Source: a virus
Reading direction: 5' to 3' (one strand)
DNA: 33,641 bases
UHGV virus genome: UHGV-0275541
In this document: positions 1 through 33,641 of the stretch, one piece after another
How the letters are laid out: each line of letters opens with the position of its first letter
How positions within the stretch are numbered: position 1 is the stretch's first letter
Program-made: the position numbers and the translations under genes
The notes under the pieces: generated by a model
Database searches by the model: none
The model's input: the letters and a program-made list of their open reading frames with translations, nothing else
Told to the model about the DNA's origin: nothing

Positions 1-20
1 TACACGCAGACTTTAAGCGT

Positions 21-497
21 GTGCGTAACTACGCATTCCACAAGCGTTTTTTCAAACTCCTGCAACTGGGATTCGATTACTGGACTCCGGTCGGTGGGGC
101 GATCACGCCTCGCGAACGAAAACTGGTATCGGGCTTCGTTGATTACCTGTGCGAATCAGTAGGTCGGGAACACACTCCAGCCCTGAGTGATGCCGCAGAG
201 CAATACCTTAATACCGTTGCGACATGCAGAACCCGGGATACGGCATTGCTAAAGTCGTTTGACGCTTTCCGCGAGTGGGTAACCATTCAGGCAGGATTTT
301 ACACCGAGTATATTTATCCTGATGGTAGTCGTGGGCGCAGGGCAAAATCTATCGCATTTGCGAACATGGACGAAACCGAGTTTCAGCAGGTTTATAAATC
401 TGTACTGAATGTGCTGTGGAACTGGATCCTGTTCCGTAAATTTTCCTCTCCGGAGGAAGTCGAAAATGTGGCCGCACAGTTACTGGAGTTTGCGTAA
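21..497 (+). CDS. nin-region hypothetical protein, possibly DUF1367-like; 5' end may lie upstream of window
   Basis: 158-codon ORF from GTG at 21; frame stays open to window start; stop TAA 495-497 overlaps next ATG (TAATG). Sits immediately upstream of YbcO-like and Q-like genes. Family name from memory. Confidence 0.55.
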   Translation: MRNYAFHKRFFKLLQLGFDYWTPVGGAITPRERKLVSGFVDYLCESVGREHTPALSDAAEQYLNTVATCRTRDTALLKSFDAFREWVTIQAGFYTEYIYPDGSRGRRAKSIAFANMDETEFQQVYKSVLNVLWNWILFRKFSSPEEVENVAAQLLEFA

Positions 498-787
498 TGG
501 TGGATTTACGTAAAGCGGCGCGGGGGCAGATGTGCACCGTCAGAATTCCTGGCTACTGCAATCACAATCCCGAAACATCTGTGCTGGCGCATTACAGGCT
601 GTCGGGGACGTGCGGAACAGCGACAAAACCACACGATATGCAGGCAGCGATTGCCTGTAGCTCATGCCACGATTTAATCGACGGGCGGGTAAAAACCAGC
701 GATTACACCAAAGAAGAATTACGCCTGATGCATGCAGAAGGTGTTTTTCGCACACAAGAAATCTGGAGAAAGGAAGGTTATTTATGA
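497..787 (+). CDS. YbcO-like small Cys-rich protein (DUF1364-type putative nuclease)
   Basis: 96 aa; several Cys/His (CTVRIPGYCNHNPETSVLAH..., ACSSCHDLIDGR); resembles E. coli DLP12 YbcO as I recall it; stop overlaps next start (ATGA at 784-787). Confidence 0.65.
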   Translation: MVDLRKAARGQMCTVRIPGYCNHNPETSVLAHYRLSGTCGTATKPHDMQAAIACSSCHDLIDGRVKTSDYTKEELRLMHAEGVFRTQEIWRKEGYL

Positions 788-1326
788 TTTACCCAACAAA
801 TACAGGCAAAAGCGGGGAACACCTTCGTCTCACCACGCTGGAAAGTGTCTGGATTCAGGGAAAACTGCGCATGTGGGGGCGCTGGTCGTATATTGGCGGC
901 GGTAAGACGGGAAATATGTTCAATCAGTTGCTGGCCTCTAAAAAGCTGACAAAAACCGCGATCAATGAAGCCCTGCGTAGACTCAGGGAGTCAGGGATTG
1001 ATAAACCAGAGCTGGAAGCATTCTTGCGAGAGATGATCGCTGGCAGACAGAAGAGCTGGTTGTCTCACTGTACTGATGCAGAGGCGTTACGCATTGATGG
1101 GGTGATAAGTAAAGCGCTTGCACGTTATCCTGGATTGATTGATATCCTGCGGCAAAGGTACGAAGGGCGGGGGATGAGTAAACGCAAAATGGCTGAATTG
1201 TTGAATGAGGTGCACCCGGAATGGTGTTTTAGTACATGCGAAAAGCGAATTGCTAATTGGTTGGCTGTTGCTGAATATGCGCTATACATCCCTATGCGAG
1301 AATCGTTTGCTCAAAAAATGGCTTGA
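784..1326 (+). CDS. putative late-gene antitermination protein Q-like
   Basis: 180 aa starting MIYPTNTGKS (ATG 784); position after nin genes and directly before a strong intrinsic terminator; WGRWSY segment resembles the WGAW region of Q-family antiterminators (from memory). The upstream extension to 664 overlaps ybcO and was not used. Confidence 0.55.
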   Translation: MIYPTNTGKSGEHLRLTTLESVWIQGKLRMWGRWSYIGGGKTGNMFNQLLASKKLTKTAINEALRRLRESGIDKPELEAFLREMIAGRQKSWLSHCTDAEALRIDGVISKALARYPGLIDILRQRYEGRGMSKRKMAELLNEVHPEWCFSTCEKRIANWLAVAEYALYIPMRESFAQKMA

Positions 1327-1408
1327 TTTTTTACGCATAAACTGTTTCAATCCAGCTACGCTTCGCAAAGCTGTACCGCGAGGCGAATAGCAGACATGGA
1401 CACCTGAA

Positions 1409-1436
1409 AGAACCCGCTTTATGCGGGTTTTTTTAT
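1409..1436 (+). terminator. intrinsic terminator (tR'-like) downstream of Q-like gene
   Basis: Stem CCCGC(1413-1417)/GCGGG(1423-1427), loop TTTAT, followed by T8 (1428-1435). Confidence 0.8.
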
Positions 1437-1557
1437 GCCTGAAAAACGGCACAGAACATTAAACGCGCTGGTAGTTGTGAATACTGGTCTTTCAGCTTGC
1501 TGGCTTTTTCGACAAGAGTTATTGGTATGTCACGTTAACCGGAAAAGGGAAAAAGAC

Positions 1558-1755
1558 ATGCTAAAACAGCAGGATATGACCGAAACCGCCAGAGTGGTGT
1601 TTAATGAATTAAGCGTCACCGAACCGGCGACCGTCGGGGAGATTGCACAGAATACTTACCTTTCACGCGAACGCTGCCAGTTAATACTGACCCAGCTTGT
1701 TATGGCGGGTCTGGCAGATTATCAGTTCGGTTGTTACAGACGCCTTCCGCAGTGA
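1558..1755 (+). CDS. small hypothetical protein with helix-turn-helix-like segment
   Basis: 65 aa from ATG 1558 with AAAGGGAAAAAG upstream; segment TVGEIAQNTYLSRERCQLILTQL looks like an HTH. The longer ORF from 1435 begins inside the terminator and was not used. Confidence 0.4.
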   Translation: MLKQQDMTETARVVFNELSVTEPATVGEIAQNTYLSRERCQLILTQLVMAGLADYQFGCYRRLPQ

Positions 1756-1765
1756 AGGCTTTTTT
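1742..1765 (+). terminator. intrinsic terminator-like hairpin
   Basis: GCCTTC(1742-1747)/GAAGGC(1754-1759) stem, 6-nt loop, T6 (1760-1765); stop codon of the small ORF lies in the loop. Confidence 0.55.
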
Positions 1766-1905
1766 ATTTGTGGTAATGGGCGGCTGGTAGGTGTTAGCGG
1801 CACCTGCCAACCATCTGCTCATGCGCTGGGGTCACAAGCAAACCTCAGGCCCATCTGCTTTGCGCAAAAGCAGAATGAGCCTATCAGAGAAGTGCTTATT
1901 GATCT

Positions 1906-2952
1906 ATGGCTAATACTGTAAAAATATCCAGTTGTGAGTTAATCAACGCTGATTGCCTGGAATTTATCCAGACCTTACCGGAAAACTCTGTCGACCTGAT
2001 AGTCACAGACCCGCCATACTTTAAAGTGAAGCCCGAGGGCTGGGATAACCAGTGGAAGGGCGACGATGATTACCTGAAATGGCTGGACCAGTGTCTGGCG
2101 CAGTTCTGGCGGGTACTGAAGCCCGCCGGAAGTCTTTACCTGTTCTGTGGTCATCGCCTGGCATCTGATATCGAAATCATGATGCGTGAGCGCTTTAATG
2201 TGCTGAACCACATTATCTGGGCGAAGCCGTCCGGGCGCTGGAACGGGTGCAACAAGGAAAGCCTGCGGACGTATTTTCCGGCAACAGAACGCATTCTGTT
2301 TGCTGAACATTATCAGGGGCCATATCAGCCAAAAAATGACGGCTATGCGGCAAAGGGGCGCGAGCTTAAGCAGCACGTGATGGCTCCGCTGATTTCTTAC
2401 TTTCGTGATGCGCGTGAATCACTGGGGATAACGTCAAAACAGATAGCGGAAGCCACCGGAAAGAAAAACATGGCTTCCCACTGGTTTGGCACCAGTCAGT
2501 GGCAGTTACCAAACAAGGTTGATTACAGAAAACTGCAGGCGTTGTTTGCGCGTGTTGCGGCAGAAAAACATCAACGCGGGGAACTGGAAAAGCCACACCA
2601 CCAGCTGGTCAGCACATACAGTGAACTGAACCGGCGATATGCCAGTCTGCTGGAGGAGTACAAATCCCTGCGGCGTTATTTTTCCGTATCGGCTGCCGTT
2701 CCGTATACGGATGTCTGGACGCACAAGCCTGTGCAGTATTACCCCGGCAAACATCCCTGTGAGAAACCGGCGGATATGTTGCGTCAGATAATTACTGCCA
2801 GCAGTCGTCCGGGAGATTTGGTTGCTGATTTTTTTATGGGGTCGGGGTCAACAGTAAAAGCAGCATTATCGCTGGGAAGGCGTGCAATAGGTGTGGAGCT
2901 GGAAGAAGAGAGATTTAACCAGACTGTAAGCGAAATAAAAGAAAATAGTTAA
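1906..2952 (+). CDS. DNA N6-adenine methyltransferase (beta-class, orphan, no cognate endonuclease in window)
   Basis: 348 aa; catalytic motif IV DPPY (LIVTDPPYF) near N-terminus and AdoMet motif I FxGxG (DFFMGSGST) near C-terminus, the circularly permuted order typical of beta-class amino-MTases. Confidence 0.85.
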   Translation: MANTVKISSCELINADCLEFIQTLPENSVDLIVTDPPYFKVKPEGWDNQWKGDDDYLKWLDQCLAQFWRVLKPAGSLYLFCGHRLASDIEIMMRERFNVLNHIIWAKPSGRWNGCNKESLRTYFPATERILFAEHYQGPYQPKNDGYAAKGRELKQHVMAPLISYFRDARESLGITSKQIAEATGKKNMASHWFGTSQWQLPNKVDYRKLQALFARVAAEKHQRGELEKPHHQLVSTYSELNRRYASLLEEYKSLRRYFSVSAAVPYTDVWTHKPVQYYPGKHPCEKPADMLRQIITASSRPGDLVADFFMGSGSTVKAALSLGRRAIGVELEEERFNQTVSEIKENS

Positions 2953-3133
2953 ATATGTGTGTGATTATTTGTAATCAATCACGAGTAATAGAAATTTACA
3001 CATATATTTACTAATATTGACACTATGTTTATTGAAATAGTGTTTGCCCTCATTAATATCAATAATCGGTTCCGAGGAGATGACAGGGAAATAATGCATA
3101 TATCGGTTGTTTTATTTTTTCCGAGGAACCGTT

Positions 3134-3206
3134 GCCGATTTAACTTAGCAGACAAAGCAACTGACTTGTAATCACCGGGTCGCCAGTTCGATTCCGGTAA
3201 TCGGCA
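3134..3206 (+). tRNA. degenerate tRNA-like element (anticodon loop CTTGTAA suggests UGU/Thr); possibly a pseudo-tRNA
   Basis: 7-bp acceptor helix GCCGATT/AATCGGC, U8-A9, T-loop TTCGATT, but 2 mismatches in anticodon stem, 1 in T-stem, and D-loop lacks GG. Hand fold only. Confidence 0.4.
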
Positions 3207-3212
3207 CTATAT

Positions 3213-3287
<75 letters not shown>

Positions 3288-3381
3288 GAGAAACAAGCCT
3301 TATTGTATCGTGGCACTGGCGTATTTTTATTACGTGGGAGCAGGTTGTTTCGAAAAAGCATTCTGTTCTCTGGCTATGATT

Positions 3382-3414
3382 TGAGGCCAGGTTAGCCTCA
3401 GTGCTGATTTTTTT
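3382..3414 (+). terminator. terminator-like hairpin downstream of tRNAs
   Basis: TGAGGC/GCCTCA stem with 7-nt loop, then T-run 3407-3414 after a 5-nt spacer. Confidence 0.45.
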
Positions 3415-3644
3415 ACGGCAGCAGAATGGTGCATTGCTGGTGGAGATTTTGTATTTCCTGGCAGGGTCGGTGATGTATCATTCTGGTGTTGTAAATAACA
3501 CCATCGGGGCGCTCCTCAGGGCGAGGGTGGTTAAAAGAGTCGGTTTAGCGGGAAACCACAGTATTCATACAGGACGGAATACTTCGGGAGGCACCCGACG
3601 CCTCGATTTTATTACAATTAAAAAATTCATTCCTTGCATTGACC

Positions 3645-3671
3645 AACCGCCGTATCTGGCGGTTTTTTTTA
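3645..3671 (+). terminator. intrinsic terminator
   Basis: ACCGCC(3646-3651)/GGCGGT(3658-3663), loop GTATCT, T8 run. Confidence 0.75.
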
Positions 3672-3803
3672 TTCAGAATTTCGTTTCTTTATGGTTCGCT
3701 GCGGCGGGCCTTTTTCATATCTGCGCTTTACTCAACGTGTATTGAATCTGAATACATCACATAAAAGACATCGGCGGGTGCCTTTGACGGGGTGTTTTAT
3801 TAC

Positions 3804-3826
3804 GGGCCGCTGGTGGCCCTTTTTTA
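3804..3826 (+). terminator. intrinsic terminator immediately upstream of lysis cassette RBS
   Basis: GGGCC(3804-3808)/GGCCC(3815-3819), loop GCTGGT, T6; followed by AGGAG RBS of the first lysis gene. Confidence 0.7.
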
Positions 3827-3844
3827 TTTACAGGAGAAAAAAGT

Positions 3845-4237
3845 ATGTCTGAACCCTTATCCGGTTCCGGCACGGCTGCGGCGCTCGGTGGGGCGACGGT
3901 GTACGGGCTGTTTACCGGAACGGATTTCGGGATTGTGTTTGGTGCATTCGCAGGGGCGCTGTTTGTGGCCACGATACCACAGCAGATTTCTGTCTGGCGT
4001 GTGGCAGCGCATTTTCTGGTGTCGTTCATTGTTGGCGTGCTGGGGGCGGATGCGATGGCGTCTTACCTGGTTGAAAAACTGAATCTCCACAGCACATCTC
4101 TCGACGCGCTTTGCGCGGTACTGGTATCGGTGGTGTCGGTGAAGATTCTCTCATTCATCCACCAGCAGGATATCGCATCACTGGTGTCCGGTCTGTTCTC
4201 CCGCCTGCGGGGTGGAGGAGGCGGCAATGTTAAGTAA
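3845..4237 (+). CDS. putative holin (multi-TM membrane protein, first gene of lysis cassette)
   Basis: 130 aa; AGGAG RBS 8 nt upstream; Gly/Ala-rich hydrophobic segments consistent with 3-4 TM helices; sits directly upstream of the endolysin. Confidence 0.55.
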   Translation: MSEPLSGSGTAAALGGATVYGLFTGTDFGIVFGAFAGALFVATIPQQISVWRVAAHFLVSFIVGVLGADAMASYLVEKLNLHSTSLDALCAVLVSVVSVKILSFIHQQDIASLVSGLFSRLRGGGGGNVK

Positions 4238-4505
4238 CCTTCCCGGATTACTGAATGTGGTGTTAAGCACGGTTATCGTGCTGACGCTCTTTTTTTATCG
4301 TCGTGGTGAGTCGAGACATAAACCGCTGATGTCGTGGCTGGCCTGGCTGCTGATGCTGCTTTATGCCTTTGCGCCGCTTTGTTATCTGTGTGGTCGCTTT
4401 CCACCCGGTAACTGGCTGGTCGTCCTGATTAACCTGGTGTTCTGCGTACTGGTGATACGAGCACGCGGGAACGTATCAAAAATCCTTGTATTACGAAGGC
4501 GCTGA
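4227..4505 (+). CDS. small membrane protein of lysis cassette (second holin/antiholin-like)
   Basis: 92 aa from ATG 4227 preceded by GGAGGAGG; about three hydrophobic helices, basic C-terminus (VLRRR); overlaps holin stop and ends 2 nt before endolysin start. Confidence 0.5.
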   Translation: MLSNLPGLLNVVLSTVIVLTLFFYRRGESRHKPLMSWLAWLLMLLYAFAPLCYLCGRFPPGNWLVVLINLVFCVLVIRARGNVSKILVLRRR

Positions 4506-4506
4506 T

Positions 4507-5052
4507 ATGAAGTCGAAAGATGAAATTTTTGACGAAATTCTGGGAAAAGAGGGCGGTTACGTCAATCACCCGGATGATAAAGGTGGTCCGACTAAATGGG
4601 GCATCACTGAAAAAGTTGCCCGTGCACACGGTTATCAGGGCGATATGCGTGACCTGACGCGTGGGCAGGCGCTGGAAATACTCGAGGCGGACTACTGGTA
4701 CGGACCACGATTCGACCAGGTTGAGGACCTGTCTCCTGATATTGCCGCAGAGTTGTGCGATACGGGCGTGAACATGGGGCCAACTGTGGCGTCCAGAATG
4801 CTTCAGCGCTGGCTGAACGTTTTCAACCTGCGCGGGAAACTCTATCCGGATATGGATGCTGATGGACGCATCGGGCCGCGTACTCTTAATGCATTACGGG
4901 CATATCTGAAAAATCGCAGCAGGGATGGTGAACTGGTACTGGTGAAAGCCCTGAACTGTACGCAGGGCGAGCGTTATCTGGAGCTGGCAGAGAAACGCGA
5001 GGCCAATGAGTCGTTTGTCTATGGCTGGATGAAAGAGCGCGTGGTGGTTTAA
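4507..5052 (+). CDS. endolysin, glycoside hydrolase family 108 N-domain with C-terminal peptidoglycan-binding domain
   Basis: 181 aa from ATG 4507 (GAAGG RBS); N-terminal motif EGGYVNHPDDKGGPTKWGIT is the GH108 signature as I recall it; C-terminal half resembles a PG-binding module. Confidence 0.8.
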   Translation: MKSKDEIFDEILGKEGGYVNHPDDKGGPTKWGITEKVARAHGYQGDMRDLTRGQALEILEADYWYGPRFDQVEDLSPDIAAELCDTGVNMGPTVASRMLQRWLNVFNLRGKLYPDMDADGRIGPRTLNALRAYLKNRSRDGELVLVKALNCTQGERYLELAEKREANESFVYGWMKERVVV

Positions 5053-5148
5053 AAACTGACACTGAAGTGCTGAACACCCTCAACTCATGCAGGCTCTTTT
5101 CTGGGGCTACGATGAGCGAAAGTAAGGGGCATAGCATCAGATAGCAAA

Positions 5149-5179
5149 AACCCCGGCTGCGGTAACAGTCCGGGGTTTT
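5149..5179 (+). terminator. intrinsic terminator-like hairpin (copy A of repeated hairpin-RBS module)
   Basis: AACCCCGGCTG / CAG(T)CCGGGGTT stem with a bulge, loop CGGTAA, followed by TTTTCTGTTTCTG. Confidence 0.7.
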
Positions 5180-5212
5180 CTGTTTCTGGCCCTGGGTAAG
5201 GCAAAGGAGAAC

Positions 5213-5320
5213 ATGAGGAAGTATAAACTAATTCTGTTGAGGTTGACTATGAAAAACGGCCTTGAATTGAAAGCGTCTGTAACTGATGACATCAGCAGAG
5301 CGGTGGCTTTTGCCATTTAA
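5213..5320 (+). CDS. small ORF (35 aa) behind conserved AAGGAGA RBS; coding status uncertain
   Basis: ATG 5213 placed 6 nt after AAGGAGA; encodes MRKYKLILLRLTMKNGLELKASVTDDISRAVAFAI; below the ORF-track size cutoff. Confidence 0.3.
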   Translation: MRKYKLILLRLTMKNGLELKASVTDDISRAVAFAI

Positions 5321-5413
5321 GTGGGTGGCGGTCGGTATCGCTGTGTCTCCGATGCTGTATGGGATGGCAAAATTGATCATTGCTGTGAAATCGTAAGTGG
5401 GGCAGGGGTAAAT

Positions 5414-5548
5414 ATGTCAGATAGCATTATAAAACTGGCGCGAATTCTCTGTGTGGTTGTTGGCCTTTCATTTTCAGCAATGTTGGTTGCCATTTTCATT
5501 TCCACCGCCTGGCGAGTATTGAGCTTATCCGGATTGATTGGTGGATAG
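5414..5548 (+). CDS. small single-TM membrane protein (44 aa)
   Basis: ATG 5414 after GGCAGGGG; hydrophobic core ILCVVVGLSFSAMLVAIFISTAW. The longer ORF from 5321 has no RBS support. Confidence 0.35.
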   Translation: MSDSIIKLARILCVVVGLSFSAMLVAIFISTAWRVLSLSGLIGG

Positions 5549-5552
5549 TGAG

Positions 5553-5735
5553 ATGAAGCGAAAACACTGGACACACAGAATGCCGCGAACGGCGGCGAAA
5601 TGGGCACTGGTAGCGATACTGGTGCCTTTTTTCCTGGTGGGATGCGTTAGCCTGGATAAGGCGCGCCAGCTTTTCGATACAGCTTCTCAGGTCTGTGAAA
5701 TTGTCGACGGTGTTCGGCAGTGTATGCAGAACTGA
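5553..5735 (+). CDS. small lipoprotein (candidate o-spanin or superinfection-exclusion lipoprotein)
   Basis: 60 aa from ATG 5553; signal peptide with basic n-region, hydrophobic core ALVAILVPFFLV and lipobox LVGC; short mature part with 3 further Cys. Confidence 0.5.
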   Translation: MKRKHWTHRMPRTAAKWALVAILVPFFLVGCVSLDKARQLFDTASQVCEIVDGVRQCMQN

Positions 5736-5908
5736 TCGCCTGTAAGAGCAGAATATTTTGCTGAAAAATGAAGGATGCGCCTGCGTCCGGAAAGCATGAA
5801 ATTCTGCTGCGTGTGCCAATTTTATCTTATTCATTCTAAATCTTGCCGAATCAAGATGAATTTTGATCAACTGCCTGGCGGCAAGGGGCATTAAAACAGG
5901 AGAAAATT

Positions 5909-6016
5909 ATGTGGAAACCTACAGGTGACGAGTTAATCACCGCGTTGATTGACGGCAAGCCACAATACTTACGCATTGAAATGAGTGGTCAGCATGCTCG
6001 TTTGATTCGTGAGTAA
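5909..6016 (+). CDS. small ORF (35 aa) with strong RBS; coding status uncertain
   Basis: ACAGGAGAAAATT-ATG context; MWKPTGDELITALIDGKPQYLRIEMSGQHARLIRE; lies in the gap between lysis and packaging genes. Confidence 0.3.
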   Translation: MWKPTGDELITALIDGKPQYLRIEMSGQHARLIRE

Positions 6017-6160
6017 CAGGCATTACAGCAGCCCTTCAGTGTGAGGGGCTGCGATAATGCCAAAGCTCGTTATCAGCACCCGCCGCGCACCCAGCGCACT
6101 GGCCGATAGCGGGCTTTTTTATGGATAACTGAAGCAGGAGAAAGAGCAGGGCGGTGACTG

Positions 6161-7252
6161 ATGAAAGAGTCGGACTGGAAAATCATAAGACACCGACTGG
6201 AAACCGGGGATGCCTCCGCCAGAGAATTGGGCAAGGAGTATGGAGTCAGTCATACAACGATAAATAACAGAGCCAGAAAGGAAGGCTGGAAAAAGCCTGG
6301 AAATAAAGTTTCCACTAAAAAGGTTTCCACACGAAAAGTGGAAAGTGGAAACTCGGAAACTGACAACTCGCCACCTCCCCAAAGAACAGGCGGGCACAAA
6401 TCAAAAAATACCAGATTCGCCCCCTCATCTGATGATACTGATATCCCTTTTAACCCCGATGAATTCGGCATTTCTGACCAGCAGGCTAAGTTTGCGATGC
6501 TTGTTGCTCAAGGGAAAAAGCCGACAGAGGCATACCGACTGGCTGGGTATGAAGGGGAAGGAAACACTGCATGGGTAGCAGCCTCTCGTTTGTACAGGAA
6601 TGATAAGGTTTTTCGTGCTATCAGCTACTTCCGCAATCAGTACCAGAAACGCTATACCGCAGACCTGGATTTACTGGTGAGCCAGTTGATGGCTATTGTC
6701 CAGGCCGACCCCAATCAGTTGGCACAATTTCGCCGTGTTAACTGCCGTTATTGCTGGGGCGAGAATCATCTCTACCAGTGGCGTGATATTGCAGAATTCG
6801 ATAAGGCAGCGGCACAGGCCTCCAGAGATGGCAAACCCGAGCCGGAATATGGAGGCCTCGGCTTTGTTGATAACGCCATACCCAATCCGGACTGCCCGAA
6901 GTGCTGCGGTGAGGGAACGGGACAGCTTTATATGGCTGATACCACTCTGCTTGATGGGGATGCGCGGCAATTATATGCAGGGGCAAAGCTCGGGAAATTT
7001 GGTGTTGAGATCCTGCTGGAGGATAAGGCTGCCGCCCGGCGTGAACTTATCAAGCTGATAATGGCGACGAAAGGAAGTTCTGCTGGTGGTGCAACTGACA
7101 GTCGCAATGATCTGGAGCTTGAAGGACTGAGGCTTCGCAACGAAAAGCTGCGCACTGAGATTGAAAACCTCAAAAAAGGCGTGGGTGGTGAGAATAACGA
7201 AATAATTATCCACAACTCTCTGCCGATGCCGGGAGTGGATAATGTCGATTGA
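6161..7252 (+). CDS. terminase small subunit (N-terminal HTH, central small-terminase-like region, CxxC...CxxCC zinc-ribbon-like motif)
   Basis: 363 aa; N-terminal HTH-like SARELGKEYGVSHTTINNRARKEGWKK; central FGISDQQAKFAMLVAQGKKPTEAYRLAGY resembles small-terminase family; CRYC and CPKCC motifs; overlaps the large terminase start. Confidence 0.65.
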   Translation: MKESDWKIIRHRLETGDASARELGKEYGVSHTTINNRARKEGWKKPGNKVSTKKVSTRKVESGNSETDNSPPPQRTGGHKSKNTRFAPSSDDTDIPFNPDEFGISDQQAKFAMLVAQGKKPTEAYRLAGYEGEGNTAWVAASRLYRNDKVFRAISYFRNQYQKRYTADLDLLVSQLMAIVQADPNQLAQFRRVNCRYCWGENHLYQWRDIAEFDKAAAQASRDGKPEPEYGGLGFVDNAIPNPDCPKCCGEGTGQLYMADTTLLDGDARQLYAGAKLGKFGVEILLEDKAAARRELIKLIMATKGSSAGGATDSRNDLELEGLRLRNEKLRTEIENLKKGVGGENNEIIIHNSLPMPGVDNVD

Positions 7253-8570
7253 AATCTACCCCCCAAAACCTCATGAGGGGCAAATAGCTGCATGGACGGC
7301 GGCAATAGAGGAACGCTTCCACGCGGTATGCTGTGGTCGTCGCTGGGGTAAAACGGTGATGCTGGTAAACATCGCTACCAGTTTCGCGACGCGGAAATTT
7401 GCCGTTCCTACCACCGGGCAGCTTATCGCGGGTAGGGTGGGGATTTTTACCGCACAATACCGCCAGTACCAGGAAATCTGGGATGAAATTAGCGCCGTTC
7501 TGCAACCGTTGATCCTCAGTCAGTCAAAAAATGAAAAGCGCATCATTCTCCGGAACGGTGGCCGCATCGACTTCTGGGTGACGGACAACAACAAACTGGC
7601 CGGACGTGGGCGTAAATATCACGCTGTGCTGATTGATGAGGCCGCATTCACTAAATCGCCGGAAATGCTCGAGGAAATCTGGCCCCGAGCGATACGCCCG
7701 ACGCTTGTCGATTACCGCGGCTGTGCGTGGGTATTTTCCACACCAAACGGTATCGACGAGAGCAATTTTTTCTACGCGATATGCCACGATGAATCCCTGG
7801 GATTTGTTATGCACCATGCGCCAACTTCATCGAATCCGTATATTCCGAAAGAAGAACTGGAGGAAACGGAGAAGAAATCCGATCCGCGCGTCTGGCAGCA
7901 GGAATATCTTGCAGAGTTCGTAGACTGGTCCAAAGACGCGTTACTCGATGTCGATAAGCTGCTGGTGGACGGTCAACCAATTGAGATGCCGCCGTACTGC
8001 GACATGATTTTCGCAGTGATGGATACGGCGCTGAAAGGCGGGACCGAAAATGACGGTACTGGCGTGGTGTATTTCGCTTATGAGTCAACGTATTCGGACG
8101 AGCCAAAACTGACGATTATTGACTGGGATGTGACGCAAATTAAAGCGTCGTTGCTTCCTGAATATATCCCCGGCGTTTATGACAACCTCGAGCGCCTCGC
8201 GAAATTATGCCGTCCGCGTCTGGGCAGCCAGGGAATTTTTATGGAAGACGCCGCGATGGGGGCAATCCTCAACCAGAAGGCGGAAACCGAAGGCTGGGAT
8301 ATGACGCCGATTAAATCGGCACTGACCAGCAAAGGTAAAGACGAACGGGCGGTGATGGCATCCAGCTACCACTATCAGGGGATGTGCAAAATCGTCCGGG
8401 AGGCTTACGACAAGACCGTTTCATTCAAACGTACCACCGCAAACCACCTCATTAAACAAATCGCCGGGTTCCACCTGGCAGACAAAGACGCGCATAAACG
8501 TGCTGATGACCTTTTCGATTGTTATACCTATGGATTGATTATCGCGCACGGTAATTACGCGGCGTTGTAA
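7242..8570 (+). CDS. terminase large subunit
   Basis: 442 aa; Walker A-like CCGRRWGKT, Walker B-like HAVLIDEAAF; size and position typical of TerL. Confidence 0.85.
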   Translation: MSIEIYPPKPHEGQIAAWTAAIEERFHAVCCGRRWGKTVMLVNIATSFATRKFAVPTTGQLIAGRVGIFTAQYRQYQEIWDEISAVLQPLILSQSKNEKRIILRNGGRIDFWVTDNNKLAGRGRKYHAVLIDEAAFTKSPEMLEEIWPRAIRPTLVDYRGCAWVFSTPNGIDESNFFYAICHDESLGFVMHHAPTSSNPYIPKEELEETEKKSDPRVWQQEYLAEFVDWSKDALLDVDKLLVDGQPIEMPPYCDMIFAVMDTALKGGTENDGTGVVYFAYESTYSDEPKLTIIDWDVTQIKASLLPEYIPGVYDNLERLAKLCRPRLGSQGIFMEDAAMGAILNQKAETEGWDMTPIKSALTSKGKDERAVMASSYHYQGMCKIVREAYDKTVSFKRTTANHLIKQIAGFHLADKDAHKRADDLFDCYTYGLIIAHGNYAAL

Positions 8571-8588
8571 AAAATCAGGATATTTTTG

Positions 8589-10025
8589 ATGGCAGAGATC
8601 GAGATTACTGGCGGCCTCGGTTCAGCACTGATGCATATTCTTGAGGCTGAAGAAATTCAGCCGGGAACCGACATTGGCTATGAATTGTGTAAGCAGCTGT
8701 GGCAATTCCATCCTCTGGGCGGAAAACTTGTCGAAAAACCCATACTGATGGCGATGTGTAAGCCGCGCCAGTATAACGTGGAGACAGACCCTGACGAGAG
8801 GGTTGTGAGGCGTTTTCAGGAGGTATGGGAACGCATGAAGGTCAACGAGAGGATTAAAAATCTGTTTTTTCTGTCTCGTTGCTACGGTGCTGCAGCGATC
8901 GGCGTGGGCACCGACAGTGTTTCATGTCGTGAACCGCTTCCGACGTTCGGACTGACAGAAGAGGATGTGTATATCAACGCGTGGGATCCGTTGAACGCTT
9001 CCGGTTCGATGGTGACTGACCAGAACCCAAACAGTCCGTTTTTCCAGGAAGCCAATAAAAAGCTGAAGATTGGCGGAAAAGACTGGCATCCGTCACGCAC
9101 ACTGAAAATCTTCAACGGCACACCGATTTATCTGGAGTTTCAGAGTTCATCGTTCGGATTCACCGGACGAAGTGTGTTTCAGCGCGTTCTTTATTCCCTG
9201 AAATCCTATATCAACACGATGGAGGCTAATGATCTCGTCAGCCAGAAGGCGGGCGTACTGGTAGCTAAAGTTGTGCAGTATGGTTCGAAACTTGACGGGA
9301 TCATGGCTGCCGCCACGGGACGAAAAAGGGAAAACGTCAAAGAGGCAAAAAATAAAGGTGTGCTTAGTATCGGGAAGGATGAGGACGTTACCTCGCTGAA
9401 TCTACAAAACATCGATGGTGCGCTAAACGCTGCACGCGACAATATTATTTCCGATATTGCGTCAGGGAGTGACGTTCCGGCGATCCTCATTAAAGAGGAA
9501 GCCTTTTCGAATGGTTTCGGTGAGGGGACCGAAGATTCGAAAGCCATCAGCCAGTATATCGATGGTGTACGCCAGCAGATTGAACCTGTGATGGATTATT
9601 TCGAGCGCCTGGTGCAGTACATCGCCTGGAACGAGGAATTTTATCAGTCGCTGAAAAATGATTACCCGGACATCATAACTGATGACTATAAAACCACGTT
9701 TTACCAGTGGCGACGTGAATTTACCGCGACATGGCAGGAGCTGGTGGAGGAGTCGCCGGACAAACGCCGGGAAAGCGACAGTAAAGTGATTCAACAGGCG
9801 ATAGCACTTTTCTCTGCCGTGTCGCCACAGGTTGATCCTGAAAACCGTGCCGCCGTCACTGAATGGCTGGCAAGCCTTGTTAATGCCACGCAAACCTATG
9901 GCGAAGCTCCACTCATCATTGATGTGGACGCGCTGGCGAATTATGAACCACCGAAGCAGGAGACGCCTGATGGCAATTTCCAGCCGGGCGGTGAGGAAGA
10001 AGAAACGGATCAGGACGCTATATGA
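8589..10025 (+). CDS. putative portal protein
   Basis: 478 aa directly after TerL; acidic C-terminus (GGEEEETDQDAI); assignment by size and gene order. Confidence 0.55.
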   Translation: MAEIEITGGLGSALMHILEAEEIQPGTDIGYELCKQLWQFHPLGGKLVEKPILMAMCKPRQYNVETDPDERVVRRFQEVWERMKVNERIKNLFFLSRCYGAAAIGVGTDSVSCREPLPTFGLTEEDVYINAWDPLNASGSMVTDQNPNSPFFQEANKKLKIGGKDWHPSRTLKIFNGTPIYLEFQSSSFGFTGRSVFQRVLYSLKSYINTMEANDLVSQKAGVLVAKVVQYGSKLDGIMAAATGRKRENVKEAKNKGVLSIGKDEDVTSLNLQNIDGALNAARDNIISDIASGSDVPAILIKEEAFSNGFGEGTEDSKAISQYIDGVRQQIEPVMDYFERLVQYIAWNEEFYQSLKNDYPDIITDDYKTTFYQWRREFTATWQELVEESPDKRRESDSKVIQQAIALFSAVSPQVDPENRAAVTEWLASLVNATQTYGEAPLIIDVDALANYEPPKQETPDGNFQPGGEEEETDQDAI

Positions 10026-10803
10026 GGTTCTGACGGATGCCGTTAACTACTACGTAAATCACGGGTGGGATAGCGAAAAATCATTGCTCGAATGGTGCCG
10101 GAAACTCCGTGTAGCCGCTCAGCGAGAAACCCCTGATGATACCGTAGCCAGAAAACACCTCACCGCTATCTACAGCCGTCTTGTCATCGACGGCGGGGCA
10201 TTACGGGATCAGCCTCCTGACGGCCCTAAAAAAATCACTGTTGAAAAACTGAAACCTGAGTTTCGCAAGGAACTCGACAGGCGAATTTTCGCCAGTGCCA
10301 ACCTGATAAAACTCAACCGCGAACAGGCTATCGAGAAAACCATACAGCGTTTTCAGGGATGGGTTACGTCCATTCCGCCTGACGGGGTGAGCGAAATTGA
10401 TCGCCGGGAAGTGAAGTCCGGTTTTCAGAAGTCCGTGAAGGATATGGATTTTATCAGTCGCCGGGTGGCAATTGACCAGGGACATAAGCTGGCGAGCAAC
10501 GTTAAGTATCTGCTGGCTGTTCAGAGTGGTGCGATTGCTCTGCGCTGGCATTCTAACTGGCGGCGTCCGGGCTACAAATACCGACAGGACCACAAAGAGC
10601 GCGACGAGAAAATTTATCTCCTCCGCGATTCGTGGGCGCTGGAGCAGGGGCTGATTAAGCCCGTATATGGTTTTTATGACGAAATCACTGCTGCCGGGGA
10701 GGAGGTTTATTGCAGTTGCGATGCACTGCCGATCTACGCCCCTCAGAAACTACCCGACGAATTTTTAACGGAGAAGGGCAAACGTGAGTTTAACCGAGCT
10801 TGA
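9970..10803 (+). CDS. putative head morphogenesis/minor head protein; start uncertain
   Basis: Open frame overlapping portal 3' end; first in-frame ATG at 9970, no ATG after the portal stop until far downstream, so a non-ATG start is possible; position between portal and scaffold. Confidence 0.4.
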   Translation: MAISSRAVRKKKRIRTLYEVLTDAVNYYVNHGWDSEKSLLEWCRKLRVAAQRETPDDTVARKHLTAIYSRLVIDGGALRDQPPDGPKKITVEKLKPEFRKELDRRIFASANLIKLNREQAIEKTIQRFQGWVTSIPPDGVSEIDRREVKSGFQKSVKDMDFISRRVAIDQGHKLASNVKYLLAVQSGAIALRWHSNWRRPGYKYRQDHKERDEKIYLLRDSWALEQGLIKPVYGFYDEITAAGEEVYCSCDALPIYAPQKLPDEFLTEKGKREFNRA

Positions 10804-12106
10804 AGTGGCAGAACGCATCAGGGACGGAACCGTACCGTCTCCGGTGAAATTCTCCAACATGTGGCTGGTGAATTTGCGAATAACCGGAACCGGGCTTGCC
10901 TATCGCGCCGGGCTGAAAGAGCACGTCTGGCGTGATCCAAAGCTCTATCTGAACGAGGAGTTTTTAAGGCGATGCAATGGCCTTCCGGTTATCGCAAACC
11001 ATCCTGACGACGCAGTTCTGACGGAGGAGGACTTTAAATCGCGGATCGTCGGTAGCGTCATGCTGCCGTATATCCGGGGTGATGAGGTATGGGCGGTGTG
11101 CCGCGTTTACCTCCAGAGCATTGTTGAAGAAATCACTGAGGGGGATGTTTCGACAAGCCCGTCGGTGGTGTTCAACAGCACATCAGGAAATGTGGAAGTA
11201 CAGGAAGGTGACACCAATTTTTTAATCGAAGGCGTTCCTTTCCTTGTTGATCACATCGCCCTGGTGACGAAAGCCCACGGCTCGCTGGGCGTGTGGGATA
11301 AAGACCGGATCCCCGCAGGGGTTGAAGTGACAAATACAGGTGAAATTGAGATGGAAAAAGAAGAACTCCAGGCCCTGTTACAGGGGGTGGTGAACGATGC
11401 CCTGAGCGGCATTAATCAGAAAATCGATGGAGTAGTCACGCGCATGGACTCACTGGAACAGCGGGACAAAGCGCGGGCGGATGCCGAAGAGCAGGCGAAA
11501 AAAGAGGCCGAAGAAAAGGCCAAAGCCGATGAAGCCGCAGAGGAACAGCGTAAAGCTGATGAAGCTGCGGCAAAGGAGGCGGAAGAAAAAGCCAAAGCTG
11601 ACGAGGCAGCAGCCAAAGATGCTGAGGAGAAAGCAAAGGCTGATTCCGAAGCAGAAGAACAGCGTAAGGCTGACGAGGAGGCAGAAAAAGAACGCAATGA
11701 CTCAGCCCTAGCAGAAGCACAGGCAAAAGCCGACTCCGCATTCAGTGCCTGCGGTAAAAACGCGCCAGCACCGTTTTCTGGTGAAAATGCGCTGGACTAC
11801 CGCAAGCGTGCGCTAATCGCTATGCAGAAACACTCTCCGGCACATAAGGACGTCAATATTCGCGCGATTGCGGATTCTGCAACGCTGGCTGTGCTTGAGG
11901 ACGCAATTTTCAGTGCCGCCCGTCAGTCCATCGAAAAAGAAATGATGAGTACGCAGGGGCAACTGCATAAACGTATCCGCAACGATGAAGCCGGACGTCG
12001 CATTACTGAATATCAGGGCGATCCGAACGTCTGGCTGAGTGCTTTCAAAATTCCGGGGCGTCGGCTGGCAAAAATTAACACTCAAGGGAGCCTGAACAAT
12101 GGCTGA
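10784..12106 (+). CDS. putative capsid scaffolding-like protein with central A/E/K-rich coiled-coil repeats
   Basis: 440 aa from GTG 10784 (GGAGAAGGG RBS); N-domain with NHPDD and VDHIALV motifs; central repeats AEEKAKADEAA...; position upstream of major capsid gene. Confidence 0.5.
   Translation: MSLTELEVAERIRDGTVPSPVKFSNMWLVNLRITGTGLAYRAGLKEHVWRDPKLYLNEEFLRRCNGLPVIANHPDDAVLTEEDFKSRIVGSVMLPYIRGDEVWAVCRVYLQSIVEEITEGDVSTSPSVVFNSTSGNVEVQEGDTNFLIEGVPFLVDHIALVTKAHGSLGVWDKDRIPAGVEVTNTGEIEMEKEELQALLQGVVNDALSGINQKIDGVVTRMDSLEQRDKARADAEEQAKKEAEEKAKADEAAEEQRKADEAAAKEAEEKAKADEAAAKDAEEKAKADSEAEEQRKADEEAEKERNDSALAEAQAKADSAFSACGKNAPAPFSGENALDYRKRALIAMQKHSPAHKDVNIRAIADSATLAVLEDAIFSAARQSIEKEMMSTQGQLHKRIRNDEAGRRITEYQGDPNVWLSAFKIPGRRLAKINTQGSLNNG
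11478..11695 (+). repeat. imperfect in-frame tandem repeat (about 33-36 bp units) encoding the coiled-coil segment of the scaffold-like protein
   Basis: Repeated gaagaaaaagccaaagctgacgaggcagc-type units; protein repeats AKKEAEEKAKADEAA / AKEAEEKAKADEAA / AKDAEEKAKADSEA. Confidence 0.7.
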
Positions 12107-12716
12107 TATTAACTTTCATCCGTTTAAAAACCGTGGAGCATTTGGTGGCCTTTTTAACGTCGAATCCCGTGGGCTGATGCAGGGGGATGCGCAGGATGAT
12201 CCGGCAATTCGTCTGCAACTTTGCTCCGGTCGGCTGGACAGCAAAATCACTGAACCGGTATGGGGTGGCGTTGGAGTTATGGAGTGCATTGCTCCCGCGA
12301 AAGACAGCGTTAACGGTGCGGTAATTAAACAAGCCACGAATGACGCCTGTAACGCCTTTACTGTCTTTAATCAGGCATTTCATGGCATTACCACGCCGGA
12401 TAATCCGGTGCCGTTATATCTCGCGGGTGGCTTTGTTCACTATTACCGCGTTGGCTCAGGTGCCCGCATTCCTCTCCCTGTCAGTGCAGAAGTTGTTGCG
12501 CTGGCTGATGGAAATAACACCGTTGCTGCCAGTGGTTTTGTGTGGGATCTGACGAAAAACATGGTTGATGTTTATTCGGGATCACCCGGCGCTAATCCGA
12601 AAGTGGATATTAAGCTGCTGATGGTTTCAGTTGACGGAAACCTGACGGTGAAAAAAGAGGATGGCGGTAACGTTGTCTGGGAAATCGGCAAACCGTGCGG
12701 CCTGTTTTTAATTTAA
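12099..12716 (+). CDS. hypothetical head protein (possible decoration/accessory capsid protein)
   Basis: 205 aa; AAGGGAG RBS; lies between scaffold-like and major capsid genes. Confidence 0.6.
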   Translation: MADINFHPFKNRGAFGGLFNVESRGLMQGDAQDDPAIRLQLCSGRLDSKITEPVWGGVGVMECIAPAKDSVNGAVIKQATNDACNAFTVFNQAFHGITTPDNPVPLYLAGGFVHYYRVGSGARIPLPVSAEVVALADGNNTVAASGFVWDLTKNMVDVYSGSPGANPKVDIKLLMVSVDGNLTVKKEDGGNVVWEIGKPCGLFLI

Positions 12717-12730
12717 GGGGATATTAATTA

Positions 12731-13759
12731 ATGAGCGCATTTACTCCTGCGACTACTATTGTGTCGCCGTCAATGGTGCTGCCGGAAATGATCGTGCAAC
12801 AGAGCATGGCTTCCGGGGCGTTTGAAGTCCTGGCTGGTGGTGCTCCAGCGGTAAAAATCAGTTCCAGTGATTTGATGGTCTATCAGAAATATCTGCGCAT
12901 GACCTCGCAGGCGCAGGTCAGCCAGTCTCTGCCGGGTCAGTTACCGTCTTCCAGTATCTCTGGCGGCTATGACGGAATGATGACTTACCGAATTTCTTCC
13001 CGCTCGCAATACAGCTATCTCGATACTGATGCAGCAGATCGCTGGGGTTATTCTCTGATTGAAGGCCTGCGCCTGGCTAACCGTCAGGGACACGCTCAAA
13101 TGTTGCGTAATATGCTGCTGTATGGCGTGAATGCAGCTAATAACGAGGGGATCACCAACTCCCCGAACGCAGTGACGCTGAATCTGGGCAACGACAGCAA
13201 AGGGAATGATTCATATACCACCTGGGATTCCGGTGAGATGGCTAAATTTATGCTTGGCCTGATTGCTGACCAGAAAACCCGCATGTTGCTGCTGGGGCAG
13301 CCATTAACGACTGTTATTCTGAGCCCACAGCGATTCATGAAGGCGCTGGAGTGGACAGGAATTGTTGAGCTGACCAGTTACCAGCGTCCTGGTGGTGGTA
13401 CCGGAACGGTGGGAACGATGGTTAAAGACGTCGCCGATAAGGCGACAGGCGACGACATCATTTTCTGCCAGGACGACACGCTGATCGGTAAAGGCGCTGG
13501 TGGTAATGACCTGATCATCGTTACGAACCCGACGATTGAGGTTCCGGAAGCGCGTCACACCATTAACACCAATATTTTCTCCACGCTGGTACCTAACCAG
13601 CAGGCCGTCAACGTGATGTTCTGTGATATGGCAGCGCCGACGGAAATTCCGTCCCCTATGCCGGATGGCGGCCTGACCACGTTGTATACCATGCGCGCGA
13701 CGCCGGGCTGGAACTTCCGCCCTGAGGGGATCACCCTGTTGTCTGCCAAATACGCATAA
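12731..13759 (+). CDS. putative major capsid protein
   Basis: 342 aa; AAGGGGA RBS; followed immediately by a strong terminator, a typical arrangement for the highly expressed capsid gene; assignment by position and size. Confidence 0.55.
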   Translation: MSAFTPATTIVSPSMVLPEMIVQQSMASGAFEVLAGGAPAVKISSSDLMVYQKYLRMTSQAQVSQSLPGQLPSSSISGGYDGMMTYRISSRSQYSYLDTDAADRWGYSLIEGLRLANRQGHAQMLRNMLLYGVNAANNEGITNSPNAVTLNLGNDSKGNDSYTTWDSGEMAKFMLGLIADQKTRMLLLGQPLTTVILSPQRFMKALEWTGIVELTSYQRPGGGTGTVGTMVKDVADKATGDDIIFCQDDTLIGKGAGGNDLIIVTNPTIEVPEARHTINTNIFSTLVPNQQAVNVMFCDMAAPTEIPSPMPDGGLTTLYTMRATPGWNFRPEGITLLSAKYA

Positions 13760-13778
13760 ACGTTCAATCTGATAATGC

Positions 13779-13803
13779 GGGGAGCTAAATGCTCCCCTTT
13801 TTT
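13779..13803 (+). terminator. intrinsic terminator after capsid gene
   Basis: GGGGAGC(13779-13785)/GCTCCCC(13791-13797), loop TAAAT, T6. Confidence 0.8.
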
Positions 13804-13816
13804 GTGGGAAAAATTT

Positions 13817-14287
13817 ATGAAGCTCTACATCGCTAACTGCTCACGTCAGCCGCACACGTTCAACTACAAACTCCCCGAAAAAACGCAGTCGTTCGGTGTG
13901 ACAATTCCGTCCGGACGTCAGCATATGATCGAAAATCAGTCCGATATTATCGACCACATCATCCGACAGCATGAGCCTTACGGATTCCAGCGTTGTGACA
14001 AGGTGGACAAGAATTTTTCCGGTATCTGCTATTCCATCGATAAACCTGTGAGCGTCGGTCGCATTGAGGATTGCGCGGAGCAGAAAACGGAAAATCTGGA
14101 ATCCCTGTCAGAAGAAATTCTTGCAGCCAGCGCCGTATCGCTGAATAACGCAGTGGATCAGGCAGTGATTCAAAGTGGCGAAAAACCTCAACCGGGTGGT
14201 ATTGAAATGGAAATCACCGGGGAAGCGATTAACACTGAACAGGAAAATCCGCCCAGCACAAAGCGAAATATTAAGGTTAAAAAATAA
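13817..14287 (+). CDS. phage structural-region hypothetical protein
   Basis: 156 aa from ATG 13817; the longer ORF from 13775 starts inside the terminator; stop overlaps next start (TAATG). Confidence 0.5.
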   Translation: MKLYIANCSRQPHTFNYKLPEKTQSFGVTIPSGRQHMIENQSDIIDHIIRQHEPYGFQRCDKVDKNFSGICYSIDKPVSVGRIEDCAEQKTENLESLSEEILAASAVSLNNAVDQAVIQSGEKPQPGGIEMEITGEAINTEQENPPSTKRNIKVKK

Positions 14288-14727
14288 TGACCTTGCGTCC
14301 GTCACTGGAGGGATTTATTCGCTTTGTTCGTGACGACATGAAAGTACCGGTTCACGCTATTGCTGACGATGATCCGACGCTGGAATGTTGCTTTCAGTCT
14401 GCGATGGAGCTAATCCCTCACGATCAGGGGCTGGAGCGTTTACCCATCATCTATGTGCGAACGGTTTATAACGCTGCCGCCTCATTTCTCCTGAATTTCG
14501 CTCCCGGCTCGTGGTTTGCCGACCTGAGAAAAAAACTCAACCTTGGGAAACTGGCTACCGGGCTTGTCAGCGCGGCAGCGGACCAGGGGACATCTGGTTC
14601 GATCACCATCAGCGACGCGCTGAGTAATCTGTCTTTGCTGGATTTGCAGATGTTACAGGATCCGTATGGACGACAGGTTGTTGCGGTGCTGATGCAGATG
14701 GGCACGGTATGGGGTTACACGCCATGA
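14287..14727 (+). CDS. phage hypothetical protein (head-tail joining region)
   Basis: 146 aa; translationally coupled on both sides (TAATG upstream, ATGA downstream). Confidence 0.55.
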   Translation: MTLRPSLEGFIRFVRDDMKVPVHAIADDDPTLECCFQSAMELIPHDQGLERLPIIYVRTVYNAAASFLLNFAPGSWFADLRKKLNLGKLATGLVSAAADQGTSGSITISDALSNLSLLDLQMLQDPYGRQVVAVLMQMGTVWGYTP

Positions 14728-15164
14728 AACTTTGTTTTGGGGTTATCGACCAGCCGTATGACTACGGCGACGAACCGGGAAAAACCACGTTTGACGTGGC
14801 CTGTGACCTCGAGGAGCGATACGAAATTTTTACGCACTTCTGGGAAATGCATAAGGACGAGATTATCCAGGAGGCAGGTACTGAACTGGCGTACCAGTTG
14901 GTCAATCACTTCAAGTATAAGGCTCCACTACCTGGCGAGCATTTTCTGGAAGGGACCGGGAAGATTTTCCATATTTTTCTTGAAACTGAAGAAATGGCCG
15001 GGATGACGATTAACGGAAACCCTGTGCCAACTCAGGCCGCGCTACTGGGCGTTAACTCCAGGCTTAAGGACAAATATACCGGAGAGCGGCGTCCGTCATT
15101 CATAGACGGCGGCCTGTTTAAGGGCAGCTTTATAGCGTGGATAGATAATAATGCCGAGTCTTGA
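14724..15164 (+). CDS. phage hypothetical protein (head-tail joining region)
   Basis: 146 aa from ATG 14724 overlapping the previous stop; overlaps the next start. Confidence 0.55.
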   Translation: MKLCFGVIDQPYDYGDEPGKTTFDVACDLEERYEIFTHFWEMHKDEIIQEAGTELAYQLVNHFKYKAPLPGEHFLEGTGKIFHIFLETEEMAGMTINGNPVPTQAALLGVNSRLKDKYTGERRPSFIDGGLFKGSFIAWIDNNAES

Positions 15165-16095
15165 GGAATTAGCCGAACAGCACAGTTCGCAGCTCTCGTC
15201 CGTTCTTAAATCCGCAGTTGAAACCATCTCGTCAGACCAGGAAATCACGTTCAGGCTCTATGTCCGGCAGGTTCTGCCGCTGGATGGCTTTGTCTATTGG
15301 GTTGATGCGGAAATCATCAGTTGCGATGAACTGTGTCGCCTGAATATTGAGTCACCAACTCGTCTGAAAATCAAAGGCAGCCTGCATCGTCAGGTTATTG
15401 CGATTCAGGACGAGTCTGTCTCGAAGGATGTGAACAACATTATTTTCACGCCTGTTCAGCAGGTTGATGATTTTAATGTGGAAAATCCCGATGCGATCTA
15501 TCTCGGTGAGTACGGAGGCGTCCAGTTCGCTTTTTCACGAATGGAGAGCCGTTATCAGCAGTCGGGTATTTTTCATTATCGCGGCATGGCGATTTTGCCA
15601 ACCATGCGTTCCCAGATTATCGACTGCGAGGAGGATATCAGCGACGAGCAGATCATCTCCAACAGCATCCCGATCTGGCTGCAAATGAAAGATGCCGCGA
15701 CCGTGTATCCGTCTTACCTGGTACCGCAGAACCTTCGCCCACCGTATATCGCGGTGGATGTTCGCAACAGTATTCCATTGCAGGTGGCTCCCGTTGTTTT
15801 CGGCGGTGAGCGGTTTCAGCTCGTCCAGGATTCGGTTCGCCTGACGCTTTACGGATTCAGCAACAAAATGGCGCTGGATCTTGTCGACTCGGTGGTGAAC
15901 AGGGCGCTGGAGGAGGAAAAGTTTGGTGTAACCAATATTCCGGTGGTTCAGGACGCAAAGTCGGGACAGGTTGAAATCAACGCTCTGGCGAAGAAAAAGA
16001 TTGTCGATTTTGACGTGAATTACTACCAGAGCACCGCCCGGAAAATATCCCGGCAGTTGATTGAAAAAGTTATTTGTAAATATGAGGTTAAATAA
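15151..16095 (+). CDS. phage hypothetical protein (head-tail joining/tail completion region)
   Basis: 314 aa; ATG 15151; stop TAA overlaps next ATG at 16095. Confidence 0.55.
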   Translation: MPSLEELAEQHSSQLSSVLKSAVETISSDQEITFRLYVRQVLPLDGFVYWVDAEIISCDELCRLNIESPTRLKIKGSLHRQVIAIQDESVSKDVNNIIFTPVQQVDDFNVENPDAIYLGEYGGVQFAFSRMESRYQQSGIFHYRGMAILPTMRSQIIDCEEDISDEQIISNSIPIWLQMKDAATVYPSYLVPQNLRPPYIAVDVRNSIPLQVAPVVFGGERFQLVQDSVRLTLYGFSNKMALDLVDSVVNRALEEEKFGVTNIPVVQDAKSGQVEINALAKKKIVDFDVNYYQSTARKISRQLIEKVICKYEVK

Positions 16096-17432
16096 TGGGG
16101 TTTAATATCGTCACGGTGAATGTGTCCCAGACCATCGGGGCCATTCCCTCGAATTTGCAGCAGATGTCTGCGGTTCTCTCGTTTGGCTCCACGACTCATG
16201 AGCCGGGAAAGCCTGTATTACTCACCCGTAATCAGGATATTAACGATCTGGTAAGAAATCCGATTGCTGCGTTGTCGGCGGCTGCCGCAGGAAAATCTGC
16301 GGCAAACGTCACCGTTACGATGACGCTTCCGGAAGGGAGCAACATCCGACGCGAAAACAGTTCTGAGGTGAAAATTGTTGTTTCCGGGTGTTCGCCCGAC
16401 GCGTGGAATGGCGAATATACTGCTACCGTCACGGATGAAAAAACACTGACCTGGACGATTGCTGATTCTCAGCTTTCCGGTTCGCCAGTGACACTGGGGC
16501 AGTTTTCCATTGTTGGCAGTGAAAATCTGGTGACGGCAGTAAACACGTTTTTTGCCCAGGGAAATTCAGTGGGGATTTACCTGCTGGAGCTGGGAGTACA
16601 GAAAGGCGGAGTCAGTAAGGAAATCGCTGCACTGAAAGCTTATATGGAAGATCCGCTCCTGCGTTTTTATGCGTATCTGGTGCCGCAGCCGTGGGATGGT
16701 GACGCAGAGTTTATCAGTCTGGCAAAACTCCACACCGCAAACGAAGCGATGCAGTATTTTTTCGTGCTGACGAAAACGCCGGACGACACGAATTACGTTT
16801 CGCCTTATGCCGGTATTAAGTCGGTTATTGCAACGGCGGATGATACGTACCCGGCGACAAACGCGGCAGCAGCCGTAATGTGGAACTATGTTTCCGCATC
16901 ACCTTCAGAAATCAACAAGGTGCCGCCGATGGCATTTCGCTATCTACAGGCGGTAAACGCCCACAAGGGCAAAAATTCAATTCTGGTCACGATGACAAAG
17001 CAGAATATTAACTACGTCGACACGGGGGCTGAGGGGGGAATTTCCAACACGATTCTGGTGAAAGGCGTTACCAGTGACGGTAACGATATGACGTACTGGT
17101 ATTCCGTGGACTGGGTGCAGATTAACGTCGATATGCAGCTCGCCAACACGGTGATCAACGGTAGCAATAACCCAATTAACCCGCTTTACTACAACCAGGA
17201 CGGGATCGACCGTCTACAGCAGGTCGCACAGGCGGTGTTCAATACGGGCGTATCTTACGGCCTGGTCAACGGTCAGCCTGTCGTCGATGCAGTGCCTTTC
17301 CGCCAGTATATCAACACTAATCCGAATGATTACGGTATCGGGCGTTATGCGGGCCTTTCGGCCTCCTATACGCCGATGCGCGGATTTGTCGAAATCATTT
17401 TTAACATCAATGTGACAATGCAGCTTTCGTGA
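16095..17432 (+). CDS. putative tail sheath protein
   Basis: 445 aa, first large gene of the tail module, followed by a ~147-aa tube-sized gene, chaperone and tape measure; assignment by size and order only. Confidence 0.45.
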   Translation: MGFNIVTVNVSQTIGAIPSNLQQMSAVLSFGSTTHEPGKPVLLTRNQDINDLVRNPIAALSAAAAGKSAANVTVTMTLPEGSNIRRENSSEVKIVVSGCSPDAWNGEYTATVTDEKTLTWTIADSQLSGSPVTLGQFSIVGSENLVTAVNTFFAQGNSVGIYLLELGVQKGGVSKEIAALKAYMEDPLLRFYAYLVPQPWDGDAEFISLAKLHTANEAMQYFFVLTKTPDDTNYVSPYAGIKSVIATADDTYPATNAAAAVMWNYVSASPSEINKVPPMAFRYLQAVNAHKGKNSILVTMTKQNINYVDTGAEGGISNTILVKGVTSDGNDMTYWYSVDWVQINVDMQLANTVINGSNNPINPLYYNQDGIDRLQQVAQAVFNTGVSYGLVNGQPVVDAVPFRQYINTNPNDYGIGRYAGLSASYTPMRGFVEIIFNINVTMQLS

Positions 17433-17443
17433 GGGACTGAACC

Positions 17444-17887
17444 GTGCCTAATCCAATGATCCCCGTTGGCACCCTTAACCGGGTTCGCGCCAGCGTTAAA
17501 TTCACCTCTCATTCCGAACTGAATGTGTCCGCCTCATTTCTGGCAAAAGAAGGCGTCGAATTGTCCTTTCAGGGCAATATCACGGAGTTTTTACCCGCTA
17601 TGACGGGAGCCGTGCAGTCGCCGCAGCCATACATGATTTTACAGGCGCGTGTTCATCTGCTGCGTAGCCAGGCGCTGGGAAAACAATTCAAGGCGCAATG
17701 GGAAAAAAACGCCACGATCGGCGACGCAAAAGTGTATAGCGACAGCACGGTATTCGGTGACTTCGATATCTATAACACGGCGATCACCAACGTGCAGGAT
17801 ATGACCTTCGCCGGGGGCGAGCCGGGTGTGGCCATCACCATTACCGGTACGTATTACATCAACTCTGAAATGTGGGATCTGGTATGA
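17444..17887 (+). CDS. putative tail tube protein
   Basis: 147 aa from GTG 17444 (GAGGGA RBS 7 nt upstream); position between sheath-sized gene and chaperone. Confidence 0.45.
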   Translation: MPNPMIPVGTLNRVRASVKFTSHSELNVSASFLAKEGVELSFQGNITEFLPAMTGAVQSPQPYMILQARVHLLRSQALGKQFKAQWEKNATIGDAKVYSDSTVFGDFDIYNTAITNVQDMTFAGGEPGVAITITGTYYINSEMWDLV

Positions 17888-18501
17888 AAATCTCCCGAAA
17901 TCTGAATCTGATTATTCCTGTCCAGACAGAAAAGGATAGTGGCTGGATCCATGCCACGCCGATCAGCAAAGAGGTGTTTAAAGAGCATTTCTTCATTCTG
18001 AGTAAAACTTTTTCTGCCATTTTCTCCGAAGGTCTTGGCGTCGTTGCCGGGCCGCGCGTTGCTTTTCTGATGCTGGAGCGGATCTCGCGTGATTCCGGTA
18101 TCTGGGACGATGATAAGGGAGTTCGTAATACGCTGGTGAACGAAATAATTCGCCTGGCAAACCTTGTTTATCCGGTGGAGGGCAAAGGTTACGACACAAT
18201 CCCTCTTGATATGGCGCTGGAGCGTGAAATCGTTGAGCTGGATGATGTTGCGGGTGAACTCGTTTTTTTTACATGCGTCTCGTCAATAAATTCGCCGGAG
18301 CAGGCGAAAGGGACTCTGGATGTGGTCAATGGAATCTGGAGCACTCAATACTCATCCTTGAATCTTACGGACTGGATTGCTTCCTTGCCGACATTGAAGT
18401 CTGCCGCCAGTTCTGGCGCGACGGTGAACACATCATCAGCGACATCCTCGACTACTCAGCCGGAGCCGGATTCAGAGACATCTGTGCAGATTCCGGTTTG
18501 A
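17884..18501 (+). CDS. putative tail assembly chaperone (zero-frame product)
   Basis: 205 aa from ATG 17884 overlapping the previous stop; contains the T8 slippery run at codons about 127-129; directly upstream of the tape measure gene. Confidence 0.5.
   Translation: MKISRNLNLIIPVQTEKDSGWIHATPISKEVFKEHFFILSKTFSAIFSEGLGVVAGPRVAFLMLERISRDSGIWDDDKGVRNTLVNEIIRLANLVYPVEGKGYDTIPLDMALEREIVELDDVAGELVFFTCVSSINSPEQAKGTLDVVNGIWSTQYSSLNLTDWIASLPTLKSAASSGATVNTSSATSSTTQPEPDSETSVQIPV
18264..18270 (+). other. candidate -1 programmed ribosomal frameshift site T_TTT_TTT; predicted fusion product 17884..18270 joined to 18270..18566
   Basis: Heptamer in X_XXY_YYZ register of the chaperone frame; the -1 frame opens at 18258 (after TGA 18255-18257) and runs to TGA 18564-18566, overlapping the tape measure ATG at 18566. 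Confidence 0.55.
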
Positions 18502-18565
18502 ATGTAAAAACAGCAGCTCAGTTTCGTGAGCTGCTCAAACTCAAAAATCCCGCAGGAGTATTGTG

Positions 18566-20626
18566 ATGGCTGGTAACCAGATGCCAGTTCTGACGCTGGA
18601 CGTTAATGAAGAACACCTCAAGCGGCTTGAGGCGATATTTGAAAAGTATCGCAACGGACTGATGATTGGCCCTGCCGGGACACCGCTTAAAATACCTTCA
18701 AATACAGGTCAGGGAGGTGGCGCCCGGCAGATAACCACAGGCGGAGAAGCCAATCAGGCTCCCAGGAAACCATCTTCACCTGCGCCCACCGATGGACGTT
18801 TAAGGGATGAAAAAGGGCGCTTTGTCGGTAGCGGAAAAACACCTGATTCGCTGGTGAGCAACTATAAAGGTCGCGGCGAAACGATGTTTGATAAGTATCT
18901 CAGTAGTCTGGGTAAAAACGCCAAACAGACGCTGAAAACTTACAAGCAGATCAATTCTACGCTACGGACGACCACTTCGAGATTAAACAACCTGTTTAAA
19001 ACCACCGTATCGTGGGGGACAAAACTTGCGGTTATGGGCGTTGCCGGGCCGTTCGGCTTTGGCATGATGGCTCGTAATGTTGTAGAGAAACAGAAAAATG
19101 CTGATGAATTGCAGGCAACGCCAGGAGAGTTAAAGGCGGCAGAAAGCACTTATTCGCCTTATTTTTCCGGTGTTGGTAATTTGCTCAATACACTGGCAGC
19201 CGCGCAAAATGACACTCAGCATCCTGCCTACAACGGGCTAATTGGATTAGGGATAAATCCTAAAAAAGGGGCAGCAGAAAATCTTCCTGTATTGTTAGAA
19301 AGAGTTGCTGCTCTTGCAAAGGAGTATGAGGGAACCGGACTTACTCAGAGCATGCTCAGGGGGCGTGGCCTTGGATGGGTAAATTTTGGTATTGCTAACC
19401 AGTTAGTCAAATATCAGGACAAAATACCTGAACTCAACAAAGAGTTTTTATCGCGAGCTTCTCAGAATGACTCGTTGCTCACCTCTGGACATACAAGCCA
19501 GTATCAGAATCTTACCAGCAACTTAGAAAATAACTGGGATCAACTTACCAGCGGATTTCAGGGGGCAATGTCGGGTAACTCTGTACAGCTAATTAGAATA
19601 TCTAATGGTGTAAAGAATGCTGGTCTAAATTTCCTTAATGGTGAGAACTTTAAAAGAATTTTGACTGATGTTGAAACAGGTCTGGATAAACTTGGTAAGT
19701 ATGTAAATGGCCCGGATTTTAATAACGACCTGAATAATTTTGCCGAAAATGTTGCAAAGGTTGTTAAGGCACTTAGCGGGTTTGTTGGTTTTGCGGTTGA
19801 ACATCCCTGGCTTTTTGGGGCCGCAGTACTTGCTGGACCATCGAGAGTTGGTGCTGTGGCCGCCACAACGACCGGAGTTGCCGCCCGTGTTGTTGGTGGA
19901 AGTCTTCTTGGGGCTACAGCCGGAACAGTAGCTGGATTGGCTATTCCTACAAATGACACACCTACCACCAGTGAGGAAATGAAAGGGCTGGAGGGGCGTT
20001 TCAACTTTGATTATTTTAACGAAGTGCAGGAGTGGCAAAAAAACAATCCGGGTAAGGTCTGGCCTGGAGGATTGCAGGGATTTTCAAATCAAGTAAACAG
20101 ATCTGCATATTTATCCAGAGGGATCAGGAATAACAATCCCGGAAATCTTAATTTCGCAGGACAAAAAGGGGCTACCCTGGAATCGGGGCCAAATGCCCGT
20201 TTTGCCAGCTTCCCGACGATGCTGGAAGGCATTGCTGCCTTAGATCGGCAGGTAATGCTATACCTGAAACGCGGCAAAAATACGATTGATCAGATTATTG
20301 ATATTTATGCCCCTTCATCTGATGGAAATAACACATCGTCCTATAAAAGCTATCTCTCTCAGTACACCGGATTAGGTGTTAAGGAGAAAATCGATGGTTC
20401 TAATTTTGAGATAATGAGAAAGCTAATTCAGGGCATTATTAACCATGAAAATGGGGACGCCGCTCGTGCAGTAAGTGGCGATGATGTGATGCGGGCGCTG
20501 GCAATGAACCGGGGGAACGTATATTCACCAAATAATACTTCTCAGGTAATCAGGCTCGACGTTCAACAAAAACCAGGTTCCGACATACTGGCACAACTCG
20601 CCGGAATGCAACAAATATCGGGGTAA
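18566..20626 (+). CDS. putative tail tape measure protein with an AT-rich central/C-terminal portion
   Basis: 686 aa from ATG 18566 (GCAGGAG RBS); Gly/Ala-rich hydrophobic segment (FVGFAVEHPWLFGAAVLAGPSRVGAVAATTTGVAARVVGG...) typical of tape measure proteins; position after chaperone. Confidence 0.6.
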   Translation: MAGNQMPVLTLDVNEEHLKRLEAIFEKYRNGLMIGPAGTPLKIPSNTGQGGGARQITTGGEANQAPRKPSSPAPTDGRLRDEKGRFVGSGKTPDSLVSNYKGRGETMFDKYLSSLGKNAKQTLKTYKQINSTLRTTTSRLNNLFKTTVSWGTKLAVMGVAGPFGFGMMARNVVEKQKNADELQATPGELKAAESTYSPYFSGVGNLLNTLAAAQNDTQHPAYNGLIGLGINPKKGAAENLPVLLERVAALAKEYEGTGLTQSMLRGRGLGWVNFGIANQLVKYQDKIPELNKEFLSRASQNDSLLTSGHTSQYQNLTSNLENNWDQLTSGFQGAMSGNSVQLIRISNGVKNAGLNFLNGENFKRILTDVETGLDKLGKYVNGPDFNNDLNNFAENVAKVVKALSGFVGFAVEHPWLFGAAVLAGPSRVGAVAATTTGVAARVVGGSLLGATAGTVAGLAIPTNDTPTTSEEMKGLEGRFNFDYFNEVQEWQKNNPGKVWPGGLQGFSNQVNRSAYLSRGIRNNNPGNLNFAGQKGATLESGPNARFASFPTMLEGIAALDRQVMLYLKRGKNTIDQIIDIYAPSSDGNNTSSYKSYLSQYTGLGVKEKIDGSNFEIMRKLIQGIINHENGDAARAVSGDDVMRALAMNRGNVYSPNNTSQVIRLDVQQKPGSDILAQLAGMQQISG

Positions 20627-20629
20627 ACC

Positions 20630-21298
20630 ATGTCACTTAATTACTTTGGACAAGCTTTCAAACTGGCGTTTGAAGTATCGCCCATTCTTTTAGTTGATGG
20701 CATAGCGTCGAAAATTCCCGGCGGGGTGATGCCGATTGCTGTTTTGACCGAAGGCCTAAGCATTGTGAACGGTCTGCTGCATGGCGAGATTCGTACACGC
20801 TCGATGGCGGCATTTACCCCGATGGCGGGGACAACGTTGGTTCAGCAGGATATTTGCAACCTGAATTTCTATAACCAGGTAACGGCAGCGAATGCGACCG
20901 TCAAGAAGCCTAACCGGGTAGTCATGCAGATGATCCGTCCGGCATCAACGGAGGACGGTGGCTACATCACTAAGGGGATGACATTCACGGCGCTGAAAAT
21001 GGCGCTCGATATGCATAACCAGTATGGCGGTTGTTACACCGTAATGACGCCATCTTTCATCTACACGCGCTGTCTGATGCGGTCGTTTATCGATACATCC
21101 GGTTTCTCTGAGCAGAACAAGCAGGTTCAGTACACCTGGCAGATTGAGTTTGAGCAACCATTGTCGTCTGTCGAACAAACGGTAAAAACGCTGGCGAGCG
21201 TTCTGGATAAATTTGATAAAGGGATGCCGTCAGACGGGGCGCTATCGTGGTCAGGTATTAAGAACCAGGTCGTGCAGGAGTTTGGTTTTGGCTTATGA
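20630..21298 (+). CDS. phage tail/baseplate-region hypothetical protein
   Basis: 222 aa; ATG 20630 four nt after the tape measure stop; overlaps next start. Confidence 0.55.
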   Translation: MSLNYFGQAFKLAFEVSPILLVDGIASKIPGGVMPIAVLTEGLSIVNGLLHGEIRTRSMAAFTPMAGTTLVQQDICNLNFYNQVTAANATVKKPNRVVMQMIRPASTEDGGYITKGMTFTALKMALDMHNQYGGCYTVMTPSFIYTRCLMRSFIDTSGFSEQNKQVQYTWQIEFEQPLSSVEQTVKTLASVLDKFDKGMPSDGALSWSGIKNQVVQEFGFGL

Positions 21299-21561
21299 CA
21301 ACGTTAATTCCTTTCAAACCTGACGGGCGAGGACCATTTCAGTTCACGGCCAGAATCGGAGAATATGAAACATTCGCCCGCGTTCCGTTTAATCTGTATG
21401 CAAATCGTTACTACCTGGAACTGAAAGACAGTTCAGGCGACGTGATTGTATACATGCCTTTGATCGCGTCACCTGACAGTTACGACATCAATCTGGCGCT
21501 GCCTTGCTCACCGGGGAAACTTGTTTTTCGCGAAAGTACGAATCAGTTTGAGGTTTCGTAA
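21295..21561 (+). CDS. phage tail/baseplate-region small hypothetical protein
   Basis: 88 aa; ATGA overlap upstream and TAATG overlap downstream. Confidence 0.5.
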   Translation: MTTLIPFKPDGRGPFQFTARIGEYETFARVPFNLYANRYYLELKDSSGDVIVYMPLIASPDSYDINLALPCSPGKLVFRESTNQFEVS

Positions 21562-22568
21562 TGCGTTATTACCGACTGGAAATTATTAATCCTAAAACAG
21601 GCAAGCCGCCAGTGGATAGCAATGGAAAACCCATTGGACCTTTTGATACCAATGAAACACCAGGATGTGGGTTGCATGTTGAATTTGACTTTGAAGTAAC
21701 CGGCCTGGATATAGTCTGTTCGGGTACGATGCTGACGATCTATGGATTACCAATTGACATGCTGAAGCAAAGCGTAAGTTTGCAGGGTTGTCTGGTACGT
21801 ATGAAAGCAGGCTTTGTTCAGGGGTTACCACTGGCAAATAAGGATCAACAGGGGGAGGTAATCTATGGTGAAATTTATCTGGCCTATGCCAACTGGATCG
21901 GCACGAACCAGACTTTAAACCTGGTAATAAATCCAAGCATACGCAAAACCGATGACGGTAAACCTTTTTCAATTGAGGGGCAGGGGGAAGCAGGGGAAAG
22001 GGTGGGCGATGTTTTAGTCCGCGCTTTGCAAAAAGCATATCCCAATAAACTTATTGATTGCACAGTCAGCGACAACCTGGTTTTGCCAGAGCCGTGGACG
22101 GGCAAATATACGGAGATTGGTTCGCTGGCTATGGTCGTAAAAAACGCCTCTATTGCGATGATGCGTAATGAAAGGTATAGCGGAATCGCCATCAGTATTC
22201 TTTCCGACAGAATACGAATCTACGATAACGCATCGGCAAAGTGGGGTGAGCCAAAAACAATTCATGCCCATGAACTGGTCGGGCAGCCGACATGGATAGC
22301 GCCGTTTACCGTCAGTTTCAAATGCCCTATGAGAGGCGATATCAGATGTGGTGATGTGATTAAACTGCCGGAGGGGCTATATTCTGGCGCTGCGTCGATT
22401 GTGATGGCTAATACAACGGTACCCAGCGTTATCGCAAAAAATTCGACCACGTTCACCGGGAAATTTCTTGTGAAATCAGTCAGACACATTGGTTCGTATC
22501 TGACAGCCGATGGCGATGCCTGGGTGACGGTATTTGAGGCATATGCTGAGAACTGGGCGAGGGTGTAA
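21561..22568 (+). CDS. putative baseplate hub-like protein
   Basis: 335 aa; position after tape measure and before spike-like gene; assignment by order only. Confidence 0.4.
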   Translation: MRYYRLEIINPKTGKPPVDSNGKPIGPFDTNETPGCGLHVEFDFEVTGLDIVCSGTMLTIYGLPIDMLKQSVSLQGCLVRMKAGFVQGLPLANKDQQGEVIYGEIYLAYANWIGTNQTLNLVINPSIRKTDDGKPFSIEGQGEAGERVGDVLVRALQKAYPNKLIDCTVSDNLVLPEPWTGKYTEIGSLAMVVKNASIAMMRNERYSGIAISILSDRIRIYDNASAKWGEPKTIHAHELVGQPTWIAPFTVSFKCPMRGDIRCGDVIKLPEGLYSGAASIVMANTTVPSVIAKNSTTFTGKFLVKSVRHIGSYLTADGDAWVTVFEAYAENWARV

Positions 22569-23281
22569 TGTCAAACGCTCAAAAATTACCGTTTCTCCGA
22601 ACACTGTCGGAGATGATGACCAGTTCTGGTAACCAGCAAGCCGAGCTTAAAGGCCGCGAATTGCCCTGCCATGTTGTCGGTGTCAGCGGGCAGATAGTGA
22701 CAGTTCAGTTTGATATGCTGCCGGAGGGGATCAACTTTCCGCAGATAACAATCCCTGTCGCCACATTCCCGTATATTCGTTACCCGATACAGCCGGGCGA
22801 TCGAGGAGTAACAATTGCCGCTGATGTATCCCTGCGCGGTGTGTCCGGATTGGGAACCGGTATGGCGACGCTCTCTTACTCGATGTCGCTCACTCCACTG
22901 TTTTTCGTGCCACTGGCAAACAAGGACTGGTCCGACGAAGATCCGCAAAAAATCGTTTTGTACGGTCCGGATGGCGCGATCCTCAAAACAGAGGACGGCA
23001 GTAGCTCGGTAACGGTGGCACCGGAAGAAATCAGGCAAAAGTCGAAAGCTGTTTACCTCGAGGCCGAAGATATTTTCCTGAACGGGAAAATTCACCTCAA
23101 CGGTCCAATCGTCCAGGACAAAGCCCAGATGAAGGATACAACCGCTTCGCTGATTGGCCCGCTTACTGTGCAAAATGACGCGGTGATAAAAGGTGTCAGT
23201 GCCAGCGGCCACAGCCACGATGTGACTGGCGTTCAAAGCGGCGGCAGCACGATCACGTCGAAGCAACCAAATCGGGGTTAA
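22568..23281 (+). CDS. putative baseplate spike/assembly protein (gpV-like)
   Basis: 237 aa; ATG overlaps previous TAA; size and position consistent with a baseplate spike; Gly/Ser-rich C-terminus. Confidence 0.4.
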   Translation: MSNAQKLPFLRTLSEMMTSSGNQQAELKGRELPCHVVGVSGQIVTVQFDMLPEGINFPQITIPVATFPYIRYPIQPGDRGVTIAADVSLRGVSGLGTGMATLSYSMSLTPLFFVPLANKDWSDEDPQKIVLYGPDGAILKTEDGSSSVTVAPEEIRQKSKAVYLEAEDIFLNGKIHLNGPIVQDKAQMKDTTASLIGPLTVQNDAVIKGVSASGHSHDVTGVQSGGSTITSKQPNRG

Positions 23282-23321
23282 TTCCGGTTCATTTCACTTT
23301 AAATTCTATCTCATAAAGCGA

Positions 23322-23356
23322 AAGCCCCGGCTGCTGGAACAGTTCGGGGCTTTTTG
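23322..23356 (+). terminator. intrinsic terminator-like hairpin (copy B of repeated hairpin-RBS module)
   Basis: GCCCCGGCTG / CAG(TT)CGGGGC stem, loop CTGGAA, followed by TTTTTGTTTCTG; about 80% identical to 5149-5215 over about 70 bp. Confidence 0.65.
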
Positions 23357-23387
23357 TTTCTGACCTTGAATAAGGCAAGGAGAAGTC

Positions 23388-23525
23388 GTGTTTGATTTTA
23401 GCAAACTGATTCGGGAGATTCGAGTTATGGCTGAAAAATTATCCACCTGGAAGTTTTTGCTTATTTGGTTGGTCTTTCTGATTCTGGCGTCTGGTTATTT
23501 TGTTGGCCAGATCCGATGGTGGTGA
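23388..23525 (+). CDS. small ORF (45 aa, GTG start) encoding a hydrophobic peptide; coding status uncertain
   Basis: GTG 23388 placed after the conserved AAGGAGAAG RBS of module copy B; encodes ...KFLLIWLVFLILASGYFVGQIRWW. Confidence 0.3.
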   Translation: MFDFSKLIREIRVMAEKLSTWKFLLIWLVFLILASGYFVGQIRWW

Positions 23526-23532
23526 GGGCACG

Positions 23533-23880
23533 ATGAGAACATGGGGCCGCGTCACCGACGCGAACGGCAACAAAAAATGGGTTGCAGTAGAATCTGACGC
23601 CAACGGTGATTTCTCCTACGGCTGGTTGACGACGCTCATTCAGACGTTAAAGCTGGGATTGGGGGAGTCGCCGTTTTACGCGAATTACGGTATTCCTGCG
23701 CAGCAGTGCATCGTGCAGCAGATTTACCCAGACTACTATGTGAACATGGTTCAGCAACAGTTTGCCGGGTATTTTGCATCGCTGGCAATTTCAAAGGTAG
23801 ATGGGGCAGCGAACCCCACCTATAACATCGATGTTGTGTTTTTTAATGGGACCAGTTACCGGACGCAGGTGCCGGTATGA
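23533..23880 (+). CDS. phage baseplate-region hypothetical protein
   Basis: 115 aa from ATG 23533 (ORF track starts at 23500); position between spike-like and J-like baseplate genes. Confidence 0.45.
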   Translation: MRTWGRVTDANGNKKWVAVESDANGDFSYGWLTTLIQTLKLGLGESPFYANYGIPAQQCIVQQIYPDYYVNMVQQQFAGYFASLAISKVDGAANPTYNIDVVFFNGTSYRTQVPV

Positions 23881-23973
23881 ATCACAGTTTTATGATAAAA
23901 CTTTTACCTTGGTTTGGAGTGCTGTAGAGAGATATTTTAGGGGGGGCGAGTAATTTTCTAAGCTGGAGCATAT

Positions 23974-24003
23974 TGACATATATTATTTCGGATTTGCAAA
24001 ATA
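23974..24003 (+). promoter_or_regulatory. candidate sigma70-type promoter for the nuclease-like inserted gene
   Basis: Perfect -35 hexamer TTGACA at 23974-23979 in an AT-rich stretch; -10 ambiguous (TATATT immediately 3' of it, or CAAATA at 18-bp spacing). Confidence 0.3.
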
Positions 24004-24030
24004 CATATTGTTACCATGGAGGAGACAAGT

Positions 24031-25191
24031 ATGGAAAATTTTGCAAATAAGTTAAAAATACACACAGAGCATGTTGCAAAAATGGGGGTGTTTTGTACAA
24101 CTGAAGAAACGACAAAACAAGCACTCATTATGCCATTACTAGATATTCTTGGTTTTACTCCGTATGATCCAAGAAAAGTCAAAGCTGAGTATAGTGCTGA
24201 CTTCCCCGGGGTTAAGGCTAATGAACGGGTTGATTACGCTTTATTTTGTCATGATGTTCCTGTGATGTTCATTGAGGCGAAATCGTTTTCAGAACAAATT
24301 GATAATCACTGCCCACAGCTATCAAGATATTTTAATTCAACACCGGAAGTTACTATATCAGCCATTACAAATGGTGTTGAATGGCGTTTTTTTACGGATT
24401 TGAAACAAAAAAACATAATGGATTCAACGCCGTTTTTAAAAATAAGAATGGATTCTCTAACTCACTCCGATATTACACAATTATTTCGTTTTCGTTATGA
24501 TAAATTCAAACCAGAGGCTTTACGGACACTGGCTGAAGAAAGTGTTTATTTGAATTCATTTACTAAAACAATCAGTTCTAGTCTTCGTGAAGTTGATCTG
24601 GAGTTTGTTCGATATGTTGCTAGTCGTTCAAATATTGAGAGACAACTTAATCAGAGATTTCTTGAGTTCGTGACTCCATTAGTTAAACAGGCCGTTGAGC
24701 GCGCTGTTAGCGCAATGGTGGTTTCCGGGCTATCTACACAACCGGTAGAGCAAACTAAAGAAAATGATGCAACGGATACACAAGTTAATAACGCCATTGT
24801 TGATGAAGAAAACCCCAACATAATAACCACAGCCAAAGAATTGGAGCTATTTGAAAGGGTAAAACAAATCATACAAACAGAAGATAATATAGAATATAAA
24901 GATACTGAGTCATATTTTGGTGTACTATTGAATGGTAAAACTAATAGATGGCTGTTAAGATTTTATGATAAAAAATCTTCATTTATAACTTTACCTATTT
25001 CGCTTAGTGAAGTTCAGTTGAATGAAATAAGACGAGCTCGACTTGATACGGATGGTAAAAGGATACATATAACTAATCCGGAAGATATACTTCGCATATC
25101 TGGTTTGATTCTGGATTCATACGAGTATGTTAAAAATGATGATAATTTCCGCCGAGGGTCCAGAGCGAGTAGTTTAGAAGAGGTTGAATAA
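24031..25191 (+). CDS. stand-alone PD-(D/E)xK nuclease-like protein resembling the N-terminal domain of type I restriction HsdR (HsdR-N-like)
   Basis: 386 aa from ATG 24031 (GGAGGAG RBS; alternative ATG 24016); motifs TTKQALIMPLLDILGF and ERVDYALF...VMFIEAKS match the HsdR N-terminal nuclease pattern (ADYVLF...VVEAKR in EcoKI HsdR as I recall it); AT-rich codon usage unlike flanking genes. Confidence 0.6.
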   Translation: MENFANKLKIHTEHVAKMGVFCTTEETTKQALIMPLLDILGFTPYDPRKVKAEYSADFPGVKANERVDYALFCHDVPVMFIEAKSFSEQIDNHCPQLSRYFNSTPEVTISAITNGVEWRFFTDLKQKNIMDSTPFLKIRMDSLTHSDITQLFRFRYDKFKPEALRTLAEESVYLNSFTKTISSSLREVDLEFVRYVASRSNIERQLNQRFLEFVTPLVKQAVERAVSAMVVSGLSTQPVEQTKENDATDTQVNNAIVDEENPNIITTAKELELFERVKQIIQTEDNIEYKDTESYFGVLLNGKTNRWLLRFYDKKSSFITLPISLSEVQLNEIRRARLDTDGKRIHITNPEDILRISGLILDSYEYVKNDDNFRRGSRASSLEEVE

Positions 25192-25193
25192 GT

Positions 25194-25219
25194 AAAAAAC
25201 CCGCGAAAGCGGGTTTTTT
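25194..25219. terminator. bidirectional intrinsic terminator after the nuclease-like gene
   Basis: A6-CCCGC-GAAA-GCGGG-T6. Confidence 0.85.
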
Positions 25220-25231
25220 AATGGAGTAAAT

Positions 25232-26458
25232 ATGTCAGAAATACCAATTACTATGACCAGTGCGGGGGCGCAGCCTACGCCACCCAATGATTTGCTTGCA
25301 AAGCTTATCATCAGAGTTGCTGAAAAAGTACCTGGATATACAGCCAACCTTCCGGCGGGGCTTATTACTGACCTTGCCAGCACGGCAGTCGGGGCGCTGG
25401 CATTAATAGACCAGGCGCGGGTGGACCTTATTAACTCCGTAAGCCCATACGGCGCAAATATTCCGTTACTGATGCAACTCGGAAACATTTATGGAGCACA
25501 GAAGGGATTAAGTACAAATACGGCGGTATACGTGGTGTTTGAGGCGTTGCCGGGGTTTGGTATCCCTAAAGGATTTGTTGTCGGTGACGGCAACTACCAG
25601 TATGCAGTTTCCCGCGATACGGTGGTGCCGGAAAGCGGGCAGACTGAGCCAGTCTACTGTGTGGCCACAACGTCAGGCTCATGGGCTGTACCGGAAGGAA
25701 CCGTAACGCAGGTCATTACATCGGTACCCAAAGATCAGCCTGTAAAATGCACGAACCTTACCGCAGGGATGCCAGGTCAGGAGGCGCAAACGTGGGCATC
25801 TTACCGCGCCGAAGTCATGGAGTCCGGCATGTTTGGTGTGCAGGGAACACCGGATTGCTTTAAAGCGATGCTCAAATCAGTAAGCGGTGTGCGAGAAAAC
25901 CTGATTTCTTTCCGGCAGTCGTCGCTGGGGAAATGGGTTGCGGTTGTTGGTGGCGGTGATCCGTATGATGTGGCTTATGCTATTTACAAATCTGTACCGG
26001 ATATTTCGAAACTGACCAACGATGTTAGCAATCCATCTGGTGCGGCAGTGGAAAAACGCACGGTTTCAATAACCGTTTCGCCAGATGTTTATCAGGTGCC
26101 GTTCGTTATCCCGTCATCACAAAACGTCATGGTGCTAATCACCTGGAACACTGTATCTGATGATTATGTTGATCCGGCGGGTATTGCTATGGCTGTGCAG
26201 CAAAACGTTGCTGATTACATCAATTCTATTGAAGTCGGACACCCGATAAATCTGCTGCGAATCCAGGATATTTTTACCAGTTCCGTCAGATTGTTGGTTG
26301 ATGCGACGTTGATCTCAACAATCAGTGTGAGCATTGGCATTAATGGCCATATTGTTCCTCCGGCAAAAGACACAAGCCTGGTTTATGGCGATACCTATTC
26401 CTATTTTTCGACGGTGGTATCACAGGTTCAAGTTAACAAGTATGCAATATCTGACTGA
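25232..26458 (+). CDS. putative baseplate J-like protein
   Basis: 408 aa; GGAG RBS; size and position before tail-fibre genes; assignment by order. Confidence 0.45.
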   Translation: MSEIPITMTSAGAQPTPPNDLLAKLIIRVAEKVPGYTANLPAGLITDLASTAVGALALIDQARVDLINSVSPYGANIPLLMQLGNIYGAQKGLSTNTAVYVVFEALPGFGIPKGFVVGDGNYQYAVSRDTVVPESGQTEPVYCVATTSGSWAVPEGTVTQVITSVPKDQPVKCTNLTAGMPGQEAQTWASYRAEVMESGMFGVQGTPDCFKAMLKSVSGVRENLISFRQSSLGKWVAVVGGGDPYDVAYAIYKSVPDISKLTNDVSNPSGAAVEKRTVSITVSPDVYQVPFVIPSSQNVMVLITWNTVSDDYVDPAGIAMAVQQNVADYINSIEVGHPINLLRIQDIFTSSVRLLVDATLISTISVSIGINGHIVPPAKDTSLVYGDTYSYFSTVVSQVQVNKYAISD

Positions 26459-27068
26459 AAAAATTCTCCCTGCTTATCCGTTTGTGCAGTACAGAGATGA
26501 TCCGAATGTTGTTGCGTTCTTTGATGCATACAATGAAATTGCTCAGGAATACCTCGATTCACTCAACAATCTGGCATTGCCATGCTGGACATCGGAATCA
26601 ATAACCGGGCAATTGCTGGACTGGATTGCTCTCGGGATTTATGGCGTTGAAAGGCCTTTACTACAGGTTTCCGAGGAGGCTATTGCACGCGGCGCATACG
26701 ATACCATTGAATACAATACAATCCCTTATGCGGCAATGCGGAATTATGTTCCGGGGCAGGCATCGTATGTTCCGGATGATTATTTCAAGCGAATATTAAC
26801 TTGGAATTTTTATAAGGCTGACGGTTCGCATTTCTGCATTGACTGGTTAAAGCGCCGTGTGGCACGGTTCATTCATGGGAAAAACGGAATAGACCCGCCG
26901 TTGCAGCACACTTTTGATGTGAGCGTGACTGTATCGGACAGTGTTTTTTCTATTCAGATACCAGAATATGGTGATGGTATAGGCTATTTTCTGAAAGATG
27001 CCATTGACCAGAAATATGTAAAACTCCCTTTTATTTATTCCTATGCAACAACGGTGATTCAAAAATGA
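26442..27068 (+). CDS. putative baseplate/tail protein (gpI-like position)
   Basis: 208 aa from ATG 26442 overlapping the previous gene by 17 nt; stop overlaps tail-fibre ATG (ATGA). Confidence 0.4.
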   Translation: MQYLTEKILPAYPFVQYRDDPNVVAFFDAYNEIAQEYLDSLNNLALPCWTSESITGQLLDWIALGIYGVERPLLQVSEEAIARGAYDTIEYNTIPYAAMRNYVPGQASYVPDDYFKRILTWNFYKADGSHFCIDWLKRRVARFIHGKNGIDPPLQHTFDVSVTVSDSVFSIQIPEYGDGIGYFLKDAIDQKYVKLPFIYSYATTVIQK

Positions 27069-28618
27069 TTCTTGGATTCGGAAATAACGTTGTTTCAGCA
27101 CTGGCTGGTGATATTACGACGATTCAGACTGATATTCCGGTGATGCCGGGCACGGGAGCTAAATTTGCAAAATTGCTTTCTGCCGATTTTGAAAATAAAT
27201 CGAACGGGCAACGCGTCTATGCAAAAATTACGCTTACCGATAATAAAGAGTCTGCATTTGAGATTTGTCACCTGGTATCGGTAAGCGGTGATGTGCTGAA
27301 AGTCATTCGTGGGCAGGAAGGAACAACCGCGAAAGGTTGGTCCCTTAATGACGTTGTGGCTAACTTTGCCACGCGTGGATCGGAAAACTATTTCGTACAG
27401 ATAGCGCAGCTTCAGAGCGGTCATTATATTGCGGGTGTTACTGGTGGCACTGCAAACGCACTGACGCTGGAACTTCCCTCGACGTTTTTTGTTAATGGAG
27501 GTACAGATTGGACGCTACGAACTCCGATTATAGTTTTCCCCGTTCAGAACAATACCAACGCGGCGACACTTCAACTAACACTAGGCGGAAAGGTTCTTGG
27601 TACGTTCCCACTTTATAAGGGGAACAAGTTCGAGCTGGTAGCGAATGATATCATTAAGGGTATTCCTTTGATTTGCCTTCTTGATAGCGAGAAAAGCTAT
27701 TTCAGTGTGATAAACCCCGGCAATATCTATTCAGATTTTGATCTGCGATATGTAAAAAAATCTGGTGATTTGATGACCGGGGAGCTGAAAATACGTGGTG
27801 TTAATGCATTGAGGATTTTTAACGAGGCTTTTGGCCTTATTTTTCGCCGTTCTGAAGAGTGCCTGCACCTTATCCCTACTAGTGAAGGTCAGGGCGAGAA
27901 TGGAGATATTGGTCCCCTGCGTCCGCTCACCATTAATTTGCGGACAGGAGAGATATCCATGTCGCATAAAGTGTCTGTTGGCGGTGGTTCTCAGGTCAAT
28001 GGTGCACTGGGTATCGGCGTTAAGAACGCGCTGGGCGGAAACTCAATTGCTCTCGGGGATAACGATACAGGTATAAAACAAAACGGCGACGGCATTCTGG
28101 ATGTTTATGCGAATGGACAGCATGTATTTCGTTTCCGGAATGGTGTGGCGATAGCGTTAAAAAATATTCAGGCCGGAAATGCTAAAAAATTCACGTTATC
28201 CAGCGCCAACAACTCCACGAAAAACGCAACGTTTAATTTATGGGGTAATTCATCCCGACCTGTAGTTGCAGAGCTTGGTGATGATTCCGGCTGGCATTTT
28301 TACAGCCAGAGAAATACCGATGGCAGTATCACATTCGCTGTAAACGGACAGATGACCCCATCAAACTATGGAAATTTCGATGCCCGTTATCAGCAGCGAA
28401 ATGGCGGCGTGCAGGATGTGCGTTATGGTTCCGAAATGTATTACAAACCGGAAGGTAACCAAGTATCCTGGACATTTCGCTCACCTTCAGGCCACGGGTT
28501 ATCCGGTATTAATGTGCAGGAAACCGGAAGTAATTCGGCAGATAACATCGGCGGCGTGTATTATCGACCGCTTCAGAAACTGATTAACGGCACCTGGTAT
28601 AACGTGGCGAGTGTTTAA
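27065..28618 (+). CDS. tail fibre protein (set 1)
   Basis: 517 aa; contains the conserved tail-fibre motif RYVKKSGDLMTGEL; Gly/Asn-rich C-terminal receptor-binding-like region; followed by a Tfa-type chaperone. Confidence 0.7.
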   Translation: MILGFGNNVVSALAGDITTIQTDIPVMPGTGAKFAKLLSADFENKSNGQRVYAKITLTDNKESAFEICHLVSVSGDVLKVIRGQEGTTAKGWSLNDVVANFATRGSENYFVQIAQLQSGHYIAGVTGGTANALTLELPSTFFVNGGTDWTLRTPIIVFPVQNNTNAATLQLTLGGKVLGTFPLYKGNKFELVANDIIKGIPLICLLDSEKSYFSVINPGNIYSDFDLRYVKKSGDLMTGELKIRGVNALRIFNEAFGLIFRRSEECLHLIPTSEGQGENGDIGPLRPLTINLRTGEISMSHKVSVGGGSQVNGALGIGVKNALGGNSIALGDNDTGIKQNGDGILDVYANGQHVFRFRNGVAIALKNIQAGNAKKFTLSSANNSTKNATFNLWGNSSRPVVAELGDDSGWHFYSQRNTDGSITFAVNGQMTPSNYGNFDARYQQRNGGVQDVRYGSEMYYKPEGNQVSWTFRSPSGHGLSGINVQETGSNSADNIGGVYYRPLQKLINGTWYNVASV

Positions 28619-28620
28619 CA

Positions 28621-29166
28621 ATGTTGCATTTAAAAAATATTACTGCAGGCAATCCGAAAACCGCAGAACAATATCAGATGACAAAACAACATGGTATCAC
28701 CTGGCTTTTTTCGGAGGATGACAGAAACTGGTATGAAGAGCTGAAAAATTTTGCCAGTGACACCATAAAAATGGTTTACACCGGAGACGGGCGCGTGGTG
28801 TGGGTCGGTAAGGATGTGACAGGTATTGAACCCCGTAACGCTAGTGTTATTGAAGTTCCTGATATTACCGCTAACCGCCGTATTACCGTGCCTGGTTACT
28901 GGTTTTACCGCGACGATAAATTTGTCTTCGACTACAAACTTAAAGCGGAAGATGAGCGCGATGCCCTGTTACAACGGGCCAGCATCATGACCAGCGAATG
29001 GGAAAAAGACCTGCTGCTGGGATTAATCAGCGACGAAGACAGGGAAAAACTGAAAGCGTACCGTATATACGCGAAATCGCTGCAGGCGATGGATTTCAGC
29101 ACCATCGCTGATAAAAGCTCATATAACGCCATTGAATGGCCCGTCTCTCCGGAAGCCTCTTCCTGA
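28621..29166 (+). CDS. tail fibre assembly protein (Tfa-like, set 1)
   Basis: 181 aa; C-terminal ...KLKAYRIYAKSLQAMDFSTIADKSSYNAIEWPVSPE resembles the conserved C-terminus of lambda Tfa (...[25 protein letters not shown], from memory). Confidence 0.7.
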   Translation: MLHLKNITAGNPKTAEQYQMTKQHGITWLFSEDDRNWYEELKNFASDTIKMVYTGDGRVVWVGKDVTGIEPRNASVIEVPDITANRRITVPGYWFYRDDKFVFDYKLKAEDERDALLQRASIMTSEWEKDLLLGLISDEDREKLKAYRIYAKSLQAMDFSTIADKSSYNAIEWPVSPEASS

Positions 29167-29189
29167 TTTAATTTATTGCGAGAAAAACT

Positions 29190-30614
29190 ATGTCTGTAGT
29201 GATATCAGGTGCGCTGATTGATGGCGCAGGCATCCCCATGTCCGGATGCCACATTATTCTGAAATCCCGGGTAAACACCTCAGAGGTGGTGATGCGCACA
29301 GTTGCCGACGTGGTGACAGGCAACTGTGGCGAGTACTGTTTTAAGGCGCAGACCGGAAAATATTGCGTATATCTGAAACAGGACTGGTGCGATGAGTACT
29401 GTGTTGGCGACATTGCTGTATACGACGACTCAAAGCCCGGCACGCTGAATGACTTTCTGACTGCCCTTGATGAAAGCGATTTAAAGCCGGATGTAGTGAA
29501 GCGCTTTGAGGAAATAGTGGCGCAGGCGCAGCAGAGCGCCGAAGCCGCAACGGAAAGCGAGCAGCAGGCAGGGAAACATGCAGGCGCAGCCGCCCGTGCA
29601 AAAGAAGAGGTAAAAAACCTGGCGGAAGGTGTTCAGCAGAACGCCGACGCGGTTGCGGAGGGTAAACAACAGGCCGAAAATCTGGTCTCACGGGTTGAGG
29701 ATACCGCCGCAGAGGTCAGGCAGGACGCTGAAGCCGCGAAAAAGGCCGCATCTGATGCAGAGCATGTCAGGGAGGATATTGATACTGCGTTATCTGCGAC
29801 ACTGAAAACGGCGAATCGTTTATCAGAGCTGGCTGATGAAGGTGAAGAGGCTCAGCAGGAATCCCGTGCTAATCTTGGACTGAAAAGCGCTGCCACAATG
29901 ACGCCACAGAGCGACATTCGTGACCGGACTGAAGGGCGTCTGGCGACACCTGGCGCATTTGGTTTTGGGCATATTTTTTTGCCCGCAGAGCGTATCCGTT
30001 TTAACACAGAGGATGATTTTCTGTCCTGGGTAAGGAATGCGACGCCGGGTGAATATTTTGTTGAGGGTGGCAGTAAAATCATATCCGGAGGTGTGTTGTT
30101 TAACGGGGTGGTCAGCATCCGCTGGGTTGAGGCACGCAATAATCCACCGGAACCGCGATATACAGCAAAGGTCATTATTTTCTACGGTATTAATGGCGAT
30201 GTTTATTACAACCGCTACTGGACAACAGGTAATGGTTATCTGACTGGCTGGGAAAATCTGAAGATTACCTCACAGGACATTATCTCTCTTCTGTCCGGTA
30301 TTGCTCCCGGTACCACGGACGGCTGGTACGGTGCAGGCAGTCTTGTACTGGCGGCTTATAACGGTAAGGGAGACGCAGACACCGACCGCCGGATAAAACG
30401 CGGTTACAGCTATCCGGGTTCACGCCTGAGCGCGGTTGAATTTATGTGTCACGGCACGACCGGTAGCGGGGTTGGATATAACGGCAGCGTTTCCGTATAT
30501 GTGCGGGGTTCTGGTGGTGGTATGCCGGGGTCATATCGGGCACTGTCAGGTGATGGGCTCGGGTCTGCCGGGTCAGCCAGTGTCATGATTGGTTTGTTCA
30601 TACGTATTGCGTAG
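29190..30614 (+). CDS. side tail fibre protein (lambda Stf-like N-terminal domain; divergent C-terminal domain; set 2)
   Basis: 474 aa; N-terminus MSVVISGALIDGAGIPMSGCHIILKSRVNTSEVV...VYDDSKPGTLNDFL aligns by eye with lambda Stf N-terminus (MAVKISGVLKDGTGKPVQNCTIQLKARRNSTTVV...VYEDSQPGTLNDFL); A/E/Q-rich coiled-coil region follows. Confidence 0.75.
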   Translation: MSVVISGALIDGAGIPMSGCHIILKSRVNTSEVVMRTVADVVTGNCGEYCFKAQTGKYCVYLKQDWCDEYCVGDIAVYDDSKPGTLNDFLTALDESDLKPDVVKRFEEIVAQAQQSAEAATESEQQAGKHAGAAARAKEEVKNLAEGVQQNADAVAEGKQQAENLVSRVEDTAAEVRQDAEAAKKAASDAEHVREDIDTALSATLKTANRLSELADEGEEAQQESRANLGLKSAATMTPQSDIRDRTEGRLATPGAFGFGHIFLPAERIRFNTEDDFLSWVRNATPGEYFVEGGSKIISGGVLFNGVVSIRWVEARNNPPEPRYTAKVIIFYGINGDVYYNRYWTTGNGYLTGWENLKITSQDIISLLSGIAPGTTDGWYGAGSLVLAAYNGKGDADTDRRIKRGYSYPGSRLSAVEFMCHGTTGSGVGYNGSVSVYVRGSGGGMPGSYRALSGDGLGSAGSASVMIGLFIRIA

Positions 30615-30621
30615 GTGATTT

Positions 30622-31185
30622 ATGGAAGTAAAAAAAATCGAAAATGCGCGCTGGCTGGAAAGCGGCGCGATTGACTGCGACGTATTGTTTGAGGGGATGG
30701 ACGAAGCCCTGCCATATACAGCGACAGCAGACGATACCGCACCGACGGGCCAGCAAATCTGGCAGGAACTGCAAAGCGGCAAATGGGGTGAAATCGCCCC
30801 GCTTACCGTCACACCAGAAATGCTGGAAGCGGCAAAAGCAGCCAAACGCCGGGAAATCGAAGCATGGCGCACAGAACAGGAGGCTCTGCCGTTCACGTTC
30901 GAATGGAATGGTCGCACCTGGAACGCTGGCCCCGACTCAATGGCTCGTCTTTATCCGGCAGTAATGGCATCAAAGTCTGACACAGCGCGAAAAACCATGG
31001 TATGGGGCGATGCGGAAAACCAGCAGGTGAAGCTGTCAATGCCGGAACTGGAAGAACTGGCAGCAGCAATGGCGCAGGCTGTTGTTGAACGCAATGACGA
31101 GATTTATCGCCGTCAGCGAGAGAAGAAAGAAGCGTTAGACACTCTGGAGGATTTAGATGCGATACGAGCATTTAATGTTGAGTAA
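30622..31185 (+). CDS. putative tail fibre assembly/chaperone-like protein (set 2)
   Basis: 187 aa directly after the Stf-like gene; assignment by position; not similar to the Tfa at 28621. Confidence 0.4.
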   Translation: MEVKKIENARWLESGAIDCDVLFEGMDEALPYTATADDTAPTGQQIWQELQSGKWGEIAPLTVTPEMLEAAKAAKRREIEAWRTEQEALPFTFEWNGRTWNAGPDSMARLYPAVMASKSDTARKTMVWGDAENQQVKLSMPELEELAAAMAQAVVERNDEIYRRQREKKEALDTLEDLDAIRAFNVE

Positions 31186-31361
31186 CGAATAGGTCGCAGT
31201 GAGTTGTTCTGGTATCTGAAGAATGAGGCTCCGGTTGCTGGCTGCAGTCGGAGGTTTATGATGTGTACTCTCACATTGTTGAAGAAATCAATTGCGCAAT
31301 TGGAGAGCAAGAACGTAAGAAAACAAGAGAAAGTCTACAATCGCTTGTAGGGCGTCACTTC

Positions 31362-31391
31362 TTGATTTTTGCATAAATTTTATGATAAAAT
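31362..31391 (+). promoter_or_regulatory. candidate sigma70 promoter for the two-gene inserted operon
   Basis: -35 TTGATT (31362-31367), 18-bp spacer, -10 TAAAAT (31386-31391), in an AT-rich intergenic region about 30 nt upstream of the RBS. Confidence 0.4.
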
Positions 31392-31421
31392 CATGAAGTA
31401 AAAGTGATGGGAGAAACTTTC

Positions 31422-32093
31422 ATGAATATGCCTCATTGTGTTCTGCATACAGGAATTGATTCGGATTTTGTACTTAGTAAACTGGGCTTTACAGAAAATG
31501 ATATTCGCGATGCGTTAATGTCTGCTTTATACGAGCGATGCAAATCCAGTAAGCTCCACCCTAAAGTGGATGCTGGATTCCGCTTTTGGAGTGAGATGGT
31601 TGCCGCGCTTCGCCGTATTCTGATTGGTAAGGGTAACGGCTGGTCTTCTGAAGTAGTCAATCGCATGGAAATGGTCGTTAATTCAAGCAAAGGGGTTAAT
31701 CTGATTATTACCTCAGGTGACGGACATACCGGGCGTCCTGATGGATTGCCTAAAACCAAAAATGCAAAGGGAGAGGCAACTCGCTCGATTGTTCACAACA
31801 ATCCGGGTACATTCGATATGTTCCAAGCAGACACCTTACATTCAGGCAAAGCTGAGATCACGCCGATAGATAGCACCCGAACTTATATCGTTCTGTATTA
31901 TTATGATGCGGCAAATAAAGAAATTCGCTGTGAGGTGTCGTATCCGGTAGGGATGGTGAATCAGGACGGATTTGCCAGAGTAAGCGCGTGGAGTGAGCGA
32001 ATTATTTTAGCTCCTCTGCAATTTGAAGGTGCGGATATTTTCCCTGAACAGGATTTTGATGATGACATATCAATTTCAGTTGAAAGCAAATGA
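31422..32093 (+). CDS. hypothetical protein, no recognisable family (candidate effector/toxin partner of the HTH-peptidase gene)
   Basis: 223 aa from ATG 31422 (GGGAGA RBS 7 nt upstream); AT-rich; stop overlaps downstream start (ATGA at 32090-32093), indicating translational coupling. Confidence 0.6.
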   Translation: MNMPHCVLHTGIDSDFVLSKLGFTENDIRDALMSALYERCKSSKLHPKVDAGFRFWSEMVAALRRILIGKGNGWSSEVVNRMEMVVNSSKGVNLIITSGDGHTGRPDGLPKTKNAKGEATRSIVHNNPGTFDMFQADTLHSGKAEITPIDSTRTYIVLYYYDAANKEIRCEVSYPVGMVNQDGFARVSAWSERIILAPLQFEGADIFPEQDFDDDISISVESK

Positions 32094-33196
32094 GTAACAC
32101 TGTTGATGATGTCAAACGTCTTTTTAATCCGTCTCGACTAAAGCTAGCGCGGATCAGACGCAAACTGACCTTGGCAGAACTGGCGAGGCGAACCGGGTTA
32201 TCTAGTCGTATCGTAATTGAATACGAAAAAGATTATTGTCTTTATGCACCCACGGCAGAGACGGTACGCGCATACGCTAGTGCTTTAAATTATCCAGAGG
32301 CTTTTTTCTTTGGCGATGATGTTGAAACAATTGATCCATTGACTGTTTCATTTCGTTCATTACGCACAACAAAAGCTGCTGACCAGCATGCGGCAATTGG
32401 TGCAGGTGCTTTAGGGGTTATGCTTAGCGATTATTTTAATGCTCGCTTTACTCTTCCTTCGCCTCAATTGCCGAATCTCCGTGGAAGTGAGCCTGAGGTC
32501 GCTGCCCAAGCGATACGCGAGGCTTGGGGGATTGGTAAGAAGAGTATCACCAATGTTGTTCATCTACTTGAGAAATTTGGAGTTAAGGTGTTCTGGCTTT
32601 CAGAGGAAACAGCGAGTATTGATGCTTTTTCGTTCTGGAAAGATGATGTCCCTTATATCTTTCTTAACACACGCAAGTCAGGTGAACGCAGCCGTTTTGA
32701 TGCCGCACATGAATTGGCTCACCTAGTACTTCATCGTCAAGGGGAAGTCAAAGGGCAGGATGCTGAGCGTGAAGCGGATGCTTTTGCTTCTGCATTTCTA
32801 ATGCCTCAGGAAAACGTGATGGCCGTTAAGATGGTGGTCCCGACGTTTGATAAAATTGTGCAATTGAAATCACTCTGGAAAGTTTCGGCTATGGCCCTGA
32901 TTGTCAGAATGCGCAATCTAAATATGCTGACGGAATGGCAGTATAATAGTTTGATGCGTGATGCGACGGCAAAGGGGTATCGAACCGGCGAGCCGGGGGG
33001 AATTGAGCGCGAAAGATCACTCGTTATAGAAAAAATGATGACTGCTCTGGCTGGAGACGGCATTTATCTGGCTCAGTTGAGTGATGAGCTTAACGTACCT
33101 CTCGATGAATTGAGTAGTTTGCTTTATGGAGTTGCGGCAATTAGTGGCGGAAATAGCAAAAGAACACCATCAAGGGCTTCGCTCCGACTAGTATGA
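32090..33196 (+). CDS. HTH-XRE DNA-binding domain fused to ImmA/IrrE-family (M78, COG2856) zinc metallopeptidase
   Basis: 368 aa; N-terminal XRE-type HTH (LKLARIRRKLTLAELARRTGLSSRIVIEYE); HExxH motif HELAHLVLH followed by EREADAFASAFLMP, the characteristic ImmA/IrrE signature. Confidence 0.8.
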   Translation: MSNTVDDVKRLFNPSRLKLARIRRKLTLAELARRTGLSSRIVIEYEKDYCLYAPTAETVRAYASALNYPEAFFFGDDVETIDPLTVSFRSLRTTKAADQHAAIGAGALGVMLSDYFNARFTLPSPQLPNLRGSEPEVAAQAIREAWGIGKKSITNVVHLLEKFGVKVFWLSEETASIDAFSFWKDDVPYIFLNTRKSGERSRFDAAHELAHLVLHRQGEVKGQDAEREADAFASAFLMPQENVMAVKMVVPTFDKIVQLKSLWKVSAMALIVRMRNLNMLTEWQYNSLMRDATAKGYRTGEPGGIERERSLVIEKMMTALAGDGIYLAQLSDELNVPLDELSSLLYGVAAISGGNSKRTPSRASLRLV

Positions 33197-33250
33197 CCCG
33201 TAAATGCTCACATCTGGAGTCGTAGTGAACGTCTTTTGGGCCTGAAAAGT

Positions 33251-33286
33251 AAATCCCCAGTTGTTGCTGACAACTGGGGATTTTTA
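33251..33286. terminator. strong bidirectional intrinsic terminator closing the two-gene operon
   Basis: 10-bp stem TCCCCAGTTG(33254-33263)/CAACTGGGGA(33271-33280), 7-nt loop, T5; A-run upstream. Confidence 0.85.
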
Positions 33287-33371
33287 AAACAGCATATAAA
33301 TCGTAAAGGATATTGTCATATGCCTTATTCAAGAACGTGCTGAGGTTGAGAAGTTTTGGAATTTTTTCGGT

Positions 33372-33421
33372 GGCAAAAATGGGGCAAAACGCTGCAAAAG
33401 GGGCAAAAATGGGGCAACAAA
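33372..33421. repeat. cluster of 4-5 direct GGGGCAAAA-like repeats with about 10-11 bp phasing (phased A-tracts)
   Basis: tGGCAAAAAtGGGGCAAAAcgctGCAAAAGGGGCAAAAAtGGGGCAACAAAAg; too short and spacer-less for CRISPR. Confidence 0.6.
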
Positions 33422-33641
33422 AGAGTGGGTTATCGTAGCTTATTGTTGTCGCTGATAATGTTTAACATATTGAAAAATAAATAAAATACTTATGAGTCAG
33501 ATAGTTGTGATTTTTGCCCTTACTTGTTCAGGTTGTATTGTTCTTTCTTACTAATTTCTTGATTTTGCGACATTTAAAAGCGACTCAATTCGTTATATGG
33601 CATCAGAAGAGTATGCGTCATGCCGGAACGCCCAGCATAAG

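Follow-up and report, generated by a model that had tools for sequence, protein, structure and literature searches.

The late region around positions 3288-3844

The window, which is the whole stretch of 33,641 nucleotides of the virus genome UHGV-0275541 analysed here, is the late region of a lambdoid (P27/Rac-like) Escherichia coli prophage. DUF1367, YbcO, Q, a small ORF, an N6/N4 methylase and two tRNA genes are found upstream of the slot studied in this work (3288-3844), and two holins (Phage_holin_8 and Phage_holin_3_7) and a GH108 endolysin are found downstream of it. The features flanking the slot are listed below; the pR'/tR'-like unit, its promoter-like site, the leader hairpin and the holin ribosome-binding site were read from the sequence.

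664-1326: Q (DUF1133/Phage_antitermQ)
1322-1435, plus strand: pR'/tR'-like unit, directly 3' of Q
1322-1350, plus strand: late promoter-like site TTGATT-17-TTCAAT
1413-1435, plus strand: strong terminator of the pR'/tR'-like unit, with U7, which folds at -14.3 kcal/mol (z = -4.0)
3032-3059, plus strand: promoter-like site TTGAAA-16-TAATAT ahead of the tRNAs (a pattern match only, with 9 of 12 matches in a consensus scan)
3067-3130, plus strand: CGGTTCC/GGAACCG leader hairpin, just ahead of the first tRNA
3134-3206, plus strand: tRNA-like gene of Thr type, anticodon loop UGU (Rfam tRNA model, 45.9 bits)
3213-3287, plus strand: tRNA-Gly(UCC) with encoded CCA (ARAGORN; Rfam, 65.6 bits)
3833-3836, plus strand: holin ribosome-binding site GGAG
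3845-4237, plus strand: Phage_holin_8 holin, first lysis gene, downstream of the slot (Pfam, E = 9.9e-22)

Positions 1300-1388 show 91% conservation among the prophages in which Q abuts the tRNAs. The pR'/tR'-like unit would yield a short RNA of about 70 nt, comparable to lambda 6S RNA or StxS. The region between its terminator and the tRNAs (1435-2952) contains a 106-codon ORF and the N6/N4 DNA methylase gene, as L23 and L24 of phiP27; the ORF shows weak winged-helix matches, under the Pfam cut-offs, and is closed by a terminator-like hairpin at 1742-1765.

The promoter-like site at 3032-3059, whose equivalent AT-rich region shows TTGACG in relatives, is a candidate start of the tRNA-RNA transcription unit. 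At the position of the leader hairpin, one related locus (L007) shows GGTTCT paired with AGAACC, a compensatory change which suggests that the tRNA leader is transcribed and processed. The tRNA-like gene at 3134-3206 has mismatched D and anticodon stems according to the Rfam tRNA model, and was not called by ARAGORN. Relatives show an intact tRNA-Thr(UGU) at this place, and the copy in the window is probably a decaying tRNA gene.

The original prediction located the slot at the position which toxin genes occupy in Shiga toxin-converting lambdoid phages. The location is the same in phiP27, whose stx2e genes lie between the tRNAs and the same holin as in the window.

Coding potential and conserved structure of the slot

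The slot contains a 114-codon GTG ORF (3401-3745), and in some genomes hypothetical proteins are annotated over the homologous DNA, on either strand. That this ORF or one of these hypothetical proteins represents a real small protein-coding gene is nevertheless hardly credible, given how the region varies: the ORF is open in only six of 59 homologues, pairwise indels among the slot homologues include 388 whose length is not a multiple of three and 11 whose length is, and the longest open frame changes frame and strand from homologue to homologue. Variation shows no codon periodicity, with 56, 61, and 56 variable sites out of 93 at the first, second, and third codon position, respectively, no Pfam family matches any ORF of the slot, and PGAP leaves the region unannotated in most genomes. 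The coding potential of all the slot ORFs was rejected on these grounds, as the frame is not kept and neither periodicity nor a Pfam match is found. The claim of the original prediction that the slot has no credible ORF holds, and the conserved coding gene that it had named as evidence against itself was looked for in the slot and not found.

Structure was analysed on an alignment of 59 homologues (57 distinct, 67-97% identical). The RNAalifold consensus shows 74 base pairs, 17 of them with compensatory changes. These 74 pairs are paired in 98.8% of the cells, in relation to 40-50% when the partners are slid by 1-3 columns. Changes on both sides affect 17 pairs, against 11.4 ± 1.5 in shuffles (none of 500 reached 17) and 1-5 in the slid controls, and the covariation score is 0.215, against 0.05-0.085 in the slid controls. 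Pairing is 98.8% when read on the plus strand and 84.7% on the minus strand, and G-U pairs make up 14.3% of the cells; therefore, the structure fits the plus strand and not the minus strand. Since the viral homologues were gathered with a motif inside the 3' domain (D3), the invariance of the D3 hairpin is partly by construction; the covariation in the other D3 helices and in the two upstream domains (D1 and D2) is unaffected by this sampling.

According to these comparisons, tRNA-Gly is directly followed by a predicted structured RNA of about 385 nt, conserved and non-coding, at positions 3288-3671. Its parts, and the features between its 3' end and the holin, are:

3312-3405, plus strand: D1, a branched domain with closing helix GGCACUG (3312-3318) paired with CAGUGCU (3399-3405)
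3412-3495, plus strand: D2, a long imperfect hairpin of 31 pairs (MFE -40.1 kcal/mol, z = -7.5)
3506-3604, plus strand: D3, multi-branch, with core hairpin CGGGAGGCACCCG; a relative of STnc100/EcOnc27
3605-3644, plus strand: A/U-rich linker, without pairs in the consensus fold and differing between subfamilies
3645-3671, plus strand: terminator T1, 3' end of the RNA, 8-bp stem and U8 (scan; -11.7 kcal/mol, z = -3.5)
3693-3715, plus strand: terminator T2, 7-bp stem and U5 (scan; -12.0 kcal/mol), conserved in 13 sequence variants
3745-3803, plus strand: segment equivalent to the DUF3927 3' untranslated end of relatives (L004 alignment; BLAST blocks 3745 to 3900)
3804-3826, plus strand: terminator T3, GGGCCGCUGGUGGCCC and U6 (scan), which ends 18 nt before the holin start codon

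The closing helix of D1 is paired in 100% of the sequences and nearly invariant, and is followed by GA and a U7 run (3408-3414). Compensatory changes are found in the inner helices of D1, in two of the three pairs of helix 2 and three of the four pairs of helix 3. D1 with its U7 run is possibly a leaky terminator of the tRNA unit. The main helix of D2 contains 27 pairs, five with compensatory and 14 with one-sided changes, and is paired in 98.8% of the cells; D2 is a candidate processing or stabilising element. Neither D1 nor D2 has an Rfam match. The A/U-rich linker is a candidate Hfq-binding and seed region.

Domain D3 and the STnc100/EcOnc27 small RNAs

In the Rfam scan proposed in the original prediction, only the two tRNAs of the window exceed the gathering thresholds, and STnc100 stays below threshold and passed a reciprocal test. 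The STnc100 model (RF02076) matches positions 3478-3674 over its full length (model positions 1-206) with 22.1 bits and E = 0.005, and its gathering score of 47 bits is reached neither by D3 nor by any related locus. At the gathering thresholds, no small-RNA family was found over the element in 16 related loci. Weak Rfam hits to mir-983, Plastid-ycf2, STnc240, JA04, TarB, isrK, and others were discarded as terminator-like or chance matches, and only STnc100 survived the reciprocal test.

For this test, a covariance model built from D3 alone (R1) was used. R1 matches genuine STnc100 of two Stx2 phages (E = 3.7e-4 and 8.7e-4), as well as an STnc100-like copy in the EPEC prophage PP5 (E = 8.5e-8). 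These matches retain the closing helix, although its bases differ. In the window, this helix pairs 3506-3511 with 3599-3604, immediately 3' of the hairpin CGGGAGGCACCCG at 3584-3598, and covaries among the homologues, with CG in 28 sequences and UA in 28. By model matches in both directions, D3 is a diverged relative of STnc100/EcOnc27. The suggestion of the original prediction that the slot may encode small RNAs is well supported on comparative grounds by this 3' domain, as well as by the conserved, covarying and strand-specific structure.

In the Stx2 phages (L116 and L117), STnc100 is located just after stx2B and before the holin, on the late strand. EcOnc27/sRNA103, which overlaps the STnc100 annotation in part, binds Hfq and was seen by northern blot (PMC12711010, PMC7873438); its Hfq binding and stable transcript were reported from Hfq-CRAC and northern blot (PMC7873438). 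Furthermore, the placement of Hfq-binding small RNAs in the interval from the late promoter to the lysis genes recurs in lambdoid prophages, and is found in at least eight of those of Sakai (PMC7873438).

The RNA of the window resembles STnc100 in lying in the same slot, between Q with the late promoter and the holin, and on the same strand of the late transcript. Both show the core hairpin CGGGAGGCACCCG in a multi-branch domain closed by a long-range helix, followed by an A/U-rich tail and a U-rich intrinsic terminator, which in the window is T1 with its 8-bp stem and U8. However, D3 scores 22.1 bits against the 47 bits of the gathering threshold, and the sequences of its closing helix and branches differ. 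Unlike STnc100, the window RNA shows no promoter directly upstream by consensus scan, a position occupied by the D2 hairpin, and D3 is preceded by D1 and D2 and fused to tRNA genes, whereas STnc100 follows stx2B. In L117, AsxR (4708-4760, minus strand) is convergent with the adjoining STnc100. In contrast to the EcOnc27/AsxR and EcOnc06/AgvB dyads, the window shows no convergent AsxR-type partner, and AsxR and AgvB gave no match in it at E ≤ 10. An antisense partner or a bidirectional terminator was also rejected, there being neither an AsxR/AgvB match nor a terminator-like site on the minus strand.

PasD1 and PasD2 of EPEC E2348/69 are likewise prophage small RNAs encoded on the plus strand between Q/DUF3927 and the holin. 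PasD1 scores 37.7 bits against the STnc100 model, below threshold, and a shared ancestry of STnc100 and PasD has been proposed (bioRxiv 10.64898/2026.05.13.724894). However, neither PasD RNA shows BLAST similarity to the window, and R1 misses both at E ≤ 1. Among the EPEC PasD, PasA, and PasC loci, no sequence similarity was found except for the one D3-like copy in prophage PP5. PasD1 also differs in having a TTGACT-17-TATTAA promoter immediately upstream, of a kind not seen in the window slot, and the mode of expression here may differ from that of STnc100 relatives such as PasD1, as no promoter is seen upstream. Other classes of RNA considered for the slot (put-like antitermination RNA, retron ncRNA, omega RNA, and intron) were rejected, with no partner genes nearby, no Rfam support and a Q system present.

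The comparisons support the assignment of the RNA to the STnc100/EcOnc27 type of prophage late-region small RNAs, to which it would add a 5' extension that is linked to tRNAs and was not described before. This assignment would extend the pattern of Hfq-type small RNAs between late promoter and lysis genes beyond Stx phages, to Rac/P27-like prophages. About 4% of complete E. coli genomes carry these, among them EAEC 042 (element at NC_017626.1, 1549826-1550210) and derivatives of E. coli W, such as W/KO11FL (NC_017660.1, 3367230-3367616). The same assignment would connect the core of STnc100 with tRNA genes and with D1 and D2, two covarying domains absent from Rfam; genome annotation based on Rfam currently misses the RNA at 3288-3671. 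The locus offers a non-toxigenic setting in which to study the role of the RNA found beside stx2, and a means of testing whether cassette terminators shield lysogens from leaky holin expression.

Distribution, terminators and proposed expression of the slot

According to BLAST, at least 80% of positions 3288-3680 are present in 226 of 5426 complete E. coli genomes (about 4%), and a motif scan of IMG/VR gave 104 stretches; the element is found in about 100 viral contigs. A species-level genome scan for spread beyond Escherichia, with an exact 25-nt D2 motif that would miss divergent copies, found it only in E. ruysiae. The tRNAs and the following ~385 nt travel as one block (3133-3674 in the window), always with the RNA after tRNA-Gly and between Q and holin, beside different types of Q and different holin cassettes. 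Among 97 loci, 65 show all three domains, 13 show D2 and D3, 10 show D2 alone and eight show D3 alone. D1-D2 also occur with a short alternative 3' part: in L118 (3190-3290) and L119 (3095-3185), an unrelated, unstructured segment of about 75 nt replaces D3, and the same type of terminator is kept. The 5' part of the block looks like a constant scaffold, on which the 3' parts are exchanged. Since D1, D2, and D3 occur separately in other prophages, they may be separate functional units and not one RNA. D1 and D2 are absent from the Stx phage loci examined, the EPEC loci and phiP27.

A scan of 3288-3844 for terminator-like sites gave six plus-strand hits at five distinct sites, against 0.9 ± 1.1 in shuffles, and none on the minus strand. 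T1, T2, and T3 all match the anatomy of intrinsic terminators, a G+C-rich hairpin followed by a U-tract, and all are conserved in relatives. The stem of T1 is kept and its loop is variable across homologues, T3 is kept in 45 variants, which lie ahead of either of two holin types, and the changes of T2 and T3 in relatives preserve pairing. Of the three hairpin terminators originally proposed, those at 3645-3671 and 3804-3826 are canonical, but the hairpin at 3382-3414 is not the conserved fold. The U7 run at 3408-3414 lies 8 nt beyond the hairpin then proposed (3383-3399), the comparative data favour the pairing of GGCU (3372-3375) with AGCC (3394-3397) inside the branched domain D1, and the sole helix of D1 that abuts the U7 is the closing helix. 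A further terminator, at 3693-3715, had been overlooked.

In L004 and L119, a TerB-DUF3927 cassette comes after T2 with its flanks, and positions 3745-3844 correspond to the DUF3927 3' untranslated end, T3 and the holin ribosome-binding site, which places the junction of the absent cassette near 3745. In phiP27, the 3745-3844 block comes after stx2e and L27. On these alignments, T2 and T3 are the boundary terminators of a TerB-DUF3927 cassette which is carried by relatives and missing here. To regard the slot as an empty toxin slot is misleading, because the small-RNA gene of the stx2 flank and the boundary terminators of TerB-DUF3927 are kept. The arrangement resembles that of lambdoid morons with Q read-through (lambda pR'-tR', stx, bor, lom) in having cargo with its own terminators within the late operon, downstream of the Q gene and a pR'/tR'-like unit, with cassettes present or absent between relatives. 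It differs in that the cargo in the window would be RNA, not protein, and two of the three terminators belong to an absent cassette.

As to expression, a consensus scan, which weak promoters could escape, gave no promoter-like site in 3288-3844. An internal sigma-70 promoter ahead of D2 or D3 was also discarded, as the scan found none and the manual candidates were poor and unconserved. Because the slot shows no promoter-like site, the RNA at 3288-3671 would most likely share a transcript with the two tRNA genes before it, started in the tRNA promoter region at 3032-3059. Processing of the tRNA could then free it as a 3' trailer of about 385 nt, or cleavage near D2 could yield shorter RNAs. 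The RNA of 3'ETS-leuZ type offers a parallel, in that the window RNA starts at 3288, directly after the tRNA CCA, with no promoter detected between them, and ends in an intrinsic terminator. However, 3'ETS-leuZ is far shorter and less structured. D3 with the A/U-rich linker and the terminator resembles a base-pairing small RNA of the Hfq type, and could act in trans, dependent on Hfq, through the linker. T1 is expected to end the RNA, and T1-T3 should stop the presumably constitutive transcription from the tRNA/RNA promoter before the holin in the lysogen; in lytic growth, Q-modified polymerase from the pR'-like promoter after Q should read through T1-T3.

Taken together with the alignments, the slot is probably non-coding cargo of the late operon, that is, a structured RNA with an STnc100-like D3 which is ended by T1, and T2 and T3 would bound the absent cassette. 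Several points count against this explanation: the D1 helix with the U7 run could stop most of the tRNA transcripts ahead of D2 and D3, the STnc100 score of 22.1 bits is far under the gathering score, no promoter of the PasD1 kind is seen, and the three domains are also found apart. The multi-terminator barrier of the original prediction, which would keep the lysis genes dependent on Q, is plausible, and reasonable because all the terminators face the direction of late transcription and there is a Q gene upstream, together with a pR'/tR'-like unit; nevertheless, a simpler explanation is that each of them closes an individual cassette at its 3' end. In its strict form, with no RNA product and with selection acting solely on a terminator stack that silences the lysis genes without Q, the barrier would account for five distinct plus-strand sites where 0.9 hits are expected, for their absence from the minus strand and for the conservation of T2 and T3. 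We consider it very unlikely, as D2, D3, and the inner helices of D1, which contain most of the pairs that are conserved and covary, do not form terminator hairpins and have no U-tracts after them, and D3 is homologous to an expressed small RNA (PMC7873438).

The structures themselves allow two further readings, which differ from the probable one in what the RNA would do. Lying on the late-transcript strand just upstream of the holin, they might act in cis on the late operon and control the lysis genes, for example if D2 were an RNase III site or if D1-D3 served transcript stability or antitermination. D2 is a long, near-perfect duplex (-40.1 kcal/mol) of a type expected to be cleaved by RNase III, an enzyme that cuts such duplexes in the lambda N-leader and in sib processing. 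A control of this kind is distinctly unlikely at a block which has its own strong terminator at its end, is found with unrelated holin cassettes, and in relatives is separated from the holin by 200-700 bp, including the TerB and DUF3927 genes; antitermination is, moreover, already accounted for by the Q gene with its pR'/tR'-like unit. Alternatively, D1-D2-D3 might be an undescribed kind of large structured RNA of about 385 nt, multi-domain and tRNA-linked, with a constant 5' scaffold, which would act on host RNA metabolism or defence without base-pairing, for example as a protein-binding RNA or a decoy on a host RNA processing or defence system. The covariation of all three domains, their joint presence in 65 of the 97 loci, the constant fusion of the element to tRNA genes and the lack of an Rfam match for D1 and D2 would all suit such an RNA. 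However, the domains are exchanged independently (D1-D2 with the short 3' part, D2 alone, D3 alone), and the small RNA to which D3 is homologous, one that binds Hfq, exists alone. We regard this reading as unlikely; if it were true, STnc100 itself would be one module of a larger system.

Several related loci show further arrangements. In the LT-IIb phage SerU-LTIIb (L001, KU052038.1), the block of tRNA, tRNA, structured RNA and holin is found twice in tandem (1122-2424 and 3028-4127); its copies have diverged, being 86 and 77% identical to the window, and the toxin genes lie after the lysis genes, outside the slot. Matches to D2-D3 of about 68% identity include 36 on plasmid records of 77-175 kb, for example NZ_CP051656.1 (97457-97725), and these records may be phage-plasmids bearing a distant copy of the RNA. 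Finally, the viral contig L030 shows matches to isrK and the C4 antisense RNA (a1/b1 targets) at 665-863, above the Rfam thresholds and upstream of the tRNA-RNA block.

Follow-up and report, generated by a model that had tools for sequence, protein, structure and literature searches.

A repeated terminator-and-leader module in a lambdoid prophage and its likeness to the sar antisense RNA of P22

Two intergenic segments of a lambdoid prophage carry the same module, a hairpin followed by a T-tract and a leader with a Shine-Dalgarno (SD) sequence, and each copy ends at the start codon of a small open reading frame (ORF). The prophage is the viral genome UHGV-0275541, which was analysed as a stretch of 33,641 nucleotides (hereafter the window), and we refer to the two segments as copy A and copy B. 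We are confident that the module is a selected bidirectional terminator-plus-leader unit of a mobile cassette. More tentatively, we lean toward a model, drawn by analogy with phage P22, in which a cis-antisense RNA of the sar type and the bidirectional terminator would jointly keep a small membrane protein off.

The repeat pair, its hairpin and its leader

A sequence-only reading of the window had placed two similar segments at these positions, and their similarity was confirmed by alignment. A repeat search paired 5137-5204 with 23311-23378 at 81% identity over 68 nt without gaps, which makes this pair the sole long dispersed repeat of the window outside low-complexity coding regions, and blastn of copy A against the window paired 5137-5211 with 23311-23384 (75 nt, 81.3%, one gap, E = 4.7e-15). 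In an ungapped comparison, 55 of 68 bases match between the copies (z = 10.2), whereas the next best 68-mer in the whole window, on either strand, matches at 35 of 68. Furthermore, a degenerate pattern of the module's 3' half has exactly two matches in the window and none in 100 shuffles; the repeat lies far beyond chance. The identity ends at the start codons, ATG at 5213 for copy A and GTG at 23388 for copy B, in agreement with the divergence right after the start codon that the earlier reading had reported. The GC stem, the bulge, the T-rich tail and the AAGGAG SD are all present as it had described them. Its statement that small hydrophobic ORFs follow both copies stands as far as small transmembrane (TM) ORFs are concerned and requires one amendment, which is that the ORF behind copy A is, in the window, a frameshifted 60-aa gene. 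The features of the two copies are as follows.

5137-5212, no strand assigned: whole conserved block of copy A (A-rich flank, hairpin, T-tract and leader with SD), 81% identical to 23311-23387
23311-23387, no strand assigned: whole conserved block of copy B, the repeat partner of copy A
5146-5180, both strands: predicted bidirectional terminator hairpin of copy A, which folds on both strands and shows covariation in the family
23321-23353, both strands: predicted bidirectional terminator hairpin of copy B, which folds on both strands
5176-5212, plus strand: sense T-tract TTTTCTGTTTCTG and leader of copy A, with SD AAGGAG at 5204-5209, as read from the sequence
23351-23387, plus strand: sense T-tract TTTTTGTTTCTG and leader of copy B, with SD AAGGAG at 23377-23382, as read from the sequence
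5213-5396, plus strand: putative target ORF of copy A, of a 60-aa family with a C-terminal TM segment (phrog_1115), frameshifted in the window
23388-23525, plus strand: putative target ORF of copy B, 45 aa with a GTG start and a C-terminal TM segment (phrog_6632), homologues of which are annotated

Both copies are intergenic. The GC stem of copy A (5151-5175) reads CCCCGGCTG/CAG-T-CCGGGG around the loop CGGTAA, with AAAAA and TTTT at its flanks, and that of copy B (23324-23350) reads GCCCCGGCTG/CAG-TT-CGGGGC around the loop CTGGAA; at the stem base, a compensatory A:T to G:C change distinguishes copy A from copy B. On the sense strand the stem runs out as GGGG-UUUUCUGUUUCUG in copy A and GGGGC-UUUUUGUUUCUG in copy B, and on the antisense strand as GGGG-UUUUUGCU and GGGGC-UUUCGCUUUAU, respectively.

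A scan of IMG/VR together with reference phages returned at least 127 instances of the module in at least 48 sequence variants. From 42 family members we built a covariance model (R1), which scores copy A at 78.6 bits (minus strand, 5131-5213) and copy B at 77.9 bits (minus strand, 23305-23387). Across the 42 variants, five pairs of the main stem show double-sided compensatory changes, for example A-U replaced by G-C in 11 sequences, or an inner pair that occurs as U-A, C-G and G-C, which supports the earlier suggestion that the RNA structure is under selection. The hairpin lies between a conserved A-rich tract and a T-rich tract, and a U-rich tract lies 3' of the stem on either strand in all variants among the matches listed (at least 48). 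Wobble pairs within the terminator occupy 6 and 10 of 501 cells on the two strands, respectively, which indicates no strand bias. Because U-runs follow the stem on both strands and the wobble pairs favour neither, the element is best described as a bidirectional intrinsic terminator, a prediction for which the anatomy is shown, namely a GC stem-loop with a U-tract on both strands. Counting G-U wobbles was also considered as a means of assigning a strand to the RNA and was rejected, since the terminator is unbiased and the result for the 5' stem is circular, that structure having been predicted on the minus strand.

The leader, which comprises the approximately 30 nt from the hairpin to the start codon and includes AAGGAG, is conserved more strongly than any other part of the family. 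Hairpin and ribosome-binding leader were found as a common unit, as expected from the earlier proposal of a shared terminator and translation-initiation cassette. The leader can form a short second stem-loop, which is predicted also in copy A, and in copy B the predicted hairpin CCUUG(AAUAAGG)CAAGG overlaps the SD; across the 42 variants, this second stem-loop showed no double-sided covariation. Single-base indels occur in the leader among family members, which indicates that the module is non-coding on either strand. Coding on the minus strand was discarded as an explanation: one frame is open through both copies in the window and ends at the same stop, but other members have 1-nt indels and lack that stop.

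The two downstream ORFs share a topology, a short cytoplasmic N-terminus followed by a C-terminal TM segment. Homology between the 60-aa and 45-aa families was rejected (hhalign probability 1.3%), and topology is all that they have in common. Neither small protein matched Pfam, and the PHROGs families phrog_1115 and phrog_6632 have no assigned function. In copy A, an extra T near 5316-5318 leaves 35 aa in frame 1 and the remainder in frame 2; the 120 database relatives of the 60-aa protein all come from Escherichia or Salmonella and are all named 'hypothetical'. Annotated homologues of the 45-aa ORF of copy B include rac58 in Rac-SA53 and SEN34_23.

Genomic contexts and distribution of the module

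The lambdoid prophage in the window has Rac-SA53, phage vB_Apl-pPE4 and phiP27 as relatives. Upstream of copy A, a Q-like antiterminator gene (664-1326) is followed by a terminator (1407-1433), and two tRNA genes, two holins and a GH108 endolysin ORF (4486-5052) also precede the copy; the presence of the Q-like gene suggests that internal terminators are tolerable in this operon. About 95-96 nt of non-coding sequence separate the endolysin stop from the hairpin, and on the 3' side of copy A four small ORFs precede the small terminase subunit. Copy B lies approximately 40 nt past a baseplate-V-like ORF (22568-23281), with the 45-aa ORF and then the W-like gene at 23533-23880 on its other side. 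The V and W homologues of Klebsiella phage Chronis and of Shewanella phage QDWS lie end to end or overlap, without an insert, and the V-W gap of the window holds 251 nt, which identifies an inserted cassette:

23282-23532, plus strand: whole inserted cassette between the baseplate V-like and W-like genes, the homologues of which are contiguous in relatives

In both places the module forms the left edge of a small cassette insertion, after the endolysin gene for copy A and between V and W for copy B, and the best explanation for the pair is that related cassettes were inserted independently. A right-hand boundary sequence common to both cassettes was not seen after the ORFs. The idea that the module sits at mosaic joints was borne out, in that the same module precedes different ORF families in two genomic contexts and the V-W insert is absent from the tail-module relatives.

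Comparison with phage genomes showed that several unrelated phages carry the module in lysis or baseplate V-W contexts. It lies between the endolysin gene and Rz in Salmonella phages SPN3UB and FSL SP-016, between R and Rz in Stx-type E. coli phages such as GER2 and PhiR5_2, and between a different baseplate-V gene and a W-like gene in SEN34. Among the at least 127 instances listed, the gene upstream of the module encodes an R21-like lysozyme in 92, a GH108 endolysin in 8 and a member of one of two baseplate-V families in 11 and 5, with other genes accounting for the rest. Downstream, at least three unrelated sequences follow the module, namely the 60-aa family phrog_1115, the 45-aa family phrog_6632 and a 4-codon stub, and the 45-aa ORF is found in lysis as well as baseplate contexts. 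The GER2-type variant contains a 27-nt insert, an 8-codon leader ORF that overlaps the real start in GTGA, and this insert shifts the putative antisense promoter (see below) farther off. In Stx prophages, the similarity to variants with an ant cassette breaks exactly at the 5' base of the hairpin. When a 91-nt query was used to count the module in 5426 complete E. coli genomes, at least one copy was present in 2089 (approximately 39%), for a total of 3969 places and as many as 8 per genome.

The module is absent from the annotation of the records examined and from Rfam: a scan of the window at the gathering thresholds returned two tRNAs and left the module unmatched. A known RNA family was rejected as an identification, because E-value scans of Rfam gave only sub-threshold, mostly terminator-driven matches (rimP leader, sar, ohsC and F6). 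The leader sequence, searched in both orientations in the full-text literature, had no match.

The opposite strand and the sar locus of P22

Among the sub-threshold Rfam matches on the minus strand, the sar model was one of the best for both copies. In P22, sar is a negative regulator of Ant that acts through base pairing with the ant mRNA (PMC13397905; PMC2629481; Liao/Wu 1987 cited there). In the P22 record X01916, sar as mapped by Rfam occupies 599-532 of the minus strand, with the ATG of ant at 600 and the stop of arc at 529-531. The sense strand of P22 reads AGTTGAAGCCCCAACTGCGGTAACAGTCAGGGCTTCGG...GGAGAAAAACCAAC|ATGAATAGTATAGCAA and that of copy A reads GCAAAAACCCCGGCTGCGGTAACAGTCCGGGGTTTTCT...AAGGAGAAC|ATGAGGAAGTATAAAC. 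The two hairpins have 22 of 26 bases in common, including the exact 14-mer CTGCGGTAACAGTC, and the start codon lies 32 nt past the hairpin in P22 and 34 nt past it in copy A. The layout of the arc-ant junction matches that of the module, with a hairpin, a leader of about 32 nt containing an SD, a start codon and, on the opposite strand, a -10 element in codons 3-5. In P22, the Psar -10 element TGCTATACT, which carries a TG extension, occupies +7..+12 inside codons 3-5 of ant. Both window copies have a candidate counterpart, and the predicted elements on the opposite strand are the following.

5220-5249, minus strand: predicted antisense promoter of copy A from a promoter scan, with -10 TATACT (5225-5220), -35-like TAGTCA (5249-5244) and an 18-nt spacer
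23395-23403, minus strand: predicted antisense promoter of copy B, an extended -10 element TGCTAAAAT, a motif as in P22 Psar
5143-5212, minus strand: predicted sar-like antisense RNA of copy A, approximately 70 nt, from promoter geometry and terminator
23316-23387, minus strand: predicted sar-like antisense RNA of copy B, approximately 72 nt, likewise predicted from these features

The TATACT of copy A is the same as in Psar but lacks the TG and lies at +8..+13, and the copy B element also lies at +8..+13 and has the extended -10 pattern TTGCTA-A-T in common with Psar. The copy A promoter matches at 9 of 12 positions with a weak -35 and without a TG extension, and about one such site is expected by chance in the 900-nt scan. 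With the usual -10 spacing of 6-7 nt, the antisense RNA is predicted to start at the base adjoining the start codon, as sar does; for copy A the 5' G would stand opposite C5212, and the 3' end would fall in the U-tract past the hairpin. Each predicted RNA folds so that a short linker joins a 5' stem-loop to the terminator (-27.8 kcal/mol and z = -3.0 for copy A; -24.3 kcal/mol and z = -3.5 for copy B), which is the fold type of sar, a 68-nt RNA with two stem-loops and z = -5.6. The conservation between copies A and B extends from a few nucleotides beyond the antisense U-tract to the start codon, so that the conserved block, which spans the hairpin U-tract to the start codon, equals the predicted antisense transcript to within a few bases. 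Similarly, sar fills the arc-ant gap from stop to start codon, and the module blocks 5137-5212 and 23311-23387 likewise end at start codons. An antisense architecture would therefore explain both the abrupt end of conservation at the start codon and the preservation of the A-tract on the 5' side of the hairpin.

The putative -10 element recurs across the family. Counting positions from the start codon of the downstream ORF, we looked for the hexamer TAnnnT on the antisense strand. Every haplotype of the 60-aa family has TATACT, TATAAT or TACACT at +8..+13, every haplotype of the 45-aa family has TGC-TAAAAT, TAATAT or TAAGAT at +8..+13, and the family with the 4-codon ORF has TAATAT at +9..+14, which means that every module family with a directly attached ORF carries TAnnnT at +8..+13 or +9..+14. 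In all 45-aa-family haplotypes TTAGCAA is invariant, and the weakly constrained middle of the hexamer varies. Because these hexamers lie in AT-rich N-terminal codons, coding or translation could be the reason that they are kept; however, the 4-codon ORF carries the hexamer too, and protein coding cannot account for it there.

We also surveyed sar-type loci by scanning IMG/VR for the 14-mer and filtering on hairpin context, which returned two groups. The first consists of sar-type loci before a variety of ant-like genes, in which the hairpin is invariant, the leaders differ and the pattern ATGnnnAGT(A/T)TAGCAA is present. The second is the copy A type of the module. The sar-type haplotypes have TAnnnT at +7..+12 in 10 of 10 cases, with a TG extension in 9. 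The Rfam sar model (RF00262) scores P22 at 97.8 bits and other sar loci at 85.7, 73.5, 48.2, 46.8 and 46.0 bits, compared with 23.2 bits for copy A (5143-5228, minus strand) and 17.7 bits for copy B (23317-23384, minus strand), and its gathering score is 43. With 18-23 bits against 46-86 for sar-type loci, the copies fall outside the curated sar family, at the tail of a graded series. In the reverse direction, the module model R1 finds P22 sar at 27 bits (E about 3e-5), a match that we discount, since a generic, unrelated terminator at 33235-33315 of the window reaches 28 bits, which indicates that the profile similarity is non-specific; a link between module and sar by covariance model was accordingly rejected.

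The module and sar also differ in several respects. Outside the hairpin, the leaders are barely alignable, and the pattern of constraint is reversed, with a conserved leader and a variable inner stem in the module and an invariant hairpin and a variable leader in sar loci. A U-tract in the sense direction is present in the module and absent from sar. The target of sar is the antirepressor gene ant in immI, whereas the module precedes genes for membrane proteins of 45-60 aa in a lysis cassette or baseplate cluster and is not accompanied by arc or mnt. The module is probably a distant relative of sar; for the antisense RNA we infer its existence by analogy and from the partial homology with the P22 locus.

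Alternative readings and significance

In the model that we favour, each copy would stand at the head of a small mobile gene cassette and regulate it, within a Q-antiterminated late operon. An opposite-strand -10 element, in some cases extended, within codons 3-5 would fire an RNA of about 70 nt that runs from the edge of the start codon, over the SD, to the hairpin, and pairing of this RNA with the leader would block ribosome binding. In the sense direction, the terminator would halt stray, non-antiterminated read-through in the lysogen, with the result that the small membrane protein would be made only from abundant Q-modified late transcripts. The antisense component, considered by itself, we regard as slightly more likely than not.

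Such an arrangement has parallels among known systems. In type I toxin-antitoxin loci such as symE/SymR, ibs/Sib and shoB/OhsC, an antisense RNA overlaps the ribosome-binding site of a gene for a small hydrophobic protein. The module, with its predicted RNA, is similar in that the start of a small hydrophobic protein would be covered by a short antisense RNA, but its gene is co-oriented within a phage late operon, whereas type I loci stand alone, and the Rfam ohsC model gave only sub-threshold, terminator-driven matches on the module. The cassette also resembles a moron, as an extra small gene between two late genes that are adjacent in relatives, with a terminator at its flank; unlike in a moron, that terminator lies upstream of the gene rather than downstream, and the promoter scan found no sense promoter-like site near either copy.

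The conserved block could instead be read on the sense strand only, as a terminator or attenuator of the upstream gene joined to the 5' untranslated region of the small ORF, with no antisense RNA. We consider this possible but doubtful, and the same caution applies to its corollaries that a short hairpin (TTTCT..CCTTG / CAAGG..AGAA) masks the SD and that the block is conserved as the leader of a recently spread cassette. The sense strand does have a good stem and T-tract, most variants are predicted to form a hairpin over the SD, the leader hardly varies, and the Q-like antiterminator of the phage in the window could read through. A comparable sense arrangement is documented in the IsrK-orf45-anrP locus of Gifsy-1, where a terminator lies about 29 nt before the structured ribosome-binding site of a small ORF and read-through transcripts are translationally silent (PMC4825925). 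That locus is like the module in being prophage-borne, with a terminator hairpin a few tens of nucleotides upstream of a small ORF and the ribosome-binding site in a hairpin; its regulator is a sense-strand sRNA that acts as a trans activator, orf45 is a coupling ORF for an antirepressor-like gene, and it has neither a sequence nor an Rfam match to the module. What the sense-only reading leaves unexplained is the conserved A-rich tract 5' of the stem, the fixed offset of opposite-strand -10 hexamers in unrelated downstream families, including the 4-codon one, and the match to the sar locus, and the second hairpin on which it relies for masking lacks compensatory changes. A different proposal is that the 70 nt serve as a homology patch through which lambdoid phages exchange small-gene cassettes, any RNA function being secondary. 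This agrees with the joining of the module to at least three unrelated downstream sequences and at least four different upstream genes, with the occurrence of the same 45-aa ORF in lysis and baseplate contexts and with the break in similarity between Stx prophages and ant-cassette variants at the 5' base of the hairpin. The compensatory changes in the stem and the conserved U-tracts, however, point to selection on RNA structure rather than mere homology, and no matching right-hand boundary follows the ORFs; we therefore find recombination quite unlikely as the main function, although it is compatible with the other readings and is a possible secondary role. The further proposal of the earlier reading, a target for an RNA-binding regulator or RNase, may also hold.

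The hairpin might also be the 3' end of a trans-acting sRNA cut from the 3' untranslated region of the endolysin or V mRNA, a reading that we rate as very improbable. About 95 nt of non-coding sequence are available between the endolysin stop and the hairpin of copy A, and terminator-ended sRNAs are abundant in prophage late regions (PMC4104026; bioRxiv 10.64898/2026.05.13.724894). Yet neither the two copies nor the families share a conserved sequence on the 5' side of the hairpin, where copy B has only about 40 nt; the conservation lies 3' of the hairpin, outside such an sRNA, and no Rfam sRNA family matches. Short terminator-ended antisense RNAs are also known from lambdoid late regions, namely AsxR/AgvB and PasB/EcOnc22-24 (PMC4104026; PMC8550237; bioRxiv 10.64898/2026.05.13.724894). 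Like the module, they come from intergenic gaps, run against the late operon and occur as multiple diverged copies per genome. In contrast, they lie at the moron site after pR' and at the I-J tail junction, their sequences are unlike the module, and they act in trans via Hfq on core-genome targets, not over the ribosome-binding site of an adjacent small ORF; EcOnc22-24, which resemble PasB, lie near the I-J junction. The Rfam models for AgvB and AsxR do not match the module, and identity with the Pas sRNAs (PasA-D) was rejected because the probe sequences differ from it. We also rejected identity with the EcOnc list of Tree 2014, in which the peaks checked lie elsewhere and EcOnc11 falls after Rz in a prophage without the module. 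Five Sakai prophages (Sp5, Sp6, Sp10, Sp12 and Sp15) carry an ant cassette at the module's site, so the EcOnc comparison is not decisive. The EcOnc coordinates in Table S2 are offset by approximately +142 nt relative to NC_002695.2.

An extension of the cis-antisense model, speculative and in our view unlikely, is that the modules form a large family of sar-like antisense RNAs that act in trans as well as in cis through their nearly invariant, leader-complementary body. If this were true, a resident prophage, or one cassette in a phage, would shut off the genes for small membrane proteins in other cassettes and in related phages, whether incoming or co-resident, which would amount to an RNA-based network of cross-immunity or addiction in lysis cassettes, including those of Shiga-toxin phages, and in tail operons. 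The proteins of 45-60 aa would then be toxic or lysis-timing effectors, and the whole would be a system like type I toxin-antitoxin within late operons.

The module is found very widely, and its locations include the lysis cassettes of medically relevant phages, among them the endolysin-spanin gap of Shiga-toxin-type phages. By analogy with P22, it is probably a sar-like antisense cassette for small membrane-protein genes that differs from sar in target and context. Should there be no antisense RNA, the module would still usefully mark the points at which cassettes insert into late operons, but would otherwise be ordinary. If the antisense RNA is real, its 70 nt would provide an annotation signature for a non-coding gene that is missing from Rfam, and phrog_1115 and phrog_6632 would be doubly locked genes, which would suggest roles in lysis timing, exclusion or toxicity. 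Furthermore, sar would then represent one branch of a common regulatory design of enterobacterial prophages rather than a curiosity of the P22 immunity region.

Genes and gene exchange around the endolysin

The lysis region of the window carries the following features:

3134-3206 and 3213-3284: two tRNA genes, between the DNA methylase gene and the holins
5414-5548 and 5553-5735: two small genes 3' of the ORF that follows copy A, the first encoding a 44-aa TM protein and the second a lipoprotein of 60 aa (phrog_7528) whose lipobox reads LVGC

The placement of the tRNA genes resembles that in phiP27-like and Stx phages. The stretch of the window between endolysin and terminase showed no canonical pair of Rz/Rz1 spanin genes. 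Copy A, the upstream of two copies of the module (a conserved block of about 70 nt that joins a bidirectional terminator hairpin to an SD leader), is followed by an ORF at 5213-5396 that corresponds to a 60-aa gene frameshifted by an extra T near 5316-5318. This gene is unbroken in IMG/VR relatives, which read GCCATTAAGTGG where the window reads GCCATTTAAGTGG, and the copy A ORF is either a pseudogene or the product of a sequencing error.

In Stx-type prophages, AGCAGAATATTTTGCTGAAAAATGA sits directly 3' of the endolysin gene, whereas in the window it is found only 3' of the small-ORF cluster, at 5747-5771 (matching 785-810 of L126, the Sakai Sp10 locus), which suggests that 5053-5740, comprising the module and four small ORFs, may be an insert at an old endolysin 3' junction. 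In five Sakai prophages (Sp10, Sp5, Sp6, Sp12 and Sp15; L126, L127, L128, L129 and L247), an antirepressor gene and a 48-aa ORF replace the module at the endolysin-Rz site. Therefore, this slot alternates between an ant cassette and a sar-like small-ORF cassette, named for the antisense RNA of the P22 arc-ant gap.

Leader and hairpin in the module family

P22 sar-type loci (L130, L165, L166, L172, L186, L202, L228, L239 and L240) combine an invariant hairpin with a variable leader. In contrast, the module family features a near-invariant leader with a variable inner stem and loop. In a variant found in phage GER2 (L003 2538-2575) and about 30 IMG/VR loci, a mini-ORF of 8 codons encodes MGREVLSL and comes with a GGGAGG/TCCC hairpin of its own. 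The mini-ORF stop overlaps the GTG start of a 60-aa-type ORF (GTGA), which suggests that a leader peptide could couple translation to that ORF.

Tail-region insertions, hairpins and sRNA precedents

Two features lie within the baseplate cluster, 3' of the W-like gene (23533-23880):

within 24016-25219: inserted gene of 391 aa whose product has a type I restriction HSDR_N domain
25194-25219: strong terminator, 3' of the HSDR_N-domain gene

At the same spot, the related prophage Rac-SA53 carries a minus-strand ant and other genes, which makes this position the tail operon's second site for morons. A further A-tract/GC-stem/T-tract hairpin at 33245-33283 (TCCCCAGTTGTTGCTGACAACTGGGGA) scored 27-28 bits on either strand with the covariance model built from 42 module family members, and looks like a generic bidirectional terminator closing the tail-fibre region.

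EcOnc coordinates (Tree et al., 2014, Table S2) appear offset from NC_002695.2 by about +142 nt near stx2B, as inferred from the stated 282-bp distance between AsxR and stx2AB, and direct EcOnc look-ups need correction. Immediately 5' of J in Sakai Sp11 (L246) is another arrangement of hairpin, TTTTCTGG and SD. The Sp11 tail I-J gap (L246 3337-3396 and 3170-3250) contains a PasB/EcOnc22-24-like terminator, AATCCCGCAG...CTGCGGG, which provides a precedent for antisense sRNAs inside structural operons.

Follow-up and report, generated by a model that had tools for sequence, protein, structure and literature searches.

Outer-membrane lysis proteins have so far been described in three classes, namely two-component spanins (Rz/Rz1 of lambda), unimolecular spanins (gp11 of T1) and the disruptin (gp28 of phiKT), and we know of no alternative to spanins other than the last of these. 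The phiKT protein reportedly has no signal sequence and acts after holin-mediated release. Colicin lysis proteins and bacteriocin release proteins are very small lipoproteins, of about 28-33 mature residues, which permeabilise the envelope. Cor and Llp, which like Bor are small outer-membrane lipoproteins of enterobacterial prophages, are linked to tail/receptor genes, and their expression takes place in lysogens or at an early stage of infection. As for the occurrence of spanins, about 13% of genomes were reported to be spanin-less (Kongari et al. 2018). Some phages appear to be without any outer-membrane gene (PMC6139136), so the absence of spanins alone does not assign the outer-membrane role to any neighbouring gene, including gene C described below. 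Among Stx phages, an Rz pham was present in 277 of 279, and the two Stx2e myovirus-like phages have the distinct holin and endolysin phams (PMC8136144).

The window analysed here is the whole 33,641-nt stretch of viral DNA. Its lysis region, with three small genes called A, B and C, comprises the following features:

3845-4237, + strand: holin 1, the first gene of the lysis cassette, 130 aa with three transmembrane segments (PF16931 Phage_holin_8, 1e-21; phrog_198 holin, 2e-41)
4227-4505, + strand: holin 2, 92 aa with three transmembrane segments (PF05449 Phage_holin_3_7, 8e-21; phrog_217, 4e-35)
4507-5052, + strand: endolysin, 181 aa, GH108 muramidase with PG_binding_3 (PF05838, 1e-26; PF09374, 9e-27; phrog_315, 1e-53)
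5146-5187, + strand: hairpin resembling an intrinsic terminator (AAAAACCCCGGCTG..CAGTCCGGGGTTTT) with a T-rich tail, then the RBS AAGGAG for gene A
5213-5396, + strand: gene A, 60-aa tail-anchored small membrane protein, frameshifted in the window (phrog_1115)
5414-5548, + strand: gene B, 44-aa protein with a single transmembrane segment (phrog_4906, 2e-19, matching residues 1-43)
5553-5735, + strand: gene C, 60-aa lipoprotein precursor (phrog_7528, 4e-38, residues 1-60 of 60)
5602-5633, + strand: terminator-like hairpin within gene C, with a 10-11 bp stem, a GCGA tetraloop and TTTTTT
5909-6016, + strand: 35-aa conserved ORF upstream of the small terminase subunit (phrog_8025, 1e-21)

All three ORFs that had been predicted behind the endolysin are present, and the PHROG matches of C, of B and of both halves of A show them to be conserved rather than chance ORFs. 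They are best explained as three independent small genes behind a late-operon holin-holin-endolysin cassette. No promoter-like site on the + strand was found upstream of A, B or C. An antisense ORF of 131 aa (5496-5891) was without a family match and was judged spurious. Weighing sequence and gene context together, we lean towards the view that gene C performs the outer-membrane lysis step without a phage i-spanin.

As for gene A, the original prediction had listed a 35-aa ORF at 5213-5320. The ORF exists, and it is a frameshift fragment rather than a separate gene: its translation corresponds to positions 8-42 of phrog_1115 (3e-20), and an overlapping ORF in the +1 frame (5286-5396) corresponds to positions 42-67 of the same family (5e-14). 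Alignment with four homologues revealed one extra T in the run at 5316-5318, the C-terminal transmembrane half being read in the +1 frame between 5319 and the stop codon at 5394-5396. An intact homologue matches phrog_1115 at 1e-40, whereas A of the window matches only as two halves in two frames. Intact homologues of 183 nt are annotated in E. coli prophages, and the gene was intact in 26 of 26 other A-bearing loci, none of which carried the frameshifted form. By these alignments, the 35-aa ORF is the front half of a conserved gene A. A programmed +1 frameshift at AUU-UAA-G was rejected, because, of 27 loci, only the window has the extra T. Likewise, a readthrough fusion of 5213-5320 with 5321-5548, which share a frame with a single TAA between them, was judged coincidental, because the C-terminal half of phrog_1115 sits in the other frame. 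The hairpin preceding the gene (predicted -23 kcal/mol, z -3.5) is kept upstream of A/A' genes in PhiR5_2, GER2 and phiSTEC1575, with differing stem sequences and retained pairing. A second copy of this hairpin lies at 23322-23386, and the tail region contains a further A-like cassette.

Gene B is the 44-aa single-TM protein that had been predicted. By tblastn it was detected in 276 phage records, mostly of Stx phages, and it was located directly upstream of a canonical Rz in every case with inspected context, from which it follows that B is no i-spanin. Gene C was found without B in Yersinia, Citrobacter, Enterobacter, Lelliottia, Salmonella and phiP27, and both A and B are missing from many C loci. 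The idea of B and C as an atypical pair of i- and o-spanin was therefore abandoned: B co-occurs with Rz wherever this was checked, C occurs without B in several genera, and the two behave as independent modules. Gene A, considered as a non-canonical i-spanin for C with a C-terminal transmembrane segment, was rejected as missing from many C loci, associated with Rz elsewhere and too short. Neither A nor B had a match in the three family libraries Pfam, NCBIfam and PADLOC. Both are best explained as accessory small membrane proteins that occupy a variable slot which many enterobacterial phages have between the endolysin and the outer-membrane gene.

Gene C encodes, as predicted, a 60-aa lipoprotein with an L-V-G-C lipobox and three cysteines in a mature part of 30 residues, namely Cys31 (codon 5643-5645), predicted to bear the lipid, and Cys48 and Cys57, which form a C-x8-C motif. 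The n-region is basic, with the motif (K/R)(K/R)HWTHRxPR, and the h-region reads ALVAILVPFF; Met10 at 5580 represents an alternative start. The signal peptide is the sole hydrophobic segment, and the protein ends 29 residues past Cys31. In the family alignment, the lipobox with its cysteine and Cys48 do not vary, and Cys57 hardly does, while pN/pS amounts to about 0.4 (0.40). From the window to the metagenomic locus L036, the net charge of the mature part ranges from -1 to +2. Its amphipathicity is moderate (hydrophobic moment of 0.53 over 18 residues, reached by 77 of 2000 shuffles), and the AlphaFold model is a single long helix of moderate confidence (pLDDT 70). The mature part is indeed not proline-rich, as had been pointed out, and contains no proline; as an argument against an o-spanin this is weak, because the T4 o-spanin family is not proline-rich either (PMC6139136).

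The C family is small. A word-index search gave 145 clusters, the named members of which all belonged to enterobacterial genera, and an exhaustive profile search of 1.84 billion proteins recovered only 24 representatives at E <= 1e-3 and no relatives beyond them. Judged by these searches, the family is restricted to Enterobacterales. Nothing was found for C at E <= 1 in Pfam and NCBIfam or by PADLOC and PDB sequence searches, and phrog_7528 itself is labelled 'unknown function' in PHROG. The 183-bp gene is present in 304 of 5426 complete E. coli genomes (about 5.6%); it is unannotated in the phiP27 record, and unannotated or mis-framed in those of pPE4 and GER2. On sequence grounds, C is a real gene under purifying selection across genera. 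The frameshift in gene A of the window and a C pseudogene in GER2-type phages (see below) could be taken to mean that the whole cluster is evolutionary debris, i.e. non-functional ORFs of a decaying prophage. This reading is largely refuted by the selection on C across genera; moreover, B and C are intact in the window, A is intact in all 26 other loci bearing it, and the cassette is present in records deposited as complete genomes (phiP27, phiSTEC1575-Stx2k and pPE4). We consider its probability negligible.

The hairpin inside gene C overlaps codons 17-27, which encode the h-region of the signal peptide. Its predicted stability is -18.4 kcal/mol (z -3.8), and it was predicted in 20 of 20 distinct alleles; in locus L035, the stem has one mismatch and the hairpin does not exceed shuffled sequences in stability (z -0.2). 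Synonymous codons in the stem appear frozen: between the window and L036, 7 of 7 are identical in the stem compared with 7 of 23 elsewhere in the gene (Fisher p = 0.002). A special role of the conserved signal peptide, similar to the stable signal peptides of bacteriocin release proteins, was set aside because synonymous sites are conserved too. This points to a nucleic-acid hairpin as the constraint on the signal-peptide region, and the hairpin may confine full-length expression of C to Q-antiterminated late transcription.

We then compared the genomic context of 45 loci with intact C, originating from E. coli, Salmonella, Citrobacter, Cronobacter, Yersinia, Enterobacter, Lelliottia and one metagenome. 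In 45 of 45 loci, C lies downstream of the endolysin on the same strand; these loci are not independent, as many are near-identical prophages (19 distinct C alleles among 44 loci). A scan of a contig collection with one genome per species yielded only three loci. The start of C is often coupled to the endolysin stop codon, through ATGA in Yersinia, an overlap in Lelliottia and distances of +3 nt in L036, +6 nt in Enterobacter and +15 nt in Citrobacter. The partners themselves vary: there are at least three types of holins (PF16931 with PF05449, PF05106, and another in Lelliottia), three types of endolysins (GH108, Peptidase_M15_4 and CHAP-like) and at least five downstream packaging modules (Terminase_4 with HNH, Nu1/GpA, DUF1441/GpA, Terminase_2/portal_3 and Terminase_6). 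From this variation, it can be inferred that the constant partner of C is the envelope, and not a particular phage protein or receptor. L036 also encodes a 153-aa protein with an N-terminal transmembrane segment upstream of its holin.

The same variation bears on the possibility that C does not disrupt the outer membrane but regulates lysis timing (antiholin-like or controlling the endolysin) or shields the envelope up to the moment of triggering. Small regulators are indeed known from lysis cassettes, one study dealing with the Mu gp25 'releasin', and C would be co-transcribed with holin and endolysin. Pairing with at least three unrelated holin and three endolysin families, however, argues against a specific protein target; a 29-residue peptide sorted to the outer membrane could not reach holins in the inner membrane; and regulators normally co-occur with spanins rather than exclude them. 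A regulatory or protective role is thus very unlikely.

With respect to position, C resembles two-component spanins: it occupies the slot of lambda Rz/Rz1, with the endolysin immediately before it or with the same variable inserts (A-B, KilA-N) in between. The expectation that spanins should be encoded here and are not was right. In the 33.6-kb window, neither a canonical Rz/Rz1 nor another lipobox gene nor a credible type II membrane ORF was found. No lambda-type Rz was detected by tblastn in any locus with intact C, no PF03245 or PF06085 member occurred among the called genes of the C loci, and no other lipobox ORF or credible type II membrane ORF lay within 2.5 kb on either side of C in the 45 loci. 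As positive controls, the spanin scan recovered the Rz genes of both PhiR5_2 and GER2 as well as the vB_YpM_39 i-spanin. In the complete phiP27 genome, C was accompanied only by a 275-aa lipoprotein encoded elsewhere, and there was neither an i-spanin candidate nor a type II membrane ORF.

It could be argued that C is nevertheless a genuine o-spanin with an unrecognised partner, either a phage protein with a non-canonical topology or a host protein spanning the envelope, and that lysis still proceeds by spanin-type fusion. C shares with o-spanins the position, the predicted outer-membrane lipoprotein signal, a short mature part, conserved periplasmic cysteines and, presumably, late synthesis. 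In addition, a survey that did not search other topologies noted, in 31 'spanin-less' genomes, a lipoprotein gene with no i-spanin linked to it (Kongari et al., PMC6139136), and the 153-aa membrane protein of L036 could be such a partner. On the other hand, no i-spanin gene is embedded in C, overlaps it, is adjacent to it or occurs elsewhere in phiP27, and no candidate partner is common to the loci: only holin and endolysin are constant, and these switch family, while A and B are missing from many C loci. C also has no similarity to Rz1 families in the libraries searched, and its mature part, proline-free and predicted to be helical, does not have the length to bridge the periplasm, so that a 29-residue peptide would need a partner covering almost the whole of it. 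We therefore regard an o-spanin with a hidden partner as unlikely.

Comparison with spanin-bearing relatives showed that C and spanins replace each other in the same place. Behind A and B, PhiR5_2 and Stx phages have Rz, and their homology to the window extends up to the start of Rz/C. Yersinia phage vB_YpM_39 has the same gene order as a C-bearing Y. enterocolitica prophage and an endolysin homologous to that of the prophage at the DNA level, followed by an overlapped i-/o-spanin pair, and homology between the two stops exactly at the endolysin stop codon. The only lineage with both Rz and C is represented by GER2 and 43 E. coli genomes (including O104:H4), in which C has three in-frame stops. 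This decayed copy is located after Rz, where accessory (moron) genes such as bor occur, and C can thus be found outside the endolysin-adjacent slot. In SerU-LTIIb (a partial record), which contains a related cassette, the endolysin is followed by toxin genes, with neither C nor an annotated spanin.

The GER2 remnant also speaks for C as a moron, i.e. a lipoprotein of lysogenic conversion or exclusion (compare Bor, Cor and Llp) or a late receptor mask shielding progeny from debris, without a role in lysis. Small outer-membrane lipoproteins of prophages, which C resembles in this respect, often play such roles, A and B, found in the same slot, look accessory, and the A-like cassette recurs in the tail region. 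A Cor-like exclusion lipoprotein had been among the original suggestions, and nothing tested supported it. C has no homology to Bor, Cor or defence families in the libraries searched (Pfam, including Lambda_Bor at E <= 1, NCBIfam and PADLOC), and no promoter-like site lies upstream of it. Unlike Cor and Llp, it travels with the lysis module and not with tail/receptor modules, which differ among the loci, and its start overlaps or abuts the endolysin stop codon in several genera. Furthermore, C decays where spanins are present, and the terminator-like hairpin inside the gene would hinder expression in lysogens. A moron function thus appears improbable.

A conserved family in the spanin slot of spanin-less phages makes C a good candidate for a new route of lysis completion, and the reading of C as an outer-membrane lysis protein can be put as a model. 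According to the model, C would be made late together with holin and endolysin, exported by Sec and lipidated at Cys31. Since Val-Ser occupies positions +2/+3 and no Asp retention signal is present, Lol would deliver it to the inner leaflet of the outer membrane. There, after removal of peptidoglycan by the endolysin, the 29-residue helical peptide, which is amphipathic and probably disulfide-bonded, would make the outer membrane unstable. C, whether alone, as an oligomer or by way of an envelope protein of the host, would in this way replace the Rz/Rz1 spanin complex, with no phage partner in the inner membrane.

Such a protein would differ from each of the other systems. Like gp11 of T1, C comes from one gene of a lysis cassette and has an N-terminal lipobox, but it is devoid of the C-terminal transmembrane domain and of the periplasmic domain of about 100 residues, and therefore cannot connect two membranes. 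Like phiKT gp28, it is a small single protein proposed for the outer-membrane step in a spanin-less phage, gp28 being described as a cationic antimicrobial peptide (bioRxiv 10.1101/515445). C differs in carrying a lipoprotein signal, in its predicted lipid anchor and export beforehand, and in being nearly neutral (-1 to +2). A mature peptide of about 30 residues with this charge can neither span the periplasm nor act like the cationic disruptin. Colicin lysis proteins (Pfam Lysis_col) and entericidin resemble C only in size and lipoprotein nature; Lysis_col gave no Pfam match at E <= 1, the mature sequence of C with its C-x8-C motif is different, and C belongs to a phage cassette instead of a colicin operon. 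By analogy, a mode of action such as activation of outer-membrane phospholipase A is possible.

More tentatively, the C family might represent a fourth class of outer-membrane lysis proteins, following two-component spanins, unimolecular spanins and the disruptin: a lipid-anchored helical peptide of about 30 residues that acts from the inner leaflet of the outer membrane to breach or loosen it, does not bridge to the inner membrane, and is limited to antiterminated late transcripts by an intragenic terminator. It would be used by a widespread enterobacterial prophage lysis module, including that of Stx2e phage phiP27. The family offers a genetically tractable case, in E. coli, of how spanin-less phages pass the outer membrane; natural spanin-swapped relatives exist, and complementation of lambda Rz/Rz1 amber mutants is a ready assay. 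If the proposal is true, a minimal lipopeptide acting from inside to destabilise the outer membrane would be relevant to envelope biology and engineered lysis.

In phiP27-type phages, the cassette adjoins stx2e. A 130-aa putative holin (WP_032083190) encoded downstream of stx2e was reported to be required for enrofloxacin-induced Stx2e release (PMC12571312), and the cloning primer of that study, ATGTCTGAACCCTTGTCCGG, encodes MSEPLS, which is the N-terminus of holin 1 in the window. With the cassette located beside stx2e and this holin reported to drive toxin release, the outer-membrane step bears on release of the toxin as well. On the distal side of gene C, the 35-aa ORF of phrog_8025 is annotated as gp41 at the same position in pPE4; it marks the end of the region and is probably outside the lysis function.

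The window represents late-region DNA of a phiP27-like enterobacterial prophage. Upstream of the lysis cassette it encodes NinB, an HNH endonuclease, a Q-like antiterminator and a DNA methyltransferase, and Rfam gave two tRNA matches. The cassette and its surroundings contain the following features:

3845-4237, + strand: holin, match to family PF16931
4227-4505, + strand: holin, match to family PF05449
4507-5052, + strand: endolysin, matches to families GH108 and PG_binding_3
5146-5187, + strand: strong hairpin with T-rich tail (-23 kcal/mol, z -3.5)
5213-5320: 35-aa ORF (part of gene A, see below)
5414-5548: 44-aa ORF with a single transmembrane (TM) segment (gene B)
5553-5735: 60-aa lipoprotein ORF (gene C)
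5909-6016, + strand: phrog_8025, a conserved 35-aa ORF that has a strong RBS and lies shortly before the small terminase subunit gene
6161-7252: small terminase subunit, downstream of C
7242-8570: ORF in the large-terminase position, downstream of C

The endolysin is separated from the three small ORFs by a 160-nt spacer holding the hairpin at 5146-5187, and each of the three is preceded by a Shine-Dalgarno-like purine-rich sequence. The phrog_8025 ORF occupies the same position as gp41 of phage pPE4. It has been reported that antibiotic-induced release of Stx2e requires a putative holin of 130 aa whose gene lies downstream of stx2e (PMC12571312); the cloning primer used there encodes the N-terminus of the first holin of the window.

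The original prediction listed the 35-aa ORF as one of three small ORFs. It is half of a broken gene A, as the halves of phrog_1115 (67 profile positions) lie in two frames: the 35-aa translation matches positions 8-42 and an overlapping +1-frame ORF (5286-5396) matches positions 42-67. When aligned with three E. coli prophages and phage PhiR5_2, the window shows one additional T (ATTT instead of ATT) in the run 5316-5318, without which A encodes a 60-aa protein that is basic in its N-terminal part and carries a TM helix at the C-terminus. Homologues are intact 183-nt genes annotated in RefSeq. In each of the other 26 loci retrieved that carry A, the gene was unbroken; the frameshifted allele is thus unique among 27 loci, indicating either a mutation private to the window or a sequencing error in the homopolymer, and its absence from the other 26 also rules out recoding. 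The 35-aa ORF shares its frame with a GTG-started 75-aa ORF containing B, with only the TAA at 5318-5320 between them; we take this to be a coincidence, since the C-terminal half of A-family proteins is encoded in the other frame.

Gene B matches phrog_4906 (2e-19), and tblastn detected it in 276 phage records, of which most belong to Stx1a- or Stx2a-converting phages. Where annotation was available, it lay immediately upstream of a gene annotated as Rz or 'phage endopeptidase'. Being a common accessory gene directly upstream of Rz in these records, B is not an i-spanin, and the idea that B and C form an atypical spanin pair is not supported. A is less widespread than B (14 phage records), even with inclusion of a diverged form, A', which in GER2 and phiSTEC1575-Stx2k ends in ..RWW. 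Both A and B encode small, conserved membrane proteins that look accessory and, judging from their distributions, belong to a slot of variable content that separates the endolysin from the outer-membrane gene and holds a KilA-N protein in other phages. A-type genes carry their own upstream hairpin-plus-RBS element, and a second copy of it is present in the tail-gene region (23322-23386), so that a moron-like mini-cassette fits them better than a dedicated lysis function. The second copy is directly followed by a 45-aa tail-anchored membrane ORF (GTG-started, 23388-23525, phrog_6632) ending in ..GQIRWW; the whole of 23322-23525 looks like a repeated mini-cassette.

Gene C is a real, conserved and narrowly distributed gene. 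It matches phrog_7528 over its full length (4e-38), and no relatives were found in Pfam, NCBIfam, PADLOC or PDB. A word-index protein search returned 145 clusters labelled 'hypothetical' or 'lipoprotein', save for one metagenome entry named LPP20 lipoprotein factor. Named members came from Escherichia, Salmonella, Citrobacter, Cronobacter and Yersinia, and a profile search also found the family in Enterobacter; when 1.84 billion representatives were searched exhaustively with a profile, only 24 scored at E <= 1e-3. Among 5426 complete E. coli genomes, C was present in 304, at 480 places and in up to 7 per genome. The long, basic n-region has a conserved motif (K/R)(K/R)HWTHRxPR, followed by a conserved h-region, ALVAILVPF(L/F). 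The predicted LVGC lipobox is conserved across the family alignment, and related prophages do retain the gene, which was intact in 45 loci. Its pairwise pN/pS is 0.40 overall, falling to 0.13 across the h-region and lipobox. That the small-ORF cluster is debris is accordingly very improbable. The mature part of about 30 residues has two further conserved cysteines (C-x8-C) and no proline; its net charge is -1 to +2 and its hydrophobic moment is moderate. AlphaFold models C as one continuous helix (residues 12-59, mean pLDDT 70).

C is unannotated in several phages. In phiP27 it lies at 20673-20861 (3062-3250 of our locus L001), where the record has L32 (20630-20785), read in another frame; in pPE4 it lies at 3362-3544 of locus L002. 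The latter phage was deposited as Actinobacillus phage vB_Apl-pPE4, and its host assignment looks odd: the locus is 89-96% identical to an E. coli prophage late region.

The genomic context was compared in 45 loci with intact C, which represent 20 distinct alleles and are phylogenetically clustered. C was downstream of the endolysin on the same strand in all 45, with varying content between the two genes:

Content between endolysin and C
Y. enterocolitica: nothing; C start overlaps endolysin stop (ATGA)
Enterobacter: nothing; 6-nt gap
Metagenome locus L036: nothing; 3-nt gap
Citrobacter: nothing; 15-nt gap
Lelliottia: nothing; genes overlap
Window and many E. coli: A-B
E. coli, phiSTEC1575-Stx2k: A'
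pPE4, Salmonella, one E. coli: KilA-N protein

C was accompanied by various holins (PF16931 with PF05449; PF05106; another in Lelliottia), endolysins (GH108; Peptidase_M15_4; CHAP-like) and packaging modules (Terminase_4 with HNH; Nu1/GpA; DUF1441/GpA; Terminase_2 with portal_3; Terminase_6). From this variety it follows that C moves with the lysis module as its third gene, independently of holin/endolysin family and virion module. In a related cassette of Escherichia phage SerU-LTIIb (L047, 5219-6368), the post-endolysin slot contains eltIIbA and eltIIbB, encoding the type II heat-labile enterotoxin LT-IIb, and neither C nor an annotated spanin.

In the loci sampled, spanins and intact C are mutually exclusive, as follows from three comparisons. 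PhiR5_2 has the order R, A, B, Rz; it shares DNA homology with the window over A and the greater part of B (5171-5512), and similarity is gone where Rz starts in one and C in the other. Yersinia phage vB_YpM_39 and the Y. enterocolitica prophage are alike in gene order, with 72% DNA identity in the endolysin, and their homology stops exactly at the endolysin stop, beyond which the prophage has C and vB_YpM_39 an overlapped pair of i-spanin (92 aa, N-terminal TM) and o-spanin (69 aa, lipobox ITSC). vB_YpM_39 is the natural spanin-bearing counterpart of the C-bearing prophage. In GER2, the order is S, R, A', Rz, and a C copy with three in-frame stop codons lies further downstream. This pseudogene is unannotated (L005, 3501-3668). 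Dead copies of the GER2 type (>=99% identity) are likewise unannotated in 43 complete E. coli genomes, among them those of O104:H4 outbreak strains. The vB_YpM_39 pair lies directly after a GH108 endolysin (L048, 3034-3436); its i-spanin is annotated only as 'hypothetical protein' and its o-spanin not at all.

Searches of the C loci agree with this picture. Two lambda-family Rz proteins gave no tblastn matches in intact-C loci, no Pfam families of Rz or Rz1 were found among called genes, and a generic scan detected no second lipobox ORF within 2.5 kb either side of C. Type II membrane ORF matches within the same distance were out-of-frame or over-extended artefacts, except in metagenome locus L036, where a protein of 153 aa with an N-terminal TM is encoded upstream of the holin. 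These scans rest on simple hydropathy and lipobox rules; as controls, the type II scan picked up the i-spanin of vB_YpM_39 as well as Rz of both PhiR5_2 and GER2. In the complete 42.6-kb phiP27 genome, C and a 275-aa early-region lipoprotein account for all lipobox ORFs, and the type II scan gave no i-spanin candidate. Kongari et al. 2018 (PMC6139136) list phiP27 neither in their spanin tables nor in their table of spanin-less phages. Of the 279 Stx phages in Pinto et al. 2021 (PMC8136144), 277 are reported to carry the Rz pham, and the two Stx2e myovirus-like phages have the distinct holin and endolysin phams; this fits phiP27-type phages being those that lack Rz, a point not made directly in that study. 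That C is an o-spanin with an unrecognised partner thus seems improbable.

Our functional reading of C is derived from sequence and context. Position, coupling, independence of holin/endolysin and virion module, mutual exclusion with spanins and exact slot equivalence together best support an outer-membrane role in lysis, which we consider somewhat favoured. C would be anchored in the outer membrane as a disulfide-bonded amphipathic helix and would destabilise this membrane once the wall is gone; it may act through oligomers or a host factor. With no i-spanin partner detected and no C-terminal TM, C belongs to no spanin class, and it differs from disruptin in being lipid-anchored and not cationic. 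Colicin lysis lipoproteins resemble C in architecture, with no membership implied. A role as lysis regulator is doubtful; we rank it third among the alternatives, after the o-spanin and an accessory lipoprotein (see below) and before debris.

Finally, a consensus scan located a terminator-like hairpin (5602-5627, followed by TTTTTT to 5633) within the signal-peptide coding region of C. It has a 10-11 bp stem, a GCGA loop and a predicted stability of -18.4 kcal/mol (z -3.8). A hairpin was predicted at the equivalent position in all 20 distinct alleles, mostly with a GCGA or GCAA loop; that of Enterobacter (L035) has one stem mismatch and a different loop, and is no stabler than shuffles (z -0.2). 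Codons of the stem hardly vary, and even the rare Ile codon ATA is retained. Between the window and L036, synonymous-capable codons were identical at 7/7 stem positions vs 7/23 in the rest of C (Fisher p = 0.002), and across 28 pairs of diverse alleles the same:different ratio was 151:31 in the stem and 488:334 elsewhere. This suppression indicates that the extreme conservation of the signal peptide reflects, at least partly, constraint at the nucleotide level. The hairpin is plausibly an intrinsic terminator, full-length C then being made only by Q-antiterminated polymerase; it may be such a Q-dependent fail-safe or another RNA element. A Q-dependent terminator, if true, would suit a harmful lysis protein and not a gene expressed in lysogens, which speaks against C being an accessory exclusion or conversion lipoprotein, in our view an unlikely alternative.

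Terminator-like sites are generally enriched around the cassette (13 in 3300-6300 vs 3.2 expected from shuffles). Upstream of the holins, the two tRNA-like genes matched by Rfam lie at 3134-3287 (45.9 and 65.6 bits); of these ARAGORN called only tRNA-Gly(tcc) at 3213-3287. Between these and the first holin (3381-3819), terminator-like hairpins with T-runs are clustered, for example at 3645-3664, 3693-3710 and 3804-3819.

Follow-up and report, generated by a model that had tools for sequence, protein, structure and literature searches.

A probable programmed -1 frameshift at a T8 run in the tail chaperone gene of a myovirus-type prophage

[quoted passage not shown] The stretch analysed, referred to here as the window, is 33,641 nucleotides long, and all the features described below lie on its plus strand. 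Comparison with related sequences supports a programmed -1 frameshift at the T8 run of this gene, probably made by ribosomes. The locus very probably represents a new, unannotated member of the known G/GT kind, with a large gene family behind it and an unusually early slip point. A frameshift of the G/GT type had been put forward in the original prediction; gene order, a conserved in-register heptamer and a selected -1 ORF all bear out this reading, with the qualification that the fusion is no simple extension of a G protein.

Locus organization and slip site

The gene order at the locus is that of a contractile tail module. A tail sheath gene (16095-17432; PHROG 205 'tail sheath', E 1.9e-53) is followed by a gene for a 147-aa protein (17444-17887) that is assigned to the tail tube by its position 3' of the sheath gene, its match in PHROG 6566 being of unknown function. 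The stop codon of the tube gene shares bases, in an ATGA overlap, with the ATG at 17884 of the 205-aa ORF, whose product is a candidate G-like tail assembly chaperone (PHROG 11810, 694 homologues). Downstream, the ORF at 18566-20626 encodes the tape measure protein, whose C-terminal part is a lytic transglycosylase domain. It matches PHROG 7694 over its full length and PHROG 2276 'tail length tape measure protein' (E 1.4e-30), and its relatives are annotated as SLT or lytic transglycosylase. Its ATG (18566-18568) has AGGAG 7 nt upstream. Sheath, tube, 205-aa ORF and SLT-domain tape measure gene follow each other in the same order in all fetched relatives.

Within the 205-aa ORF, a run of eight T occupies 18263-18270. 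Codons of this ORF start at positions equal to 1 modulo 3, and the run is therefore read as GTT (18262) TTT (18265) TTT (18268) ACA (18271), so that the heptamer T_TTT_TTT (18264-18270) stands in exact X_XXY_YYZ register, as had been claimed and as a hand check of the codon phase agrees. It is the sole in-register slippery heptamer of the 205-aa ORF, and the T8 run is the sole homopolymer of at least 5 bases in the overlap of the two frames. The 0 frame continues past the slip site for 76 further sense codons and stops at TGA 18499-18501. Reading in the -1 frame from 18270 (TAC ATG CGT...) gives YMRLVNKFAGAG, an extension of 98 codons plus TGA (18270-18566) that would be the T-like part and is marked by homologues, codon periodicity and a match to PHROG 14324. 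The sequence likewise confirms that the -1 frame opens after TGA 18255-18257, being free of stops from 18258, and that its own stop overlaps the tape measure start, TGA 18564-18566 sharing its last base with the A of the ATG. The dual-coding overlap thus spans 76 codons (18271-18498), with the 0 frame encoding the short product and the -1 frame the fusion. The junction had been given as ...ELVFF followed by the -1 product, and the predicted ...ELVFF|YMRLV... is correct; the predicted fusion measures 129 + 98 = 227 aa. The predicted tryptic peptide of the junction region is EIVELDDVAGELVFFYMR, and the peptide specific to the 0 frame after ...GELVFF is TCVSSINSPEQAK.

A T7 run alone is no more than chance would give, as the window holds 18 such runs against 15.7 expected; the combination of features is more than that. 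Indeed, over the N-terminal 127 codons of the gene family the -1 frame contains 0.084 stops per codon (10.7 per 127), from which 98 open codons have a probability of about 2e-4 per sequence. An internal negative control is provided by the tube gene, where an in-register A_AAA_AAC leads into a -1 ORF of 9 codons that is not conserved.

Conservation of the T8 run and the heptamer

The comparison covered 125 distinct related sequences, ranging from 99% to 37% identity in the N-terminal protein sequence, together with cultured myoviruses at about 30% identity. In the locus search the conserved stretch was located with a narrower alignment (A3), while the wide alignment (A2) revealed no conserved stretch. 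The sequence NTT_TTT_TTT, with T8 in the same phase, is kept in 117 of the 125 sequences and also in the cultured phages at about 30% identity, and the fusion proteins of these loci fall into 15 clusters at 70% identity. At other positions of these genes, TTT accounts for only 71% of Phe codons, and only 44% of Val or Ile codons end in T. Three exceptions keep the heptamer and not the length of the run: GCT_TTT_TTT (L160), TGT_TTT_TTT (Pantoea phage PdC23) and GTT_TTT_TTC (L083). Other assemblies differ in the run itself, with T7 in L010-L013 and T9 in L097.

This variation in length among assemblies is what could point to an artefact or to decay, with a true T9 miscalled in a homopolymer and hence a single 227-aa ORF, or with a frameshifted pseudogene. 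Such an origin is highly improbable. T8 is found in 117 of the 125 distinct sequences, which come from many independent projects and include complete E. coli genomes and cultured phages, and for every variant with T7 or T9 there is a T8 counterpart whose flanks are identical or nearly so (L012, L119 and L073 are the same over 800 nt, and the other pairs agree at 97.5-100%). Moreover, a T9 would lose the conserved 0-frame C-terminal region of 694 homologues, in a product modelled with pLDDT >95 to residue 170.

The use of all three frames through run-length polymorphism was also considered, as the first distant relatives seen had T7, which places the downstream ORF (ORF2) in the +1 frame. It was rejected because the T7 and T9 variants have T8 twins and T8 is kept in 117 of the 125 sequences; the third frame meets a stop after 5-19 codons everywhere. 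An apparent short upstream ORF in Yersinia similis (L008) turned out to be a holin gene, attached where a deletion has joined the sequence, and this locus is therefore uninformative on the 0 frame.

Conservation of the -1 frame and its start

The -1 ORF is conserved in related phages, and the refutation that the original prediction had allowed for, a -1 ORF lacking such conservation, did not materialize. In nearly all of 103 unique T8 loci it stays open for about 96-102 codons with 0 stops (median 99), the shorter cases being a few loci cut by a contig end and L176 (76 codons), and it always ends at the tape measure start or a few codons from it. Homologues of the -1 product extend down to 57% identity, and homologous -1 ORFs are present in all clades. 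In the alignment of the fusions, Y162, G163, D170 and R175 are invariant. The conserved domain of the extension begins at about codon 27 (LESYGLD...RQFWRDGEH...), and the PHROG that it matches, 14324, is of unknown function. ORF2 modelled alone on a shallow alignment gave a poor prediction (pLDDT 52), with helices from residue 23; this model was used for secondary structure only.

Several gene callers, as well as PHROG 14324, treat ORF2 as a separate 97-aa gene that would start at ATG 18273 and need no frameshift. The window does have this ATG, at codon 2 of the -1 ORF, as do 28 of 28 loci at >=85% identity and 25 of 27 at 60-85%, and databases contain entries for the 97-aa protein. Nevertheless, a gene of this kind is very unlikely. 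ATG 18273 lacks a Shine-Dalgarno (SD) sequence, and no SD-like motif lies 5-16 nt upstream of this or any other candidate -1 start in any clade. In the most distant clade (30-45% identity) that ATG is missing, and ATG, GTG and TTG are all absent before the conserved domain in 21 of 23 loci, yet the ORF and the conservation of its protein persist. A separate gene would also give no reason for the -1 frame to open precisely at an in-register heptamer that is invariant, or for the fixation of TTT TTT. An independent start for the -1 ORF is lacking, and translation by way of the 205-aa ORF, through a frameshift, is the reading followed below.

Two-frame coding and the fold of the short product

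The short product has 694 homologues, the distant ones of which (32-46% identity, about 185-200 aa) match residues 1 to about 185 and hence extend well past the slip site. F129 is invariant, and F128, W152, S167 and L168 are nearly so. The AlphaFold2 model of the 205-aa product has a pLDDT of 90.3 and predicts a folded part up to about residue 170 followed by a disordered tail (171-205). Judged from conservation and from the model, the 0-frame sequence beyond the slip is real coding sequence, and residues 130-170 form a conserved and, as predicted, folded part of the short product.

Nucleotide variation was analysed computationally for both frames. Synonymous-site variability, at 1.15-1.44 bits upstream, is down to 0.3-0.6 bits in the overlap. 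At about codon 45 the most variable codon position changes from position 3 of the 0 frame to position 3 of the -1 frame, and this switch in codon-position entropy lies within the overlap in each of three independent clades, namely that of the window and two distant ones. The overlap codes in both frames, with protein-level selection on each.

Since the 0-frame continuation is real coding, the slip falls inside a helix and the overlap is dual-coding: it takes place at codon 129 of 205, within the predicted helix 119-135 and 76 sense codons before the 0-frame stop. As this helix belongs to a confidently folded domain, the fusion would lose about 40 folded residues. It is an evenly balanced question whether the frameshift acts as a mid-domain switch and not as an extension, interrupting the helix at 129 and swapping C-terminal subdomains. 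In that case, a conserved subdomain of about 40 residues and the disordered tail would be exchanged for a helical module of about 70 residues, with both alternatives carried by the same ~230 nt under two-frame selection across a large and ancient phage family. If this is true, binding of the tape measure protein would fall to the N-terminal 129 residues alone, and the C-terminal modules would serve as two functional heads that exclude each other.

RNA context and the origin of the slippage

The original prediction had proposed a search for a stimulatory structure downstream of the heptamer, and the clade of the window gives no support for one: folding of 18271-18360 with RNAfold gave no significant structure (z = 0.44), and the mean z over 28 close relatives was +0.6. 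RNAalifold on 12 enterobacterial sequences returned -1.6 kcal/mol, with a weak 7-bp stem between 18276-18283 and 18300-18306. In distant clades, a hairpin of 10-12 bp starts 6 nt 3' of the heptamer (mean z -1.1 to -1.3), with 80.6% of cells paired against 18-53% in slid controls and a covariation score equalled by 1 of 500 shuffles. The SD-like GGGTG 7 nt upstream was rejected as a stimulator; it merely encodes Gly-Glu and is not conserved in distant clades.

These data bear on whether RNA polymerase and not the ribosome could be responsible. By adding one U on the T8 run, the polymerase would produce a subpopulation of U9 mRNAs that encode the same 227-aa fusion; this could be its only source or add to slippage by ribosomes. 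Products of this type are known to arise by transcriptional slippage (PMC5009743). The run is a homopolymer of 8, and T8, not just the seven T's of the heptamer, is preserved in 117 of 125 relatives, the eighth T being explained by the Val or Ile codon (GTT or ATT); no ribosomal stimulator is detectable in the clade of the window; and public assemblies show T7 and T9 with otherwise identical flanks, so that the run is slippage-prone for polymerases or in sequencing. These rare variants are of DNA and carry no information on the RNA. On the other hand, the relatives that have lost the run length keep the in-register heptamer, a better fit to tRNA re-pairing, and the hairpin of the distant clades lies 6 nt past the heptamer, the classical spacing of a ribosomal stimulator. 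Efficient transcriptional slippage in bacteria usually needs runs of at least 9. On balance, a contribution of RNA polymerase is a minor possibility, roughly a one-in-six matter by our reckoning, and ribosomal slippage is the preferred reading. Should the mid-domain switch apply, RNA polymerase acting on the T8 run may cause part or all of the slippage behind it.

Proposed mechanism and relation to known systems

In the proposed mechanism, most ribosomes would read the ORF at 17884-18501 straight on and produce the 205-aa protein. At 18264-18270, where tRNA-Phe would occupy the P site as well as the A site, a minority would slip back by one base and then translate the -1 frame for 98 codons, up to the TGA that shares a base with the tape measure ATG. 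The fusion would have residues 1-129 in common with the short product; beyond them it would carry a C-terminal module of its own, helical for the most part. The ribosomal nature of the slippage, its efficiency and the binding roles of the two modules are inferred. In E. coli, shifting at U_UUU_UUU is far weaker than at A_AAA_AAG (PMC5009743). If lambda gpG/gpGT is taken as the model, the N-terminal part common to both products would be the binding partner of the tape measure protein, and the -1 module would bring in the tube protein, in a low and fixed molar proportion.

In lambda, a -1 shift at an X_XXY_YYZ site yields a minor longer product, gpGT, that shares its N-terminal part with gpG (Levin, Hendrix & Casjens 1993; Xu, Hendrix & Duda 2004, 2013, 2014; reviewed in PMC5009743). 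As in lambda, the cassette described here adjoins the tape measure gene on its 5' side and lies 3' of the major tail or tube gene, the tape measure start marks the end of its -1 ORF, which is devoid of initiation signals of its own, and the arrangement is kept despite sequence divergence. The heptamer here is T_TTT_TTT. Unlike in lambda, the shift falls within a predicted helix of the folded domain (codon 129 of 205), 76 codons are dual-coding, and the fusion would lack about 40 of the folded residues of the short product. No sequence similarity to lambda G, lambda T or any Pfam chaperone family was detected.

Phage P2, the myovirus counterpart, encodes gpE and gpE+E' with a T-rich -1 slip site; its proteins are far smaller, and slippage takes place near the end of E. 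The likeness to P2 is that of a contractile-tail phage with a chaperone pair between the tube and tape measure genes and a -1 shift at a T-rich heptamer. No relationship in sequence was detected; one would be expected to bring up the P2 family among the Pfam or PHROG matches, where it did not appear. The cassettes that use transcriptional slippage at A or T runs (PMC5009743) are similar in having a homopolymer at the junction of two frames and the same outcome at the protein level; they differ in that the run here is only 8 long and that relatives keep the register of the heptamer and not the length of the run.

Pfam and NCBIfam gave no match to a named chaperone family, and no structural relative was found in the PDB. 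The matches in BFVD were weak (E 0.03-0.8, TM 0.3-0.46), and several of them are annotated as tail assembly chaperone. The annotations tail assembly chaperone and pre-tape-measure frameshift protein are enriched among these weak matches.

Implications for annotation and recoding

The proposed reading would assign a function and a recoding event to PHROG 11810 and PHROG 14324, both labelled 'unknown function'. It also suggests that the short product can be far longer than the 'G' module common to both proteins, while the general picture of frameshifting in tail assembly is unchanged. As a test case for recoding, the family combines an invariant U_UUU_UUU with a dual-coding overlap of 180-230 nt, and sets an enterobacterial clade with no obvious stimulator against distant clades with a hairpin. 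In all the records examined the fusion product was missed by annotation pipelines, and both proteins are labelled 'hypothetical protein' in every one of them, including complete E. coli genomes. The same label is given in the records of cultured Klebsiella, Yersinia, Pantoea and Shewanella phages.

Genomic Context and the Slip Site

The site lies in a myovirus-type prophage late operon with genes for terminase, portal, major head protein, baseplate hub and tail fibres. At 16.0-20.7 kb of the window, a tail sheath gene (16095-17432, + strand, PHROG 205) is followed on the same strand by a gene for a 147-aa tube-position protein (17444-17887), a 205-aa chaperone-like ORF (ATG at 17884 to TGA at 18499-18501), and the gene for a tape measure protein (687 aa, ATG at 18566) that carries a lytic transglycosylase domain at its C terminus. 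Amid the baseplate and tail-fibre genes, a 391-aa ORF (24016-25191) matches PHROG 4225 'endonuclease' (E 5e-149), a label unexpected at this place, and the product may be a structural protein wrongly labelled.

Within the chaperone-like ORF, a T run spans 18263-18270 and contains the slippery heptamer T_TTT_TTT (18264-18270) in exact X_XXY_YYZ register, the 0-frame codons being GTT TTT TTT ACA. Read from the sequence, the -1 frame opens after a TGA at 18255-18257 and meets no stop thereafter; from 18270 it reads YMRLVNKFAGAG... and runs for 98 codons to a TGA at 18564-18566, whose final base also serves as the A of the tape measure ATG. The original prediction of a -1 frameshift at this run was thus correct in all its coordinates. 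T_TTT_TTT is the only in-register heptamer in the whole 205-aa ORF, and the T run is the only homopolymer of at least 5 bases in the overlap. T7 runs are not enriched in the window (18 observed vs 15.7 expected); only the features taken together are out of the ordinary. An in-register A_AAA_AAC heptamer (A7 run) also occurs in the tube gene at 17704-17710 and provides an internal negative control: its -1 ORF has only 9 codons and the heptamer is unconserved, relatives having GAAAAGAAC or GAGAAAAAC at this position. It looks incidental.

Conservation of the T Run

Relatives were drawn from GenBank phages (n=2, Actinobacillus phage vB_Apl-pPE4 and Escherichia phage Rac-SA53), E. coli chromosomes (92 of 5,426 complete genomes), IMG/VR, metagenomes and GTDB genomes, and contigs that encode database homologues, giving a total of 125 distinct nucleotide versions whose N-terminal 127 residues are 99% to 37% identical. 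Eight T in identical phase (NTT_TTT_TTT) are present in 117 of these versions. Elsewhere in the same genes TTT makes up 71% of Phe codons and 44% of Val/Ile codons have a final T, so amino-acid conservation alone would yield the run in about one independent lineage in five. At 70% identity the fusion proteins fall into 15 clusters. The heptamer is kept and the run of eight lost in two relatives' loci, L160 (GCT_TTT_TTT) and L083 (GTT_TTT_TTC), and in Pantoea phage PdC23 (TGT_TTT_TTT), while two loci have T6 only. The T7 variants L010, L012 and L013 and the T9 variant L097 have T8 twins (L084, L119/L073, L014 and L006), with flanks identical or 97.5-100% identical over the 800 nt compared, except for one divergent downstream flank. 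Public assemblies of one phage, or of very close phages, are thereby distinguished by T-run length alone; the variants are either homopolymer miscalls or sporadic variants of a genuinely unstable run. In T7 assemblies, gene callers give a truncated protein of 134-139 aa that ends in ...VFLHASRR.

The same architecture is found at about 30% identity in the cultured myoviruses Klebsiella phage Chronis, Yersinia phage vB_YenM_21.09 and Shewanella phage QDWS. In all three, a T8 run is followed by a -1 ORF exceeding 100 codons (107-121 where measured), which terminates on the tape measure ATG.

The -1 ORF as Coding Sequence

Stops in the -1 frame number 10.7 per 127 codons across the N-terminal portion of the gene; beyond the run there are none for about 96-102 codons (median 99) in nearly all of 103 unique loci. 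Its translation is conserved in all clades, with the motif ...YG.d.F.aDIe..R.fWrdGehv.s.lDy..g.GF......a.efR..., and Y162, G163, D170 and R175 are invariant in the fusion alignment. Per-position entropy was computed on 46 enterobacterial sequences. Upstream of the slip, the periodicity is that of an ordinary 0 frame, with 1.15-1.44 bits at position 3 and less than 0.45 at positions 1 and 2. Over the first 10 codons past the site, none of the three positions varies more than slightly; a variable linker and then a stretch under constraint in both frames follow, and from about codon 45 the -1-frame third position is the most variable, with the 0 frame still open there. The same switch was found independently in the clades of 37-43% and 46-53% identity.

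Independent initiation of the -1 product is unlikely. No Shine-Dalgarno sequence precedes the ATG at 18273 or any other candidate start, whatever the clade, and in the most distant clade 21 of the 23 loci lack an ATG, GTG or TTG ahead of the conserved domain. The -1 ORF is therefore almost certainly a real coding sequence expressed as a fusion via a shift at the T run. Indeed, site conservation and the coding evidence together support the G/GT-type frameshift originally proposed.

In the Rac-SA53 clade (L002-L004), compared with window 18560-18568, a 1-nt deletion just ahead of the tape measure ATG (GTATTG-AATG) puts the -1 stop three codons inside the tape measure gene, making the -1 ORF 101 rather than 98 codons; start coupling is retained and the exact TGATG overlap is lost.

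Dual Coding Past the Slip Site

The 0-frame sequence past the slip site is genuine too, a point absent from the original prediction. An exhaustive HMMER search returned 694 homologues of the 0-frame product, and distant ones (32-46% identity, 185-200 aa) cover query residues 1 to about 185. Across 122 sequences F129 is invariant, and F128, W152, S167 and L168 are almost so. An AlphaFold2 model built from the homologue alignment (pLDDT 90.3) is confident to residue 170, beyond which lies a disordered tail rich in Ser and Thr, and places residues 127-129, at the slip site, within a predicted helix (119-135). Thus, the two products have residues 1-129 in common and then alternative C-terminal modules, with a dual-coding stretch of about 230 nt. 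The final ~30 codons of the 0 frame display no selection of their own in the codon-position entropy of the 46 enterobacterial sequences and are apparently a by-product of coding in the -1 frame.

Ribosome or RNA Polymerase

In the simplest reading, two tRNA-Phe would slip in tandem on U_UUU_UUU, and the shift is probably ribosomal. This heptamer is a comparatively weak shift site in E. coli (PMC5009743), which fits the low ratio expected of a G/GT pair. RNA polymerase may instead slip on the T8, from which an identical protein would result; the retention of the heptamer in relatives that have lost the run length speaks slightly in favour of the ribosome. A search for a downstream structure stimulating ribosomal shifting found none supported in the window's clade. 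In distant clades, a hairpin of 10-12 bp starts 6 nt past the heptamer (mean z -1.1 to -1.3), and in one subclade the paired cells amount to 80.6% vs 18-53% in slid controls, with one pair occurring as GC, AU, UA and GU. The hairpin positions are also coding-constrained. In particular, the metagenome clade of 46-53% identity (L133-L149) has a 12-bp hairpin, GTRTCYATGATR ... YATYATGGAYAC, 6 nt past the heptamer (alignment columns 22-33 and 57-68), with one clearly covarying pair, and the 37-43% clade has another of 10 bp, ATCTCCAAGG ... CTTGGAGAT, at equal spacing. Both are absent from the window's own clade.

Relation to Known Systems and Annotation

In function and position the locus appears to match the lambda gpG/gpGT (P2 E/E+E') arrangement. 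For lambda, a review (PMC5009743) puts the shift close to the 3' end of g, whereas here it falls 76 sense codons ahead of the 0-frame stop. Neither the short product nor the -1 part nor any of 28 fusion sequences matched Pfam or NCBIfam; the only PHROG matches were 11810 and 14324, both of unknown function. No relative was found among solved structures, and BFVD gave weak matches only, several to annotated tail assembly chaperones. All database records examined carry 'hypothetical protein' and none a joined CDS, and papers on related cultured phages mention neither frameshift nor chaperone. The locus would thus be an unannotated G/GT-type arrangement of a kind already known, whose notable peculiarity is that the shift comes early, in mid-domain, and leaves a long dual-coding overlap. 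To a specialist a frameshift at this position would be expected; the result is useful rather than surprising, its value lying in how broad and strict the conservation is, in the coding by two frames and in the lack of annotation.

Observations on Individual Loci

In Klebsiella phage vB_Kpn_Chronis (L183, MN013086.1), GenBank places the start of the 'putative lytic transglycosylase' (tape measure) within the -1 ORF stretch (locus 3131). The ATG at locus 3197 (ATGGTAGCTAAG), at the -1 ORF end, agrees with the relatives' start, so the gene probably begins further downstream than annotated. A prophage remnant in Yersinia similis (L008/L009, CP007230.1, locus ~2616-3017) has a deletion that fuses a holin-like gene (PF16931) to the last ~40 nt ahead of the T8 run, with the -1 ORF and tape measure gene still intact. 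In L010/L011 (GCA_030370555.1, GCA_030370565.1), the tape measure gene has broken down into several short ORFs, in L010 with a TAA after as few as 19 codons; this suggests a prophage copy of the same module that is in decay.

What the first reader, a model, noticed from the sequence alone, without database searches (positions are those of the whole stretch)
23941..25219. Stand-alone HsdR-N-like PD-(D/E)xK nuclease inserted between baseplate genes
A 386-aa protein with the nuclease signature of the type I restriction HsdR N-terminal domain (ERVDYALF...MFIEAKS) but no helicase, methylase or specificity partner. It is AT-rich, has a candidate promoter of its own (TTGACA at 23974, next to a G7 homopolymer at 23941-23947) and a strong bidirectional terminator, and it interrupts an otherwise tightly coupled baseplate operon. 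The C-terminal about 200 aa match nothing I recognise. This fits a single-gene anti-phage defence or exclusion gene, a class that is poorly characterised.
Basis: partly seen in the sequence, partly recalled or inferred. Interest (0 to 1): 0.7.

Follow-up and report, generated by a model that had tools for sequence, protein, structure and literature searches.

The report
Solitary prophage nuclease, likely anti-phage
A self-contained gene cassette dropped between two baseplate genes of an E. coli prophage encodes a catalytically intact restriction-type DNA nuclease with no partner genes. Its family usually sits right behind prophage repressors, so it is a good but untested candidate for a single-gene anti-phage defence.

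Summary
Window 24031-25191 (+) encodes a 386-aa protein inside a 1332-bp, 35% GC cassette (23892-25223). The cassette has its own promoter-like site, ribosome-binding site and bidirectional terminator. The closest phages carry antirepressor cargo in the same slot, so this is swappable cargo and not a structural gene.

The N-terminal 160 aa form an HsdR-type PD-(D/E)xK nuclease. D68, E82, K84, Q96 and Y100 are essentially invariant across 126 relatives taken from clusters at 50% identity. A helical connector and an acidic flexible linker follow. The C-terminal domain has no sequence match, but its model resembles YdhG, YjbR and the DNA-binding domain of T4 MotA.

It is not a type I restriction subunit, despite the RefSeq name: it has no motor domains and no hsdM/hsdS, and a methylase is rarely nearby. 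No PADLOC model covers the family, and I found no experimental paper on it.

The family is large (PHROG 4225, thousands of members across phyla). It most often lies directly downstream of a prophage repressor, the position of lambda rexAB.

Best reading: a nuclease made in the lysogen that restricts incoming phage DNA. The defence role and the trigger are inferred, not shown. Interest is moderate.

The parts
23892..25223 (.). Cargo cassette of 1332 bp and about 35% GC, lying between the small upstream baseplate-operon gene (PHROG 7986, function unknown) and the baseplate J gene
   Evidence: Homology to Rac-SA53 and vB_Apl-pPE4 (94-96% identity) stops at 23891 and resumes at 25224. Those phages hold 1847 bp and 1034 bp of reverse-strand antirepressor cargo instead. 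GC profile.
23940..23946 (+). G7 homopolymer, 26 nt upstream of the -35 hexamer
   Evidence: Read directly from the sequence. It is G6 in strains EC11 and F9792, and G7 in OkiPb01675 and GmM062. Its function is unknown and the difference could be a sequencing artefact.
23973..24002 (+). Sigma-70 promoter-like site: TTGACA, 18 nt, CAAAAT
   Evidence: It matches 10 of 12 positions and is the best site in the region. This is a consensus match only; no transcription start site is shown.
23992..24048 (+). Inverted repeat and RNA hairpin enclosing the ribosome-binding site and start codon
   Evidence: The arms are a perfect 11 nt. The fold gives -16.2 kcal/mol, z -3.0, with the start codon paired. 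The 5' arm overlaps the -10 hexamer, so it would be present only in read-through transcripts from upstream. That last point is inference.
24031..25191 (+). Coding sequence for the 386-aa solitary HsdR-N-type nuclease (stop codon included)
   Evidence: It matches PHROG 4225 over its full length at 4.5e-149.
24031..24510 (+). N-terminal PD-(D/E)xK nuclease domain (aa 1-160). Catalytic codons: D68 24232-24234, E82 24274-24276, K84 24280-24282, Q96 24316-24318, Y100 24328-24330
24511..24732 (+). Helical connector (aa 161-234)
24733..24807 (+). Acidic, disordered linker (aa 235-259)
   Evidence: pLDDT is below 50 over aa 234-253. Net charge is -5 here and ranges from -9 to -2 across the family. Its sequence is not conserved.
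24808..25155 (+). C-terminal alpha/beta domain (aa 260-375) resembling YdhG, YjbR and the T4 MotA C-terminal domain
25193..25220 (.). Bidirectional intrinsic terminator: A6, GC-rich 12-bp stem, T6
   Evidence: Perfect inverted repeat. dG is -17.4 kcal/mol, z is -5.6, and 0 of 200 shuffles fold as well.
23533..23880 (+). Left flank: conserved 115-aa gene of the baseplate operon
   Evidence: PHROG 7986 at 8.9e-64, function unknown. It is present in Rac-SA53 (rac59) and in vB_Apl-pPE4.
25232..26458 (+). Right flank: baseplate J / wedge subunit gene
   Evidence: PHROG 6, baseplate wedge subunit, 3.3e-37. RefSeq calls it 'baseplate J/gp47 family protein'.

Best explanation
This is a horizontally acquired, self-contained accessory cassette ('moron') in a Rac-SA53-like E. 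coli prophage. It encodes a one-protein restriction-like DNA endonuclease.

**Shown.**
- The N-terminal domain is an HsdR/RecB-type PD-(D/E)xK nuclease with a complete active site (D68, E82-x-K84, Q96xxxY100).
- It is joined by a helical connector and an acidic flexible linker to a conserved C-terminal alpha/beta domain of the YdhG/YjbR/MotA-C-terminal fold.
- The family has no conserved partner gene and most often sits just downstream of the prophage repressor.

**Inferred.**
- The protein is made in the lysogen, here from its own promoter.
- The C-terminal domain recognises a feature that incoming phage DNA has and host DNA lacks. This is most likely a base modification or a DNA structure or end, because there is no protecting methylase.
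- The tethered nuclease, probably after dimerising, then cuts that DNA. The enzyme would act like a type IV or type IIS restriction enzyme and exclude superinfecting phages.
For: - **Nuclease identity:**
- **Active site essentially invariant in 126 relatives taken from clusters at 50% identity:**. This implies selection for catalysis.
- **Cassette status:** low GC, exact boundaries with other cargo in sister phages, own terminator.
- **Present in only 25 of 5426 complete E. coli genomes, always in this slot:**
- **Homologues directly downstream of repressors:** Klebsiella phage KpF5, C. koseri (22 nt gap, in a decayed prophage remnant that keeps the repressor-nuclease pair), E. coli PCN061 and STEC384, S. 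pneumoniae phage IPP25 and a Clostridium plasmid-prophage.
- **Across 78 species:** the upstream neighbour is on the same strand in 65. Cro/CI-type HTH (18) and S24 peptidase (15) are its commonest domains.
- **No partner:** downstream neighbours are heterogeneous. A DNA methylase was found within 5 kb in only 3 of 80 loci.
- **C-terminal domain:** its fold group includes a proven DNA-binding domain, T4 MotA. A basic/aromatic set of residues is conserved.
- **Nuclease plus connector:** this part resembles type IIG/IIL enzymes, which cut at a distance from their recognition module.
- **Same prophage carries RosmerTA, a known defence system:**
Against: - There is no experimental evidence of protection for any family member in the literature I could search. 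The one relevant paper only notes an HsdR-N-only gene in a phage-resistant C. jejuni strain, with its role 'unclear'.
- No PADLOC model matches.
- The C-terminal domain is acidic overall (pI about 5), which is unusual for a DNA binder. Its best structural match is a frataxin-like protein, not a DNA reader.
- Here the gene is co-oriented with the late genes, so it could also be expressed during lytic growth.
- The promoter is only a consensus match.
- What the domain recognises is unknown.
Confidence: 0.5

Rival explanations
1. Abortive-infection nuclease. The nuclease is held inactive by its own acidic linker and C-terminal domain. A phage protein or other infection cue releases it, and it then degrades host and phage DNA alike, killing the infected cell.
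For: - The linker (net charge -5) and the C-terminal domain (pI about 5) are acidic across the family and could mimic DNA or occlude the active site.
- The best fold matches of the C-terminal domain are not DNA readers.
- Neighbours often include toxin-antitoxin parts such as PIN, HicB, MqsA, HigB and RES.
- There is no methylase partner.
- From general knowledge, the single-gene PD-(D/E)xK system Shedu works by autoinhibition.
Against: - There is no evidence of toxicity or of a trigger.
- A conserved basic/aromatic patch (K/R290, Y295, K/R306, R310) fits nucleic-acid binding equally well.
- The MotA C-terminal domain in the same fold group binds DNA.
Confidence: 0.22
2. The phage's own nuclease for lytic growth. 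It would degrade host DNA, process recombination or replication intermediates, or out-compete co-infecting phages during lytic growth. It would not protect the lysogen.
For: - In this window the gene is on the same strand as the late genes, with no terminator between the upstream gene and the cassette.
- QxxxY is a RecB-family motif (general knowledge).
- PHROG files the family under DNA, RNA and nucleotide metabolism.
Against: - In most contexts the gene lies in the lysogeny module, co-oriented with the repressor and opposite to the early lytic genes.
- It is retained with the repressor in a decayed prophage and as a lone chromosomal gene in Gilliamella.
- Sister phages do without it.
- The 5' hairpin would mask the start codon in read-through late transcripts (inference).
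Confidence: 0.12
3. Free-standing homing endonuclease. A selfish nuclease gene (catalytic domain, linker, DNA-binding domain, as in I-TevI) that spreads by cutting cassette-free alleles of the baseplate region.
For: - It is an intergenic insertion between conserved phage genes, AT-rich, with its own expression signals.
- The nuclease-linker-binding-domain layout is modular.
Against: - No empty-site allele was seen. Alternative alleles carry unrelated antirepressor cargo of about 940 to 1850 bp between the same boundaries.
- Homologues sit in many unrelated sites, mostly behind repressors, and also in non-phage chromosome.
- Homing genes are typical of lytic phages (general knowledge).
Confidence: 0.06
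4. It is what RefSeq calls it: a type I restriction endonuclease subunit or fragment. It would work with a host HsdM/HsdS complex, act as a decoy against one, or form a restriction-modification pair with the prophage methylase at 1906-2952.
For: - RefSeq names it 'type I restriction endonuclease'.
- It matches Pfam HSDR_N.
- A DNA methylase lies in the same prophage, and methylases lie within 1-5 kb in four lambdoid contexts.
Against: - It has no motor or helicase domains and no HsdM-binding C-terminal region.
- NCBIfam's HsdR equivalog model scores 19 bits against a cut-off of 729.
- No hsdM or hsdS lies nearby.
- The methylase occurs in phiP27 and Stx phages, none of which match the nuclease by DNA or protein search.
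- Only 3 of 80 loci have any methylase within 5 kb.
- The family is full-length and conserved, so it is not a truncation remnant.
Confidence: 0.03

Closest known systems
Nuclease domain of type I restriction subunit HsdR (EcoR124I, PDB 2w00; V. vulnificus fragment 3h1t; Pfam PF04313/PF13588)
   Same: It has the same PD-(D/E)xK subfamily, the same D...ExK catalytic triad and a following QxxxY helix.
   Different: It lacks the translocase motor and the helical HsdM-binding domain, and has no hsdM/hsdS. Total length is 386 aa, against 842-990 residues for the EcoR124I HsdR chains in the PDB hits. It carries a C-terminal domain that Pfam does not cover.
Type IIG/IIL restriction enzymes BpuSI (3s1s) and DrdV (7lo5)
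   Different: There is no methyltransferase or target-recognition domain. The recognition module is instead a small YdhG/YjbR/MotA-like domain.
Type IV (modification-dependent) restriction enzymes such as Mrr and MspJI
   Same: One polypeptide combines a PD-(D/E)xK nuclease with a separate recognition domain, and there is no cognate methylase. One source (JGI) names a family member 'predicted type IV restriction endonuclease'. Steczkiewicz et al. 2012 group COG4748 with HSDR_N.
   Different: The recognition domain is not a known modified-base reader fold. Dependence on modification is untested.
Shedu (SduA, DUF4263)
   Same: Both are single-gene PD-(D/E)xK nuclease defences with an added regulatory or sensing domain (general knowledge).
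   Different: The nuclease subfamily and domain order differ, and no PADLOC Shedu model matches.
Lambda RexAB, P22 SieB and BTP1 BstA (defence genes placed next to the prophage repressor)
   Same: Homologues occupy the same genomic position, immediately downstream of and co-oriented with the maintenance repressor.
   Different: The proteins are unrelated. In this window the gene lies in a baseplate-region slot and not beside the repressor.
T4 MotA C-terminal 'double-wing' DNA-binding domain, with the YjbR/DUF419 and YdhG/DUF1801 folds
   Different: Sequence identity is only 10-14%, the domain is acidic, and no function can be transferred with confidence.
DefenseFinder 'FS_HsdR_like' (a defence gene carried by phage-inducible chromosomal islands, Fillol-Salom et al. 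2022)
   Same: From memory only: a single 'HsdR-like' protein reported to protect against phages.
   Different: I could not obtain the sequence, the HMM or the paper. Whether it is this family is unknown. If it is, the finding is already known.

Membership tests
Type I restriction enzyme R subunit (HsdR) | N-terminal PD-(D/E)xK nuclease domain with D...ExK and QxxxY | tested here: met
Type I restriction enzyme R subunit (HsdR) | SF2 translocase motor domains and a C-terminal domain that docks on HsdM | tested here: not met
   The protein is 386 aa and has no further Pfam domains. The NCBIfam HsdR equivalog scores 19 bits against a cut-off of 729.
Type I restriction enzyme R subunit (HsdR) | hsdM and hsdS genes linked to it | tested here: not met
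   None lies in the cassette or its flanks. No methylase or specificity subunit appears among the commonest neighbour families listed for 78 and 73 species.
PD-(D/E)xK nuclease superfamily | Restriction-endonuclease-like fold with an acidic/lysine catalytic core | tested here: met
Restriction-modification pair (nuclease plus cognate methylase) | A methyltransferase that is genetically linked and co-inherited | tested here: not met
   The prophage methylase lies 21 kb away and occurs in phages that lack the nuclease. A methylase lies within 5 kb in 3 of 80 loci. This count may miss some methylases, because the pre-filter relied on seed homology and catalytic motifs.
Known anti-phage defence systems (PADLOC-DB v2.0.0) | Match to a system-specific HMM | tested here: not met
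   The window protein has 0 hits at E <= 1. Of 46 family members, 16 match only a type IIG model, and weakly.
Type IV modification-dependent restriction enzyme | Nuclease without a methylase, plus a domain that reads modified DNA, plus cleavage that depends on modification | tested here: inconclusive
   The absence of a methylase is met. The C-terminal domain is not a recognised reader fold. Dependence on modification cannot be tested with these tools.
Prophage moron / lysogenic-conversion cassette | Own promoter and terminator, deviant composition, absent from close relatives | tested here: met
   The promoter is a consensus match only.
Free-standing homing endonuclease | Insertion next to its own cleavage site, with intact empty-site alleles in relatives | tested here: not met
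   No empty site was seen among the rows shown for about 90 E. coli records whose best match is at least 90% identical. Alternative alleles hold other cargo. Homologues lie in many unrelated sites. Cleavage specificity itself was not testable.
Structural baseplate component | Conserved in related phages and matching tail or baseplate families | tested here: not met
   It is absent from Rac-SA53 and vB_Apl-pPE4, whose flanking genes are 94-96% identical. PHROG files the family as an endonuclease, not as a tail protein.
DefenseFinder FS_HsdR_like | Match to the DefenseFinder HMM | not testable with these tools
   Neither the model nor the paper is available here.

The most novel reading that the evidence does not exclude
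The PHROG 4225 / COG4748-type proteins are a widespread, so far unrecognised single-gene immune system of temperate phages in Proteobacteria, Firmicutes, Bacteroidota and Actinobacteria. In this reading, an HsdR-type nuclease is steered or gated by a MotA-C-terminal-like sensor domain that detects a hallmark of foreign phage DNA or of infection. In this cassette a promoter-specific 5' leader would allow translation only from the lysogenic transcript and mask the start codon in late read-through RNA, so the phage does not attack itself during its own lytic growth.
Probability: 0.3. Interest if true: 0.65.

Novelty: new variant of a known kind. Interest (0 to 1): 0.5.

Why it matters
- **If it protects,** this would add a very common and compact (about 1.2 kb) single-gene nuclease system to the catalogue of prophage-encoded immunity. 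It would have a recognition domain not yet linked to defence.
- **Annotation.** It would correct a systematic RefSeq over-annotation ('type I restriction endonuclease') across the family, which has more than 8000 clusters at 90% identity.
- **Phage biology.** The recurrent placement behind repressors gives a simple rule for finding such genes. The slot between the upstream 115-aa gene and baseplate J is a concrete example of cargo exchange (antirepressor versus nuclease) inside a late operon.
- **If it does not protect,** it is still a clean example of a moron cassette.

Tried and rejected
1. **Type I HsdR subunit or fragment.** Rejected: no motor domains, no hsdM/hsdS, and the NCBIfam equivalog scores far below its cut-off.
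2. **Restriction-modification pair with the prophage methylase at 1906-2952.** Rejected: the methylase is found in phiP27 and Stx phages that lack the nuclease. Methylases lie near only 3 of 80 family loci.
3. **Structural baseplate protein.** Rejected.
4. **Known defence system.** PADLOC gives nothing, both for the protein and for 46 relatives.
5. **Sequence searches of the PDB.** Searches with the whole protein and with profiles of each domain gave only chance-level hits: haemagglutinin, proteasome and UPF0358.
6. **Pfam on the C-terminal domain.** Only noise.
8. **The afdb50 fold library.** Not available, so other architectures carrying the C-terminal domain were not surveyed.
9. **Rfam.** Only terminator-driven sub-threshold hits in the cassette.
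10. **Literature.** Ten searches found no functional study. The Fillol-Salom 2022 paper and the DefenseFinder FS_HsdR_like model could not be obtained.
11. **12-nt direct repeat** GTTTTTTAATGG at 23838 and 25213, considered as an insertion scar. The left copy lies 42 nt inside the conserved flank, so it is probably chance.
Full report
**1. The observation**

The ORF at 24016-25191 (+) is real. The probable start is ATG 24031, which gives 386 aa; GGAGGA lies 7 nt upstream, and RefSeq uses the same start in identical E. coli copies.

- Pfam finds HSDR_N (5e-14, 53 bits against a cut-off of 25.1) and HSDR_N_2 (2e-9) in residues 25-128.
- GC is 0.35 across 24001-25000, against about 0.5 on both sides.
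- The promoter-like site (10/12) is the best in the region. The AT-rich DNA gives 10 such sites where 5.8 +/- 1.9 are expected, so it is suggestive only.
- The terminator is strong and symmetric: a 12-bp perfect stem at 25193-25220 flanked by A6 and T6, dG -17.4 kcal/mol, z -5.6.

**2. It is a swappable cassette, not a structural gene**

The nearest phage records are Escherichia phage Rac-SA53 and 'Actinobacillus' phage vB_Apl-pPE4. They share the flanking baseplate genes at 94-96% identity but lack this gene.

Homology stops at 23891, 11 nt after the stop codon of the upstream 115-aa gene. It resumes at 25224, 8 nt before the baseplate J start codon. In that slot the two phages carry 1847 bp and 1034 bp of reverse-strand cargo: an antirepressor plus one or two hypothetical genes.

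Among 5426 complete E. coli genomes, 25 carry this cassette at 99% identity or more, always in this slot. Other prophages with the same flanks carry antirepressor-type cargo of about 940-1850 bp, and I saw no empty site.

A terminator-like hairpin (23320-23356, -24.7 kcal/mol for the 66-nt stretch 23305-23370) and a 45-aa membrane-peptide ORF (23388-23525) lie between the 237-aa baseplate gene at 22568-23281 and the upstream 115-aa gene.

**3. The protein**

An AlphaFold2 model built on 46 sequences (pLDDT 80.7) has four parts:

| Part | Residues | Confidence (pLDDT) |
|---|---|---|
| Nuclease domain | 1-160 | about 90 |
| Three-helix connector | 161-234 | about 65 |
| Disordered linker | 234-253 | below 50 |
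| C-terminal domain | 260-375 | about 89 |

**4. The family and its contexts**

The protein matches PHROG 4225 ('endonuclease') end to end at 4.5e-149. Relatives are numerous:

- 3369 clusters at 50% identity reach E <= 1e-3, and 293 reach E <= 1e-30.
- More than 8000 clusters at 90% identity surround a streptococcal member.

Protein-level hits occur in temperate phages of Klebsiella, Clostridium, Enterococcus, Lacticaseibacillus, Streptococcus, Porphyromonas, Fusobacterium, Pseudomonas and Corynebacterium.

The recurring position is immediately downstream of, and co-oriented with, the lysogeny repressor:

- Klebsiella phage KpF5.
- E. coli PCN061, behind RacR, and E. coli STEC384.
- S. pneumoniae phage IPP25, in the order repressor, small ORF, this gene, integrase.
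- A Clostridium plasmid-prophage.
- Citrobacter koseri, where a cI-like HTH + S24 repressor ends 22 nt upstream. The pair survives in a decayed prophage remnant between purB and phoPQ.

Other positions also occur. One copy lies between Q and the methylase/tRNA/stx2 region of an Stx2 prophage. One lies next to HicAB in a Porphyromonas phage. One is a lone chromosomal gene in Gilliamella.

Across 80 species loci, the nearest upstream ORF is on the same strand in 65 of 78. Its commonest Pfam domains are HTH_3 (18) and Peptidase_S24 (15). Downstream neighbours have no common theme; the most frequent are P22-type antirepressors (4), Bro-N (3), PIN (3) and scattered toxin-antitoxin parts. No helicase, specificity subunit or methylase recurs. 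A methylase lies within 5 kb in 3 of 80 loci, all small phage Dam enzymes.

**5.

The window carries an N6/N4 DNA methylase at 1906-2952, just after the Q antiterminator. It is 84-93% identical to methylases in phiP27 and many Stx phages. None of those phages matched the nuclease in the phage collection, by DNA or by protein search. It is a typical orphan phage methylase and not a partner.

**6. How it most likely works**

*Shown:* an intact HsdR-type nuclease; a tethered, conserved second domain; no partner gene; accessory status; and a habitual place in the lysogeny module.

*Inferred:* the protein is made in the lysogen and cuts incoming phage DNA. With no protecting methylase, it must distinguish self from foreign in some other way. 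I favour recognition of a DNA feature by the C-terminal domain (a modification, a structure or an end) with cleavage by the tethered nuclease. This would resemble a type IV or type IIS enzyme. The resemblance of the nuclease plus connector to type IIG/IIL enzymes fits that picture.

The main rival is an autoinhibited nuclease released by a phage cue (abortive infection), which the acidic linker and domain would suit. Less likely readings are a nuclease used in the phage's own lytic growth and a homing endonuclease. A type I subunit or a restriction-modification pair is effectively excluded.

**7. A detail that may matter**

An 11-nt perfect inverted repeat (23992-24002 and 24038-24048) lets RNA spanning 23985-24055 fold into a hairpin of -16.2 kcal/mol (z -3.0) that pairs the start codon. 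The 5' arm overlaps the -10 hexamer. A transcript from the cassette's own promoter would therefore lack that arm, while read-through late transcripts would contain it. This could restrict translation to the lysogenic transcript. It is speculation and is flagged as such.

**8. Comparison with what is known, and novelty**

The RefSeq name 'type I restriction endonuclease' is an over-annotation. The nuclease-domain test is met, but the motor and hsdM/hsdS tests fail.

PADLOC v2 has no model for the family. Sixteen of the 46 family members scanned touch a type IIG model weakly, presumably through the nuclease domain.

Searches of the held literature found no functional study. One paper notes an HsdR-N-only gene present in a phage-resistant and absent from a phage-sensitive C. 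jejuni strain, with its role 'unclear'. Steczkiewicz et al. 2012 group COG4748 with HSDR_N.

From memory only, DefenseFinder lists a system called 'FS_HsdR_like', found on phage-inducible chromosomal islands. I could not obtain it, so an overlap cannot be excluded.

I rate the finding as a new variant of a known kind: a single-polypeptide nuclease defence candidate with an unrecognised recognition domain, in a family already catalogued but uncharacterised.

**9. Verdict**

The defence interpretation is well supported by context but unproven. Interest is moderate (0.5): a specialist would find it plausible rather than surprising. The family's size and its consistent placement make it a worthwhile and easily tested candidate.

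Noticed in passing
window 31404-33196: A RosmerTA defence system lies at the prophage end, after the tail-fibre genes. RmrT (31404-32093) matches PADLOC at 1e-58. RmrA (32090-33196, HTH + M78 peptidase) matches at 6.6e-143. The prophage therefore carries at least one recognised defence system besides the candidate.
   Followed up: partly
window 664-2952: A Q-type antiterminator (664-1326, DUF1133 + Phage_antitermQ) is followed by an orphan N6/N4 DNA methylase (1906-2952). The methylase is 84-93% identical to those of phiP27 and Stx phages. It is not linked to the nuclease.
   Followed up: yes
window 3134-3287: Rfam finds two tRNA genes after the methylase (3134-3206 at 45.9 bits; 3213-3284 at 65.6 bits). 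ARAGORN calls only the second, as tRNA-Gly(UCC).
   Followed up: no
window 23345-23525: A stretch of about 183 nt is about 85% identical to unannotated DNA in roughly 900 E. coli genomes and many Stx phages. It covers a 45-aa ORF (GTG 23388 to 23525, VFDFSKLIREIRVMAEKLSTWKFLLIWLVFLILASGYFVGQIRWW) with one hydrophobic helix, annotated as rac58 in Rac-SA53. Its function is unknown.
   Followed up: partly
window 23320-23356: A terminator-like hairpin with a T-run lies right after the 237-aa baseplate gene at 22568-23281 (-24.7 kcal/mol for 23305-23370, z -3.4). With the cassette terminator at 25193-25220, late transcription must read through two terminators to reach baseplate J. This presumably depends on Q antitermination (inference).
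   Followed up: partly
window 23940-23946: The homopolymer is G7 in this window and in strains OkiPb01675 and GmM062, but G6 in EC11 and F9792. It lies upstream of the -35 hexamer. It could be a real length polymorphism or a sequencing artefact.
   Followed up: partly
window 23992-24048: A perfect 11-nt inverted repeat flanks the ribosome-binding site. The RNA fold pairs the start codon (-16.2 kcal/mol, z -3.0, 3 of 200 shuffles fold as well). The 5' arm overlaps the -10 hexamer, so the hairpin could form only in transcripts that start upstream.
   Followed up: partly
L002 (PP818812.1, 'Actinobacillus phage vB_Apl-pPE4'): A phage deposited as infecting Actinobacillus pleuropneumoniae is 96% identical to this E. 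coli prophage over the baseplate region. The host label deserves a check.
   Followed up: no
L012-L014 (Citrobacter koseri, between purB and phoPQ): A decayed prophage remnant keeps a cI-like repressor and the nuclease homologue 22 nt apart, together with terminase and RecT fragments. The same protein is seen on dozens of contigs. This looks like domestication of the repressor-nuclease pair.
   Followed up: partly
window 23892-25223 slot, and loci L020-L099: Antirepressor genes are the alternative cargo in this slot. P22-type antirepressors and Bro-N genes are also the commonest downstream neighbours of family members in other species. Nuclease and antirepressor genes seem to share the same accessory sites.
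   Followed up: no

Follow-up and report, generated by a model that had tools for sequence, protein, structure and literature searches.

The terminal cargo of this prophage raises the question of what two adjoining genes, lying between the last tail gene and the attachment site, encode, and whether they form a new kind of defence or addiction module. The window, by which we mean the whole stretch of 33,641 nucleotides analysed, represents a Rac-SA53/phiP27-type prophage of E. coli, with 69-79% of the query covered at 94-96% identity. The prophage occupies the Rac site and is followed by uspF-ompN-nifJ. A 26-bp att core (TTGTTCAGGTTGTATTGTTCTTTCTT, 33524..33549, attR) exactly matches the attB annotated in Rac-SA53, and its position shows that the cassette lies inside the prophage as the last cargo before attR. 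In Rac-SA53, which lacks the cassette, about 150 nt separate the final tail gene from the att-proximal DNA that both prophages have. The same interval is about 2.2 kb long here (31186-33363) and contains the cassette only, which bears out the initial annotation of accessory cargo at the tail-fibre-distal end. That annotation also placed the last tail-fibre chaperone immediately upstream of the cassette. The position stands in substance, but the upstream gene (30622-31185) follows a second tail-fibre gene and encodes a DUF4376 protein homologous to 'tail4' of Rac-SA53, and the recognised Caudo_TAP chaperone is found at 28621-29166.

The cassette consists of two genes on the forward strand, and both were found at the positions claimed for them, along with the ATGA overlap. 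The first gene (ORF1, rmrT, 31422..32093) encodes a protein of 223 aa from its ATG that is predicted to be soluble, and the second (ORF2, rmrA, 32090..33196) encodes a protein of 368 aa. The junction is a 4-nt overlap of stop and start codons. A Shine-Dalgarno sequence, GGGAG (31409..31413, forward strand), lies 8 nt 5' of the rmrT ATG, and rmrT homologues carry GGAG or GAAGAG at an equal distance from the start. An alternative longer start exists at 31404/31407 (GTG/ATG), and 228/229-aa forms appear in some annotations. In other genera, the homologues start at the Met equivalent to the ATG at 31422. The 223-aa form is preferred because of this equivalent start and the placement of GGGAG. The cassette has a GC content of 0.446, as compared to 0.531 in the neighbouring tail-fibre genes and 0.487 in the window as a whole; the cassette described earlier as AT-rich does have a lower GC content, but the difference from the window is modest.

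The 368-aa protein was recognised from its domains. It matches Pfam HTH_3 over residues 17-72 (nt 32138-32305, E 3.8e-10) and Peptidase_M78 over residues 161-274 (nt 32570-32911, E 4.6e-21), and the quoted stretch HELAHLVLH...EREADAFASAFLMP is present, so the XRE-type HTH and the M78 core reported from the sequence are confirmed. The HExxH motif is intact (HELAH, residues 207-211, nt 32708-32722). It is kept together with a downstream E-x-E-A-D-x-F-A, and HExxH is conserved in homologues; an active peptidase is therefore to be expected. Over its full length the protein matches the PADLOC RmrA model PDLC03949 (E 6.6e-143, positions 2-362 of 363), and it also matches 13 other PADLOC RmrA models. 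Among PHROGs it falls into PHROG 2439, labelled 'transcriptional regulator', and a search against PDB sequences returned nothing significant for it. The C-terminus is a conserved L(K/R)LV that follows a variable linker rich in Gly, Ser and Lys. This tail is conserved in homologues and may be a docking or degron element, for which it is a candidate by its conservation.

The 223-aa protein matches the PADLOC RmrT model PDLC03935 (E 1.1e-58, positions 10-206 of 207). With an antitoxin that combines an HTH with an M78 domain and its HExxH, a co-oriented Rosmer toxin, and a conserved two-gene unit, the cassette is very probably a toxin-antitoxin module of the RosmerTA (RmrT/RmrA) type, a moron that a Rac-SA53/phiP27-like E. 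coli prophage carries at its attR end. The PADLOC comparison had been proposed when the locus was first annotated, and it returned both proteins as full-length RosmerTA components. [quoted passage not shown] 2022, bioRxiv 10.1101/2022.05.11.491447). The Rosmer family comprises diverse RmrT toxins together with ImmA-like RmrA (Ernits et al. 2023, PMC10440598).

The closest functional anchor is the verified system of E. coli OLC-716 (SG158, RmrT WP_000286846.1 / RmrA WP_000483388.1), compared here through the sequences that Millman et al. give in their supplement (bioRxiv 10.1101/2022.05.11.491447). The window RmrT shows 29% identity to its verified counterpart over 211 aa (E 3e-19), and RmrA is 44% identical to the verified antitoxin over its full length (E 1e-106). 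The two systems share the order of toxin then antitoxin, similar sizes (239/370 aa in OLC-716, 223/368 aa here), the antitoxin C-terminal LRLV, a palindrome that lies between the -35 and -10 elements, and carriage on mobile elements. They differ in the toxin subfamily (PDLC03935 for the window), the operator sequence and the recognition helix of the HTH, and the OLC-716 system resides in a P4-like satellite, whereas the window cassette is found next to attR in a prophage at the Rac site. Deletion of rmrA from RosmerTA yielded a construct that could not be transformed (Millman et al., bioRxiv 10.1101/2022.05.11.491447). By homology with verified relatives, the window cassette would be expected to show toxicity, neutralisation and phage resistance. 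The ClpP-dependent toxin-antitoxin pair of E. coli E101 (WP_001179380.1/WP_000481765.1) was considered as a possible equivalent of the OLC-716 Rosmer, whose proteins carry other accessions; it is thus a putative member of this toxin family at most.

The reading of the locus as a toxin-antitoxin or defence module was thus well founded: the family has proven toxin-antitoxin and anti-phage activity, and the PADLOC RosmerTA matches are full-length. Two further statements of the initial annotation were overturned because the module belongs to a named and described family. The 223-aa protein, assigned there to a family that could not be named, is an RmrT, and the module, called possibly undescribed, has an architecture known as toxin-antitoxin since 2015 (Vmi480/Vmi470) and as anti-phage since 2022 (RosmerTA). 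The cassette is of an already known type and not a new kind of system. The discovery value is accordingly small, since PADLOC or DefenseFinder would label the locus RosmerTA. The residual interest lies in the subfamily and its toxin mechanism, the conserved operator, and a hint about the fold.

Several other known systems resemble the cassette to different degrees. In its description, the Vmi480/Vmi470 pair of Vibrio mimicus MGIVmi1 is similar, with a toxin of unknown function first and then a large antitoxin of HTH and Zn-peptidase. Vmi480, the toxin, kills E. coli, and deletion of the Vmi470 antitoxin by itself is not possible (Luo et al. 2015, PMC4671572). Vmi480 has 198 aa as opposed to the 223 aa of RmrT, and the Vmi genes are separated by 5 bp instead of overlapping by 4 nt. 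The RmrT-D5/RmrA-D25 pair of Gordonia phage Kita likewise has an RmrA-type protease antitoxin and is phage-encoded; it confers narrow-spectrum defence, and its toxin acts on the membrane, depolarising cells (Ernits et al. 2023, PMC10440598). The window RmrT differs from the membrane-depolarising Kita toxin in that it lacks any hydrophobic segment (its highest 19-residue hydropathy is 0.76), and its predicted fold appears restriction-endonuclease-like. Another Rosmer-type pair, RipA/RipB (Spr1630/Spr1629) of S. pneumoniae, combines a toxin, RipA, that targets the DnaN clamp with an XRE and ImmA-like antitoxin, and its neutralisation is ClpX-dependent. The window RmrA scores 127 bits with the spr1629-family repressor/antitoxin model (NCBIfam NF052239, equivalog), below the curated cutoff of 335, and so falls outside that family. 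ImmR/ImmA of ICEBs1, IrrE/DdrO and CapH/CapP share with RmrA the combination of an M78/COG2856 metallopeptidase and an XRE HTH DNA-binding partner. In those systems two separate proteins control other genes, whereas RmrA is a fusion and its partner is a toxin. Cleavage of the HTH domain has been suggested as the logic of Rosmer-like systems too (Ernits et al., PMC10440598). PD-Lambda-2 was rejected as an assignment, as it needs three genes including a HigB-like toxin, the cassette has two, and the PD-Lambda-2_B match has an E-value of 0.0078. Searches of RmrT against HigB or RelE models gave no match.

The distribution of the cassette shows that it travels as a unit. It is present in 8 of 5,426 complete E. 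coli genomes, with an identical layout in all of them. At the 90% identity level, the proteins also turn up on numerous contigs of E. coli and Salmonella, with RmrT labelled 'hypothetical protein'. Among the nine loci retrieved by protein similarity, which represent at least five distinct contexts, the toxin-then-antitoxin pair is invariable. RmrT is 52-57% identical (83% in locus L015) and RmrA about 70% identical (86% in L015) to the window proteins. RmrA has 368-369 aa in all of these loci; shorter rmrA gene calls in three loci are artefacts, since an in-frame start is present upstream. The Rouxiella locus (L004) lies between a Gabija-like pair of OLD-TOPRIM ATPase and UvrD and a type I R-M system. 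Four Serratia lambdoid prophages (L005, L006, L012, L013) carry the cassette in the replication-to-nin region, and L014 carries it within an integrative conjugative element. The pair adjoins recET in L015 and an integrase remnant in L010. Judged from these contexts, the cassette is a mobile unit moving among prophages, an ICE and defence islands. The window supplies a clean natural example of a defence or toxin-antitoxin moron just inside attR of a Rac-site prophage; the closely related, toxin-converting Rac-SA53 has no such cassette.

The region upstream of rmrT carries a conserved element around the promoter. A promoter of the sigma-70 type (31362..31391, forward strand) has a -35 element TTGATT, an 18-nt spacer and an extended -10 element TG-n-TAAAAT. 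Consensus promoter sites number 6 in the region and 5.2 +/- 2.4 in shuffled sequences, and without an excess over shuffles the consensus match by itself proves nothing. Support for the promoter call comes from its location within a conserved palindrome. The promoter TTGATT-18-TAAAAT of the initial annotation was thus recovered by the scan, but its consensus alone occurs at shuffle frequency and the palindrome is what sustains it. This 43-bp imperfect palindrome (31357..31399; ACTTCTTGATTTTTGCATAAA-T-TTTATGATAAAATCATGAAGT) encloses the promoter and is a candidate RmrA operator. Its arms of 21 nt are 86% complementary, and the expected number of chance matches is 0. The palindrome is found in 9/9 of the protein-retrieved cassettes, 64-76 nt 5' of the rmrT start and in unrelated contexts. 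These nine loci were chosen by protein identity and are hence independent of the DNA pattern. They match the window copy at 34-38 of the 43 positions. The outer arms are near-invariant in the nine loci (ACTTCTTGATTT...AAATCATGAAG(T/C)) and contain both the -35 and the -10 hexamers, and the intergenic DNA around the palindrome does not align among loci. Scanning 185,579 species genomes for the pattern added 3 cases, each with rmrT and rmrA sequence downstream; these three genomes, having been found by the pattern, are not independent evidence. One of them, L007, extends no further than about the first 24 codons of rmrA.

Across the palindrome-bearing systems, the recognition helix predicted for RmrA, GLSSRI(V/I)IEYEK, hardly varies; one locus has N in place of the second S. 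The verified OLC-716 RmrA has the recognition helix ELTSKTISNYEK, and its promoter contains a different palindrome at the same place. From the conservation of the palindrome and its co-variation with the recognition helix, we infer autorepression: the 43-bp element is likely the RmrA operator, through which an RmrA dimer would repress its own operon. Autorepression of this kind is classical behaviour of type II toxin-antitoxin systems. The conserved promoter palindrome as a candidate operator is an addition of the present analysis.

The same observations can be set against other explanations of the cassette. A pure addiction module, stabilising the prophage or mobile element by post-segregational killing and having no anti-phage role, would account for the indispensable antitoxin of the relatives and for the invariable presence of the cassette on mobile elements, and according to a cited report, Rosmer homologues tested in S. 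thermophilus were ineffective against most phages. However, protection against phages has been verified for members of the family, some of them weak or narrow in spectrum, and the Rouxiella homologue between the Gabija-like pair and the type I R-M system occupies a typical defence island. An exclusive addiction role agrees with all observations other than the defence demonstrated for relatives. Addiction and defence are not mutually exclusive, and we consider addiction as the sole function improbable.

Two further explanations make RmrA a regulator of something other than a toxin. RmrA could be a lysogeny or damage switch of the ImmR/ImmA or IrrE/DdrO type, with repressor and protease fused and the 223-aa protein as a regulated phage gene. 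Its domains equal ImmR plus ImmA, the PHROG 2439 label would suit such a role, and so would a palindromic candidate operator. Yet the cassette lies at the end of the prophage opposite to the immunity and early region, Rac-SA53 does without it while being otherwise 94% identical, the same two-gene unit recurs in non-phage contexts, and the full-length matches are to RmrA models and not to phage repressors. A switch of this type is thus very improbable. That RmrA controls the transcription of an adjoining defence operon in the manner of CapH/CapP has slightly less in its favour still, and we regard it as the least credible explanation. It draws on weak PADLOC matches (capP E 1.3e-19, capH E 1e-5), which the RmrA models surpass by more than 100 orders of magnitude, and no CBASS or effector operon is adjacent: next come the terminator, attR and the host gene uspF. 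CapH/CapP of CBASS itself was rejected, since RmrA is a fusion, no CBASS genes are nearby, and the capP and capH matches are at the level of domains only. RosmerTA remains the preferred identity of the cassette, and what its toxin may do is considered next.

RmrT belongs to a large and widespread family. In a profile search of 1.84 billion representatives, 1,471 (at 50% clustering) matched with E <= 1e-3, and 667 reached E <= 1e-10. The members are stand-alone proteins, mostly of 210-240 aa. RmrT matched no family in Pfam, NCBIfam or PHROGs, a Pfam domain was found in 0/144 sampled members, and two RmrT profiles gave no significant match to PDB sequences. The best PDB sequence match of the RmrT and RmrA searches, the restriction endonuclease 2c1l, was disregarded at an E-value of 0.25. 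A Foldseek search in viral predicted structures (BFVD) found no match at E <= 0.001, and hhalign found no relationship between the RmrT profile and the window's own HSDR_N nuclease-domain protein. An AlphaFold2 model from a 144-sequence alignment reached a pLDDT of 89.3 and a pTM of 0.84; it replaced an earlier model from 16 close homologues with a pLDDT of 68. The model begins with three helices at the N-terminus, followed by a beta-meander (74-79, 82-87, 92-99) and a helix (118-126). Residues 153-195 form three long strands, and the acidic tail (200-223) is disordered.

Four residues are invariant in the family (G99, G117, E171, R193), and R64, W74, T103, G104, P110, N127, R169, S173, P175 and W190 are near-invariant. 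Charged residues are frequent at D100 (71%), K116 (88%), D162 (82%) and E167 (82%), as well as at E171 (100%). The PD-(D/E)xK (restriction-endonuclease-like) nuclease superfamily is characterised by an alpha-beta-beta-beta-alpha-beta core with catalytic D...(D/E)xK residues on strands 2 and 3. No canonical motif of this kind is present at the corresponding strands of RmrT, and its acidic and basic residues appear numerous enough for a metal-dependent active site. RmrT may be a nucleic-acid-directed toxin with a divergent restriction-endonuclease-like fold, a proposal to which we give slightly less than even odds. The high-confidence model, the invariant G99, G117, E171 and R193, and the fold hint together provide targets for mutation.

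A mechanism can be proposed from these features and from the relatives. The layout indicates that rmrT and rmrA would be expressed from one sigma-70 promoter and be translationally coupled through the ATGA overlap. Dimeric RmrA would bind with its HTH to the 43-bp palindrome around the promoter, keeping the operon repressed, as suggested by the conservation and co-variation described above. RmrT would be a soluble cytoplasmic toxin, and a restriction-endonuclease-like fold, if it has one, would make action on nucleic acid more likely than action on the membrane. As in the relatives, RmrA would neutralise RmrT, and host ClpX/ClpP would also be needed, while the intact HExxH Zn-peptidase of RmrA may process the toxin or RmrA itself. 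A superinfecting phage would upset the balance, so that RmrT would be freed and the cell arrested before the phage cycle ends. The arrest would protect the lysogen population and hence the prophage, in keeping with the narrow-spectrum defence of relatives.

The involvement of ClpXP is suggested by other Rosmer-type modules, whose toxins are putative relatives of the window RmrT at most. According to cited reports, clpP is essential with a Rosmer-type module of E. coli E101, and clpX is essential with the Rosmer-type modules of S. pneumoniae (RipAB) and three Pectobacteriaceae. That such modules make clpP or clpX essential suggests, by analogy, that ClpXP is needed for neutralisation. In classical type II systems, on the contrary, proteases degrade the antitoxin. 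If Rosmer modules generally make ClpXP essential, the cassette alters the set of essential host genes in the lysogen. A more specific proposal, which we put forward as a possibility of rather low probability, is that the RmrT family consists of divergent nucleases of the restriction-endonuclease fold, and that RmrA-dependent, ClpXP-coupled proteolytic processing would neutralise them in place of simple sequestration, with L(K/R)LV or the acidic tail as degron or docking element and with expression set by RmrA on the palindrome. The literature searched contained no mechanism for this type of toxin. If the proposal is true, the founding Rosmer toxin type would have its first mechanism, and the clpX/clpP essentiality that Rosmer-type modules confer would be accounted for.

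The cassette is bounded by hairpins on both sides. On the upstream side, a terminator-like hairpin follows the tail-fibre accessory gene (31229..31253, forward strand), with a 10-bp stem, 6 G-C pairs and a weak T tail. One such site was found where 2.1 are expected in shuffles, and the hairpin may perhaps insulate the cassette from read-through of the late operon. An Rfam scan of 31000-33641 produced sub-threshold chance matches on the downstream terminator hairpin only. This intrinsic terminator (33251..33286, forward strand) has a 15-bp stem, a 3-nt loop and a T-run, the hairpin itself spanning 33251-33283. It folds with a dG of -24.6 kcal/mol (z -4.35), which 0/200 shuffles equalled, and the 10-bp stem noted at first sight corresponds to its G+C-rich core.

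The experimentally verified RosmerTA of E. coli OLC-716 (Millman 2022) lies at 4208-6049 of its locus, L016 (E. coli O55:H7 DEC5B), and differs from the RosmerTA cassette of the window in the mobile element that carries it and in the palindrome of its promoter. It resides on a P4-like satellite, where its neighbours are a P4-family primase and an Icd-like gene, and it was found in only 10 of the 5,426 complete E. coli genomes. The two antitoxins share the same C-terminal ending. The motif L(K/R)LV, in some cases with a single additional residue, terminates RmrA in the window (residues 365-368; 33182-33193) and in the homologous cassettes of L004, L006, L010, L012, L014 and L015, and is preceded by a variable linker rich in Gly, Ser and Lys. 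This conserved tail is possibly a degron or a docking peptide, a candidate role that is of interest given the ClpX/ClpP dependence reported for Rosmer-type modules.

A sequence similar to one segment of the cassette also occurs elsewhere in E. coli. The peptidase core of rmrA (414 nt; 32573-32986 of the window) is 86% identical to genes in the E. coli genomes H9-H12, for example at 1422433-1422846 of NZ_CP023388.1. These genes are annotated as ImmA/IrrE metallo-endopeptidases, and the strains lack the remainder of the cassette. The matches may represent other Rosmer-type or related modules that have a recombined peptidase segment in common.

The tail-fibre region that immediately precedes the cassette is itself highly mosaic, as seen from the second tail-fibre gene. 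In the window, this gene is intact and encodes a 474-aa protein with a phage_tail_N domain, whereas OkiPb01675, a strain with the same cassette, retains only a 33-aa N-terminal remnant (29190-31185 compared with 5253-5986 of its locus, L001). In the related prophage Rac-SA53, the homologue is approximately 1,060 aa long. Within the tail module, between a baseplate V-like gene and baseplate J, a plus-strand gene (24016-25191) encodes a stand-alone protein of 391 aa that carries the N-terminal nuclease domain of type I restriction R-subunits (Pfam HSDR_N, E 5.6e-14; HSDR_N_2, E 2.4e-9). In Rac-SA53, this slot is instead occupied by ant, rac61 and rac62 on the reverse strand, indicating a second variable cargo slot within the tail module. 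Because the 391-aa protein has no match in PADLOC, it is a possible candidate for a single-gene defence or exclusion system that has not been catalogued.

An orphan type II DNA methyltransferase is encoded on the plus strand at 1906-2952 (PADLOC MTase_II, E 1.1e-153), and no cognate endonuclease was seen. Its gene falls within a region common to the window, phiP27 and the late regulatory regions of Stx phages. Near the opposite end, direct repeats of GGCAAAAATGGGGCAA (two copies) and AAA(T/A)GGGGCAA (three copies) occupy 33372-33417, about 110-150 nt ahead of the att core. These repeats resemble the arm-type sites of attP to which a recombinase or Xis binds, and the DNA that holds them is common to the window, Rac-SA53 and the K-12 Rac end.
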